A stretch of 62,401 nt of DNA from Dimorphilus gyrociliatus (lineage: Eukaryota > Animalia > Annelida). How positions within the stretch are numbered: the stretch's first letter is position 1; every line of letters starts with the position of its first letter. The position numbers and the translations under genes were made by a program. The stretch covers positions 1,048,217-1,110,617 of the forward strand of contig CAJFCJ010000014.1 of NCBI GenBank assembly GCA_904063045.1, given 5' to 3'. Of the stretch, positions 1-62,401 are shown piece by piece. Under the pieces are notes generated by a model. That model was not told the origin of the DNA. It searched no databases and saw only the letters and a list, made by a program, of their open reading frames with translations.

Positions 1-59
1 AAATCGTTCTGCCATGTTAATTACAACATATCAACTATCCTTTATCTTTTCATTTACTT

Positions 60-70
60 GTCTCTATTTT

Positions 71-105
<35 letters not shown>

Positions 106-132
106 ATCTCTCTCTCTCTATCTATCTATCTA
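60..132. repeat. Compound microsatellite (CTTT)n/(CT)n/(CTAT)n
   Basis: Tandem ctttctttc..., ctctct and ctatctat runs read directly. Similar purine/pyrimidine tracts at about 590-720 explain the spurious ORFs there. Confidence 0.85.
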
Positions 133-1760
133 GCAATCTATTCCTCTTTTCATTTTACTAGCCCCGCCAAAATTAGGCCTATACAGAAACAATAGCGTTC
201 GTTGTTGTTCTCTTGTACTCTCTCTCTCTATCTATACTATTTTTTTTGCTCCGTATACTCTTAGCTCTTAAAAATAGAAAAAAGAGAACAAAGGGACGGC
301 TGTTGCAAACGTTTTACGAAAATTGGCTTTAGTAAATTGGTAGAGAGAGAGAATCAAGAGGAAAAGTTTAGTACTAGCTAACACTTACCCTTAAATCAGT
401 CAATCGATCAGTTCCATCACCCATTAAAATTCTAACAACCTGCTTTCGTAAACGTAGAACCAAACGCCTGCAGTTTTCGCACCATATACTTTCAGTATCC
501 TCTCTCTTCATAGTATCCTATAATAATTTACTTTTCTTCATAAATATTATATATCCAATTTCGTAATATCGAAAAGAGATATAGAAGATGTAGCATATGA
601 ATAAAGAAAGAAAGTAAAAAGAGAGAGAAAGATAGAAAGAAAGAAAGAATGAAAGAAAGAGGGAAAGACAGGCAGACAGACAGACATAGACATATAGATA
701 GGCAGATGAAGGGAGAGCCTGTTTCTTTTCCTATATACTTTTTGTATTTATTTATATTTTCATAAAACGTTCTAACAGACTGCTCCTTTCGATGTGACAT
801 AGGTTTGATAAGGCGGTTCAGTTGAAGATATAATCATAATATTAATAAAAAAAAGAGAATTTGTTTGCACAGACCCTAAAATCTTCGTGCAAATAGGACC
901 TTTTCTCTCATCTTCGCCCGCTTATATAGATATATTTTATACCCTTCTTTTCGTGTCTCCTTACACTTCTTTTTTCTATCTTTATCTATTCATATACAGT
1001 ATATATCTAGCTCTCTATCTATCTATTCTTTACGTCTTTAATTCTTTCTCCATTTGCGCGATTCTCTCCCGTTGTCTAAGTTTATTTCGCTTTCATTCTT
1101 TATTTGGTCAAAATAATTTACTTTATAAGAAAAAAAAGAGGAAGAGAAATAGGAAAGGCAGAGAGGAAAAACATTCTGTATATAAATATATATATAGTAT
1201 ATCGTATATATATACAGTATATATAATATATATATATATATATATACATATAACATATAAGAAAAAAACCTTAACCGTATATAATATTAAATAGACGGCC
1301 GGAGGAACGCCTGGTCCGTAAATAGCGATATCGGCCTGAAGAGAAATTAGGCCTACAGGCCGACGGATCTCATTTAATGACTTTGACCAGAAAAACAGTC
1401 TCTATAGAAAATATTTACGATCGACTCTAGATTATACTCAACGTTCAATGATTTATGATTGGTTTCGATAACATAATTTACAATTATTATACACCTGGAT
1501 AGCACGCGTAGGATTTTTTTCTGTATTGTTATCTTTCTTTTATTATCATTATTATCAAATTTAAATGGAAATATTTTATTGTTCTACATTTTCTTCTCTA
1601 TCTACGATTTCATCACCTTCTTTTGCTTTTTTCATATTTTATATATATTAGTATATATATATATATATAAGTATATAAAGAAAAAATAAGACAAGGGAGA
1701 AAAGGAGAGGAAGAAGAGAAGATTACGGTTCATCTTTCCTCTTGTTGCTCTGATATTAAT

Positions 1761-2176
1761 TTATAACACCTTTTGGTCAAATTGCGCTCTTTTAGCGAAT
1801 TCCATTTGGAAACAGGAGCGGTGAGATTGACTTAAAAGATAATCTTGGCGAAAGAAGTGCTTTAAGTGTAGATAAAGTATAGCTTTACAGCGGGCTCTCG
1901 CTCTTTCGGAGTTCTAACAAGACTTTTAAATATAGATAAACGAGCCGCATTGATTGGAAAAGAAAGGAAGGAGAAAGCATAATGCCAATATATCTATATG
2001 CGAACAATATTTAAAACATGTTAATTGATAATACTTACATTAGAGCAACTATCGTGACTGCAATTATCATAGGTACAAGGTACTTGATCGTTCTTAATCC
2101 TCTTTTCCAACCTTTCCAAATCGGAGACGAGTTCGTCAAGCAGTTCTATCTGCTCATCCAAACAATGCTTCTCCAT
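1761..2176 (-). CDS. Putative small two-exon gene, coiled-coil-like N-terminus, unknown function
   Basis: ATG at 2176 gives MEKHCLDEQIELLDELVSDLERLEKRIK...CSN, then a GTAAGT donor at 2038 (phase 0). Acceptor ttgttag opens exon 1913-1761 with an open 50-codon frame. A TATA-like ctataaag (minus, about 2292-2299) and TCACGTGA (2303-2310) lie upstream. No homology recognised. Confidence 0.3.
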
Positions 2177-3884
2177 ATCTCTAACAATTAATTGTTTGCT
2201 TACAAGTTTTTTATCAGATATCGGTCGCACGACATCTCGTCCTGCCGAGCTTTATCTCGGAGAAGAGTTCTTTAGTATAAAATCGCGGCGCTTTATAGAT
2301 TATCACGTGATCTCTCCACCCTCTCTCGCGCGCCCAATTGCCTTTTTAAAAAAAAATTATTCCACTAGCCGATTCCCTAAGCATTTTTTATGCGTTTCGA
2401 CAAGTTTTATCGTAGGGTAATAAAAACGTATAGATTTGAAAGGGGGCGGTCCGTTGACGTTAATCTATACAGTAAGCTTTAGATCTATCTTTGATAAAAA
2501 TAATTTAGCTAATCTATACGATAATTGTAAATTATATAACAAAGTTCATTTCTTTGAGTTCCTGAAAAAGAAAAAAAAACCAAACATAAGGCCTATTTTA
2601 TAACTTGAATCCTTTTTAAATTTAGATATTTTTGTCAAAGAAAGAAAGTTATTTGTTCCTTTTGTTAAAAGATGATTTAAAGAGAAAAGAAGAAAAAAAG
2701 AGGGGCAGGGAAAAAAGTTAAAAGAAAGATTTTCTCTTTTTATTTCTTTCTTCCTTTCTTTCTCTCTCGTTCTTTTTTTTTAAAGAAAAACAAATATTTT
2801 AGATTGTTTAACACCGTAGATTTCAAATATTTTTTCAACTTGAACGCAAATATTTAATGACGCGACAAAGAAACTCGACGTCGCTCAAATAATTAGGGAC
2901 TACGTATACTATACAATATATAGATATATATATATTTATATATATATACTGTATATATATATGTTTAGACCTATATCAAATGAGACATAAAAAAAGATAT
3001 ATAGATATAAATATATAGATCTATTTAACCAAATATTTTTTCAATTTTCCTCATTTTTACGCAATCTTTATTTAAATTGAATAGAAAATATAGTAATATA
3101 TATTTTTTACATTATAGACGACAATCTAATCATTATTTTCATTTGAAAACGTGTGTATAAAGATTTTTATCTGCTTGAAAAAGCCTGTCATTATTCAACT
3201 AGTTGCAACAACTGTTTTGCTATTCACAGGGCCAATTTTATAAAAATATATTGCTTATTCCCGTCAATGAAGTCACCTTTTTAAAGTCAACGCTATTCAA
3301 CTTATGCACTAGATGTCACTAGTGTATTGAAGTCTTTCGGGCATATCAATCGGTGTTTCTTTAAAAAGTAAAACGCTTCGTTAAGTGTATTTAACACGTT
3401 ATTTGCTGTATAAGAGAGCAAAAGATCTACTGTGATATTAAGCTAACGAAAAAATTAAGTTGTACAAGCCCTTCGAATGTAAACGCATGAATGTTTAATC
3501 ACAAAATAGAAGCGTTTACTAATCAAGATAAAATGCTTGTTTTTCCAAACTCTAACTAACTAGAACCATGGAAAGAAACAATAATACAGCACGACATTAA
3601 TAACGAAGTTATATGCAAATAACAATCACTGGGAAATTAATGTCTGGCGGTTGACGAAGGAAAAATGGGAAAAAAAAGGCCTGCGCGCAGCCGGATATGG
3701 CATTTACACATACATAAAGACGAACTTTTGGTAACACAATTTCAACTGAGAGCGTTACTGTGGAAAATTTTCTAAGGTTCGTAGCTGAGCAGCTGCATGA
3801 CAGAATGGCATATGAATTTCATGTTTTCTCTTTTTTTTTTTTATTAGTTGAGTATATTATTCTTTCGGGCGCCAGAAGAGATCA

Positions 3885-5077
3885 TTATTTTGACCGTAGC
3901 CGTTTACGGGAAGGTCCTGCGTTAAAGTTCTCACCATCAGAGGAAGAATCAGTTGCAGTTGCGCCAGCGGATGATTCTGGGCTTGCTGCGTCGCTAGGTA
4001 TTATTCCACGCGACCTTTCTAGTTTTCGAACTGTAGTATACAAAGAAACCAATTAGTAAAGTAGAATGTGATAATTAAGTATTTCGGTTTACTTTGTGAA
4101 TCTAACAACGTATTTTGCCGGCGTACGTCGTCAATATCACTTTGATGCTTGTCATTCCTCTTAGCCACGTAAATAATATACTCGGTTGCACGCTTTAATA
4201 TTTGCGCACGGCTGGCCTAGATTTGAATAAGAATATGATAATGCAAAGCAACTTAGTTTTCGATTAATAGTAACAATAAAATTTAAAAAGTAAACAGCAA
4301 TGATACTAAATTTGCATATTAATTGGTAAAAAGTATTTGCTACTTAGAGAAATACGGACCTTCTCGCCCCGGAGGCTAGGTATAGCGTCGCGAAGTCCAG
4401 TAAAAGATTCTTTTATATGATCACGCCTCTTTCTTTCCAATGCGTTGTGATGAGCTCGTTTCTGAGCCTGAATATGAAATAGATAAAATTAACAATGACC
4501 TTGTAAAAAGTAATAAAATCCCTTATAACTTATTTGTCGTCGTGCTCAATTATCTCCCTTATCGGAAATGACACAGTTTCAAACAATAACAACTTTTTTT
4601 GATCAATGTAATAAAAAATAAAATATTATTACTAAATCTAGCTTTTAGAAGAATTCTGACAACCACGTGTATATTTATTAATATATGGATGTATATAAGT
4701 ATATATAAAAAGATAAATATATTTATGTACAATGAATTATAGAATACGTAAATCAGTAAATTTCACGCGTAGTAATCCTAACATGCTGACATCAGGAGTG
4801 ATCAGCTGTGATCATAATATTCCAAAACAATCTTACGTCATAAAAAAAGACCTATAGGACCTATACATTTATATTTTCAGTAAGACAAACTTATATATAA
4901 AAGCTATTCGAAATAAATACTGAATAATACTCGAACCTGTGTTTGATAGTGCGAATTTGGATAGCTACTGATTTCGTCTTCCTGTGTATAAAATTTATTT
5001 AAAATAACAAAATCGCTTATTTTATGCCCTCTTACGTCGCTTTCTACATCAATATCGCGGTCCTCATCGCTCATCAT
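3885..5077 (-). CDS. MAX: MYC-associated factor X (bHLH-Zip), 5 coding exons
   Basis: Exons 5077-5036, 4981-4937, 4467-4360, 4216-4093 and 4030-3885, all GT-AG, join to [111 protein letters not shown]...PSRKRLRSK*. This matches the MAX basic region, HLH, zipper and C-terminal NLS. Confidence 0.96.
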
Positions 5078-7938
5078 GGCACAATTGTCGCTTAGAAGAA
5101 GTGTTTTTCGTACGATGAAAATGAACAAAATGGCGACAATAAAATGTTGTGAGAAAGGGTATTACTAAAACTTCGAAGTAGTGTCTTTAAATATTGAACA
5201 CTCAATACTAAGGAAAAATATATAATTTTATACTTAATAATATTTAAATAAATGGGAAGAAATGAAAATTACTTATAAGAAGATTTATGCTATTTTTAAT
5301 CTCAGAAGTTTCATACTATTAATAAATATAATTTTTTAACTTATGAGTCAATGAAGTATCAGTAAACATTTTTCTATATTTCTAGATGAATATAAAAATA
5401 TCTTTACTCATTTTCTTAATTAGGAAAATCTAAATTTTAACATATTATTTAATCTTAAAAACATGCAATGTTGAATGAAAACATCTGCTGTTTTCGGCGT
5501 GTGGAGTTTAGTATGTCCGATTTATTTACACGTGGTCAGAGTACTATGCAATAGTTTCGTGAATTAAGATATATTTTACTTTAAATACAAAAAATTAATA
5601 AAAATTAATTTATATTTAAGTATTTTTATCAAAAAAAGTTTTTTAGATTTATTTTTATTAGCTAGTTCAGCTTACATGCTGGGAACTATTTTTTAAAGTG
5701 AATATGATGTAAACAAAGACGTTGCTCTACAATACGATTTTACAGTTACTGGTAACCGAGTAGTGTGCTCTAATCTGAGAATCGGTTTTCCGAAGTTATA
5801 TTATTCCTGCAGAGTTTGTACTAGATAATGTACTAAACCTTTATGTTTGAAAGATAGTCGTCGGCTTCAAAAGAAAAGTTTATATGTTTTGATATCTATG
5901 ACTCTTCAATCAATGAGTGACTTTCTCTGAATTCAAAAACTTGAACTGAGCGATAAAGTAAACATGTAAGTTATCGGAACATGTAATTTTTAAGATTTAT
6001 TTTAAATGTCAAAATGGCGATCTGATCATCAGCGTTAAAGCTTTCATATAGAAAGTGATTATAAGTATGAACTTTACTAAAAAATTTCTGTTGAAGCATT
6101 TGTTCTATATATGAAAAAAAACCCCCCGGTTTGAGATCAATAGTTAATGTCAATAAAATGAGTTCACTCTTCTTGAATATCTTACAAAGATTATTGATCT
6201 TGTCCGTTAACCAAAATAAGCATATACAACATATCTTCAGTCCTAGTAAAATTGTCGATCCGTATAGACCTGCCACCAAATATAAATCTCATAGACAGAA
6301 AATAATTCACTTCAGAAATTTTTGTTAACAGACGGACATTTCATTGATTATCGTTTACAATGTTTAAACAGAATGTAAATGGCTTAGAATGTAAAAATCT
6401 TTAACTTACAGTTGAATTAGTCGTCCAGATGCGCTACCAATGAATTGTATTCTTTTTTGCTATCCATTTTCATTCTTTCTGCTACTCATGAACATTTTTT
6501 CTGATTTTCCAATATTTCAAAAGCCCTACTTTCCAACATATAAGTAAATTGTCATCTGGGTAAATAATCTTTCCTGTTTCATTAACAATTTATCGTGTAG
6601 ATTTTAACGTAACATATATAATCTCTAAAACTTTCAGATCGATTTGTATAATCAATAAATGATGAAAATCAATTAGGAGTTAAGTAAAAACAGTATACAA
6701 AATTTGATTGTATTGATGTTTAATAAATTAGATGTTTAATTAGATTAATCAGCATGAAAGTTTGTATGATCAGTCTTTACTAAACACTTACTATTAATTA
6801 AATATTCATGTAATTATCTCAATATAATTAATTGGAGTATATATAGGTCTATATACACTGTTTAAATAAATTGAGTAGGTAATATTTTAGAAAATTGCAG
6901 TAGTAGGTTTCCAAGGTAAGAGAATCTCTTCCATTTATGAATAATTAATCATACTCTACGACATCAAAAATATTAGATTTCTTAGTATTTTGGGATTTAA
7001 GGTTGTTTGTTTACTAGTTTCCTTACAACCAGCTTTGTATAAATAGATCTACATGTACATTTAATATTTACTGCTTATTTATATTTATATTGAATTAAGA
7101 CACAGTTATATATATACATTTGTATGTTTATACAGTATATATGTCGTGTAACAACAAAGAATAGAATACTAATTAAAAACGTAATTTACCGTGGATTAAA
7201 AAGGCTTTTTTATATTTGATAAATGGTATAAACGATGAATAATTTAAATTGTATTATCTCTTTCTCTTCACGGTTTGGTTGAGAAAAGAATACAAAAAAA
7301 TCTTTATTATATTACGAAATATCCCATCTTTCTACTTTAATAGAAAAAGATAGATATCTTCTTGATATATGATTTATAATTGACATTTTTATTTGCTTGA
7401 AGGTTGTATTTCTATATGCTTTTTTTTTACAAACAAAAGTCAGTTTTTATCTATAATTAAAATGGGAACATTCTTACAATTCTTTCATATTTTTATGCAA
7501 ATATTTTCCGTAAATTCTTATTTCCTGACGTTAATTTAATTAGTTTTGTTGTTTTATCTTATTCAATGAAGTTTTTGAAAGATTAGTTATTATATTTGTT
7601 TGTATGTAACCATTCGTAAATTTTTGTACACTATCAGGTTCATTCTTTAAATCGTTGGAAATATATCTAAAGACCTGTCGATACTTTCGATAAATTATCT
7701 TTATGTCGTATCTTTTTGTTGTCGCACAACCTGTGCGCACACAGATATATATGTATAATGTTCCGTTACATAATATATATATATATACATATATATTAAA
7801 TATAATAAGTAATCTATATATATATGGAGAAATGTTATATTTTATTTTTTCCCTCAACTTCTCATTTCCGATCTATCTGTTGGAAAAAAAAAACCTATCG
7901 AATTTTTTTTCGTTGTGAGGCGCCTCTCTCGCTTCGGT

Positions 7939-8045
7939 ATGAGAAACGCCTGGACGCCATTTCAGTCTGCGGAACGCTGCACCGCATATCCGTTCGCCTT
8001 TCCAATGCAGTTTGAACTAGGTGGACAAGGTCGTGCGGATTGCGG
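7939..8045 (+). other. Candidate upstream (first) exon of FUT8
   Basis: GC-richer island with a YY1-like GCCATTT and a strong GTAAGT donor at 8046. The FUT8 ATG at 9513 is preceded by an acceptor (ttttttttcag, exon starts 9503), so an upstream exon must exist. Confidence 0.5.
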
Positions 8046-9512
8046 GTAAGTTTCAATAAACTATTTTTGAACTCTTCAGATTCTTTCTTAGAGGATATTA
8101 CACATTTCTTTCTGCTAGTTGGTGGTTTGTTTGTTCTCATGTAACTTTTAATTAATCATTCTTAATATGTTTTACTTAACTTCTGATGAAGTATAACTCG
8201 GGAAATGGTACCTGAAAAATGGGTAACATTGTAACAAATGACGCCCGCGAGGCGTTGGAACGGCTGAGTAAATGCTCGTTTGCAGAGTTTTCATCCGTCG
8301 TTCATCCATAGGGAAATACGAGTTTTTTTTTCTGATATGTATAATAGGCGTAAGCTGAAAATAGTTCAGGAGAAGAATATAAAGTAGGTAAATTAGGTGA
8401 ACTTACGGGGCTTAGGATGAAAAAAGAAATCAGTTGTAAGCGTGAATTTTTAGCTGTATATTCGATCCGAGGCTATTACGAGGAGTAGCCCACATATACT
8501 GCTGTAGGGCTCTGTATAACGCTAACGATTTGTATTTTTCCCGACATGCGGATCTTATAATAAAGAGAATGAAAGAAAAAAGTGAGGCTTAGAAACCGGT
8601 AGCAAGCCTGTCAATTGTAATAAAGACGGACTAGGGTAAGCGTCTGCAGTGGGTTAGGTTAAAATTAAACGTTAAGACAAGCAAATCCACTTTTTCTTAT
8701 GAAGAAAAGCGTATCTAGCCTAAAAAACTAATCACTTTGTAACTCCCTAGCAACTCGGTAAGGCGTTACTCCAAGGTACAGGACGATGCTTACTAATGCA
8801 TGCCTTTTAAGTTTGTTTCAATCGTAAGTGTAAGAAAAGCGTTTACGTCAGACGTATTTGAGTTTTCCCTACTGTATACTCCATCTAATATCTACGTTAA
8901 ATTACTTTCCATCGTTGGAGAAATTGTTACAAAAGCAAAAAGCCATAAATCTGATTTTTTTTTATATTCTGCCTTTCTCTGTTTCCCCGTGATGTTTTGT
9001 TTTTTACGGACGTTGTCCAAAAAAAGTTTTCCGTAGATATATTAAAGAAAAAAAAAATACAATTCCCTCTTATTCTCTTGTTCGTGTTTCTCATTCTTGG
9101 ACTCTCTTTTCACACACATAGACACGTACGTCTACTCTCATTCTCATTCCTGCTTTTCTTTTTCTTTTATTTTGCCTCCATATAGCGAGGTAGTTTTATA
9201 CGATGACATTTTATTTTCCCTCGACGCATATCGATTTATATCTTGTCCTTTTAGAGAGTGGATATATTTTTTTTGTTTCCATAAAAATCAGTCAAATAAT
9301 TTATGTATTTTTGTAATTGCTCTAGTTTTTTCGGTGGAGGAAAAGGAGGGCTGTTGTGCATTACAGTATGTTTTAATACGTATAGACTCTTCTCTCTCTC
9401 TCTCTCTCCCTCTTATCTCTTCCGCTCTTCTTTTCTATCATTCTCTTGCTCTCTTTTATCCTTTTATCAATTTTATAATTATAATAATTATTTTTTTTTC
9501 AGTTGGAAAAAC

Positions 9513-12208
9513 ATGAAGAGCACGTGGAGGATAGTCACAGCTATACTAATATTTTGGCTTTTTATCCTCATCTATATGAGTGCCAACCTATATCAATCAA
9601 GCGACGTCACCGAAAATGCAGAGCGTCAATTAACTAGGGCTATGAAAGAATTAGACGATCTTAGGGAACAGAATAAGAAATTATATTCACTGGCAGAAGA
9701 GCTTCGGTATGTTCCATTTCTAATAACAAATCAAAAGTATTTTCAACAGTAAAGATGTAAAGAAGAAAACAGAGAGGAGTAAATTGGGTAGTTGATAACA
9801 ATCGTTTTTTTTTCGCTATTTCCTACAGGCATCTGAAAGAAATTGCCCAAAAGGGTGGAAAAAATTGCGAGGAGTTACAAAGTAGGCTAGACGACGCTAA
9901 TTCAAAACTTAAATCAGTAGGCGCAAAAGGTACTTTTGATAAAATATTCTAATTGTGAATAGAATATTCAATTGTATTCTTTGAATAGAAACGGAATCAG
10001 AGAAATTATCTCTTACTGACTTTTCTCCGAGTTCTGAAATGGAGAAATCTAGGCGAAAAATTGAGAATGGCGTTCAAGAAATGTGGTTTTTTCTTCGATC
10101 CCAGCTAGGAAAATTGAAAGAAAGCCTAGGAAAGGATTCGCCAATTAATCAGAAAGTTGATAAAATTTTAGAAAATGGAGCTGATCATAGCCGGTTCGTA
10201 GAAGATTATTCCCTTTTCTTTATAGGAAATTTATAAATTAAATTACCAGCTTTAATACTCTAAAGATAGCCTTTTTTCTCTTATTCTCTCTCGGCCTGCT
10301 TTGTGTATTTTATTATCGATTTCGGCTGGTAGTTAGAATTGACACAAAAGGGAGATTTTTAGTGAGATTAGAGTATTAAAGGAGGCGAGATAAAGAAATG
10401 TGTGAATAAGTAGGATATAATATGTGCTAGAGAACCAAGGCAAAACGTGTCGGCGTCTCTCATTAGTTATTGAACGACTCTCTTCGTTACTAATCAAGAC
10501 GAACGATATTTCTTCATCAGTTAGTCAGAAATTTTTTATTCTTTCTATAGAACAATACAAACTGATTTGCATCGACTTTATGAATCTGAACCAATGGCAA
10601 CTTGGAGAAAGAAGGAAGCAGAAGACTTATCCGATATCATTCAACGACGGCTTTTTTATTTACAAGTATGTTAATAAGATATTTCTTTCTCATTTATTCG
10701 CTAGTTTTTTATTTATATGCATATTTTTTAAATGTAATCATTTATCTCATTTTCTTTATTCATTCATCATAAAATAATAACGTTTGACCGCCTAAACAAT
10801 TCTTTTACTGTTTTATAAATTAAATAAAAAAACGAATAGTTTACGGCGGTAAATAAGAGATGCGCGTCGACGAGCTTTCAACTTTATTGGATTGTCGTAA
10901 TGCGTCCGAGTTTTCCCTAGACGGTTTTAAGCAAGACACTATATAATGTGACCTTTTCCAATTTTTTTTCGCAGAATCCGAGTGATTGTTCAGCGGCTAA
11001 AAAGCTTATTTGTAATATCAATAAAGGATGCGGATACGGTTGCCAATTGCATCATTTAGTATACTGCTTTATGATTGCTTTTGGTACTAAGAGGACACTA
11101 ATTTTGGAATCTCACGGCTGGAGATATTCGCCAGGTGGATGGGAGACAGTATTTCAGCCCATAAGCAGAACTTGTAAAAGTCCAGGCAGTGACATGAGAA
11201 GGATGTGGGGCCGTAAGTTGCTACTACATTATAACAATGATTACTTTCCTTTTCTTTCTTTGCATAATTAATAAAATTATATCTCTTTGGTTTTCAGCTC
11301 CTGAAGTCATTGAAAATGTCAAAGTTGTTGAATTGCCAATAGTCGATTCTCTACGACCAAGACCGCCATTTTTACCTCAGGTCGTACCTCTCGATTTAGC
11401 AGAACGTTTAGACCGTCTTCATGGCTCTCCTGGAGTTTGGTTTGTTGGACAATTCATGAAATATTTGCTCAAACCCAATTCGGATTTGCTTAAGGAAATA
11501 GAAAAGGCGGAAAATCGCCTCGATTTTAAGGGGCCTATAGTTGGAGTTCATGTGAGAAGAACTGATAAGATAGGAACTGAAGCTTCATTTCATAGTATAG
11601 AAGAATATATGTACCATGTCGAGGACTATTATAAATACTTGGAGAAGCAGAATAAGGATATAGGAAAAAAACGTATCTATCTAGCAACAGACGATCCGGA
11701 ATTATTGTCGGAAGCTACAATGAAGTATCCTAATTATGTTTTTGTTAGCGATGTGGATTTCTCTAAAACAGCTAGTATGGGAACTCGTTATTCCCATGCA
11801 TCTCTGATAGCCGTTATATTAGATATACATTTCCTCTCAAAATCTGACTTTCTTGTTTGTACATTTTCCTCACAAGTTTGTCGAGTAGCCTACGAAATTA
11901 TGCAGACTTTACACCCCGATGCATCTGCAAGATTCCGTTCATTAGATGATATCTATTACTATGGTGGCCAAAACGCTCATAATCAGGTTGCTATCGCCAA
12001 TCACCAGGCGCAGGACGGAGAAATCGAGTTAAGAGTAGGAGATACTATTGGTATAGCTGGTAACCATTGGGACGGATATTCGAAAGGCTTAAATCGTCGT
12101 TCTAGTCGAACAGGCCTCTACCCGTCTTACAAAGTTGCTGAAAAATTAGTTGTCGCTAAATTTCCTACATTGGGTGTTGAAAGCAGGAAAACTGTTGATA
12201 AACAGTAA
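9513..12208 (+). CDS. FUT8: Alpha-(1,6)-fucosyltransferase (GT23), type II membrane, C-terminal SH3 domain; about 6 coding exons
   Basis: [23 protein letters not shown] anchor and coiled-coil stem; [74 protein letters not shown] and GLYPSYKV match FUT8. Exons are about 9503-9706, 9830-9929, 9990-10192, 10551-10665, 10975-11212 and 11298-12208. Confidence 0.97.
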
Positions 12209-12731
12209 TCTTAAAAAATAATCTGATCTATTCTAAAATCCAAAGCTTTTTTGCATTTGCATCAAAACAAGAAACTTTTATATTTTATCTTATTTTGTTG
12301 ATTTTACTCCGATCGTTAAGTTTTTCGCTCTACTATGTATAATTCGAAGAAGAAGAAACAGTGGTGCTTTTTTTAGCTTTATGAACTAGAAAAAGGAGAC
12401 TGAAATAATAGTAAAGGTGTTTTTATGATCTCTATAAAATTAGTATATCAAGTAAAGAGAGGCATAATTTGCGCTCAGATCTTACTATCTTCCATTGTGG
12501 TTATCTCTACAATTCTCTGACTTGCTATTGGCTTTATTGGTGGAAAATATGAAGATATCTTATTTAAGAAGTAAACGTGACAATGGAGATCTATTAATGT
12601 TATGATTGCCTTATTTGCCTTATTTTGCGAAGTAATAATGTGCGAAAGAGTGTTTATACGCGTACCTACGTATTTATAAATGTCAGAGTGTCTTGTTAAT
12701 GCATGGAGGATAGATAAAATAAAATTTTTAT

Positions 12732-15700
12732 TCAAGAATCCAGTTGTGTCAAGCCAGATGGTTGAGGCGAACTAGACATGGAATGGTAGCCCAAAGAGAA
12801 TGTATCATCTAGTGTTACGTCTCTTGCAGAGGCTCTAGAAGTCCTTGGAGTAGGTACAGGTGTTCCTGGTAATAGAGCTGGATCATCCATGGAGTGTTTA
12901 GCTTTCTTCAGTTTCTTAGATTTTTGCTTATTGTATCTAAAATCGTATAAGAACAAATTCTCTGCTCGCGGAGCAACTCCATTCTTTCTTGATTTAGGCT
13001 CATTCGACGAATCTGATGCCACTTTTAATCTGAAAATCAAGTAGGAAACAATGAAGGAAATCTTTTAATCGATTTCTTTTTCGGAATATGCAAATCGATT
13101 TTCTTACGTTTTCTTCTTTTTGCAAGCAAAGTAGTAAATAGTAAGACAAATGATGATTACGAAGAGCACGAAAACAAAGCAAAGCACTGATAGAGTGATT
13201 CTTCCTAAAGTCGTTTCGATCCACCAATTTTCGACTATGTCTGGTTCGTTTTCATAATTCGAAACTGTATCGAACGGAATTGACGACAAAACGCCAGTCG
13301 TTAAATTAGTGGATGGTTGTCCACCTTTTTTTGACGTGAAGGCTTGTACTTGGTTAGTTGTATAGAAATTTTTATCTTCTTCAATATTTGTTTCTTGTTC
13401 AGTTGTTGTTCCCTTAACAACGAGGGTACTCACGACGGTTTGTTGTCTGTAGAGGAACAGAATGAGGCTAAAAATTAGGTAGGGAATATCGCCTTATTCT
13501 TACGTAATTGATTTCCGTCTCCGCGAGGCGTTCCCCGTTGCTTTCGTCTTATTCCCAAAATAGATAGCTCTAGCAATAGAATCTGGGAAAATTTTTTGTA
13601 AACCTCTTAAGAAATTGTCTAAGTAATTCTTTTTAAAGTCATCAATGTCCAAATTGATAGTAAAATTTGTCAAATGACGCCTTGCATCGTAGGAATCGAT
13701 TCTTACTTTGGAAGATCTGTAATAAAAGTATTAATTAATATCTATGACTATAATAAGCATATAATTATCATACATTGAAACATCGGGTGGAACGCCGTTG
13801 TCAATAGCAATAACGTCGAATGTAAATTTTTCGTGCTTATAGGCTAACTTACGAACTTCTAGTGTGCCATCCATTCTTAATACAAAGTTTTCGTTGTCGT
13901 TTAATAATTTAAACGTGAGGTTTTTACCCTTTTCATCTATAAATAACACATTTTCATTGCTAATTATTATTAATAATGGCTTATCCTTTTAAAAAAATCT
14001 TGAAAGCTTTGATTTTATTACCTCTATCGCCGTCCGAACCTTTGAAGATTATTATGATATCTTTGTAATTAGCCCTAAAGTTTACTTCCAAGTTATAGAA
14101 ATTAGAAGATAAACGAGGTCTGTGGTCGTTGTCATCCAAAATTTGAATAGAGACGTCTGTAGTATCAGTCAATCCGCCTCCGTCAACAACTTCAATAAGG
14201 AAATCGATAGAATCAATTGACTCGGCGTCAATCGGATGTTTGGTTATCAAGAAACCTTCAGAGTCTACTTCAAAATACTTGGAAGCGGTTTCATTCAGTA
14301 TTTTGTAAGATTGAACATTGTACTTGACAGAATCCGGATCGTAAACATTAAAATTCAATACCTTATAGCCATCAACAGTATTCTCTTTTAGGTTTGTTTT
14401 GTAAAGCTTCTTTGGAAATTTAGGTGCATGATCATTATGGTCAATAATCGATATGTCTATAACGATTTTCGATTGAAGCCCTCCATTATCTGAGCATGTA
14501 ATCTCTAATTTGTAATAATTCGGTGTCGTATGGTCATCATAATCGATAGCCTTTATGAAACTTAATACTCCTGTCTTTGAATCTATGTTAAAGTAACCTT
14601 GACTTCCATTAAAAACGGCAGATATCCATATAGTTAATATATCTGCTGCATTAACATCAGTACACGTAATTGAAATGTCTACTTTAGCATTTTCATTGGC
14701 CTATTTATGTCAAAAATAAAAAGTAGGTAAATGAAGTATCAGACACAACTGACGACCCTTTTGGGGACGTCAATTGATTTGATGACTATATGTGTTCTAC
14801 GTTAAAAGTCATATAGTTTTCGTATTATTGTTATATATTGTATAAAATATACGTTACATTTATTTCATCGACTGCCACTTCTTTCTTATCGGAGGTCAGG
14901 GTCGGTGGTTGAATAGTCTCCACTATGTTTATAGTTAAAGTTTTCGTATCGTTTAAGCCAGATGCATCTTGTACAATAACTTTTATGCTTATAGTCTTTA
15001 ATGTTGTTGACTTAAAGTCATTAATAGCCTCGGAATAAATTCCACCGCCTTAGGGTGAAAAAATAAACAACATATATAAATAAGGTCATTTTAGAAAGGA
15101 ATGTTTAATAGTTTCTTCTTTGAGCTTACAAATATTCCAATCTTTAAGTATACTTACTCGAATCAACAGTAAAGTTACTTAATTGATTCGTCGGTGTTGT
15201 CGATACAATCGCGAATGTATGACTATCCCCAATATCTTCATCCTGAACGGAAATTGTTAATAATAACTTCCGACCACTCACATCCTTGCTTAGATTAATT
15301 GTTGTTGGTAAATTCACTATCGAGGGGGACTCATTAACGTTACAAATTGCAACTGTCAAGGTTGACGTAGCAGTCAAAGTTCCATCGTTTGCAACAATTG
15401 GTAAAAGGTATTGATTTGTCAATTCGTAGTTGAGCGATGCTCCGCTTTTCAAGCTAACCTCTCCGGCTATAAAAGAGAGAAAGGAGGAGGGGAAAAAAAT
15501 GAAATACTTGTTTAAATAACGTCATTTATACAACAATGAGAAAAATCAATTAAATAAATCGAAGGACACTCACAAGTGCCGTTGACGAGAAAATTATCGT
15601 TGAAAGATGTTAAAGTATAGGCGATTGCGTCGTTTTCTGGATCAAATACGTTAATAGTGAATAGCATTGTCTCTATGGCTAAATCCTCCGCAATGCATGA

Positions 15701-18700
15701 CGTTGAGTTTGGAAGATTAATAAACGACGGTGGTTCTTGAATGTCTGTCACGTTTACGGTTATATTCCAATCGACGCTTAATCCAGCCTTATCCGAAACG
15801 ACAACTTGTAGCTTGTGAGACGAAATTGCTTCGTAATTTAGGCCTGACGTTGTTATCTTTCCGTCAGCGTCTATAGAGAAGAAACCTCCACTAGGAATGG
15901 TTGTCAAATTGAAATATAAGATATCCCCAAAGTCTGAATCATTAGCCGTTACAGATATAATTTGGCCAATAAAATTTTCGTTAACAGCAATACTGAGTGG
16001 GAGGGACGTCACGAGAACAGGTGCTTCATTAATATCAATAACATTTATTGTTACAGTTGAGGTGTAATTAAGAGTACCGTCGCTAACATATACCTCCAGA
16101 ACGTATTGAACTCTTTCCTCGTAATTAGGGCTTTTAATAGTAACTAATTTACCATCCGCACTCACATTGAATGAATGAAAATTGTCTATTAACCCATACG
16201 TGACAGCATCTCCATCGTCGTCTGTCGACATCAAAGTATATAAGACGATTCCATTAGGCGTGTTTTCCGAAACGTTTAAAATTGTTGGCGCATTAGTTAG
16301 TACAGGGCGCTCATTAGTGTCTTCTATATTCACTGTCACATTCAGTGTCACGTAATTGTCTTCAGAGTCTTTTATGTTAATTTCAACTATGTATAAAGCT
16401 TGTTGCTCAAAATCAAACGCTGCAGTGGTCTTTAGTGTTCCTGTAAGAAAAAAGAAGAAAGGAGTAGAGAACAAGTGAATTTGATTGTCGAATAGGAAGT
16501 AATCCAAAGAGGGGAAGAGGCTATGAGGAATATATTTGAAGAAAAAGATAGAAAGATAGCCTAAAGTGTTTTAAATACCTGAAGAGTCCACGGTAAATGA
16601 ACTTGTGTTTGGAAAAACGCTGATAATTGTGTATGACAAGGGATCACTTTCTGGATCGGATGCGTTCAGTTGAAGTAGGAAACCCAAAGTATTTTCCTTA
16701 ATTGAGCATTGTTGAGTGGTTCCAGTGTAAACTGGCTTTTCATTAACGTTCAGAATTTGAATAGTTAAATTAGCGGATGCTTGGAGAACGGTGTCGTTGA
16801 CAGAGATTGTTAGCCAATATTCCGTCGTTGTTTCGTAATCGAGGGTGGAACCAGGAGCAAGCTTTATCGAACCCGTATTCGAATCGATAAGGAAAAATCC
16901 CATGACGGATTGTTTCTCTAAAGTGAAGTATAGTGCATCTCCTTCTTCATCTGAAGCTGAGACGCTGTAGATGGTATTAGAAGTATAATTCTCATAGATT
17001 ATAAGCGTCTTAGGTAGATTTAACAATAGAGGAGATTCGTTAACGTCGCTTATATTGACGTATAGAATTTTACTCTGTCTAAGGGATGTTGTATCCGTAG
17101 CAACAATTTCCAATGCATAGCGTTTAACAGTTTCGTAGTCTAAATTTGGATTAGAATTGAGCTTTACAATTCCACTACCAGTTATTGTAAAAGGCCCAGC
17201 AGACGGTTGAGTCCAATTTAGGCTGAAAGTAATAGAATCCCCAGTGTCCTCGTCTGAAGCTAAGACCGTGAGTAAATCGGCGGGCCCTGTATGATTCTCA
17301 TAAACAACGACCGTTGACGGTAAATTGTTTATGTTAGGCGTCTCTTGCTCATCTGTCACGTTTATCGTTAGCTGTTTTGAGTCTGTTAAGGTTCCGTCGC
17401 TAGCTTCAATAGTAATTATGTACTGCTTCACGCTTTCATAGTTTAAATTAGTGGGTGTTGAAAGTAAAATATACCCGGAGGCATTTACTGAAAATGCTCC
17501 ATTAGCAGGAACAATCGAGCTTAACGTAAATGTTATAGCGTCGTTATCCGGTTCTTGCACATCAACTTGAATTAGAGCAGTTGCCTGAGAGAACTCGCTT
17601 ATTGTCAAACTTGTCGGCAAGTTATTAATTGATGGAGTTTCGTTGACATCCGTTACATTAACTTGTAGTAGAGCGTAGCTTATTAACGAACCATCACTTG
17701 CTGAGACGTTCAGGTAATATTCGCTGACAGTCTCGTAATCTAGATTAGGATTTGATGCCAAAATGATTACACCGGAAGTTGGATTAATAGAAAATGCCAC
17801 GGATGTAGGCTGGACCGATGCTAATCCATATGTAATCACGTCTCCTTCCGGATCAGTGCAAGCAACAGTATGCAAATTAAGGGATGCTGTCCTACTTTCA
17901 TCTACAGAAACAACTGTAGGCAAATTTGTGAACAACGGAGCGTCGTTAATTATCTGAAATTGACAAATTAAGGATATTATAATTATATTTTATAGTTAAA
18001 CAGCTGTAAATAAACGCTTACATTTACGTAAATGGTAAATGTTTGGACGTCTGCCAAAACTCCATCAGAAGCCGTCACATTTAACTGATATACGGGGGTA
18101 GTAACGCCGTCCAAACTCGGATTTGCATTCAGGCTAACTTGTCCTATATATATTTGAAAGTTCATGATTGATTATGATTCAATTTAATATTATACAATAA
18201 TAAATCATGTGAATCATACAAACCGCTAGGATTTATTTGAAATGGAGCTGAAGGTGGATTTGACACAATACTATAAGTTAATGAATTTCCCTCCGGTTCG
18301 GTGACCGTTACAGTGAGTAAAATCCTCGTTAGCGTTTCATCATCCTTTATTAAAGTTAATATACTTGAACCGCTACTCTTAAAAAGCGACGAGAAAAAAA
18401 GATATAAAACTTACGTTGACCGTTGCATTTGCTGGTAAATTTGTAATTATTGGCTTTTCGTTAACATTCGTCACAGTAATACCAATGATAGAGGGTCCAA
18501 CACTAACCGAACCGTCGCTAATTGATACTTGAATGTTATAATTTATTTGAGTCTCAAAATCCAAAGGCGCGTTGACTTTTATTTGACCAGACGACGGATC
18601 AATAGTAAATGGTGTCCCGCCAACAATTGAAAAAGTCAACGTATCGCCAAGATTACCATCCGACGCAGTAAGCGTATATAGTACTGTATTAGTCGCTGCG

Positions 18701-20025
18701 TCCTCGGGTACACTTAGAGACGATCCGGGTAGATTATCAATAGTTGGCGGTACTTGAACTTCAGTTATATAAACCGAATATATTCCTTTAGTAGTATTGG
18801 TTCCATCGGATACGTCAATGGTTAAATTGTACAACTTGGTAACATCGTAATCGAATCCTGGACTCGAAGATACGGATATAACGCCGGCTGAAAGACAATA
18901 TAATTCAAATATAATAGTTCGTTAGGGAAATGGAAAGATTGGACGAATAGTAATAAATAAATGATAAAAATTTTCTGACTTGTTGGATGTATTGAAAGAG
19001 CTGCATTTGTCGGTGAGGACGTCATTGAGAATATGACAGCATCACCGTCTTCATCGGAAGCCATAACTGTAAATAGGTTTTGAGCTGTCGCGTGATTTTC
19101 AGCCAAAAAAATACTATCCGGTAAATTCGTAAAAACAGGAGGATCGTTGTCGTCTACAATTGTTACAGTAAAGGAGAAAACAAACATATGCCCTCCTGGG
19201 TCCTGTGCCAACAATGTAGCCGAAAAAGGACCTTTGTTTGCCGTTGCTTCAAAATTAATGGTTGGTCCAATAAATCTCATTTCTTGAGCTAGAAAATACA
19301 TTTTCTTTAGATTGAAAGTTAATAAGAAAAGTAAAACTCCAAATTTACTTACAAGCCGTATCAAAAGAAATCCAAGTTGGTTGCGAAGGAACCCAGAATT
19401 CAGAGAAAATCATAGTTAAACCTTCTGGATCTTCAATATCAAATTTCTTTATGACGTAAATAGGATCTGTATTTTCTTTCACATTAGCAATGTAAGTCCT
19501 AATGGGATTTTCAAACGAAATCTTTCATTCTAGCTGATTCTATGGAAAATTTTAAAAGAAAACTTACGGATAAGCATTTGTCGGATCGGATTGGGATCGT
19601 GGAGATTCATCAATATCAACTTCTAGGGAAACAGGGCCGGCCGTTCCACCACCAGAGTCAAAAAGTAAAATGTTCAAAGTTACGGTTGCAGTTGCCGCAG
19701 CACTTATTCCCGCACCAGTATAGGTTACAACTCCGGTTGAGATGTCTACATTGAAATTTGGCACAAGCGGAGTATCGAATGCGAAGAAGAGTGTATCGCC
19801 ATCAACGTCATTAGCAGTTATTGTAAAGATTGTAATTGGTGTAGGAGTTCCTTTAGCGTTTTCAGCCAGATATCCAGTTGCAGGTATGTTAGTAAATGTC
19901 GGATCTTTAATAAAAGATGTGAAGGTAAACTGTAATATTTCTAGTTAATCTAAACGTTCCTTACCTGCTCCAAAAGTTGTCGAGAAGAAGAATAATTGAA
20001 TGATTAGTAATCTAATCATTTCCAT
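12732..20025 (-). CDS. Large non-classical cadherin-related protein (signal peptide, roughly 15 EC repeats, membrane-adjacent domain, S/T stalk, TM, short cytoplasmic tail)
   Basis: Signal peptide MEMIRLLIIQLFFFSTTFGA from 20025. Many LDYE, DxD and (D/N)VNE.P/DDNDHRP cadherin motifs across the ORFs at 13731-19764. TM ITLSVLCFVFVLFVIIICLTIYYFAC; tail ends ...GLTQLDS*. No classical catenin-binding motif seen. The repeat count is an estimate. Confidence 0.88.
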
Positions 20026-21003
20026 TTTGTCTGCTCTGTTAAATATGGTAGATATCACCTTAATAATCAAGTATTCTATCTTTATTCCACTCCTTAATGA
20101 AAAATTTGGAAAAAAGAAAGAAAACTTTCAATAAAAACCAAAATAAGAAAAGTAAAATGAAACAAAAACAAAACCAAATAATAAAAAAACTTCTTCTCAC
20201 TTTTAAAGTATCCAAATCAGCTTCAAAATAAAGGAAAAATAGCGTAATTTAACTGAGTAACAATAAAAAGGAAAAGGAAGGAAGATAGAGAGAAAGATAA
20301 AATTGGAAAAAGTTTCTATTAGAATCTCTTCTTCCTTTTTTTTTAAAAAAAAAAAAATAACACTCTTTTCGGTAAGAGAGTACAAACTAATAAGAAGTCA
20401 AAGTGGGCAAGATTTTCCCACGAACTTTTGCGATTAAGCGAGAAAAAAAAATGAATACAGTAGTCTTACAATTGCAAGTTTTGTTTGATTATGGTATTAT
20501 TTAAATTACTATGGTCGTAATTTATGATTGATATTTAGCCCGAATAATATTACGTTTTCGAGCACTTCTTTTCAAGTTCGACCACTTGGTGATTTCTTAC
20601 TCGAAATTACCTTTTTATTAAATAAGAATAAACTTTGAGGAGATAGACAAAGATCCCTGACAACTTTGGATTATTAGAAGTAAATTGTTATCAAAACAGT
20701 GTTTGGTAGTTAATGACAAAGAAGAAAGTTGGTTATTAGTTATGAAATGTGATTAGTGTTTTAATAAAAATAAATAATTACATAAACACCTTCTTTTAGC
20801 CTAGTTATCAGCAAGGAAATGAATGAATGATCGCTTCTATCTTATATATAAACCATTTTTTGTATTAATCAACAAAATGGAATAAAAAGTAATAAAATCC
20901 AATTAATCTTTATTTATTTTTCCAATAAGAAGAACCTAATTAACATATACAAAAATAAAGAGAGAGAGAGAGGAGAAACAATAATAAACAAAATGGTAGA
21001 TTA

Positions 21004-22008
21004 TTAGAAAATTCCTAACATTTTATTAGTTTTTCCATAAATGAATATTAGCTGATTTCCGTCATTATTAAAAGCAATTCTATGGGGTGCGTATGGTAGA
21101 GGGATTAGTAAATTTTTCATGTAATTTCCATTCTTATCGTACATATCTAGTCTATAACTTTCGTTACAGACGATGAATGTTTCGTCATCTGGAAAGCTGA
21201 TTATTTCAATCGGGTCTATTAATTGATTAATCCTTCTTAAGATACAATCATCTCTCCAGTTAATCATAAATACTGATTGTTTATTTTCATCACATAGTAA
21301 TATGACTTCTTCATTTAGGAGATCGGCCGAAATAATCTTTGAACCTTCGGTTTTACTATTCCATTCTATTTTCCAATCTGGTCTCGCATTTTCGTTACTG
21401 TCTTGTTTACTTAAAATAAGAGCGCCGTCCGTTTCAAGGCATAAGAGTAGTCTGTTATTTATTAATTTTAGCTGAGAGACGAATCTGCCCAATTGGTTCA
21501 ATCTGATTTCCAGATTAGGCATATGATGTCTTTTCTTCATTGTCCATATTTGCACGGCTCCCTCGTACCGATTCGATAAATAAATATATTGTTGTTGGTG
21601 ATCGATGGCAAAACCAAAAATTAATCTTGGTTCCCTATAAACTGGTATAGATTTCGATAAGTTTCTTGAGTTATATTTGACTATTTCGGATTGGTCTCTT
21701 CCCTGAAAGAGAATGTAGAAGATATCATCTCCAACGTACGACAACTGAATAATCGTAGCATTTCTCTTATTCGACGGCTGTAGCTGGTAAACACGCTTAA
21801 CAGTTCTGGTTTCCTTTACGATCTCTTCATTTCTTACTCGATAGCTTCCAGTTTGACCTGATAGTATATATATATATATATATGCATGTTTTATTCAAGA
21901 TATCTTTGCCACCACATTTAATACTATTCAATTATTATATTGAAATCAGTTTTACTTACGAGGTTTGTCGGATGAATGTTCTATTGTCCATCTGGCATTA
22001 CGATCCAT
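21004..22008 (-). CDS. Two-exon orphan, probable NHL/6-bladed beta-propeller protein
   Basis: Exon 1 MDRNARWTIEHSSDKP (ATG 22008, GTAAGT donor) splices in frame via tatcag to the long exon containing ORF 21004-21744. Blade-like motifs: IFGFAIDHQQQYIYLSN, DPIEIISFPDDETFIVCN, RLDMYDKNGNYMKNL, APHRIAFNNDGNQLI. Confidence 0.65.
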
Positions 22009-22098
22009 AAATCAGCTATATAAGTAATGTATTTCTTTTACTAATAAGTTTTTAGATGTATGAGGATATAACTATCTATACAATGCGTTAGATATGCC

Positions 22099-22133
22099 AT
22101 ACAATACAATACAATACAATACAATACAATACA
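22099..22133. repeat. (ATACA)n pentanucleotide microsatellite, about 7 units
   Basis: atacaatacaatacaatacaatacaatacaataca read directly. Confidence 0.9.
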
Positions 22134-22393
22134 GAAGTCTCAATATGGCCTAAACATTTTAAGCCTAGTTCTGTTAGTAATTTCCAACCAGAACACTTTT
22201 TTTCTTTACTATTATCTATCTATCTATCTAGATTTATCTCACTTTCCCTGACGTACAAACACGCTGTGTTTAATATTGTATTGACAGACTTTGCCTGGAT
22301 TCGTAATCTGGTTGAAATGAAGCTAAAGTTTATAAAGATAGAATATAAAAATAGGGAAAAAAAACCATATCATGAACTATTTAAATATTTAAA

Positions 22394-23632
22394 ATGAATA
22401 TTCAAATAACACTGCAGTGTTCACTGATTTATTTAGTATTAATTAACTTTGTAAACTGCATATATAAAGAAATTATTGACGTAATGCATCTTAAGGATAA
22501 CTCTTATTTTCATTTTCATTTTCGAAAAGAAAATAAGACTGCCAACATTTTTATAAGAGATGATATAAAGATTACTAAAAAAGGATCGCTTGAAACGCTG
22601 AGATCTTATGATAATCTTATCCTTAGGCGAGAAGGATTAGGAAGAAAGCCTATATTTGTTTTGCCAAAATTCGAATTTTATAACTTAAAGCGTTTAACAA
22701 CTCTTGAAGGATCAAATAAATTCGCTAGTACATTATTCAGCCTATCTGCATCGTTAACCACATTTACAAAAATAAGGGTATTGGATGAATTAAATTTAAT
22801 TAGCGATAATTTAGTATGTAATGGTGAGATTGATTACGTGAAACAAATAATATTTAAATTAGTTAAATACAACGTATCGTTCTATAGAGGATTTTATTAC
22901 TTTGACAATAGAATATGCAAATTAATTGTAAAAAAAGTATCCAATTTTCAATTATACCTGATACCAATTCATAGGAGGGTACTAGTGTTTAAAATGATTA
23001 TTATCAATATTAATATAAAAGATAACCTAACAATCTATACGGAAAGTAAAGAAAGAGATTATGTATTTTTGCATCTGACTGGTACTTTAAAAGAGTCTCT
23101 TTTGTTTGCTAGAGTTCAATTCTTGGAATTGTTAATCAATTTCTTGGAAAAGCCAACAGAACATACTGAATTCGTCAAAGCAATGATCTACAGAGTATGT
23201 ATGGGAAAAATGACTACTTTTATTGATTCTAATTATTCAAATTGGTATAAGAAACTCCAATTGAACTATAATAATAATAAGAAATGTCAACAGCATAATT
23301 TTAGTTTGTTCAAGTCGAATAATTTCGATCAGGAGATTTTTAGAGAACGGAATTATTATATAATCATTTTCCTCTTAATCATCGTTACTATATCTTGCTT
23401 TATGGTTATTCTTTGGGTTGATTTATTCTATATAAAAATCAGACAATTTGCTATTCTAAAGAAGCGTATTCTAGCTAAAAAAATACCGATAAAATGTAAC
23501 ATTAATTTAACGGTTTTATCGTTAATGCTGGAATTTGAATTGATGAATGAAAGACTCGAAAGAGCTAAACTACTCAACTCAAGTTATAAAGATGAATACT
23601 ATCCTAAGAGAGCAGCTTCAATTCATTATTAA
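22394..23632 (+). CDS. Single-exon orphan type I membrane protein with LRR/LRRCT-like remnants
   Basis: 412-codon ORF in very AT-rich DNA. N-terminal hydrophobic signal (CSLIYLVLINFVNC) and TM YYIIIFLLIIVTISCFMVILWVDLFYI. FYNLKRLTTL and LNLISDNLVCNGEIDYVKQ weakly resemble an LRR and an LRRCT cap. Confidence 0.65.
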   Translation: MNIQITLQCSLIYLVLINFVNCIYKEIIDVMHLKDNSYFHFHFRKENKTANIFIRDDIKITKKGSLETLRSYDNLILRREGLGRKPIFVLPKFEFYNLKRLTTLEGSNKFASTLFSLSASLTTFTKIRVLDELNLISDNLVCNGEIDYVKQIIFKLVKYNVSFYRGFYYFDNRICKLIVKKVSNFQLYLIPIHRRVLVFKMIIININIKDNLTIYTESKERDYVFLHLTGTLKESLLFARVQFLELLINFLEKPTEHTEFVKAMIYRVCMGKMTTFIDSNYSNWYKKLQLNYNNNKKCQQHNFSLFKSNNFDQEIFRERNYYIIIFLLIIVTISCFMVILWVDLFYIKIRQFAILKKRILAKKIPIKCNINLTVLSLMLEFELMNERLERAKLLNSSYKDEYYPKRAASIHY

Positions 23633-24244
23633 CTACCCTTTTTAAGAGCCATATTTCGTTAAAAAAAACACAACATAAATAGAATGGAAAGACGAGTTGG
23701 GAGGAGGGAAGTAGAGACTCATAAATTCCCATATTGATTTACTCTATAAAGAAATAAAACGATAAAGGGTCTAACAAAATATAATATAATACAGTAAATC
23801 TAAAATCTGGGTTATACATTTCTATTTTGTTGTTGTCAATAAGCCATCTTATATATGTTTATTATACTTTAAGATGACTATAATTTTTCTATTTACGTTA
23901 GAAAAGAGAGAGAGAGAGAGAGAGAAAAGAAGAGGAAGAAGGAATAGATAGATAGGTACAGATAGTCTTGTCAGAGAGAGAGAGAGAGAGAAAGAAGAAA
24001 ATAAATAATTTCATCAATTCTATACATGCACAACATAATTACTATTTACATAGATTTATAAAAGTTTGTTATTATTAAAATAATCTATTTCAGTTTTTTG
24101 TTAAGTTTACTTTAGATATAAAAGAAATCAGGTTTTGCCAGAGGGCTCTTTACATTGCCAACATGACCTTTACCATTTCTTTAGAAATACATTTATTATC
24201 ATTATTTAAATTAGATAAATAGATTATCAAAAGCATTAAAAGAA

Positions 24245-24245
<1 letters not shown>

Positions 24246-24277
<32 letters not shown>
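24246..24277. repeat. (TA)n microsatellite, representative of many in the window (also about 26337-26380, 36120-36158, 52915-53080, 58327-58355, 60225-60300)
   Basis: Direct tandem TA runs. Confidence 0.9.
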
Positions 24278-24278
<1 letters not shown>

Positions 24279-25325
24279 TTTATATATATATACAGTCTAT
24301 ATACTATTTACAATATGCGTTGTTAATTTTGTAGTAATTACCTTTATCCAAATGTAATTATTTCAAATTTTCCTCTTTTTTCTCTTTTTACGTATATATT
24401 ATTAATACAATGATCTATTATGTGACAAATTAGTAAAATTACAATTGAAATGGACCATTTCCTGCCTCGTATTGATACAATGCCATCCTCTTCTATTTTT
24501 TCTATAATACTTTACACGTTGTATTATAAATATAGATAGTTGCCTACAATAACAAAAGCTATACTACTATAAGCTTCATCTCGAACTGGAAGGATTTAAA
24601 CGAATATTGGACCATTACATCTTAAAAATCGATAAGAGTTTATTTAAATAAATCATTTGTTATATTTCATATAAACATTATTTTACGCAACGTATTTACT
24701 TGATTTTAATAATGAATTAACTGAATCTTACACTATAAAAATCGAAAAAGAATATTTCTATAATATCTAAAAAAGAAGTTTTAAGCCTATAATAAGTTCT
24801 GTTATTAATAGCTAATAGATTGCGTCTGCAAAATGTATAAATATTGTGAGTAGTATCATGATAATTACAAATATGATATGGTAAAATATATCATATTAGC
24901 TTATTTTATATATAAATCGCAATAAATAAAACAAATTTCCTTTGCTTATAATTCTATTTTAACTGTATATTAATGTTTATATATACAGTATATTTTATTA
25001 TAACATTTGAATAAATTAATTATTTAAAACATTAGTTAAAGTTAATTAATAAAACGAAAGGTTTTACAGTAATACAAAACATGTCGTAAGATTATTAACG
25101 TTTTTTACTATTTTATCCAAAAAGGAATAGAATAAAATATAGTAAAAATAATAACATTACAACTGCAGATGTCGCTTCTGTATTACTTTACGTTTTTTTC
25201 TTCTCTTTTTTTTTATTATAAAGAAACATAGAAGTAGGAAAAGTTCTATAACAAAAATTTGAAAAAAAAACTGATCCACTTGAACACGAGTTTTTTTTTG
25301 TGATAAGATTTTTTTCTAAATATGT

Positions 25326-26330
25326 CTATTGCATTATAGTCGTCGGCGTCGGCGTCGTTGTCGGCGTCGTCATCTTTGTCGTCGTCGTCGTCGTTATTTT
25401 GGGGGAATCGACTATTCGAATTGGACTAAGTGTCCGTTGAGTAGAGTCAATAGGTTTAAATAATAAAGGTGGTGTTGGTCCACCAGATCTATTTTCTATT
25501 GGCATAGATGGAATGGTTGCTGAAAATGGATTAGGAATCCTTCGAGGTTTCGATAATTCTTCTGAAGCCATTTGTTCGGCAGGTAATTTCATTGGAGGAC
25601 CTAATGGGGTTGATTCTCTCTGTTTTTCAAATATAAATGATATTAATTGTGTTTCCTTCTCTAACACACTGGTTTATCTGTTTCATACCTCGAGAAAATT
25701 AACAAATAATTGAGAAAGAGATTGATCAAGAGGTGGCGCTGAAGCTGCCCTTAGGGGAGTTGAAGGAGGTGTTGGAGCACCTTGAGATGAGGGCTTAGGC
25801 TTATTTCCAAACCATCCTTTTAGCCATCCCGAATGCTGTTGATTCGCTCTTAGCTGTTGATGCAAGAAAATTAAACAAAGCCTCGGACCTACACGATTTA
25901 TTATTGTACCTGTTCCAGTTCGGCTTGCGTAAAGCCCAAGATTTTACCAATTAATAATAAAACTTCGGGTTGCTTCGAGGCAGGAGTATGCAAGTAGCCT
26001 AATATCAAATTCTTTACAACAGTTCTAAAAAAGCAAAGTATTTTGTTGTAAATAGAACAATTTCTCGATCTAAGAGTATTAGATTATATATATATAGATC
26101 TATATATAAGCTTACTTACTTATCAACCCTTGCATCCGAAGAAATTTGTAGTCTTGCTATTTCCTCTTCCGCATGTTGTAACATCCTCTCTCGATTTTGC
26201 ACTAGATAATTTGTTGGAGGAGAAAAAAAGAGAAAACTATGATTAAATTATGTTTTCGTATCATTTAAACTTAAAAAGAAAAGAAATAACTTGGTACGGT
26301 TTATCAACGTATACAAATAAATTCATTTTA

Positions 26331-26384
<54 letters not shown>

Positions 26385-29300
26385 CATATTTATGTTAAAA
26401 AAAGAAAAGAAAATATATATATATATATAGGAATATTATAAATATACACATTATATATATTTACATATATTACACCGAAATTTTTGACCAAAATACACCT
26501 TCAAAGGCATTTAGACACAGCTGTAACTTTGTCCAAGGTATACATTCGGTATAACATATATGTATATATATATATATATACAGTATAAATATATATATAT
26601 ATTAATATATAAAACGTATACTTTGTATTTATCATCTAAATAAAAATATAAACGATAAGTTGTTATTTGCCTCTTTTGAGAGTCAAAAAAAAAAGAATTC
26701 TTTTTTTTTGAAGTGTTAACATGAAACACTCGCATTAGAAGATGTAAGAAAAAGAGGAATGAGAGCAGCGCACCAGATACTGAAACTGAATAGCAATCAG
26801 TACCTGATGTAATACTCACATCCCAATTCTTTGTTAGAATCGTCACAGGTGTTAGAAATGTATTTGACTCCTTATTACTACTTTTTTTTACTTTTATTTC
26901 CTCTCTTTTTTATTCTCTAGTTTATCTCTTTCTCTCTATCTTAATCAACCAATCAATCTTTATCTCAATTTTTAATATATTACTCTTAATTTTAATATTA
27001 CTGAAGTACTAATTATCTTCTCCTTACTCTCTCTCTCGTATTACCATACCCTCCCTCTCAGTCCTTTTCTTTCTCACACAAAAATCCACATGACGTTTAG
27101 TTGATAAATATAGAACACTTAAAATTCGCGTCTATTGAAAGATTTAAGTCAATTGAATACTTGAGCATCCTGCATACTATTCAAGTGCAGATATACATCT
27201 GCAAGCTTTTGTTAATTTAACCTACGAAATTACGCAGTTTACAAAATATACATATATATATATATATATACTACATATTAACACGCTTACATAGCTAGGT
27301 TTATACTAATTGTGAATAGTAATACTTTTCCTTATACGAACAAACATTCCTCAAAGACTAGAATTATTAATATTTGAATTAAAAATATGAAGAAAAAAAA
27401 AACAATACAAAAAGACAAAAAAAAAGAAGACTATTGACATAAACAGTAAAGAAAAAAACCAAAAGCATTTAATTTCTTATTAAAAGAAAACTGTTGTTTT
27501 TTTTTTTCTTTTTACTTTTTAAATTGTTTCTATTAAAATAAAATAAAAAAAAAGAAAAACATAAAAAAGAGGGATGAGTGAAACGAAAGAAAAAAAAAGT
27601 AATAAAAAAACAAATATTGTTAACCTAATGTAAGAATATTGCACGATGCAGCACAATGCCAATAAAAAAACGAGAGCGTGTTAGATGAAAAAGGTGCTAA
27701 AATTCATGTAATCTCAGCGAGTAGCGCGATAAGGGCAAGGTTTTTCGAGTCACGTTTACCAGCTGAGATTATACGAACATGCACACGTACGTCACACATT
27801 TCTAGTTAGTTAGGGTCAATTTTTATCTCTAATATTTTCGTATATATGTATAATTCTAAAAATACATACATACTTTCATTCATTCATACATGACTATATA
27901 TTTAACCATAAATACATATAAATATATATAAATAGATTTATATATATTTATAAATAGATATGTGTAAATAGATACTTATAATATATACATGTATGTTTTT
28001 TTCTATATTAAGAATATGCTAGAAGTATTAGAAATAATAAAAAAATAAATAATAATAAAACAACAATAACAACAAAAGTTACAACACTCTTAGTTGTTGA
28101 TAGAATGGAATAATGAGGGTTGTCTTTAAGGGTAGAGGGATGTGGTGATAAATAAACAACAAAAAAATTAGGAATAATAATGAGAATAAAGAACAAACTA
28201 GATAAAAAAAAAATATTATATTAAGCAAGCAGAAACACTACACCAGAGCCAGATATCAGTCGAAATTCTGAGTTTTGCCTTACTTGCCACTTACGTCTCA
28301 GAATTACCGGCTGATATTAGGCGCAGATGAGGAAGATTTTTTGGTAAGGATGATGCAACAAAAGCCAAAAAAAATATATATATTTATATTTATACATATC
28401 TATATATATATATATATATAGATATAATCAGCCATGCACCGTGCATCAAAAACAAAAAAAAAAAGGATTGTTTTTCTGGTGAAATGGGGAGGTGGAGGTG
28501 GAGGTGGAGGAGGAAAATATATCCATGCAAAGAAAAAAGAAAAAAATTTTTCCTTTCTTTTTTTTTTTGTTCTCAAATTAAATTTTTGTTAAGAGAAAAT
28601 TAAAAAAAAAATAACACCAAAATAATAATAATAATGATAAAACTATTAATTAAACCGTTCACCACAAATGAAAACAATTGTGTAAGTGTGATAATAAAAA
28701 TTTTTTATAATCAATAAAATTTGTAAAAACTTCCTACCTTCCTCCTTTAATGCCGAAATTGCCTCCGATTTTCTATCGAGTTGCTCGCTTAATCGACGAG
28801 CCGCTTCTAAACCTTCTCTTGCTTCTTCTAATTCGCTTTCCAGCCTTCTAATGTGGTCCTTGTAGTGTTCGACATCGTGTCGGTAACGTTTTACCTCCTC
28901 GTAGGCTTTTGATTCGCCATCTGCTCTTTCAGCTTCGAACTGCTCGAGAACTAACTGTAGATTCTTCACTGCGGTCACGTGTTGCTCCAGCTGACTCCTC
29001 AAATTCGTATTCTGGACATAGGCCTCATCACGCTGCCTAGATATTTCACTAATCTGCAGACGAAGCTGTTTTACCGTCGAATCCGCAGCCGATTTCGTAC
29101 CCTCGACGGTTTTTAATCGGTCATTTGCGGTCTTTTCTGCTAATTCAAGCTTCTCTCTTAAAGCAGCTTCTCTCTGACTAGAAAGAATAGAATCTTGAGT
29201 ATGACCGTCTTCCATTTGTATCAAATGAGCTCGTAAACGTTCCAACTCGGACTGTAATCTCATTTCGCGATTTTTCAAAGTTGTAACTTCGTTTTTACTC

Positions 29301-32300
29301 TGCTCCAAAGAGTTTGTTAAATCTGCGTTTTTTCTGATAACTTTATCTCTTTCCTGAGTTACACCCTTCACATGACCTTCCCAAGCGGATTCCCTTTCAT
29401 CATCTTTTTTGACGGACTCTAGCCTGGCTTTACAATCATTTAACTCCAACTGATATGACGTTGCTTTTTGTCTTAACTCAATTATTTCTGACTGAAGTGT
29501 ACACGCCCGATTCAAAGCCTCATCCTTCTCAGCCTTAGCCAAGTCCCTTTCTGAAGTTGCATTCTCCAAATCAATAAGTGTAGATTCTAACGACACTTTT
29601 GTGCTAAGTAATTGCTCCTCTAGTTTTTCCTGTTGACTTTGCAAAGAGGCCATGTGACTTTGTAATTGCGATTCGGTCGCATCGCGTTCCGCTAGCAATT
29701 TTTCAAGCTTGTTTATTGTTAGGCGTTTTTCCTGTAACGTAAAACGTGTCATGTCAAGAGAGTAATAACGAGATTACAAGCATTACTCACCTGTACGTCG
29801 TCTTCAAGATTATTAGCGTCAACGTTGTTTACATCAATGTCTATTTTCTTTTTTAGCTCCTGTGCACATTCTTCTTGCTGTAAGCAAACTTGCCTTAATT
29901 CACTAACATCTAAAGTCGCTTTAGCTAACGCATCAGATTTCTCTTCAAAGCTCTTTCTCAACTCGACTAATTCGCCTTGCAGTTTTGAAACAGTATTACT
30001 CAATCTAACAACTTCCTGATGATAACCAACACTTTCTGCATGTTTCTGTTGTAATGCATTAGTTAAAACGGCTCTATCCTGAGTAAGTTGGGCTAATTGG
30101 TGAGCAGTTTGTAGATCTTGGCCAGAACTTTGTAATAAATCTCCGAGACTATCGCACTTTTGCCTTAACATTTCTAATTCTTGATCTCGTTCTCTTATTA
30201 GTAGGCTTAGTTTTTGTATAGTATCTTTCGACATCTCATTATCACTCTCTATTGTCGAAGAATCGAATTTTACCCTAACATTCCCAGCATTTTCCAGTTT
30301 TTTCTTTAAATCGGCTATACTATCTAATAATTTAGCATTTTCTCTTTTTAATTGAGCATTTTCTCTTGATTTATCATTAAGTACAGCAGACACTTGCTCT
30401 TTCTCCGAAAGCGCTTGAGACAATTGCTGCTTGGAATCTGCTAATTGCATAGTCGCCGTTTGAAAAGCGGCTCGAACGGAAGGTAGCGTTGTCTGTAATT
30501 CATCCTTTTCTCTCTTAAGGGCTTCTATAGTCTTCTTTAAATTGTCAGAATTATCATCATCTGCTTGACCTTCAACAATCCGCTCATCTACGTCATCATT
30601 ATTCACCTTTAGATCTTTATTTTTTATACCGTTTTTCATAAGCCCCAATTCTTCATCTCTCTTCTCTAATTTTTCTACTAATTCATCGTTTAATGATTTT
30701 TGAATGGATAATTCTTGAGCAAGTTGCAATGCCTTCCTATTCCTATCTTCCAAAATAACCATTTCAGCACGAATTTTCTCAAAATCAGCCATTTTGTTAT
30801 CGTACTCAAACTTGAGTTGCTCAAAAGCAATTTCAGCCAATTTTTGATTTTTTAAAGCTACGTCTAAAGCATTCTGACTCTCCTCTAACCGACCTTTTAA
30901 TGAACATAACTCAGGATCTGGATTAGCTAAACTTTCTGCCTCATTTAATCGAGCTCTTAACATTTCTAATTCTAGCTGAACGCTTTCGTTAATTTTCATA
31001 GTATTGTCTTCATCTAACTTTTGTATTATATCATTAACTTTTTCCTCACATGCAGAGATGCGATTATTTAATTCTGTCTCTGAACTAGGATGATTATTGA
31101 TTTTGACCAGTTCAACGTTAGTAGTTTCTTTATTATTTTCTAGGGAATGTAAGGCTGCGTACCGATTTTCGACCTCTTGTAAAAGCTGATGTAAAGTAAT
31201 AACAGGGTAATTTACAAGGTTAATATTTCAATTGATTCTTAGAAAATTCATTACCTTTTCAAGTCGAGAAATTTCTTGCTCCTTTTTCTCATTTCCTAAA
31301 AGTTCTTTTATTTCTGTTATTGCCTCTTCAATTTTTATACTTTCGTCTAAATTTTCCGCCATTTGGGAATTAAGACTTTTAATTGCTTTTTCCTTTTCTT
31401 TTAGATCATCTCTTTGCTTCACAAGGACATCTTCTAGAGCTTTCTTTTCGTTTTCAACAACGTTACGATACAATTCAAATTCGTTAACTTGTTGTTTTAG
31501 ACGTTCAACCTCTGACTCTTGAAGACCGGGATCATTTTCCCACGCCAAAGAGTCAGTGCTCTTAGCATCATCGTCCACCCTTTCCTTGTCGGCTGAACTC
31601 TCGTCCTTCGTAAATGCATTTAGTATTTTGCGCGTTAGATCTTGAGATCTTTTATCACCCAAATCTTCCATAAGGCGCCCGGTATCAAGAGTCGATCTTT
31701 CTAGAGCGTCCATTATTGCAATTAAATCTTTCTCCAATTGTTCTTCCTAGTAGAAAAGAAAAAAATTAATAATTTTCCAAATGGCTATTTTTGAAAGAAA
31801 GGAACTTGTTCAACGACCGAGGATACACTTAAGAATAAGATAAGACAGTGGAAAAACCATTACTCCGTCGTTCAAGATTATTACCTGGCATTTAGTTTTC
31901 AACAATTGGGCGGTTAGAGCCGATCTCTCGTGAAGAAACGTATTTGCTCGGATTTGATTGTGAAGGCTTACGGCACGTTTGGTTTTATCCAATTCCGTCA
32001 TAAAAGACGCTCTCAATTCCTGCATATTTATACAATCCGCTATATTGATTGTAGCTGACCTTAAAGGCGACTTCACACAAAAGAGAGCGCAAACAATCTT
32101 TTTTTTATATGTTTTTTCAAAAACATGCATAACCAAAACGGGAAAGAGACATGAAGGGAATATTTATTGGCAAAAGAACAAAGAGTTTACCTGGCCACTC
32201 TCAACATTCTCTAAAAGTTTCATCTTGCAAACGTCTAATTCGTCGCGTAATGTTGCCGCCTCTAAATCGGTATTTTCGCATCGTCTATCTAAACCTATAC

Positions 32301-35300
32301 TCGAAAAAAGAGATAAAAAAGAATATCAATTAATAAACACGTTATCAGTCTATTCATATCCGGCAAGGTCGTTGCTGACGAACCGTCTGGTACTTACCAT
32401 CGCAACATTCTTCCAGTTGGATAATTCTCTGATTGGCGCTTCTGAGCTCCTCTTGTAATCTTTCTGATTGCTTTTTAAGCGACTCTTTTTCTATATCTTC
32501 AAAACTGCTTTTATCTAATAGGAAAAAAGTAGACATCGAACTAGATAAATGTTTCAAAGTTATAATGATTATCTTACCGTCCACTGCTGGTTGGGATCTG
32601 TGTAACCTTTCTAAAGCTTGAAGTTCTCGTTCATGGTGTTCCCTTTCGGCCGAAAGCGCCACCTCCAATGACTGAATAAAAAAAGAAATGATTTTGTTGT
32701 AAAAATAGAAAGTGTGCGCATATATATATATATATATATATCACACTTAATAAAAAGGAAACTTTGTTCAAGTGTAAATAAATTAAAAAAAAATGCTTAC
32801 TTTAACTTTATTCTGGAGTACGGCAGTGACATTGTAGCCGTCTTCATCCTGTGGAGATAGTGGAAAGAATGGCAATCTATCAACAGCAGAAATAAAATAA
32901 TAATACCTAGAGCCGACCGCTCAAGAGGAGAGTAAATACAACGCGGCCGTTCATATCTCGCAAACACTACTTATCATTCGTCGTATCTTATCAGCTTCAG
33001 GTATTGCCAAGCTGACTGGTATTGTTTAAGTTTTTTTTCTCTCCTTTTATATTCTACATTACACTTAAACTATCTAATTTAATTCTTTAAATACCGCTCG
33101 CTCTCAATAGATACAAAGAAGACAAGTTAAGGGAGATATGTTGTTGAGATACGAATGAGTAGAGATGTAGGAGTGATATGATAGTTGTAAGCGAGAGAAG
33201 GAAGGGGGAGGAGTGACGGGCGAGGGGGGTGAAAGCTTTGGCAAACTATCCGCAGCTCAAGTAGTCAGCTGCGCCTTGAAGCCATATGCCGCGTATTATG
33301 TTTGTTCAATCACGAATATGGGCGAAGATAAGCTACGCACGTGTTCAAAATCTGCACTACACATTTCTCTTCTCGTCGAGGGTGGCGGAAAGGGAGGGAG
33401 GGAGGGGACGGGAGGGAATAAGCAAGATGAAGCAATACATAAATGGGAATTATGGCCAAATAATTGCTTTGATATGTTCAAATTCAATTAATAGATATGT
33501 TGATGTAGGATAACGGGAAATGAAAGATAATTGCCTATTATAGAAAAAAAGTTATCGGGCGATACTAACCCGCTCATTTGCTGACAGTTCATTCTTCAGT
33601 CGGTCGCACTGATTCTGTAATCGTCTAACTTCAGATCGCAACCTGTTGATTTCCCTCTGGCTGTTGATCACGTCCGATATATCGTCCTCGTCATCGCCTG
33701 AAATCGATCAATTCGTTATTTCTACGTTTTCTTTCTGCCGGGAAAGCCGTATAACAACGACGCTAACGAGAACTTAATCTTTTAACGGGACGGTCTAAGA
33801 AACAAAGCAACTCCAAAGTTACCTTTCAATGCAAACCCAAACGGCGGAAATGCATTGGCGCGCTGTGTCGTTTCATACTTTGTTCACTTCCTATCCTTAT
33901 CCAATAGCCGTCTGCCACGTATCAGGCCGTATGAATATTTAATAACGAGGAGCATCTCGTCGTTAATCAGGCCTACTCTATCTCAAAATAACCTGCTAGC
34001 ATATATATGCTACGGTCGACTGATATATATCCGTCCCTTCTATAAATACGTACAAAAAAATGCTTCAGTGTATTTCGTCGCCGCCTAAACACTCGAATAT
34101 GCCGACAGATTAGAAGCCCAAGTTAAACATTGAACTTTAGATCAAACTTTCCAATGTCTACATACACTTAAAAGGCCGCCACACGGTACCGACCTAACGG
34201 AAACTTTACCGTCTTAAGGAACGATCTGAACGACAGCTGTCCGCCGCAAAAAAATATTTCATCGATATCTTGCCGTTTTAAAACAGCTGTCAGATCTATC
34301 TCGTTCAATATATTGTATATAATCTACATCACACACGTATGAACAGACGAACATCCACATATACCTAGATAAACAATACGCAATATGTAATGTTTAAATA
34401 TAAGAGTTTAAGCATATTCAACTAATATACACGAATACATAGTATACATACTATACTATATATATAGTATATCAAATATCGAATGTTATTATGATTATAG
34501 ATTCAGTATATATATGTAAATATGTATATATATATTGAGAATATCTGGACGCCATATATAAAAATTTCTTCGAATTATCCCACGTGCAAGAATTCGACAT
34601 GTTTCTCTCATTTTACTCTTCTCTATTCCCCACCACATATTTTATTTTCTTGTATATTCTTAAATATTTTTCACATCTTCAACAATAGATACGATAAAAG
34701 AGAGATATATGTCTAGATAGATAGATAGATAGAGAATAAGATAGAAAGTATTCTCTTTCAGCATTAGAACACCCGGAACTAGAATCGACTTTGACAACTG
34801 AAAGTAAACATGGCAAACGATCCGCAGTCAATTTTTAGCACGTGTTACGCGATTGGAATAGAATATTAAAGGCGCTCAAAATTTAATTAAAAACAATGAA
34901 AAGAGAGAATTAATAACCAAAACACAAAAAAAAGAAAAGAAAAAATAGCTGACAAAACAAGAAGAAAAAAAAATATTTCTACTAACCTAAAGACAATGAG
35001 GTTGGACCAGATTCTGAAATCGAGTGGGTGAAGTCGCTCTCTAAGTCGTTCTGCTTTTCCTTCAACAATACGATTTCGGCCTGTCGTTATTTGAAATCTG
35101 ACCGTTAGTGACTAACGCTGAATAGGTTCATTTTGAAAAAAAATATTTCTGCCTTATCTTACTCAAGCTTAATTGATAAGGATAATTCATTTCCTTTTCA
35201 AAAACGGTGGAGTACGACGTTACTACTCAAAGTTCTCTTATATCTAATCTAGAATTTTTATCTTATCATTAAATTTAAAATATTTTTGAGAGACGTTCTC

Positions 35301-36118
35301 CCACAAACGCATATAATATACATATATATTGATGAGTCGAATTAGAGAAAATTCAAACTATCTATACAAGATAGATGTACACAAATAAAAAGACCTATGT
35401 CTATGTATAAAAAGTTTGTAATTAAATATCAATCTATAAATAGAATAGTAATCAGCGCGAAGCCGAAATAAAGATTTTCTAACTTAAAAATTATTACCGA
35501 TAGAAAAAAATTCTAATAAGTTTTATAACTTATCAGCAAGCTTCACGACTTATCGACTATCACGTCTTGGACTCGAAACTCCTGATTAGCAACTGGTGCA
35601 TTTTTTTCCCTTGTGGAGATAACACATATACCATAAAATACGAATTGAAAAACTTATGGCCTCAGAGGCTGAGAGAGTACGTGCAAAATTTTTGCGAAGA
35701 ACAATAAAAAATAGGAACACGAGAAAGAATGAGAAAAGGCAGAAATATTTTATATTATCAATCTTGATAGTTTTTTTTTTTTAAAGAATAAAACACTGTC
35801 TCTAACCTCTTTTTTACTCAAAAGGGATTGATATCTTAAAGCTACATTCTTAACTTCTAATTCAGCAGATTCCAATTTACTGCGAAGTTCTCCATTCTCT
35901 TCCTCTATTCTATTCACCTGCCAAAGTAGATAGTGTTATCATCAACAAACTAAGATTGTCGTTCACGAATGGAAAATATATCATTGTGATAGTTAAATTA
36001 CACAATCAATTACATTTATGTACGTGAGCCAAAAGTTTATATCTATATCTATCTGTATGTATATATGGATGTATATTAGTGTATAAATACCTAAAACATC
36101 TAATTACATAATATATAG

Positions 36119-36161
<43 letters not shown>

Positions 36162-37103
36162 CATAGATATTGACTAAAACAATTCACTACCCCGCCACTC
36201 CCTATGAGAGTCTAACATATTGAAAATGTTGCTGATAACGACATAAATCATCATCGAATTGTAATCTTTCTACATGTCATTCGGTCCATTAAACCTATAA
36301 CTGTTATCATCCGGCGACCTATACTACTATCATCGTTTTATAAGGTAACTACTAATTGAAACGGTAGATGGCAGTAGCAAGATTTAAGATTAAATAATAT
36401 ATATACAGTATATATATGTAAAGGATATCAAACCTCCAACTTCTGAGAAGACGATTGAGCCTCCAAATCGGAAATATGTTTCTTAGCAAGCCGAAGCTCT
36501 GACTGATAATCTATAATGAAATATAAAAAGAAATCAGTTCAAACTGTTCGTTCAGTAGGAGAATTAGAATAAAAAATGTCAATATATATAGTTTTCAATA
36601 TTTTAGAGTAATTTCAAAAATTCTCAACGATTAATTGATAAATTATCATATTTTCTTTCATATGTTTTTTTATTATATAGTAGATCTTAGTTTATCTCTA
36701 GTTAGGTGTTAAATAACCACGTTGTATATGAGTCAACAACGCAAACCATATATGAATTTAGTTAAGTAACGTCACTTTTTTAAACCTTCTATCTTAACAA
36801 AAATGTGTCTGGTACTTTGAAAGTTACGCTTTTCTTTGTTTATTGTTTTCGCAAGCTTAAAGCAATTGTTGTATTGACTTATTGTAATGATTAGATTGTA
36901 TAAATAGAAATATGTAATGTTGTGCTGGATATCAGTTATTAACTATTTGTAAAAATTGGAATTTTTGAAGCAATCGCGATTAACTGTACGAAAATATTTG
37001 CATTACCATCAACTTCCTCTGTTCCTTCTGTTAGCACCTCCTTAGTAAAATTAGAAATTTGGCCAGTAATCTGCCCAACACGATCGCCGAACCAAGAAGA
37101 CAT
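25326..37103 (-). CDS. TRIP11: Golgin GMAP-210 / thyroid receptor-interacting protein 11, multi-exon
   Basis: N-terminus MSSWFGDRVGQITGQISNFTKEVLTEGTEEVD (ATG 37103) matches the TRIP11 N-terminal motif. Long coiled-coil exons span 28740-33700. GRAB domain RVDK/TVVKNLILGYLHTPASKQPEVLLLIGKILGFTQAELEQ and GRAB-associated WLKGWFG...SLSQLFVNFLE/REST lie at 25620-26200. Confidence 0.93.
26756..26825 (-). ncRNA. mir-12: pre-miRNA, miR-12 family (mature 5p 26818-26797)
   Basis: Minus strand reads UGAGUAUUACAUCAGGUACUGA, matching miR-12. It folds back on ucaguaucuggugcgcugcucuca. Intronic and in host-gene sense. Confidence 0.93.
27703..27778 (-). ncRNA. mir-216a: pre-miRNA, miR-216a/miR-304 family (mature 5p 27771-27750)
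   Basis: Minus strand UAAUCUCAGCUGGUAAACGUGA (miR-216a-like, seed AAUCUCA) pairs with the 3' arm aucgcgcuacucgcugagauua. Confidence 0.92.
28245..28325 (-). ncRNA. mir-216b: pre-miRNA, miR-216b/miR-283 family (mature 5p 28319-28297)
   Basis: Minus strand UAAUAUCAGCCGGUAAUUCUGAG pairs almost perfectly with cucagaauuucgacugauaucu across a 24-nt loop. Seed AAUAUCA as in miR-216b/283. Confidence 0.9.
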
Positions 37104-37268
37104 TGTTCATCAAATGGAGAATACGTTCGAGTTCTTTGTGATTTAACACATAATTTTCCATTATAACGTAATCATATTTAAGGAGTTTTAATGTTAGATT
37201 ACGCAGTCATTATGTTTTAAAAACAAATTAATCGTCGATCGTATTTGCCAACTCGTCGTTCAGAGAGT

Positions 37269-37280
37269 TGACCTTGACCC
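37269..37280. promoter_or_regulatory. Nuclear-receptor direct repeat DR0 (GGGTCA AGGTCA) in the TRIP11 promoter
   Basis: TGACCTTGACCC lies 166 bp upstream of the TRIP11 ATG. Near-identical elements occur at 39863-39874 and 42894-42905. Confidence 0.55.
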
Positions 37281-38749
37281 CCACCGGTTTCGTGTATTCA
37301 GAAACGAATCGTGAAAAACGTATACTATATTTTAAGATGTCAAATCTTCTTAAAGACCGGTCAATTTTTGGAGCGACATCTACACAACGTCAATTTATGA
37401 ATGTAAAAGCAAAGAAACATTTTGTCCCATCAATAATCTTTTTCTATTAAAAGAATTAGCAAATTGAATTTTAAATTAGTAAATTAAAAATGGATAAAAA
37501 TCAATTGTCCGCCATAGAAATAAAACATAAATCAAAGATAAACTACTTTTTTTAACGAATTTAAATTTCCATTGAAAGTCCCACCAGTTTGCCTTCGTTT
37601 GAACACTAACTATACTATTTAGAAAGATAGAAAAGCAGTAAATTTTGGGAAGAAAGGGAAGTTAGAACACAAAAAGATGTATATATATATATATTCTGTG
37701 CGAATATTTTCAAAAATAGAATCTTGTAGCAAAGATGCTTTAAAACAAATAATATTTCAGGTGTGGTACATTCAAAAAGTTCATATTCTAGTTCTCTTGT
37801 TTTAAATCTTGAACTTAACAATAAGAAACAATAAACTTTGAAATCGGTTGTTAATAGAATCAATTATATAGCTCTGAAATATTTTCTTCGATAAGTGTCT
37901 TATTTGAATTATGTTAGAGAAATATTGAATTTTTAATAGCTTTAATCTAAGTTTTTTGAAATAATTCCATACTTCAAACATAATTGCCTTATTTCAACGA
38001 CTAATGAAACTTTTCATTCCATTGACTATGTGAATAAAAGACGATAGGTTAGTAAAATATTGTCATAAAGCAAAAAAAAAAATGAGTATATATAGTATAG
38101 CGTATGTATGTGCAGTATAAATATATATTTCTCTTCGGCTTGTGATCACCACCCACTGTCCTCTAACGCCCCCTCACCTAATCATATTTCAATTTTGTCT
38201 TCTTCCTGTTTACAATTTCAATTGAAATTATTACAATATTTCTCTCTCAAAATATTTGCTGTAACATTTTGAAAAAAGAAATTGAATTGCTAAAAATAAA
38301 ATAAATACTCTTTCAAAAGGATTAGAAACTTTTGTAATAACCAAGTAAGACTGACTCAATAAAGATGAATTTGTCAAACAAAATTTATCAAATAAAAAAC
38401 GAAATTACTGACAGGAACATATTTTTTTTTTGGTTGTTTTGATTGCTTTTCTTATGTAAAAACAAAAAGAAAAGAAAAAAGATTACATTATTTAATATCC
38501 TAAAAATCAATAGGTAAAAGTTTTTTATCTTCCATTTTAAAAATATTCATATTTTCTTTCCTCATGGTAGAAAAACAATATTTCTTTTTTACGAATTGTC
38601 TTTGTCAATAAAATATTCGGAATGATTGAGGATAAAGTCACCACCATTAATTCCTTAGGCTATTTATATAACACAAACTTATATGTAATGAGTGTGAGAA
38701 CCCTAATCACGATCGTTTCTTGGCAAACAATCTACGTTTACCAGTAAAA

Positions 38750-39634
38750 TTAAATTTTATCAACATATCGCACACATCTTGCAGCTTCGTCAATCCCTTC
38801 GAATTCTTTATCTAGTCTATGAACTTTCATCTTTTGTTTGTAGTGATAATATTTTAAATATTCCCGTAGTTTGGCTGGCAAAGGTAGATGTTGAATATCG
38901 ACATATTTCATGCAATTAACTATAGCGGCTCTTGCTAGATGACACAATGAAAAAGGATTTTGACGGAAAAGAGGAACGGTAAGCATCGGTTCGAAGAACA
39001 TGCAACACTCGGGATCTTTATAGTGTTCTACCAAACCGCATACCGTTTTTGATTGGTAGACTCCTGAATCTAATGAGTCGAAACTGAAATGATGATCAAA
39101 CTGTTCAATTCTTGCGTGAAGAGTTCGGCAATATCGTCTAAAAGAGACAGAAAATAGGAAATCTTCCTGAGCAGAGTCTCTTAGTAGAAAAGTACCCTCT
39201 GGCTTCGATAACAACTCTTTTTCCGCTTCATAACGGTCCATATCTCCCCAATAGTAAGGACAATTCGTAATATCCAACAAATCGGGAACTAGGCAGTGAA
39301 CATAATCAATTTGCGTATGAACTGGTCCATTTGTCTTCGAGTTAAATTCTACAACAATTGGAGTAACGTCAACTCTAAAGTGAGTCGTTACTAGACCTGT
39401 TAGAGAGTCATCTTCTGAATCATCAATTGATACTTCGAATTGCCGAATCATATGAGGTACTCCTCGAACAACAGTGGTAGTCGTACAGTTGGGATGCTTT
39501 AGTTTTTTGAAGATCTTTAATGAAAATTTCTCCGAGGATCGTTCAATAGATTCTGATCTCTGACATGTAGACTCTGAATTCGTTTTACGTGACCTTTTGG
39601 CGATCTTGAAAAATTTTGATTTCAGTGCACCCAT
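38750..39634 (-). CDS. SOCS5: Suppressor of cytokine signalling, SOCS4/5 (Socs36E) class; single coding exon
   Basis: [33 protein letters not shown]...[22 protein letters not shown] (SH2) and the [12 protein letters not shown]...[23 protein letters not shown] box match SOCS4/5. First ATG (MGALKSK) is at 39634. Confidence 0.93.
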
Positions 39635-39843
39635 TACAGATCTTACGTTATCAGGCGAAAATTTTAAAATATATTTTAAAAGTAAATAGTTGATCAATCG
39701 GATAAATTCCTTCTAAAGCCGTATCATATCCTATTCATAGATTGGTATGGACGGTTATACTGATACGAACTTGATGTAATACTCGGTAGAAACTTGATTT
39801 TATTCTATTTATGACAAATGTATACAAAAATCTCGCAGTTTCT

Positions 39844-39876
39844 CGCGACCTTAGCTAAAATTAGGTCAAGGTCGCG
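39844..39876. promoter_or_regulatory. SOCS promoter element: DR0 AGGTCAAGGTCG within a CGCGACCTT...AAGGTCGCG inverted repeat
   Basis: Read directly, about 230 bp upstream of the SOCS ATG in a local CG-rich patch. Confidence 0.5.
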
Positions 39877-40032
39877 CGCGTTTTATTCAAAATCCGTTTT
39901 AACAAATTCTGCATTTTTATAACACGTAAACGAAATATATTACAATCAATTACAATCAAAACAAGTAGTTTTTTTTAGACAGGAGATGCTGACACTTTTA
40001 ATCTTCTAATAAGTAGACGCTCACTCTTGTTA

Positions 40033-42582
40033 TCAGCGAAATTTTGGATTCGATTTAAAGCCCAAATCTAAATGCGTTTGAATTTTCGAACTAATTTTGC
40101 AGCTTGCTTGGATTTACTTTTAATGACTTACCGACATCAGGCAAGTCAATATCAATATTCACATTAAAATTGTGAGCATCGTATAGACTCATAGTTTCCT
40201 CAGACTGTAAATGATTTATTAAACATGAATACTCGAAAGAAAAATACCCAGCTGGTAATAGTTACCTTATTGTCTGCAGACGTTTTAGATACAGATGAAT
40301 TTGAATTTTTTAAACTCCCTGCGATGTCTTCAGTTGAAATAGGTTTAAAGGCATTCATATATCTCTGCTTAATCTGAGCCTTAATTTCTGGATTTTTTGA
40401 CTTGGTTACTAGAACTGTTGGTCGGCCTTTAGTTCTTGTGAACGGATCAGCCTTTGCATTCTTTTGTTCGGCTTTTTCTTGTTTTAGAGCGTCTTCGGCT
40501 CGTTTTAAATTATTTAATCTATTCTTTTTATTAATTTCTGACACTTTTTGTATAGAGCTGTTCCTTTTCTCATCAATTTCGTCCGCTTGTTGTTGCAGTT
40601 CACTAAGTTCGGCTTTAATCTGAAAAGTTCCAGAGAGTATATTAAAATATTCTTTTTTAAGATTACTGAGTTAACCTCTTCAACTCTCTTCATATTCTTC
40701 TCATTTTCTGCAACTTCTATCTCCTTTAATAAATGGGTTTTTTTCATAGCCATATTATGAGGTCGTTTCTTAAACCTCTCTTTCTCCTTAAGCATAACAT
40801 CAATATCTTTATCTTCCAGCTGATAATTCATAGCATTTTCGATATGTTTTATCTGTTTTCCAATAAATATATTATATTCATTAATAATAATTCAACATAT
40901 AGTCCTTTAATATGCAGTAATTTTATCTTTAGCTCACCTTCTTTTTCACATCTTCTTCTCTTGGCAAGTGCACAAAATTATCTTCCATTTGGCTCTTCCA
41001 CAACGCAAACTCTTCAGGTGTAAAATCTTGATTCGAAACGTACTCAAGTCTAAGTAAATTAGTTGTTAGACAAAATTCAAAATGACAACTTCACTTAACA
41101 TTTAATAATGTACCTGTAAACTCTTTCGGCATTCACATTTTTAAGCTTTAAGCCTTTATTTGTGCGTGTAGAACCTAAATTATATACATGATTTGTTTCA
41201 ACAACATCCTTAATTTCAGCCACGCGATAGGCTGGCTTTCCATTTGGACTATTACCAATTCCTATTTGAATAAATTTAACTATTATTCACAAAAGCATTT
41301 TACTTTGTAAAATTCTACTTTACCTATTCGAACAAAGCATCCTATTACAGTTTCTTTGAAAAACGGCATATGACACCATTTTTCTAAAAAAATCCTACTT
41401 AATTTTATTCTTGACAGTTCCTCGTTACTTTCTACAAATCTGTTTTCACTATTTGTCGTATTAAAAATAATTGTTTCTTTCAATCTGAAAAGAAATTACT
41501 TACTTATTTATGATCTCGCGAGCTTTCTGGCCCTCACTCTCACTCTCTGAAGACACGGATGATGAAGAGTAAGAAGGAGCTCTAACTGCTGTCCTTTCCC
41601 TCAGTTTATTACTATGAGATTGTCTGGATTTTTCTTCGAAAGAGTCATCGCTATCAGAATCATATACATCTTTGACACTTAGTCTATCTGCTTTCTTCTT
41701 TTTTTCAGCTTCTAAATTTTAGGAAAACAGACAATTTTTATTAGAAAATATATACTGAATTTCGTTACACTAACCTTTCTCCATGACTTTTAGTCTTGAA
41801 GCCTTTAATTCATCAAATATGGAGAATTTATTATTTTTTTTCTGTTCCATAGCTTTACAGAGTAAAAATTTAGTATAAAGTTTCTCTTCATTAAAAAATA
41901 ATTACCCATTTGTCTTTCATTCTGAAATTTTTCTTTACTTTTTGCTGCCTTTGAAGATTTTTTATTTCCGCTAGATTTGGATGGAGCTGAACCTTTACCA
42001 CCCTTTTCCTTTTTTGGCTTTTTTGCCTTCTTTAGTTTTAACTTTATTTCATGTTGTATTCTTAGCCTTTCACGCTCTTGCATTCGACGATAAATTTCTG
42101 CTTCACGTTGTCTCTGATTTAGTGATTCCAAAAATTTTTTGTCAGCTTCATCTCCAACGCATCCTTCGTCATAACCGTCATCAAAATTACTTTCAATGTC
42201 GGACGAAGAACTACTTAATTCCCCTTTAATTGAATATGAACTTAGAATACGGTTATGAAAAAAACTTGTACTCTTACCTTCTTCCGGTTCAGAAATTCTG
42301 GTAGTTTCAGCTACTTTTTTCTTCTTTTTTGGACACTGCATGAATAAAAACTATTAATAGATATTTTAATATACTTATGCAATAGCCTACAAAAAATAAC
42401 GAAAAAATTAAGTAAATGCTTAAAGCAATTTGATCTTTCCGAAGAATCTGATCATTCAACAGAAACAGCAAAACCATTGCAATTTTCTTTCATATTGCCA
42501 AAATCACCTCATCGGCGGTACTCCATGAAGAGTCATCGTCGCTATCGCCTACATCACCGTCTTTATTTCTTCTCTTCGACAT
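40033..42582 (-). CDS. RTF1: PAF1 complex subunit RTF1 (HMD, Plus3 domain), multi-exon
   Basis: [20 protein letters not shown] start at 42582; EPEEGEL...[22 protein letters not shown]...[13 protein letters not shown]; Plus3 [32 protein letters not shown] and [15 protein letters not shown]; [11 protein letters not shown]; [16 protein letters not shown]. The last exon (40067-40033) is tentative. Confidence 0.92.
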
Positions 42583-42989
42583 ATTTTCACTGCATTTTCT
42601 CAATCTTCAGTGGATTGTTCAAGTTGACTTTGCAGGTGTCGCTGCAAGACGACTTCCGCTTGACACTTCCTGTTTGTAGTGAAAAACAACAAATGTTAAT
42701 ATGTAATTTCTTGTTTTGCAACCATACGACTTTAAATAATTTTATAATTATTTCATAAGTATGCAAACACTGTAAAGCACAATATTTTGTTTGAGACATT
42801 ATATTTTTAGGTTTTCAAAATGTCCGCTCCGTGTAAATAACCTACTTCGGTTATAGGGACATTCTATAGTTCCTGGTCTTACAACAACAATCACAACCTT
42901 GACCCTTATTACCAGTGATTCATACAATTTATCAATATAAAAAATTTTGCGTTCCAGAGTGGAGATTTTACAAGTATTCTTATGGGATA
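42583..42989. promoter_or_regulatory. Bidirectional promoter/5' UTR region of RTF1 and ZFYVE1
   Basis: Head-to-head ATGs about 400 bp apart. ETS-type ACTTCCG at 42652-42658 and DR0-like CAACCTTGACCC at 42894-42905. Confidence 0.65.
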
Positions 42990-45865
42990 ATGTCCACAAG
43001 ACAAAAATCGAATATTCAGCGCAAAACAAGATCTTCAATCAAATTCTGTGGAGAGAAATTGGACTGCAGAATCGAGAACGCGACAGCTGATTATTTTTGT
43101 TCTAATTGCAATACCTTCCAGTGTAAACAATGCACAAAATTTCTTCACAAAGATGAAACTAAAGCTTTTCATGACCGTAACCCTGCTCCCCTTCCCCAAC
43201 AACATGAATTATGTCAAAATGGTTGCGATGATCGAAACTACGCTGACGTAACTTGCGAAATCTGTAAGAAAAATTTCTGTTTCGCTTGTTTTAAACAACT
43301 GCATAGCACTAATTCAACAAAGAAGCATAAGACGAAAACATTTACCCCAACTGATTTATTATTATCACCCGAGGAACAGCGTATCAAGCCCAGATGCGAC
43401 GATGAAAAAAATATCTTAGATGACCCCTATTTTTCTTTGTCCTCTCCCGAACCTTTCGAGCAAGCCATAATGGAATTACCCGACATTGCCAATACTATGA
43501 AAGCAAATATGAATCTTGTGTCATATGACACATCTTCAACCCCGAAACGGACATTCTCTGTTGATGACGATACCGTTGATTTTCAAGACTCTATTAAGAG
43601 CTTCATGTTAATCGACAATAATGAAAAGCTTCTGGTGAAGAATACCGAGGAATTTTGTAAACATTTAGGTTGTGAGGAGGAGAATCAGTTTAAAGTAATA
43701 TAAAACATTTTTTTTTACAATGATAATTTAATACCTTTTATCTGTATAGGTTGTTTCTATATTTGGTAACACGGGCGACGGGAAAAGCTACACATTAAAC
43801 CATACTTTTTGTGGCGGAAGAGAAGTATTTCAAACAAGCTCCAATCCAGATTCGTGTACCATTGGGGTCTGGGCAGCATATGACCCACTGAACGGCGCTC
43901 TGTTGATTGATACTGAAGGCCTACTTGGTATCTCTGAAAACTCCAATCAAAGAACTCGTTTACTCCTTAAAGTTCTGGCCATCTCAGATGTTATTATCTA
44001 TCGGACAAGAGCCGAACGTTTGCATACTGATCTCTTTAAGTTCCTGGCTGATGCTAGTTCCGCCTATGAGAAACATTTCAGCGAGGAATTGAAAGCCCTC
44101 CAAAGGCGCTGCAGCTTAGAAGATATGGAAATTTCTAATTTGGGACCGGCTGTCATTATATTTCATGAAACTCGCGACACAGATGTAATAGGAAAAAGTA
44201 AATAAGCAATACAAATACATACAAAAGACATTTATTAACAATTGTTAATTATTACTGCCTTTATTTCCAGGTTCAATGGCATGTAACACTTCATCTTCAA
44301 TAATAAAAAAACGCTTCGCAAAGTTAGATTTAAGAGTTGATGCTTTTCGGGCAATTGACTATGTTGGAACTAGGACGATAACTCCTCCCACTGAATTCCA
44401 ATGTAAGAGATTATCTAGAACATAATCCTTAATATAATTGTAATTTTACGGCTTATAAGATTAACTTTGAACGCTTTTAAATAGTTCTTCGTCACGCTGT
44501 TATAACGAGATTGAAAGACGATTCAGTAAGGTCAAAACGACGACCTGCAGTCATACTACAAGCTCTGAAGGTGACAAGAAACTTATATAATTATTTTCTT
44601 TAAACACTATTATTTACAGACGTTGAATGAGAAATTTAGCGGAAAGATTGAAAAACTACTGCCAAGTTCCTTCCCTGACGAATATTTTACTTGTACCGCA
44701 ACATGCCTTTCATGCAATTTCCGTTGTACTCAGACCGTTAATCACTCGAACATTCCACATTCATGTAATAAGAGATGCATCTTTCAGTCCCAATTCGATA
44801 ATAAAATGTTCTACTGCAAACACTGCTACGACTGCGGAGATAATCGTTTGGTGGTACCTAAAACTTCTGGTTCACAGGATAGTTCGTGGGTTGGTTTGGC
44901 TAAATTTGCTTGGTCCGGTTATGTTTTGGAGTGTAATAAGTGTGGGGTAATTTATCGCTCGAGGCAATTCTGGTACGGTAATGAAGATCCTGACAAATCG
45001 GCAGTTCGAACTGTTATACAACATGTATGGCCTGACGGCAATAGAATACTCGGTTCGTCGCATAATGCTGCCCAAAAGCTATTAGACGGTCTAAGCTACG
45101 TGTCGGAAGGAATTGCTAACTTATCAGCTAAGCCAGCTAAAGCAGTGTCCAACCTCGTTAATGACCAAATAGCTCCTGCATATTGGATACCAAATTCAAA
45201 AATAAAGTCCTGTTCAAACTGTGGAGTAATTTTTGGTGGTAGGGAAAGCATACACCATTGTAGAGCTTGTGGTAAAGGATTCTGCGACGATTGTTCCTCT
45301 TACAGACGAGCTGTACCAGAGCGTGGATGGGGCCAAGAACCTGTTAGGGTTTGTAAAGACTGCAGCTCTCCTGACTCAAAGAAATTAGGTACGTTCAATC
45401 AAGATGAAAAACAATCGTTCGGAGCAACTGACCACCCTTACGTTTTCTCCGTAGCATCAACTGTCGATCCGCGAGATGTGAGGGCCAGGAAACTTGGAGA
45501 GGCTATTTCTTCTACCTTAGGAGTAGTCGCTTCAGCAATGGAGTATCCAAAGGGTAAGTAGTTTTTAAGCATAACGTATTTCACAAGGCTATTGACTAAA
45601 TACCATTTCTCTAACAGATGTCGTTAAAGATTCTGCGAGACCTTCTTATTGGACTCCCGATGCCGACTGCAAAGGTTGCATCATTTGCAATAATATTTTT
45701 AATTTGAAGAATCCTATTCATCATTGCCGTTCATGCGGTGAAGGAGTCTGCGAAAATTGTTCGAAAGATAGATTGCCTGTTCCAGAAAGAGGATGGGATA
45801 GTCCCGTAAGAGTGTGCACAAGATGTGCTTGTACTATTGCAAATTCCGACTGTGATGGCTTGTAA
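42990..45865 (+). CDS. ZFYVE1: Zinc finger FYVE domain protein 1 (DFCP1): B-box-like, GTPase/ATPase domain, two FYVE domains
   Basis: VVSIFGNTGDGKSYTLNHTF, DTEGLLG, RTRLLLKVLAISDVIIYRT, FPDEYFTC, SWVGLAKFAWSGYVLEC, DQIAPAYWIPNS...HHCRACGKGFC and a second FYVE ARPSYWTPD...HHCRSCGEGVC ending at TAA 45865 all match ZFYVE1. Confidence 0.96.
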
Positions 45866-46339
45866 CAATTTTCGCCTGATTCCGTTAATAAAGAGTACAA
45901 AGAAAAAGTTACAAAAAAAATATTCATCTATTAAATTTGTAAAACTGCTTTTCTCAGGTGCAGTCATTTACATTTTCTTTAAAGAAGCTATTTCTTTGAC
46001 GGAGAAAGCGTATCATATTTTACTGGACTGTCCTTACCAATCGGGTAAACTATTGTTTGTTCCCTAAGGTATTACAATCTTATATGTTCTTATCTAAATT
46101 AAATCATTATACAGTTGTTCCTACATATATACATATATACAGTATTTTAAGTATATATATAAGCCTAAATTAACATATATATATTTATATATACACTTAA
46201 TCTATATACAGTATATATATATAAAAATTTATCTTTTTAGCTCTACTATCTAGTAAACAGTTATTGAGTAGTGATGAATACAATTCCAAATTCAATTTTG
46301 TCTTTGTTCAGTGTTTATTTAGGTCAATTATGAATAGAA

Positions 46340-47128
46340 CTAATATTTAAATATCATAGGCTTTTCCGGTATTGACTGGGTCGGTTTTGACTTAAAAAGT
46401 AATTTGTATAAACGAATCAAATTACCGATTAAACAAGCATAAAAAAGGGCTAATAATAACGGTATATGACAAATTAAGAGCAAGTATAATCTAGAACAGA
46501 TAGTTAAGCACTCCTCTTTAAATATTGATGATTTAGATGGAGGCTTTTCAAATATACTCCTATGAAGATTATTATCGATAAGATTAATACTAAGCGAGGG
46601 TCTGAAAGCAAACATTGAAGCGGCTATTGAACGTGGAGATCCACTGCGGTGCCTCTTTACAGTCAAACGGTTTTCCTTCTTGGGACGTTTCAATTCAGCA
46701 ATGCTTACTTTATACTTCATGCGGTCGCTAACCGTATTGGGATTTTTACGTATAAGAGAATCCAACTCTATTTGTACCAAGTTGGTAGGGATTAATTCAA
46801 AACCCCTCTTTGGACTCTTCCCTCTAAAGTAGACTATATGTATAGTGGCTAGGGAACTTCTTTTAGATAGATTTTGTTTCGCCGCATCTAAAAATTGAAG
46901 AATTGTCACACCAACAACGTTGTCATATAAGGTATTATAAACATGAAGTAGAGCCCTCTCCAAAATAATTGAATGAATTCTAAAAGACGACGAGTTAATA
47001 TTTAACTGTTCAGGACCAAACGTACAATCTATTATTATAATACATAAAGCATAACTTATCGATGTTTGAAAATTATTAGATTTAATCTGTTTCGATTCGT
47101 GAGAATTTATTTGTTCTTGCTTATTCAT
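46340..47128 (-). CDS. Orphan 262-aa protein with a C-terminal hydrophobic (TM-like) segment
   Basis: 789-nt open frame starting at ATG. Hydrophobic LYLLLICHIPLLLALFYACLIGNLI near the C-terminus. No family recognised. Confidence 0.5.
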   Translation of the reverse strand: MNKQEQINSHESKQIKSNNFQTSISYALCIIIIDCTFGPEQLNINSSSFRIHSIILERALLHVYNTLYDNVVGVTILQFLDAAKQNLSKRSSLATIHIVYFRGKSPKRGFELIPTNLVQIELDSLIRKNPNTVSDRMKYKVSIAELKRPKKENRLTVKRHRSGSPRSIAASMFAFRPSLSINLIDNNLHRSIFEKPPSKSSIFKEECLTICSRLYLLLICHIPLLLALFYACLIGNLIRLYKLLFKSKPTQSIPEKPMIFKY

Positions 47129-47205
47129 AAAGATCTCAGGATTTAAGTTATTACAATTGTTATGTAGATGATGTAAGATATTATTTTTAATAATATCAAA
47201 TGACG

Positions 47206-48130
47206 TCAGTCAAGCCTTAAAATGGAGGAAATAGGACTATTACACATAGGACATTTATCAACTCGTACACAACAATATGAACACAAGCAGGCATGTCTGC
47301 AAGGAAGTATGGCTCTGGAAATGGTTACATCCATACAAACACTGCACTCTCCCAGCGAACCATACAAAATTCTCGCCTCATTCACTATTTCTTTATTATT
47401 CATCACGTAATGCCTCGGTGAACTGCCCTCTTTCAACGACAGCAACTGCTTCGTTATCTGCCAACAATGTTACGCAATATTCATGTATATATCTGTTCGA
47501 ACAAGTATTTGTACTAATTTACCGAAATTTCACTTTGATCATTAATTTGATTATCTGAACTTGAATCTTGATCTATCGACTCATTATAAGGTCTACTTTC
47601 TTCTGTATTGTTGCTAGAGACAATAAACAGCAGGTGTAATTGATTCTTTTCAACTTTAAAGGAGAGTGAACTACAACCAGCTTCCACTGTTTTTTTTTCG
47701 AAGCATTTCGCTTCTAATCGACTAGTATGCAATTTTAATAATTCTATAGTATCCTCAGATCCCAGAAAGCTATATACAGTGCATTCTTTATGAGCGTCAA
47801 TTTCAATTGTTTGGGGATTATTTTCAGAACGACCTATGCTAATGTTAGAAATTACTCTTAAACTTATAGGATTATAGACACGAGTATAGTTTCTTTCCTC
47901 TAAAAGTACATTGATATTTGGCTTAATATTTTGCCGTGTAGGTCTCAATGAGCTGAAAATATTTGCAAAATAAATTAATTATCGCTCCGAAAATGTAGTG
48001 ACGTTGAATACCTTTGATATATGTCATAAAATACTTTGAAAAAAATAACTAATAGGCTGATCAAGAATATAAAGCTAAGAATAAGAGTAATTATTCTTGA
48101 GCTTTCGCCCAATGCAAAGTTGTCATTCAT
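47206..48130 (-). CDS. CGRRF1: CGRRF1-like TM + C3HC4 RING E3 ligase, 3 exons
   Basis: Exon 1 MNDNFALGESSRIITLILSFIFLISLLVIFFKVF (TM) splices in frame to ...TRVYNPISLRVISN (compare CGRRF1 QVKNPFGLEITN). RING ECSVCMDVTISRAILPCRHACLCSYCCVRVDKCPMC matches the LPCRHxCLC pattern. Confidence 0.65.
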
Positions 48131-48616
48131 AAAGGTATGTTATTAATAGTAACTAGTTTAAAAGCGAAACAACAAAATACTCATGGTACCAGTTTTCTTA
48201 CACTAGCCTGGTATTAAGACATTCATAAATGGCAAATAACAACTCATCAATTGATATTAAATGCTCGAATAATCTTTTTCGCAACAATTTATGTTATTTT
48301 TCAGAATTTATACATATATAATCGCATAGGTCAGCTGAAAAAAAGCAAAACACCGTACATTATTTAGGACCAGTGTACTTCCGGTTACGTATAGGGTCAA
48401 TATCGATTGCTTAGCAACATAGCAACTTATGCAAGATGGCGGAATTCTGATCAGCCGCAGAAAAACAACAAATAGTCGATGACAGTTTCTAGCGGATGAC
48501 AGTCGAATTTAATAAAAATAGATTAAGGCTCTCTCACTGGAAATGCGTCTTTGGAATATCTTATGAATGGAACATTACTGTGTCAGATTGTGGACTCTCG
48601 AATTCAGTGACATTTA
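48131..48616. promoter_or_regulatory. Bidirectional promoter CGRRF1/TOGARAM1 with ETS, RFX X-box and YY1 motifs
   Basis: ACTTCCGGT at 48377-48385; ATTGCTTAGCAAC at 48406-48418 followed by ATAGCAAC; AAGATGGCGG at 48433-48442. Confidence 0.65.
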
Positions 48617-51600
48617 ATGGCGGTGCAAGCCAAACTGGCACCGTTCCCTGCGAGGCACCAGAGTCACAGAATTTATCCGCATTGCCGATCTAGTTTGGCA
48701 GTAAGTATGGAAGAAGATGACTTAGCAAAATTGCAAAGCGATACATATAGCTACAAATTGGAAATACTTGATCGATTATATACGCAGGCATTAACAAACG
48801 GAGGACACCTGCCTTTTAGAAATTGTACTAATGCAGCTGTCTACAGTAGTCTATCATCAGCTTTGTGCGACCCTCAATCAGATGTTAGGCAGAAATGTAT
48901 AGAACTGATAGATCACACATTAGCCCAACAAGAAAACGTGGATTCATGTATGTCTGTTCTTATGCAGAAGCTGATACCAAATATAGGCGATAGTAACATC
49001 GCTATTCGTAAAGCCGTAACTCAAACTTTAAAGCACTATATGTCATTGACGTCCGACCTCCAGGAGCTGATATCGGCTATCGTTAACTATGGCTTATCTA
49101 ACCCGGACACTCATATTAGACGAGAGACAATTATAGCTCTACCGATCATCCTACACGACGACCAATTCGCTCACGAAAACTTCTTTAAACTCGCTCAGTC
49201 GCTATGTCAATGTTTACGCGAACGCGACGCTGCTATGAAAAGGGTCGTTCTGACGGCGCTAGGTCATATTAGAAAGTTGGTCGGAGACTCACAATTTTCG
49301 GCCTACATTAAACAAATGCCCCACACGCAGCAAAGTTTTTATTACGAAGCAGAGGGAGGGACAGGCGATCAGGCTTGGATAAATTCTCAGTATTCAAATT
49401 TTTCGGCAGATGAAGATGATGGGGAAGAAGAGGAAGAAGAAAAATTGGAATTTGGAGTAATTCCTCAATACATAATGACAAAAGTCTACAATACAAAAAG
49501 TACTTCTATCCGCCAAACTGGTATGGAACAATTGTTCGCCACTGTGTCAAAATTGGATGATATTGGCGTACACTGCCTGCAGCCTCACCTAATGGGCTTC
49601 ATATCTTTCCTGCATAACATGCTTGACGATCCACATTTTAAATTAACTATGTTAATTTTGGATACTATAGGATCGTTAGTGAACGTTTTGGGTCCAAAAG
49701 CACAACACTATACTCGTTCGTTTGTATTAGCTTTTACTAAACGAATGCCGGATGCTCTAATGAAGATTAGTATTATGAAGGGATTTATTACTCTTATGCA
49801 TGCCCTTACTCCAAAAATTGTAGTTCCTTTTTTGGCTGACAATCTCCGACATAAGAATCATAAAATTAGACAGGAGACATTAAATGTGATCATTGCAACT
49901 GTATTAAGATTTCCTTCTAATGATCTAAACCTTGGAGGAATTTGCCAATTAATCGCCCATACTCTTGTTGATCCAAAAAAGCAAGTTAGATTAGCGTCTC
50001 TCGAGTGTTTTTCGTCAATTGCCCAGAGCATGGGAGCCGGAAGAAGAGAACCATTAGCCAACGCCGTTGATAGTGTTGAATTGTCCAGTAATGGCGAAGG
50101 CGCTTTGGCTGCTGTCCAAGCTCGTTTGGCTAGGCGGCTTTTACCAAAAATCAATACCAACGGATTAGTTGAATACGCTACGCCGTTGTCTAATCGCAAT
50201 TCATTTCAGGGTGTAGATATCGACTGGATAGAACAAGCCAGCAGTAGCACAAATTCGGCGCGTTCTATGAGATCGATACCAACCGATGTTGAAGTTGAGT
50301 CCGTAACTTCTTTCAGCGCTCGTTCGACACCTACTCCAGGAGAGAGTACTAACACACCTCGTCGTATTATCAGCGCCAAATCAAAATCCAAGTTACCATG
50401 GAGTGCAAGTGAGGACGGAGATCGTCTTAGTTTCTCTTCTTCTTGGCCTGACCCTCGAATGTTTGAAGAAGCCAGATCAATAGCTTCAGCAAGTTCACAA
50501 ACGGCTCAGACTCCTACTCCTACGCCGAGACGGGTTCTTGATCCAATACCCATGTCGGCTGCCGAACAAGAAAGGGAAACACCAATACCCACAAGAGCTA
50601 TATTGGCCAGATCAAATTCTACTAAGAATGGACGTCTTCCATCGGCGGCGAGGAGACCTCCATCAGGTAGATCACCTAATGCAGATGCTGAAAAAGAGTC
50701 GGTTATTAGTGGAGAGGATGAGGATGAAATGATGAGGTCATTGACCGGCATTCGGAACAGCGCTTCCATGAAAAAAGCTGAAAAACATAATAGACCAGCG
50801 CCTATTATGACCAATCATCCTTCTGGCAATCCACCTCAAGGGCCCTCAACTCCCACATTCTCACCTCACGGAGGTGTTACTTTTAATATGAATAGTGATT
50901 TTATGGCCAGTATTAAAGGGACGGGTATCGGTTTGAATAACGAAATTACAGAAAGTACGACTAGCGTGACATCTCGCACGCCAATTGCCCGAAAACCTGT
51001 TCATAGGGCTCGAGATTCAACTGCAGGAATAAGTAGTTCAGAACAAGCTGATTCAGCAGCTCTGAACAACATAGCCTTACAAGGTAAAGGGGTCTTTGAA
51101 CCTGACAAGAATGAATTAGAAGAAATAGTTAAACCTTCAAAATCAACACATCCTGGTAGGGATAGACGTCGAGTAACAAAACAACCTAAGGCTCAACCAC
51201 CTTCTCCTGCTTTAAGAAAAAAGAACTCTACCGTAAGACAAGATTCCCAAGATAAAGCTGAAGGCGCAGATTGCTCATCACATGAAGACGATGAATTGTC
51301 TCTTAAACCCTTTACGTCATCATCTTCTCCTCATCAATTAGTGGACATGGCCTTAGGTAAACTAGAAAGCTCGGAATGGGAGAGGAAAACAGAAGGAATA
51401 AGAGATTTTAGGCGAATTGCTCGATTTCACACAGATTGTTTAAAATTTAAGACGCACCAAATTTCCTTGGGTATATGTGCTGAAGCAAAAAATCTAAGAT
51501 CTCAAGTTGCCAGATCAGCAGTTTTTTGTCTAAAAGATTTATTTTCGAACGCCCCTAAGTGTATGGATGCTGAAATGGATTTTTGTACTAAAACCTTACT

Positions 51601-52777
51601 TTTGAAATATGCGGAATCGAATCAATTTATAAAGAACGCTGTTGTTGAGGCTCTGGATGCCATCGTCGACAATACCCAGAACCATCTGCGCTGTGCCAAC
51701 GCCCTAATAGGATTTGGAATGCAGCATAAGAATCCGGTTATTAGGGGTGTTACTGCGAGGTCTTTGCTAAATTTAGTAAGACGGGCCGGAGTTTCCAAAA
51801 TATTTGAAAAATCTGAACTATGTGAGCGTCTCCTTAATGCAACAGTCCACATGCTACAAGATGGCGCTAGTGATACAAGAACTCAAGCGGCGCAAATAGT
51901 GCATTTCCTAGCCGATCACGATATGTTCGAAAGAATGCTCAATAAGTATGTACCTGATGATCGCTTAAAAGCTGTTCGAGGGAGGATAGATAAATATAAG
52001 GCGCGTGTTCCTGAATCGATGTCTGAACCAGCTAGTGCTGCGTCATCGGCCAAACGAAGCAGGTCGGTGACGTCGTCTAACAGAAGTCAAGGCCAGCAAT
52101 TGACTTCTGATGAATTAAAAGCGCTAACATCGCAGTTGGCTGCATCAGACTGGAGGGAGAGGCAGGAAGGTCTGGAAAAAGTTTTGAATTTGGCTAGAAA
52201 TCGACCAGCTTCCATCGGCGTTCATATGACCAGGGTTCTCGACAAACTAGCGTCGTGTGCAAGGGACAGCAATTCTAAAGTCACGCTTTACACTTTGAAC
52301 ACTCTGCCCGAACTCGTCGAACTGCTCAACGAATATATGTCGATGTCACCAGCCGGCCAATTAAGTCAGTTAGTCGGGGCTATTACTTTAGGTATGGCTA
52401 GCAAACAGAGAGAGACTCGACGGGCGGCGACCAATGCATTAGATGCTGTTATGAATTTAGACGCCGCTCAATTATTACAGCCGTTTGTGAATCAAGCTCA
52501 GGGGGCTAATTCCAGACTTAAACCGGATCTTGTCGATAGAGTCGCATATCTTGTATCTGAGGTTTACAACAAAAAACCGAAAGCAGTAACCCTTCACGCT
52601 GTTCCCTTATTATGGCACACTTTTGGTGTCATGCCGTCCCCTCTAACATCTACGTCCCCCATCGTCCAAGCAGGAAAAAAATTGGCTATGGTTCTTTACA
52701 AATTCATGGGAGACGGTCTGTACGACGCTGCACCCAATAGATTTACATCCACCCTGGCCGATATCTTGTATAATTGA
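48617..52777 (+). CDS. TOGARAM1: TOG array regulator of axonemal microtubules (crescerin/CHE-12), single 4.16-kb exon
   Basis: 1386-aa ORF with HEAT/TOG arrays: PNIGDSNIAIRKAV, KIRQETLNVII...TLVDPKKQVRLASLECF, EAKNLRSQVARSA, ESNQFIK...VEALDAIV, ARDSNSKVTLYTL. An S/P-rich linker separates TOG1-2 from TOG3-4. Confidence 0.92.
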   Translation: MAVQAKLAPFPARHQSHRIYPHCRSSLAVSMEEDDLAKLQSDTYSYKLEILDRLYTQALTNGGHLPFRNCTNAAVYSSLSSALCDPQSDVRQKCIELIDHTLAQQENVDSCMSVLMQKLIPNIGDSNIAIRKAVTQTLKHYMSLTSDLQELISAIVNYGLSNPDTHIRRETIIALPIILHDDQFAHENFFKLAQSLCQCLRERDAAMKRVVLTALGHIRKLVGDSQFSAYIKQMPHTQQSFYYEAEGGTGDQAWINSQYSNFSADEDDGEEEEEEKLEFGVIPQYIMTKVYNTKSTSIRQTGMEQLFATVSKLDDIGVHCLQPHLMGFISFLHNMLDDPHFKLTMLILDTIGSLVNVLGPKAQHYTRSFVLAFTKRMPDALMKISIMKGFITLMHALTPKIVVPFLADNLRHKNHKIRQETLNVIIATVLRFPSNDLNLGGICQLIAHTLVDPKKQVRLASLECFSSIAQSMGAGRREPLANAVDSVELSSNGEGALAAVQARLARRLLPKINTNGLVEYATPLSNRNSFQGVDIDWIEQASSSTNSARSMRSIPTDVEVESVTSFSARSTPTPGESTNTPRRIISAKSKSKLPWSASEDGDRLSFSSSWPDPRMFEEARSIASASSQTAQTPTPTPRRVLDPIPMSAAEQERETPIPTRAILARSNSTKNGRLPSAARRPPSGRSPNADAEKESVISGEDEDEMMRSLTGIRNSASMKKAEKHNRPAPIMTNHPSGNPPQGPSTPTFSPHGGVTFNMNSDFMASIKGTGIGLNNEITESTTSVTSRTPIARKPVHRARDSTAGISSSEQADSAALNNIALQGKGVFEPDKNELEEIVKPSKSTHPGRDRRRVTKQPKAQPPSPALRKKNSTVRQDSQDKAEGADCSSHEDDELSLKPFTSSSSPHQLVDMALGKLESSEWERKTEGIRDFRRIARFHTDCLKFKTHQISLGICAEAKNLRSQVARSAVFCLKDLFSNAPKCMDAEMDFCTKTLLLKYAESNQFIKNAVVEALDAIVDNTQNHLRCANALIGFGMQHKNPVIRGVTARSLLNLVRRAGVSKIFEKSELCERLLNATVHMLQDGASDTRTQAAQIVHFLADHDMFERMLNKYVPDDRLKAVRGRIDKYKARVPESMSEPASAASSAKRSRSVTSSNRSQGQQLTSDELKALTSQLAASDWRERQEGLEKVLNLARNRPASIGVHMTRVLDKLASCARDSNSKVTLYTLNTLPELVELLNEYMSMSPAGQLSQLVGAITLGMASKQRETRRAATNALDAVMNLDAAQLLQPFVNQAQGANSRLKPDLVDRVAYLVSEVYNKKPKAVTLHAVPLLWHTFGVMPSPLTSTSPIVQAGKKLAMVLYKFMGDGLYDAAPNRFTSTLADILYN

Positions 52778-52799
52778 ACTGTGATATTTTTTTTCACCC

Positions 52800-55700
52800 G
52801 GCCAAACTTACAATTACATGAAAAGCGTTTTGTGATAGACGTTTTTTCTGAAAGCAATCTTTTTACTATTATACGCATGTATACGTTAATTTATGTATAT
52901 TTATATAATTTTATTATATATATATATATATATATGTGTATATATATATATATATTTTATAGTATATTTTTTATAGATAATATGATTATATAAATATACA
53001 TACATTTATATATATATATATATAAATATATTTATATATATATATATATATATATATGAATTTATATATACATATATATCAAGCTTATATAATGTATACA
53101 GATATTTATAAATATAAACTCCGTCCACTATTATGCGTTGCGTGTATATAGAGGAGCGGATGAATTGTCATTATTCCGTTCCGATTACTTTATCTACCTG
53201 CTACGGTTATCATCACGAATACAATAAATGAATGGAACGTTTGATGCATGACACGCTTCAACGAAACGCGTTTCCATACATTCATTATCGTTAAGTGATG
53301 CCGAGCGTCGGAGACAGAGAGAAGGAAAAGAGGGACAACAAGAGAATACGGAATGACATGGGGTTGACGAATAGAAAAGCGGATGAAAGAATATATATTT
53401 GGGAGGTTAGTGAGGGGCAAAGAAAAGGTTATTTACAAGACGTTTTTTAGATTTAATCTTTTAACGTCTTAGACGTTTACGTATATGTTTTTCCCACCGC
53501 TTAACTGAGCGGCATATGGACGGCGTTACAGGTAAGCGTCGCGTTTGTCAAGTCGTGCAAACATACGCCAACTGGCCGCGATTATGAGAGCATATGCGTT
53601 TCTTTGCACAACTCACAGTACAAACTGCGAACGGAAGCGCGTTGATGAACAGGGCTAGGATAGACGAAGCTCTTGGCAAACATTAGATTGCAAGGGGGCG
53701 GAGAGAAAAAAAAAACAAAAAAGAATTAACGTAGTCTTCCACTCTCTTCCCTGATTCCTTCCTCCTTCAGCTCCTCCTCTCCCTTGTTAAAGCAAAGTGT
53801 TAACATTATACAATTCTAACAAGGCCTCTGGGAAAAGTAAGAGTCGGTGTCAATTACGTTGTTAAATCCGATCTGTAAATAGACGCTGCGGGCGTCGCGT
53901 GTAAATCTTTTTATAAACGTAGTACATTAGGCCTACGGAGAGGAAAGTAGGGAAGAGAGGAGTAGATCAAGAGGGAGAGAAACTGCAGAGAGAGAGAGAG
54001 AGCGAGAGAGCGAGTGAGAGAGAGTAATAGAGAGAGCGAGAGACAGACAGACCGCGGATGTATTCTCATTCGGCTATAAAACCGAAGTAAACAAAGAGCG
54101 TCAATAATTCTGCCTTGTCAGGCGCCATATACTTAAAATTATGGGAGCTGAATCGCTCCTAGTATATTTTACGTTTGACGTGTAGATGCCGTTTGATAAG
54201 ATAAAAACTAGCTTGTTCTCTTTATATTTATAAAAATACAATATATAGTAATATATATATAATTATACTTCAATTAATATGTCCTATTGACGGATAAACC
54301 TAATTTACATATAGAGTCGTTATACAATTGGGCCCGTTGAAGATCGCGTTGAAGTTGCCGCCACAGAGCGGAAATCGTCAATAAATATTCCTAAAAAGCC
54401 ACCCCCACTGAAAACGAGCTTATGATAAGAGGTCGTGATATAAAATTTATTTATATATATATTCGTATATACTGTATTTATATATTATATATTATATATA
54501 ATATTGCTTGGAAGGCATATATACGCGCGTACGCTGTGTACGGAAAAGCTTAAAGGTAAGTGACTTTACGTATCGTCTTTCATTTCCCACATGCACTGGG
54601 CCTAGGCCTACTGCGAGACTGATGTTAATCCTTACTATAAACAAATCACAATCGGCGCTAATCCGCGTTCAAAGTGGCAAACCGCTCTAGAAAATCCCTA
54701 CGCACTTGGTCGACGCATTGAAATTACTGTATTTATGCGAGACGTATAAAATTAACACTGTATAGAAATGTAATTAATCTTGTAATGAAGGTGGCGGTTG
54801 AGTCGGGGGTCTTAGATAAGAAACTTTATTGCCGTCTTTATCTCGTCCAGTCGCAGTTAGTCGATCATGGACATCGCACAAAGTTTGTGCGTAGCCGATT
54901 GCGAATGGAACGATACTTCGCCCAATTCCGTAAGTTCTAGTTACCTCTCTTTATTCTCTTTATATCCTTGGCTATCTATTCTTTTTTTTCATTCCCCCTC
55001 TCTCTTTCTATCCTTCCCTCCTAACTTCATTCTTCTCCCAACCTCTCTCCCTGGATTCCCTTCCCTCTCCCCCTTCGTTTCATTCTTATAACTCTTCTCC
55101 TAACTTTGTTTACTTGCCGTTCCACAAAAATCTTTTAATAACTTTTTACATTCTTTCTTCTTTTCCGCCTTTTATAATTTGATTATTCTTTTCCGCTTTT
55201 TCATTTTTCCTTGCCGAGTATAAGATTCTATCCAGCCTACTTCTCCTCCCCTAATACCTATTTTTTTACCTTTTTGGTATTTTTCTTATGCTAATTTATT
55301 CATACGCATACCATCTTTTAATAAACCGCCCCGAACATTCCTAGACAATATATGGAATTTCTTCTCCCTATTTCTCATCGCCCTCTAAATAATAGGAATA
55401 ATTAATTCCATTATATAAGAAACAGTTGGATACACTTTTCGTTTGGGGGCGTTTTAAGGAGGTATTTAATTGGTTAACGAAATGTATATATACATGAAGA
55501 TTACTCGGCGATAGTTTGTAGACTCATAAACTAATTAGCATAAAATGCGCGGCTGTTTGCTCACCCAGCTTTAAATATGACTTTATAATAAGGTGCGATG
55601 TGAGAGTTCTGTAAAGGAAAGGGCGGGGCGTCATTTGCATGGCGTGCCAAAGACCGGGCGTCTTCAAGAGGCGTCCACCTGCTCGGTTGCTCGAGCGTAT

Positions 55701-58323
55701 GCAAATGAACTTGACAAGAAGTGGTAAGTAAATGTGAAGAATTTCTAGAGCAAATTGCTATACTTCAACTCGACGACTTGTTCTAAGTGATCGCGTCAAC
55801 GTTCGTGATGTACGACCTCTTATCATTAGGCCTACCGAAAATGTAAAAGCGACAAGGCATTATATAATAATTTTTTTATGCGACAGTCTCGTTACCATGG
55901 AGTTATTATATATGCCAAGCCATCTTTACAGCTAATCTTCTCCTATTAGGTTTTTCTCGATTCATCTCCTTTTCCTTTTCTGTGTTTATATGCAGTTATT
56001 TACATGGTACATGCGGTTTATAAGTAAATTGCAGTTGGGTGTATATGTGCTTTGAAGTACTGATTCCATTGAAGTGACGCCACGCTATACACGCGTTGAT
56101 GCTTGTTTCGTTTGAAGGGAAATTTTCCGCTTATTATAACTATATTATATATAATGCAAAAACTCGTCTGACTAGCGAGACGCATATCTGTACCGTATAA
56201 AAGGGAGTTTCTACTCTTCATAATTTACTGACCGCGATATTTGTAAACGGGTTTTTTTATGTTTAATATAGTTTGATAAGAGAAGATAAGGTGATTAATT
56301 TCTGTAATTAATCTTTGTCATAACTACACGCGCGCCCGATTTAACGTCGTATATAAATTACGTAAATAACGTCTTCGTGTAAATTGCCCTTTAGAGGATT
56401 AATGCGTAATACGAATAAAGCTCGATTCGTACTTATATACATGTAAATACGGATTGACCGAGCTAGAGACAGCAAAAGAGAGTGGCAGGGAGAAAAAAGG
56501 GGGAGGAGGGAATGGAAGTTTTGGGAGGGAGAAAGAGACACACAGAGAGTGAGTGAGGGAGTGGGAGGGAGAGAGAGAGAGAGAGAGAGAGAAAGAAAAA
56601 GAGAGAAAGGGGGCGTAAGTGGAGAAGGGATAGAAAGAAAGAATAGAATGGATAAAGAGAGTGAAATATCTATATTATTTTCAAGTTGATTCCATTCGAT
56701 ATCCATGTAGTTATTTCTATTTAAAAACAAATCTTTTATCAGGAGATTAAAGGAATCGATGAACAATATAATCGGTGTTACAGCGTGAAGCTATAGCGCA
56801 TTTCTGATAAGACGTCTATACTATTTTATTACCTCGGAATCGGGTAAAAAAAAATACGAAACGAGGCCAAAAGTAACGGTCGAGAGAGCCACTCAACTCA
56901 TGAGAGGTCTTTGTTAAGTCGCCTTGCCCTACAATCCGCTAGCCAATCGTCTTTCAGCTTGTTGGTAAAGCGCCTCCCCTTTTGCATATTAATAGCTAAC
57001 GGAGAATATAGATAGAATTCTATACTTCGACTCAACTCGCAAGTGCGACTCTTGACTTATCTGATTCGTTGGCAGTAGGCCATCTAAGTGTAAGACGCCC
57101 CTTAATGTGAATAGTTTCGTACTTATGAAAGCATTATTCGTCGTTGAACACTGGATATTGAAACAATCTGCGAAAGTTATTGGTAAGATATTTTATTGAG
57201 ATTACTTTAGCCTCATTTCTTTTCTTTTCCTTATAAGTTTTTGAAACATTTAGGATTGATAATTTAGAGAAATCTTCCATAAAATAAATATTGATATATT
57301 TATAAATCGTTCCTTATCATAAACATGTATTTATATGTTAAGGTTACAACAATTTATTTGTTTTTTAAGTCGTCTTTTAACGCGAGCGTTAGATTTTAGA
57401 TAAGGTTTTTATACGTGAAATACTCAAAGCTCTTGTTTACTTACACTACAAATTTTATCTTTAATTTTATACTTTATTTGTTCAAGTATCAGAGATGAAC
57501 GCTATGTTTCTTCAATGATACTTTGATCCTTTTTTTCTTTTTTATCCCTTCTTCTCCTTTGGCTCATTCTTTTTTTTTATGTATATATGTACAATTTCCT
57601 GCTTTAAATTGAGAAGGGAAGACGTATGAATGATTGCCGCATAAAATATAAAAATTTGAACGCCCTAAATAAAAAAATCCCAGGTGCCTAGTGAAACGAT
57701 TCAAGCATATAATTTGTAATCTTATTGAATTATAACTGCGAGTGCGACTTCTATTCAAAAGCTCACGTAAATTGTATAAATATGAAAAACAGAGATAGAT
57801 ATATAAAGATTTATCAGAATTGTAATACAAAGAAAATGATAATTGACAATTGATATAAGGTCGTATAATAGAAATGAAGTGATAAAAAAACAGATAAGAG
57901 TGTCTTGTGAAGAACGCCTACTAGAATTCTAAGTCAAACGGATGACACGAAAAACAATGGAAAGTTATTTACAATAATAAGTGCAAAGATCTATGAAGGA
58001 ACAATGAGGCGTTTAGGGCGTTTATTTGAGCGACTATATCGCATACAAAAGCCTATTATTTCATGCGCAATAAATGATGGATTTCTCTTATTGATCCAAA
58101 CGTTTTCGTCTAATTATAACGAAACCGAAATTCTCGCAATTCCGTAAATCAATGTAATTTAGTCAACGATCGTTTACGTAATTTGTACGAATAGGAATTG
58201 GATTTTAAATGCATATGGAAAGTGACGCGTTCGTTAATTGCTCTCTTTTAATTCTTTTATAATTGCTTTAAGACTTTTTCTTTTTATTACTTTTTTATAT
58301 ATCAATTTATTTATATAAACAAA

Positions 58324-58360
<37 letters not shown>

Positions 58361-59017
58361 TACGCCCATATACTATACTTTTAACATATATAGTACATAG
58401 ATTTACTCATTTGTACACGCCTACCAAAAAATAAATTACCGTAGATTGTTGTATTTTTTAGACGTGAGCAAACAGCGGTTTGATGAAAAACAAGGGTCAG
58501 TTTAAAGGTCAAAGTTGACGAAAAGCTTGTAGTGCTAACAAACTTGACGTTTTGACTGTAAAAGGCCGCGTCCTGACCGCGTGCCCAGTCGTATGTTTAT
58601 TCTGTCGTATATATACGAAAAAGAGGTAGGAGAGTGGAGGGGAGGAGGTTTAAAAGAAAGTAATAATCGAACACATAAAGAGGATCTACTTATGAGTGTC
58701 TTGTTTGTGTACATGAAACTGTTGACTGTCGATTGAAAACTATTCTAAACGCCGCTCTTCAAAATGTTCTCAAAATGAAATAGGATCGGACCGATCGATT
58801 CGAATATGACCACTCACGTTCGAATTGAGGGCGGGTCTCTTTCATTATTTCTTTCTTTAAAAGTCTTATAACCTCTTCTTTTTTCCATTCATTCTTTTTT
58901 TCTCTCTCACTCTTTCTATCATTCTTTTCTCATTCTTCCTTTTAATCTTTTTTCGGCTGATTAGGCGCTTATTGATACAGGTGTTTCAATTACTGATTAG
59001 CCTTATCTATAACGCAG
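52800..59017. promoter_or_regulatory. Gene-free cis-regulatory landscape upstream of NK2.2
   Basis: 6 kb without a credible CDS. Alternating GC-richer islands and microsatellites; octamer, NK2-type, CSL and Gli-like motifs present. Confidence 0.55.
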
Positions 59018-60182
59018 ATGGAGACTACGATGCAACAAGCAAAATCTTTGGGCTTTAGCATGAAGGATATCTTGGATATGCCGAACAACTCTACTGGATC
59101 ACCAAGCGTACTACAAGACAACCCCTACGCTCAATGGCTGGCGGATCATCAACCTTTTTCCATGCACCAGCAATCGACGACTGCAGGTGCGCGTCATTGT
59201 AGCCGGGCAACAGACGGGCAAGAAGTAGGGAATGCGACAAAAGAGCCGAATATCCTTTCTAAAGCATGTAAATTAGGCTAGTCGGCGGTGAAATTGTTCG
59301 ACTAGCACAATGCTCGCGCCATCGCCTAACCATATTACTTCCGTCTGTTCGCCGGCTATTCAATGATTTTTTAATTAGTTTACGCTCTGTTTATTTATAT
59401 TACACGCTCTCTCCTTTTCTATTACTTTATATGCTCTGTTATTTAACTTTTTTTCATTTCTTCCTTTGACTTAAATAGTCGGAGATGAACAACGTCAAAG
59501 AAAGACTCCATCGAGCCCGTCAGATCACGGTAGCGCTGTTCACGACTCGTCGCCCAATAAACACGAAGATGATGAAGAGGAGGAGGATGATAGTGAGGTA
59601 AATTCCGAGAATGAAAATCAAGAGAATTCAACGTCGACCACCGACGAACCAAAGACCGACGGTCCTCCTAAAAAGAAAAAGCGTCGAGTACTGTTTTCCA
59701 AGGCACAAACATACGAATTAGAACGTCGTTTTAGGCAACAACGTTACTTATCCGCCCCAGAAAGGGAGCACTTGGCAAGCATCCTTCGACTCACGCCCAC
59801 TCAGGTAAAAATTTGGTTCCAGAATCATAGATATAAATTGAAAAGGGCAAGACAAGAAAAGGGCTTACATGACGCCATAAACCCCTTACCATCACCAAGA
59901 AGGGTTGCTGTTCCTGTGCTAGTTAGGGACGGCAAGCCATGCCATCCAATTCCAAGACCTCCACATCATCATCAACCACATCCGTCCATGGCGGCTATGG
60001 CTCCATATGCGCAAAGCGACTTTATTGCAGCGGCACCATCCTGCGCTTTAGGTTCATGTTCGCCATTTTCATCATCACCCTACTGCCCTCCTCCTCCTCC
60101 TACCGTGCCTTCCTACAGTATGCCTCCTCCGCCGCCCCCCTCCTACGGACAACTGGGGTCGCGTTCAGCGGCTTGGTGGTAG
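59018..60182 (+). CDS. NKX2-2: NK2-class homeobox transcription factor NK2.2/vnd, 2 exons (59018-59186, 59479-60182)
   Basis: TN domain [20 protein letters not shown], homeodomain [62 protein letters not shown]2-[22 protein letters not shown] and terminal WW*. The phase-1 intron joins in frame. Confidence 0.95.
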
Positions 60183-60223
60183 AAAAACTATTAATTTATA
60201 CTTACGTAAATGATATATATATG

Positions 60224-60258
<35 letters not shown>

Positions 60259-61834
60259 TACAGAACTTAAAAATTACATACATATATATATATATATGAA
60301 CATCTATTAAAATGTATACATGTATTTCGTCCAGAGCGAGAGCTATATAATCGATCTAAATAAAAAAAAAGAGAAAAATCAAAGTATTTCGCCACGGGCT
60401 ATCGAACGTCGTTTTTATTATTCATGTGTGACTGATGACAATCGAACGCATTAAAACGCTACTCGAATTGCAAATATTCCACGTAAGATCGTGTCAAGGG
60501 CAAAGAGAAGCATAAAAAAGTATATGTAAGCAAACTGCCGAGTATTTGTAGGGTAGATATAAAGAGAAGATGGCAATCTACCTTTGTAGTACTTATGCAA
60601 ATGAGAAAGCGTCTACTTCCGACGCAACTGCCTTAACGAGCGTCAGCGTCCAGGTATATAAACGCCTGTATAAACAAGGAAGCGGTTAATGATTGGAACG
60701 TAAACAATGGCGGTCGCCGAGAGAACCGTATGCAAGTCACTAAACATCGCTTATGACCGTTATCTGGTCAGCGATAAAGCATGTTCAACCGTCTCGTAAA
60801 CGCTTTAGAGCCAGGTAAATATGTAAACGGGTCGTCGTCATTAATGTTTTATATTTGATTATTTCATTGCTGTAATACTACTCAAATGAGGATATATTCA
60901 ACTATTCCCGTATTAAGGAATACGAGCTTCTCATCATATATTTAAGGTGAATATATGAATTTTCCACCTACGGACTTCCTCGTCCAAAGTGATTGACGCG
61001 TGACGAGAACAATTGAAGCAACAAAGTGCAATCTCAGTAGCATCATTGATCAACAGGCGACAAATGAAAGTACGCTCCGCTGCCATCAAGCAAGCAAACA
61101 AGTCATCGTGCATTATTGATGCGACGTTCTAGTCGGCGATTTTTTCTCGCCGGAGGCTCGTCCGCGCAGCCATATTTACGCTATTATTGCTGCCACCTGT
61201 CAACGCGTCGCTTTTTTATATTATCGGCCAGGTGCGTGTATACGATTGATAATCTCTGCCCAGATATCAATAATATGAAGCTTGTCATCCCGATTGATAA
61301 AAAGATTTTTCGAAAAACACTGCTGCCATCTACCGTTCTAGATGCTAATTTATTACAAATATTTCACAACGGTTAAAGACACAACATTTACTGTTTCATT
61401 TCATTCATTTTTCATTATTTTTTAAAGACATTATATATCTGTCATATTTAAATAGTATTAAATGGAATTTGATGTATATACATATATTATATAATACTAT
61501 AAAAGTGTAATATATGTATAAGTATTGAAGTTTCCGACCATAAGTAATATTTTGAATTTAAAAATACGTAAAGTATGCATACAGATTTGAAAATATATAT
61601 ATATATATAAATAAAAATATATGTACCTACATATATATATATATATACTGTTTTAGTGCATATTCATTTGGAGACTCGAATCATAGCATTAGCAGGAGGA
61701 TAAGCCGATATTCAATTCTTTTTGAGAAAGGTAAATTGTAGAGGTTTTAGTAGAATTAATGATAATATCTATATCATTAAATGCAATTGTCAAAAAAATT
61801 GTTGGTAAAAAAATACGAGAGTTTTGTCTCAGAG

Positions 61835-62372
61835 TCAACAAGGACAGTCGGGCTTCCTTTGAGTATTTTGTTGTCGATTTAATCTTCTTAATGATGCATC
61901 ACCCCATTGTACTCCTGAACCAATCCTTTCTGGATCTAATTCCCCTAATTTTTTTCAAAATAAATATCAATATTATAGTATTATTTATATCAAGATGAAG
62001 CAATCAAACCTGATTCAATTTTTCCAAGGATAGATCTGGCACATTTCAAGAATGTTTCAGTAACGTTTTCTCCGGTTAAAGCACTGGTTTCGAGGAAAAT
62101 CAATTCTAGATAAGAGAATTGATGAGAGAGACGATGGAAGATGAAGAGATAATAAAAAAAGAAAAGAAAACGTTATAAGCTAATGGTAAAATGGTCAAAT
62201 CGATAAAGATTGTGTACCATTCTCTTGAGCGAAACGACTGGCTTCTAAGAATGTAACTTCCCTTTCGGCTTCTAAATCTTTTTTATTTCCTACCAATATA
62301 ATAACAATATTTGAACTTGCAAGCGTTCGGGCATCGGTCAACCAATTTGTCAATGAATTGTATGTATCACGA
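61835..62372 (-). CDS. RAB4: Rab4 small GTPase, last three exons (5' part outside window)
   Basis: Exons 62372-62218 [52 protein letters not shown], then [32 protein letters not shown], then [22 protein letters not shown]...DCPC* (CXC prenylation motif). Not present in the ORF track. Confidence 0.95.
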
Positions 62373-62401
62373 CTATAAATAAACGAATGGGCAATAATAC
62401 T

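Follow-up and report, generated by a model that had tools for sequence, protein, structure and literature searches.

In protostomes and chordates, microRNAs of the MIR-216 family and their neighbors are found in the gene for the golgin TRIP11, which is called Gmap in flies. A survey of 34 species assigned the sense-intronic linkage of MIR-216 with trip11 to Bilateria, that of MIR-12 with trip11 to Protostomia and that of MIR-217 with trip11 to Chordata, and it notes that the lamprey retains Mir-216/217 in trip11 while jawed vertebrates have lost that host copy (Liu et al., 2025, Mol Biol Evol, PMC11848845). In Drosophila melanogaster, miR-283 is nested in Gmap (PMC12714197), and the fly cluster comprises mir-283, mir-304 and mir-12. 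The miniature annelid Dimorphilus gyrociliatus, with published genome figures of 32% GC, a median intron of 66 bp and 74 Mb, is included in MirGeneDB 3.0 as a genome-only species, and its conserved microRNAs are presumably already catalogued there. The paper describing its genome does not mention microRNAs; it reports a larger size for introns that contain open-chromatin peaks than for the rest (PMC7854359).

The stretch analysed here, referred to as the window, comprises 62,401 nt of the D. gyrociliatus assembly GCA_904063045.1 (contig CAJFCJ010000014.1, positions 1,048,217 to 1,110,617), with a GC content of about 0.33. It very probably harbors the ancestral intronic microRNA cluster of TRIP11/Gmap, made up of two MIR-216-family hairpins followed by miR-12 and transcribed in host sense. 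The placement of such a cluster in a TRIP11 intron is correct but has already been published (Liu et al., 2025, PMC11848845). In the available portion of that paper the linkage is given at the level of the gene; the identity of intron position and phase in nine species and the empty echinoderm intron are added here, and this intron-level orthology and echinoderm contrast are small additions to the published linkage. The partnership between these microRNAs and their host is more than half a billion years old, down to the intron and its splice phase, and it has persisted in this annelid although its genome is among the smallest of the phylum. The locus can serve as an anchor for annotation and makes a textbook case, and it leaves existing knowledge unchanged. 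Two points may be of interest to specialists, namely the comparative table of intron lengths and the link in position and sequence between miR-12 and miR-217.

The host is TRIP11/GMAP-210, as an earlier note on this DNA had proposed. Its coiled coil, N-terminal motif and C-terminal GRAB domain are all present (Table 1), and orthologues are its best matches. By tblastn on the window, the TRIP11 proteins of Lingula, Patella and Haliotis map collinearly from 37097 to about 25431, and over 29 residues of the N-terminal exon the identity to Lingula TRIP11 amounts to 72%. When exon 28751-29752 was searched with phmmer against 1.84 billion representative proteins, the best matches were long proteins of about 1,500-2,500 aa, aligned ~230 residues before their C-termini. 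They carry the name thyroid receptor-interacting protein 11 in molluscs (Haliotis, Mya, Mytilus, Plakobranchus and Octopus), the brachiopod Lingula, the arthropods Centruroides and Nymphon, the amphioxus Branchiostoma, a caecilian and a sea urchin. The end of the coiled-coil exon aligns with ...QALKEE in Lingula, ...QALRDE in Patella and ...AVLRDE in the fly, and the short exon downstream is 57% identical to the Patella exon VQLREKSLKLAEEEIRKLTSSTEAKVDK. The GRAB profile (Pfam PF10375) matches over positions 8-48 of 49 with an E-value of 9.1e-5; since the intron ahead of this exon divides the domain, the score of 22.6 bits does not reach the cut-off of 26.

Table 1. Features of the TRIP11 locus of D. 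gyrociliatus, in positions of the window.
Feature	Position	Strand	Basis or sequence
Host gene TRIP11/GMAP-210 (Gmap orthologue)	25329..37103, approximate	-	ATG at 37103 to end of last open frame
N-terminal exon (MSSWFGDRVGQITGQISNFTKEVLTEGTEEV...), conserved amphipathic N-terminus	37005..37103, 3' end approximate	-	ORF list and tblastn
Coiled-coil exon ending ...SEAISALKEE, with first base (G) of split Val codon	28738..29731	-	Splice sites and ORF
MicroRNA-bearing intron, 2,536 nt, GT..AG, phase 1	26202..28737	-	Splice sites located; same site in eight other species
Hairpin 1, miR-283 / miR-216b type (MIR-216 family)	28236..28335	-	5p arm 28319-28297, UAAUAUCAGCCGGUAAUUCUGAG
Hairpin 2, miR-216a / miR-304 type (MIR-216 family)	27701..27779	-	5p arm 27771-27750, UAAUCUCAGCUGGUAAACGUGA
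Hairpin 3, miR-12	26756..26824	-	5p arm 26818-26796, UGAGUAUUACAUCAGGUACUGAU
Short exon (V)QNRERMLQHAEEEIARLQISSDARVDK leading into the GRAB domain	26120..26201	-	Splice sites located
GRAB-domain exon (TVVKNLILGYLHTPASKQPEVLLLIGKILGFTQAELEQ)	25910..26024	-	Pfam PF10375 match

The intron that bears the microRNAs lies between the exon ending in '...ALKEE' and the exon beginning with 'VQNRER...', and the GRAB exon then follows after an intron of 95 nt. In host sense, 402 nt separate the 5' splice site from hairpin 1, 457 nt hairpin 1 from hairpin 2, 877 nt hairpin 2 from hairpin 3, and 554 nt hairpin 3 from the 3' splice site. In RNA (metatranscriptome) runs, compared by unaligned word matches only, as many as 65% of the words sampled from the flanking exons were present, and 6-8% of those from 26700-28400.

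All three hairpins are encoded on the minus strand, like the host gene. A curated Rfam scan of the whole window returned a single match, mir-283 (RF00747) at 28335-28236, whose 52.1 bits exceed the gathering score of 50. In a permissive Rfam scan of 26000-29000, hairpin 2 matched mir-216 (RF00654; 46.2 bits for a gathering score of 53.5, E 2.4e-7 on 3 kb) and hairpin 3 matched mir-12 (RF00751; 43.4 bits for a gathering score of 55, E 3.6e-7 on 3 kb), both over the full length of the models; on 3 kb, the E-values of the three hairpins range from 6e-9 to 4e-7. Two of the three are therefore below the curated gathering thresholds, which are also missed by the Lingula orthologues and which recovered, among the orthologous loci, only mir-216 of Patella and one hairpin of Capitella. 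These thresholds are too strict for the clades concerned, and the orthologous loci were therefore searched by fuzzy matching and with nhmmer profiles.

Folded as minus-strand RNA, hairpins 1, 2 and 3 reach -33.0, -32.6 and -37.3 kcal/mol, with z-scores for the minimum free energy (MFE) of -3.45, -3.64 and -5.07, and none of 200 shuffled sequences was as stable. An origin from the antisense strand was rejected, since the plus strand scores 15-25 bits lower with the Rfam models and the miR-12 region folds unremarkably on it (z -0.92). When the intron was scanned with RNAfold in windows of 90 nt, 26432-26472 being omitted, the three hairpins were the sole stable folds of normal base composition, all others being (TA)n repeats with a GC content of 0.14 or less. 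Neither the permissive Rfam scan nor the fold scan nor a search for remnants found a fourth or other hidden hairpin in the intron. The earlier note had placed three hairpins here and assigned their 5p arms to the miR-216b/283, miR-216a/304 and miR-12 families; both the position and the assignments are borne out, by the Rfam models and the identity of the arms, and the RNAfold check that it had suggested gave folds better than those of the 200 shuffles in every case.

Comparison with the orthologous hairpins points in the same direction. Across the three, 18-23 of the 22-23 nt of the 5p arms are identical to those of orthologues, and all seeds are intact. The arm of hairpin 1 (UAAUAUCAGCCGGUAAUUCUGAG; seed AAUAUCA) shares 20-21 of 23 nt with Patella, Lingula, fly and beetle. 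That of hairpin 2 (seed AAUCUCA) shares 18-19 of 22 nt, with the divergence located at its 3' end and the first 16 nt identical in Patella and Lingula and conserved at 15 of 16 positions in amphioxus. The miR-12 arm (seed GAGUAUU) is identical to that of Lingula over all 23 nt and matches those of Patella, D. navojoa and Tribolium at 22 of 23. Hairpin 2 has kept the second position of the cluster proper and hairpin 3 the last. In the stems, RNAalifold identified double-sided compensatory changes at 10 of 29 pairs in hairpin 1, 10 of 26 in hairpin 2 and 14 of 31 in hairpin 3, mostly in the basal part, and the loops are variable. Conserved arms, variable loops and compensated stems are the usual signature of a processed pri-microRNA, and the imperfect hairpin with conserved stem and variable loop of the MirGeneDB/Ambros criterion is found in all three.

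It is very improbable that at least one of the hairpins is instead a decaying relic that is no longer processed. In favor of a relic, a fourth, 216-type hairpin, the first of the cluster in Capitella and Lingula, has been lost without detectable remnant, and the 216a-type arm shows divergence at its 3' end, leaving 18-19 of 22 nt identical. Against a relic speak the three intact seeds, the complete identity of the miR-12 arm with that of Lingula, and the intact stems with their strong MFE. The sole change in the 283-type arm replaces U with C and gives a C-G pair where there was G-U or A-U.

For the comparison between species, the TRIP11 loci of eight other animals were fetched and the hairpins and flanking exons were located in each (Table 2). 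In all species the intron is found at the same site and in phase 1, the exon upstream ending in '...L(K/R/H)(D/E/S)E' plus one base and the short exon downstream in '...(V/I)(D/E)K'. Six of the eight carry the cluster in host sense in this orthologous intron, the five protostomes in the same order and amphioxus with miR-216 followed by miR-217. The Capitella hairpins were recovered with nhmmer profiles built without Capitella sequences, at E-values of 1e-15 to 8e-10, and the same profiles detected nothing below E 1 anywhere in the TRIP11 loci of the two echinoderms, from which the cluster is absent.

Table 2. The orthologous TRIP11 intron in eight other species, with its hairpins in host order.
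Species	Intron length	Hairpins
Patella caerulea	3,484 nt	283-type, 216-type, 12
Lingula anatina	2,283 nt	extra 216-type, 283-type, 216-type, 12
Capitella teleta	1,302 nt	extra 216-type, 283-type, 216-type, 12
Tribolium castaneum	4,592 nt	283-type, 216/304-type, 12
Drosophila navojoa	3,304 nt	283, 304, 12
Branchiostoma lanceolatum	2,154 nt	miR-216, miR-217
Asterias amurensis	518 nt	no hairpins
Anneissia japonica	406 nt	no hairpins

Among the closest described systems is the fly cluster, which has the same three families in the same order, in host sense, in a phase-1 intron of Gmap. In the D. navojoa locus (L004), the hairpins are at 27556, 29413 and 29996 in the intron 26988-30291, which lies between the '...LRDE' exon (the counterpart of '...LKEE' in Dimorphilus) and a 'V...' exon ahead of the GRAB domain. 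The earlier note had asked for an alignment of the intron with those of Drosophila and of lophotrochozoans. Position and phase prove equal in D. navojoa Gmap and lophotrochozoan TRIP11, and the fly cluster, for which D. navojoa serves as a proxy of D. melanogaster, does not lie in a non-homologous Gmap intron. The two systems differ in hairpin 2, since Dimorphilus has kept a 216a-like arm (UAAUCUCAGCUGG...) whereas that of fly mir-304 has diverged (UAAUCUCAAUUUG...), and in the length of the intron, 2.5 kb in Dimorphilus versus 3.3 kb in D. navojoa. Capitella and Lingula have the same intron, strand and order of 283-type, 216-type and miR-12, and differ in the extra 216-type hairpin that comes first (5p UAAUCUC..UGGUAAUUCAGAG), of which no remnant is detectable in the Dimorphilus intron; the intron of Capitella is half as long as that of Dimorphilus. 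In amphioxus, where the orthologous intron holds miR-216 and then miR-217 in host sense, just one 216-type hairpin was found.

By its intron position, its phase, its host sense and its order of 283-type, 216-type and miR-12 hairpins, the Dimorphilus locus is a member of the ancestral TRIP11-intron cluster. The sequences directly show the hairpins, their families, host, strand and order, together with an intron position and phase common to protostomes and amphioxus. Conservation of strand, order and host, which the earlier note had claimed, is seen in D. navojoa, Tribolium, Patella, Lingula and Capitella alike. Its dating of the arrangement to the protostome ancestor holds as far as the protostomes share it, but is too shallow, since the orthologous intron of amphioxus contains miR-216 together with miR-217.

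By analogy with canonical intronic microRNAs, the three hairpins would be transcribed as part of the TRIP11 pre-mRNA. Drosha/DGCR8 would then crop three hairpins of about 70 nt from the 2.5-kb intron, Dicer would trim them, and the 5p arms, with seeds AAUAUCA, AAUCUCA and GAGUAUU, would be loaded into Argonaute. We infer co-transcription with the host, processing and the choice of the mature arm from this analogy. A different possibility, which we regard as unlikely, is that the hairpins are real microRNA genes which have an intronic promoter of their own and for which TRIP11 is no more than the surrounding gene, a situation to be compared with that of jawed vertebrates, in which miR-216/217 are apart from TRIP11; the human cluster is at 2p16, away from TRIP11. 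Such a promoter could be accommodated upstream of hairpin 1, where 402 nt of non-coding sequence follow the 5' splice site. Cases in which intragenic microRNAs become independent of their host genes have been described (Liu et al., 2025, PMC11848845), and in the fly depletion of Gmap did not reproduce the phenotype of the miR-283 knockout (PMC12714197). What argues for transcription with TRIP11 rather than from a separate promoter is that the cluster has stayed in the same intron, oriented in host sense, for more than 500 My in seven lineages, because this is what dependence on host transcription predicts.

The length of the intron is a separate question. The earlier note had put it at about 2.5 kb, which agrees with the 2,536 nt found, and had called it unusually long. 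Relative to its neighbors it is, three of them measuring 59, 95 and 56 nt and another about 69 nt by hand count, but it is not the only long intron of the gene. The N-terminal exon (homology at 37097-37011) and the next homologous piece (33698-33591) together encode only about 120 residues, and they are separated by a gap of about 3.3 kb, from 37011 to 33698; this part, in the 5' third of the gene, includes long introns with approximate borders.

The earlier note had also proposed that the presence of the cluster kept the intron from being compacted, which is partly supported. The proposal accounts for a floor of roughly 1 kb, and not for the full 2.5 kb, given that Capitella has four hairpins in 1,302 nt. 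The alternative is that the intron is long mainly through neutral AT-rich filler or other regulatory content and that the microRNAs set only a small minimum size, which is plausible, if somewhat short of an even chance. In its favor, the smaller genome of Dimorphilus, compact as it is, uses 2,536 nt for its three hairpins against the 1,302 nt that hold four in Capitella. The spacers between the Dimorphilus hairpins consist of (TA)n and poly-A/T, with a GC content of 0.04-0.14, and the about 3.3 kb of further intron sequence in the 5' part of TRIP11 has no match in the curated Rfam scan. The association of larger Dimorphilus introns with open-chromatin peaks would fit regulatory content (PMC7854359). 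On the other hand, a role of the cluster in the length of the intron is favored by the two species that lack it, which have the shortest versions (406 and 518 nt, or 0.4-0.5 kb, compared with 1.3-4.6 kb wherever the cluster is present), and by the neighboring introns of the Dimorphilus gene, which measure 56-95 nt.

Lastly, the contents of the amphioxus intron bear on the identity of its final hairpin. Protostome miR-12 and chordate miR-217 may well represent one ancient locus under two names, the last in the TRIP11 intron, a proposal that we slightly favor from their position and the similarity of their sequences. If so, a cluster of 216-type and 12/217-type hairpins together with its host intron would date back to the bilaterian ancestor, whereas the catalogue on which Liu et al. 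relied assigns MIR-12 to Protostomia and MIR-217 to Chordata (2025, PMC11848845). No statement that miR-12 equals miR-217 was found in the searchable literature, and specialists may know of it. The Rfam mir-217 model gave no match to the window at E 10 or better, and for the amphioxus miR-217 hairpin mir-12 is the second-best Rfam family, with 22 bits and an E-value of 0.23. Between miR-12 and miR-217, the mature 5' end of the last hairpin is, we assume, shifted by 4 nt, resulting in a different seed. Both arms of the amphioxus miR-217 hairpin can be aligned with those of the miR-12 hairpins. Taken with the last place that both occupy in the same intron, this is suggestive of a single ancestral locus whose mature 5' end was shifted by 4 nt. 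Over the 19-nt core of the 5p arm, miR-12 and miR-217 are identical at 16 positions, a level that none of 1,000 shuffled cores reached in the amphioxus intron.

The amphioxus miR-217 hairpin sits in the common TRIP11 intron at the place where protostomes have miR-12, and the 5p-arm cores of amphioxus miR-217 and of the window's miR-12 are identical at 16 of 19 nucleotides, with an offset of 4 nt. The same intron position and this displaced core similarity suggest that miR-12 and miR-217 descend from one ancestral hairpin whose seed has shifted. In sea star and crinoid TRIP11, the orthologous phase-1 intron is retained, though short. The cluster microRNAs are all absent from both introns, and no 216-, 283-, 12- or 217-like hairpin was found across the two whole loci (L006 and L008).

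The clusters of Capitella and Lingula comprise four hairpins, each headed by an additional one of the 216 type. Because this hairpin is present there yet has left no trace in window positions 28737-28336 when compared with its L007 and L003 counterparts, one 216-type paralogue seems, from these sequences, to have been lost here. The Patella caerulea locus likewise contains no remnant of it.

Features compared among TRIP11 loci
Feature	Locus and coordinates	Detail
Extra 216-type hairpin, first in cluster (Capitella teleta)	L007:11267-11333	5p UAAUCUC..UGGUAAUUCAGAG
Extra 216-type hairpin, first in cluster (Lingula anatina)	L003:33728-33800	5p UAAUCUC..UGGUAAUUCAGAG
miR-217 hairpin (Branchiostoma lanceolatum)	L002:19498-19584	compared with window miR-12, 26824-26756
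Orthologous phase-1 intron (sea star Asterias amurensis)	L006:25166-25683	518 nt
Orthologous phase-1 intron (crinoid Anneissia japonica)	L008:20394-20799	406 nt

Between the 5' splice site of the microRNA-bearing intron and its first hairpin, the spacer consists of poly-A/T and (TA)n runs and a short purine-rich (GGAGGT)n-like repeat (28455-28500, minus strand); it is low-complexity filler of no evident function. The 5' third of TRIP11 (33000-37000, minus strand) holds about 3-4 kb of intron sequence. A relatively GC-rich patch (0.42) lies at 33001-34000, and 33000-37000 gave no Rfam match at gathering level. At 17983-19800, a series of minus-strand open frames carries cadherin-repeat-like sequence with DVNDNxP-type motifs (e.g., VTNVNEKPIITNLP and IVDDNDPPVFTNLP), and probably belongs to a large cadherin or protocadherin gene adjoining the TRIP11 neighbourhood.
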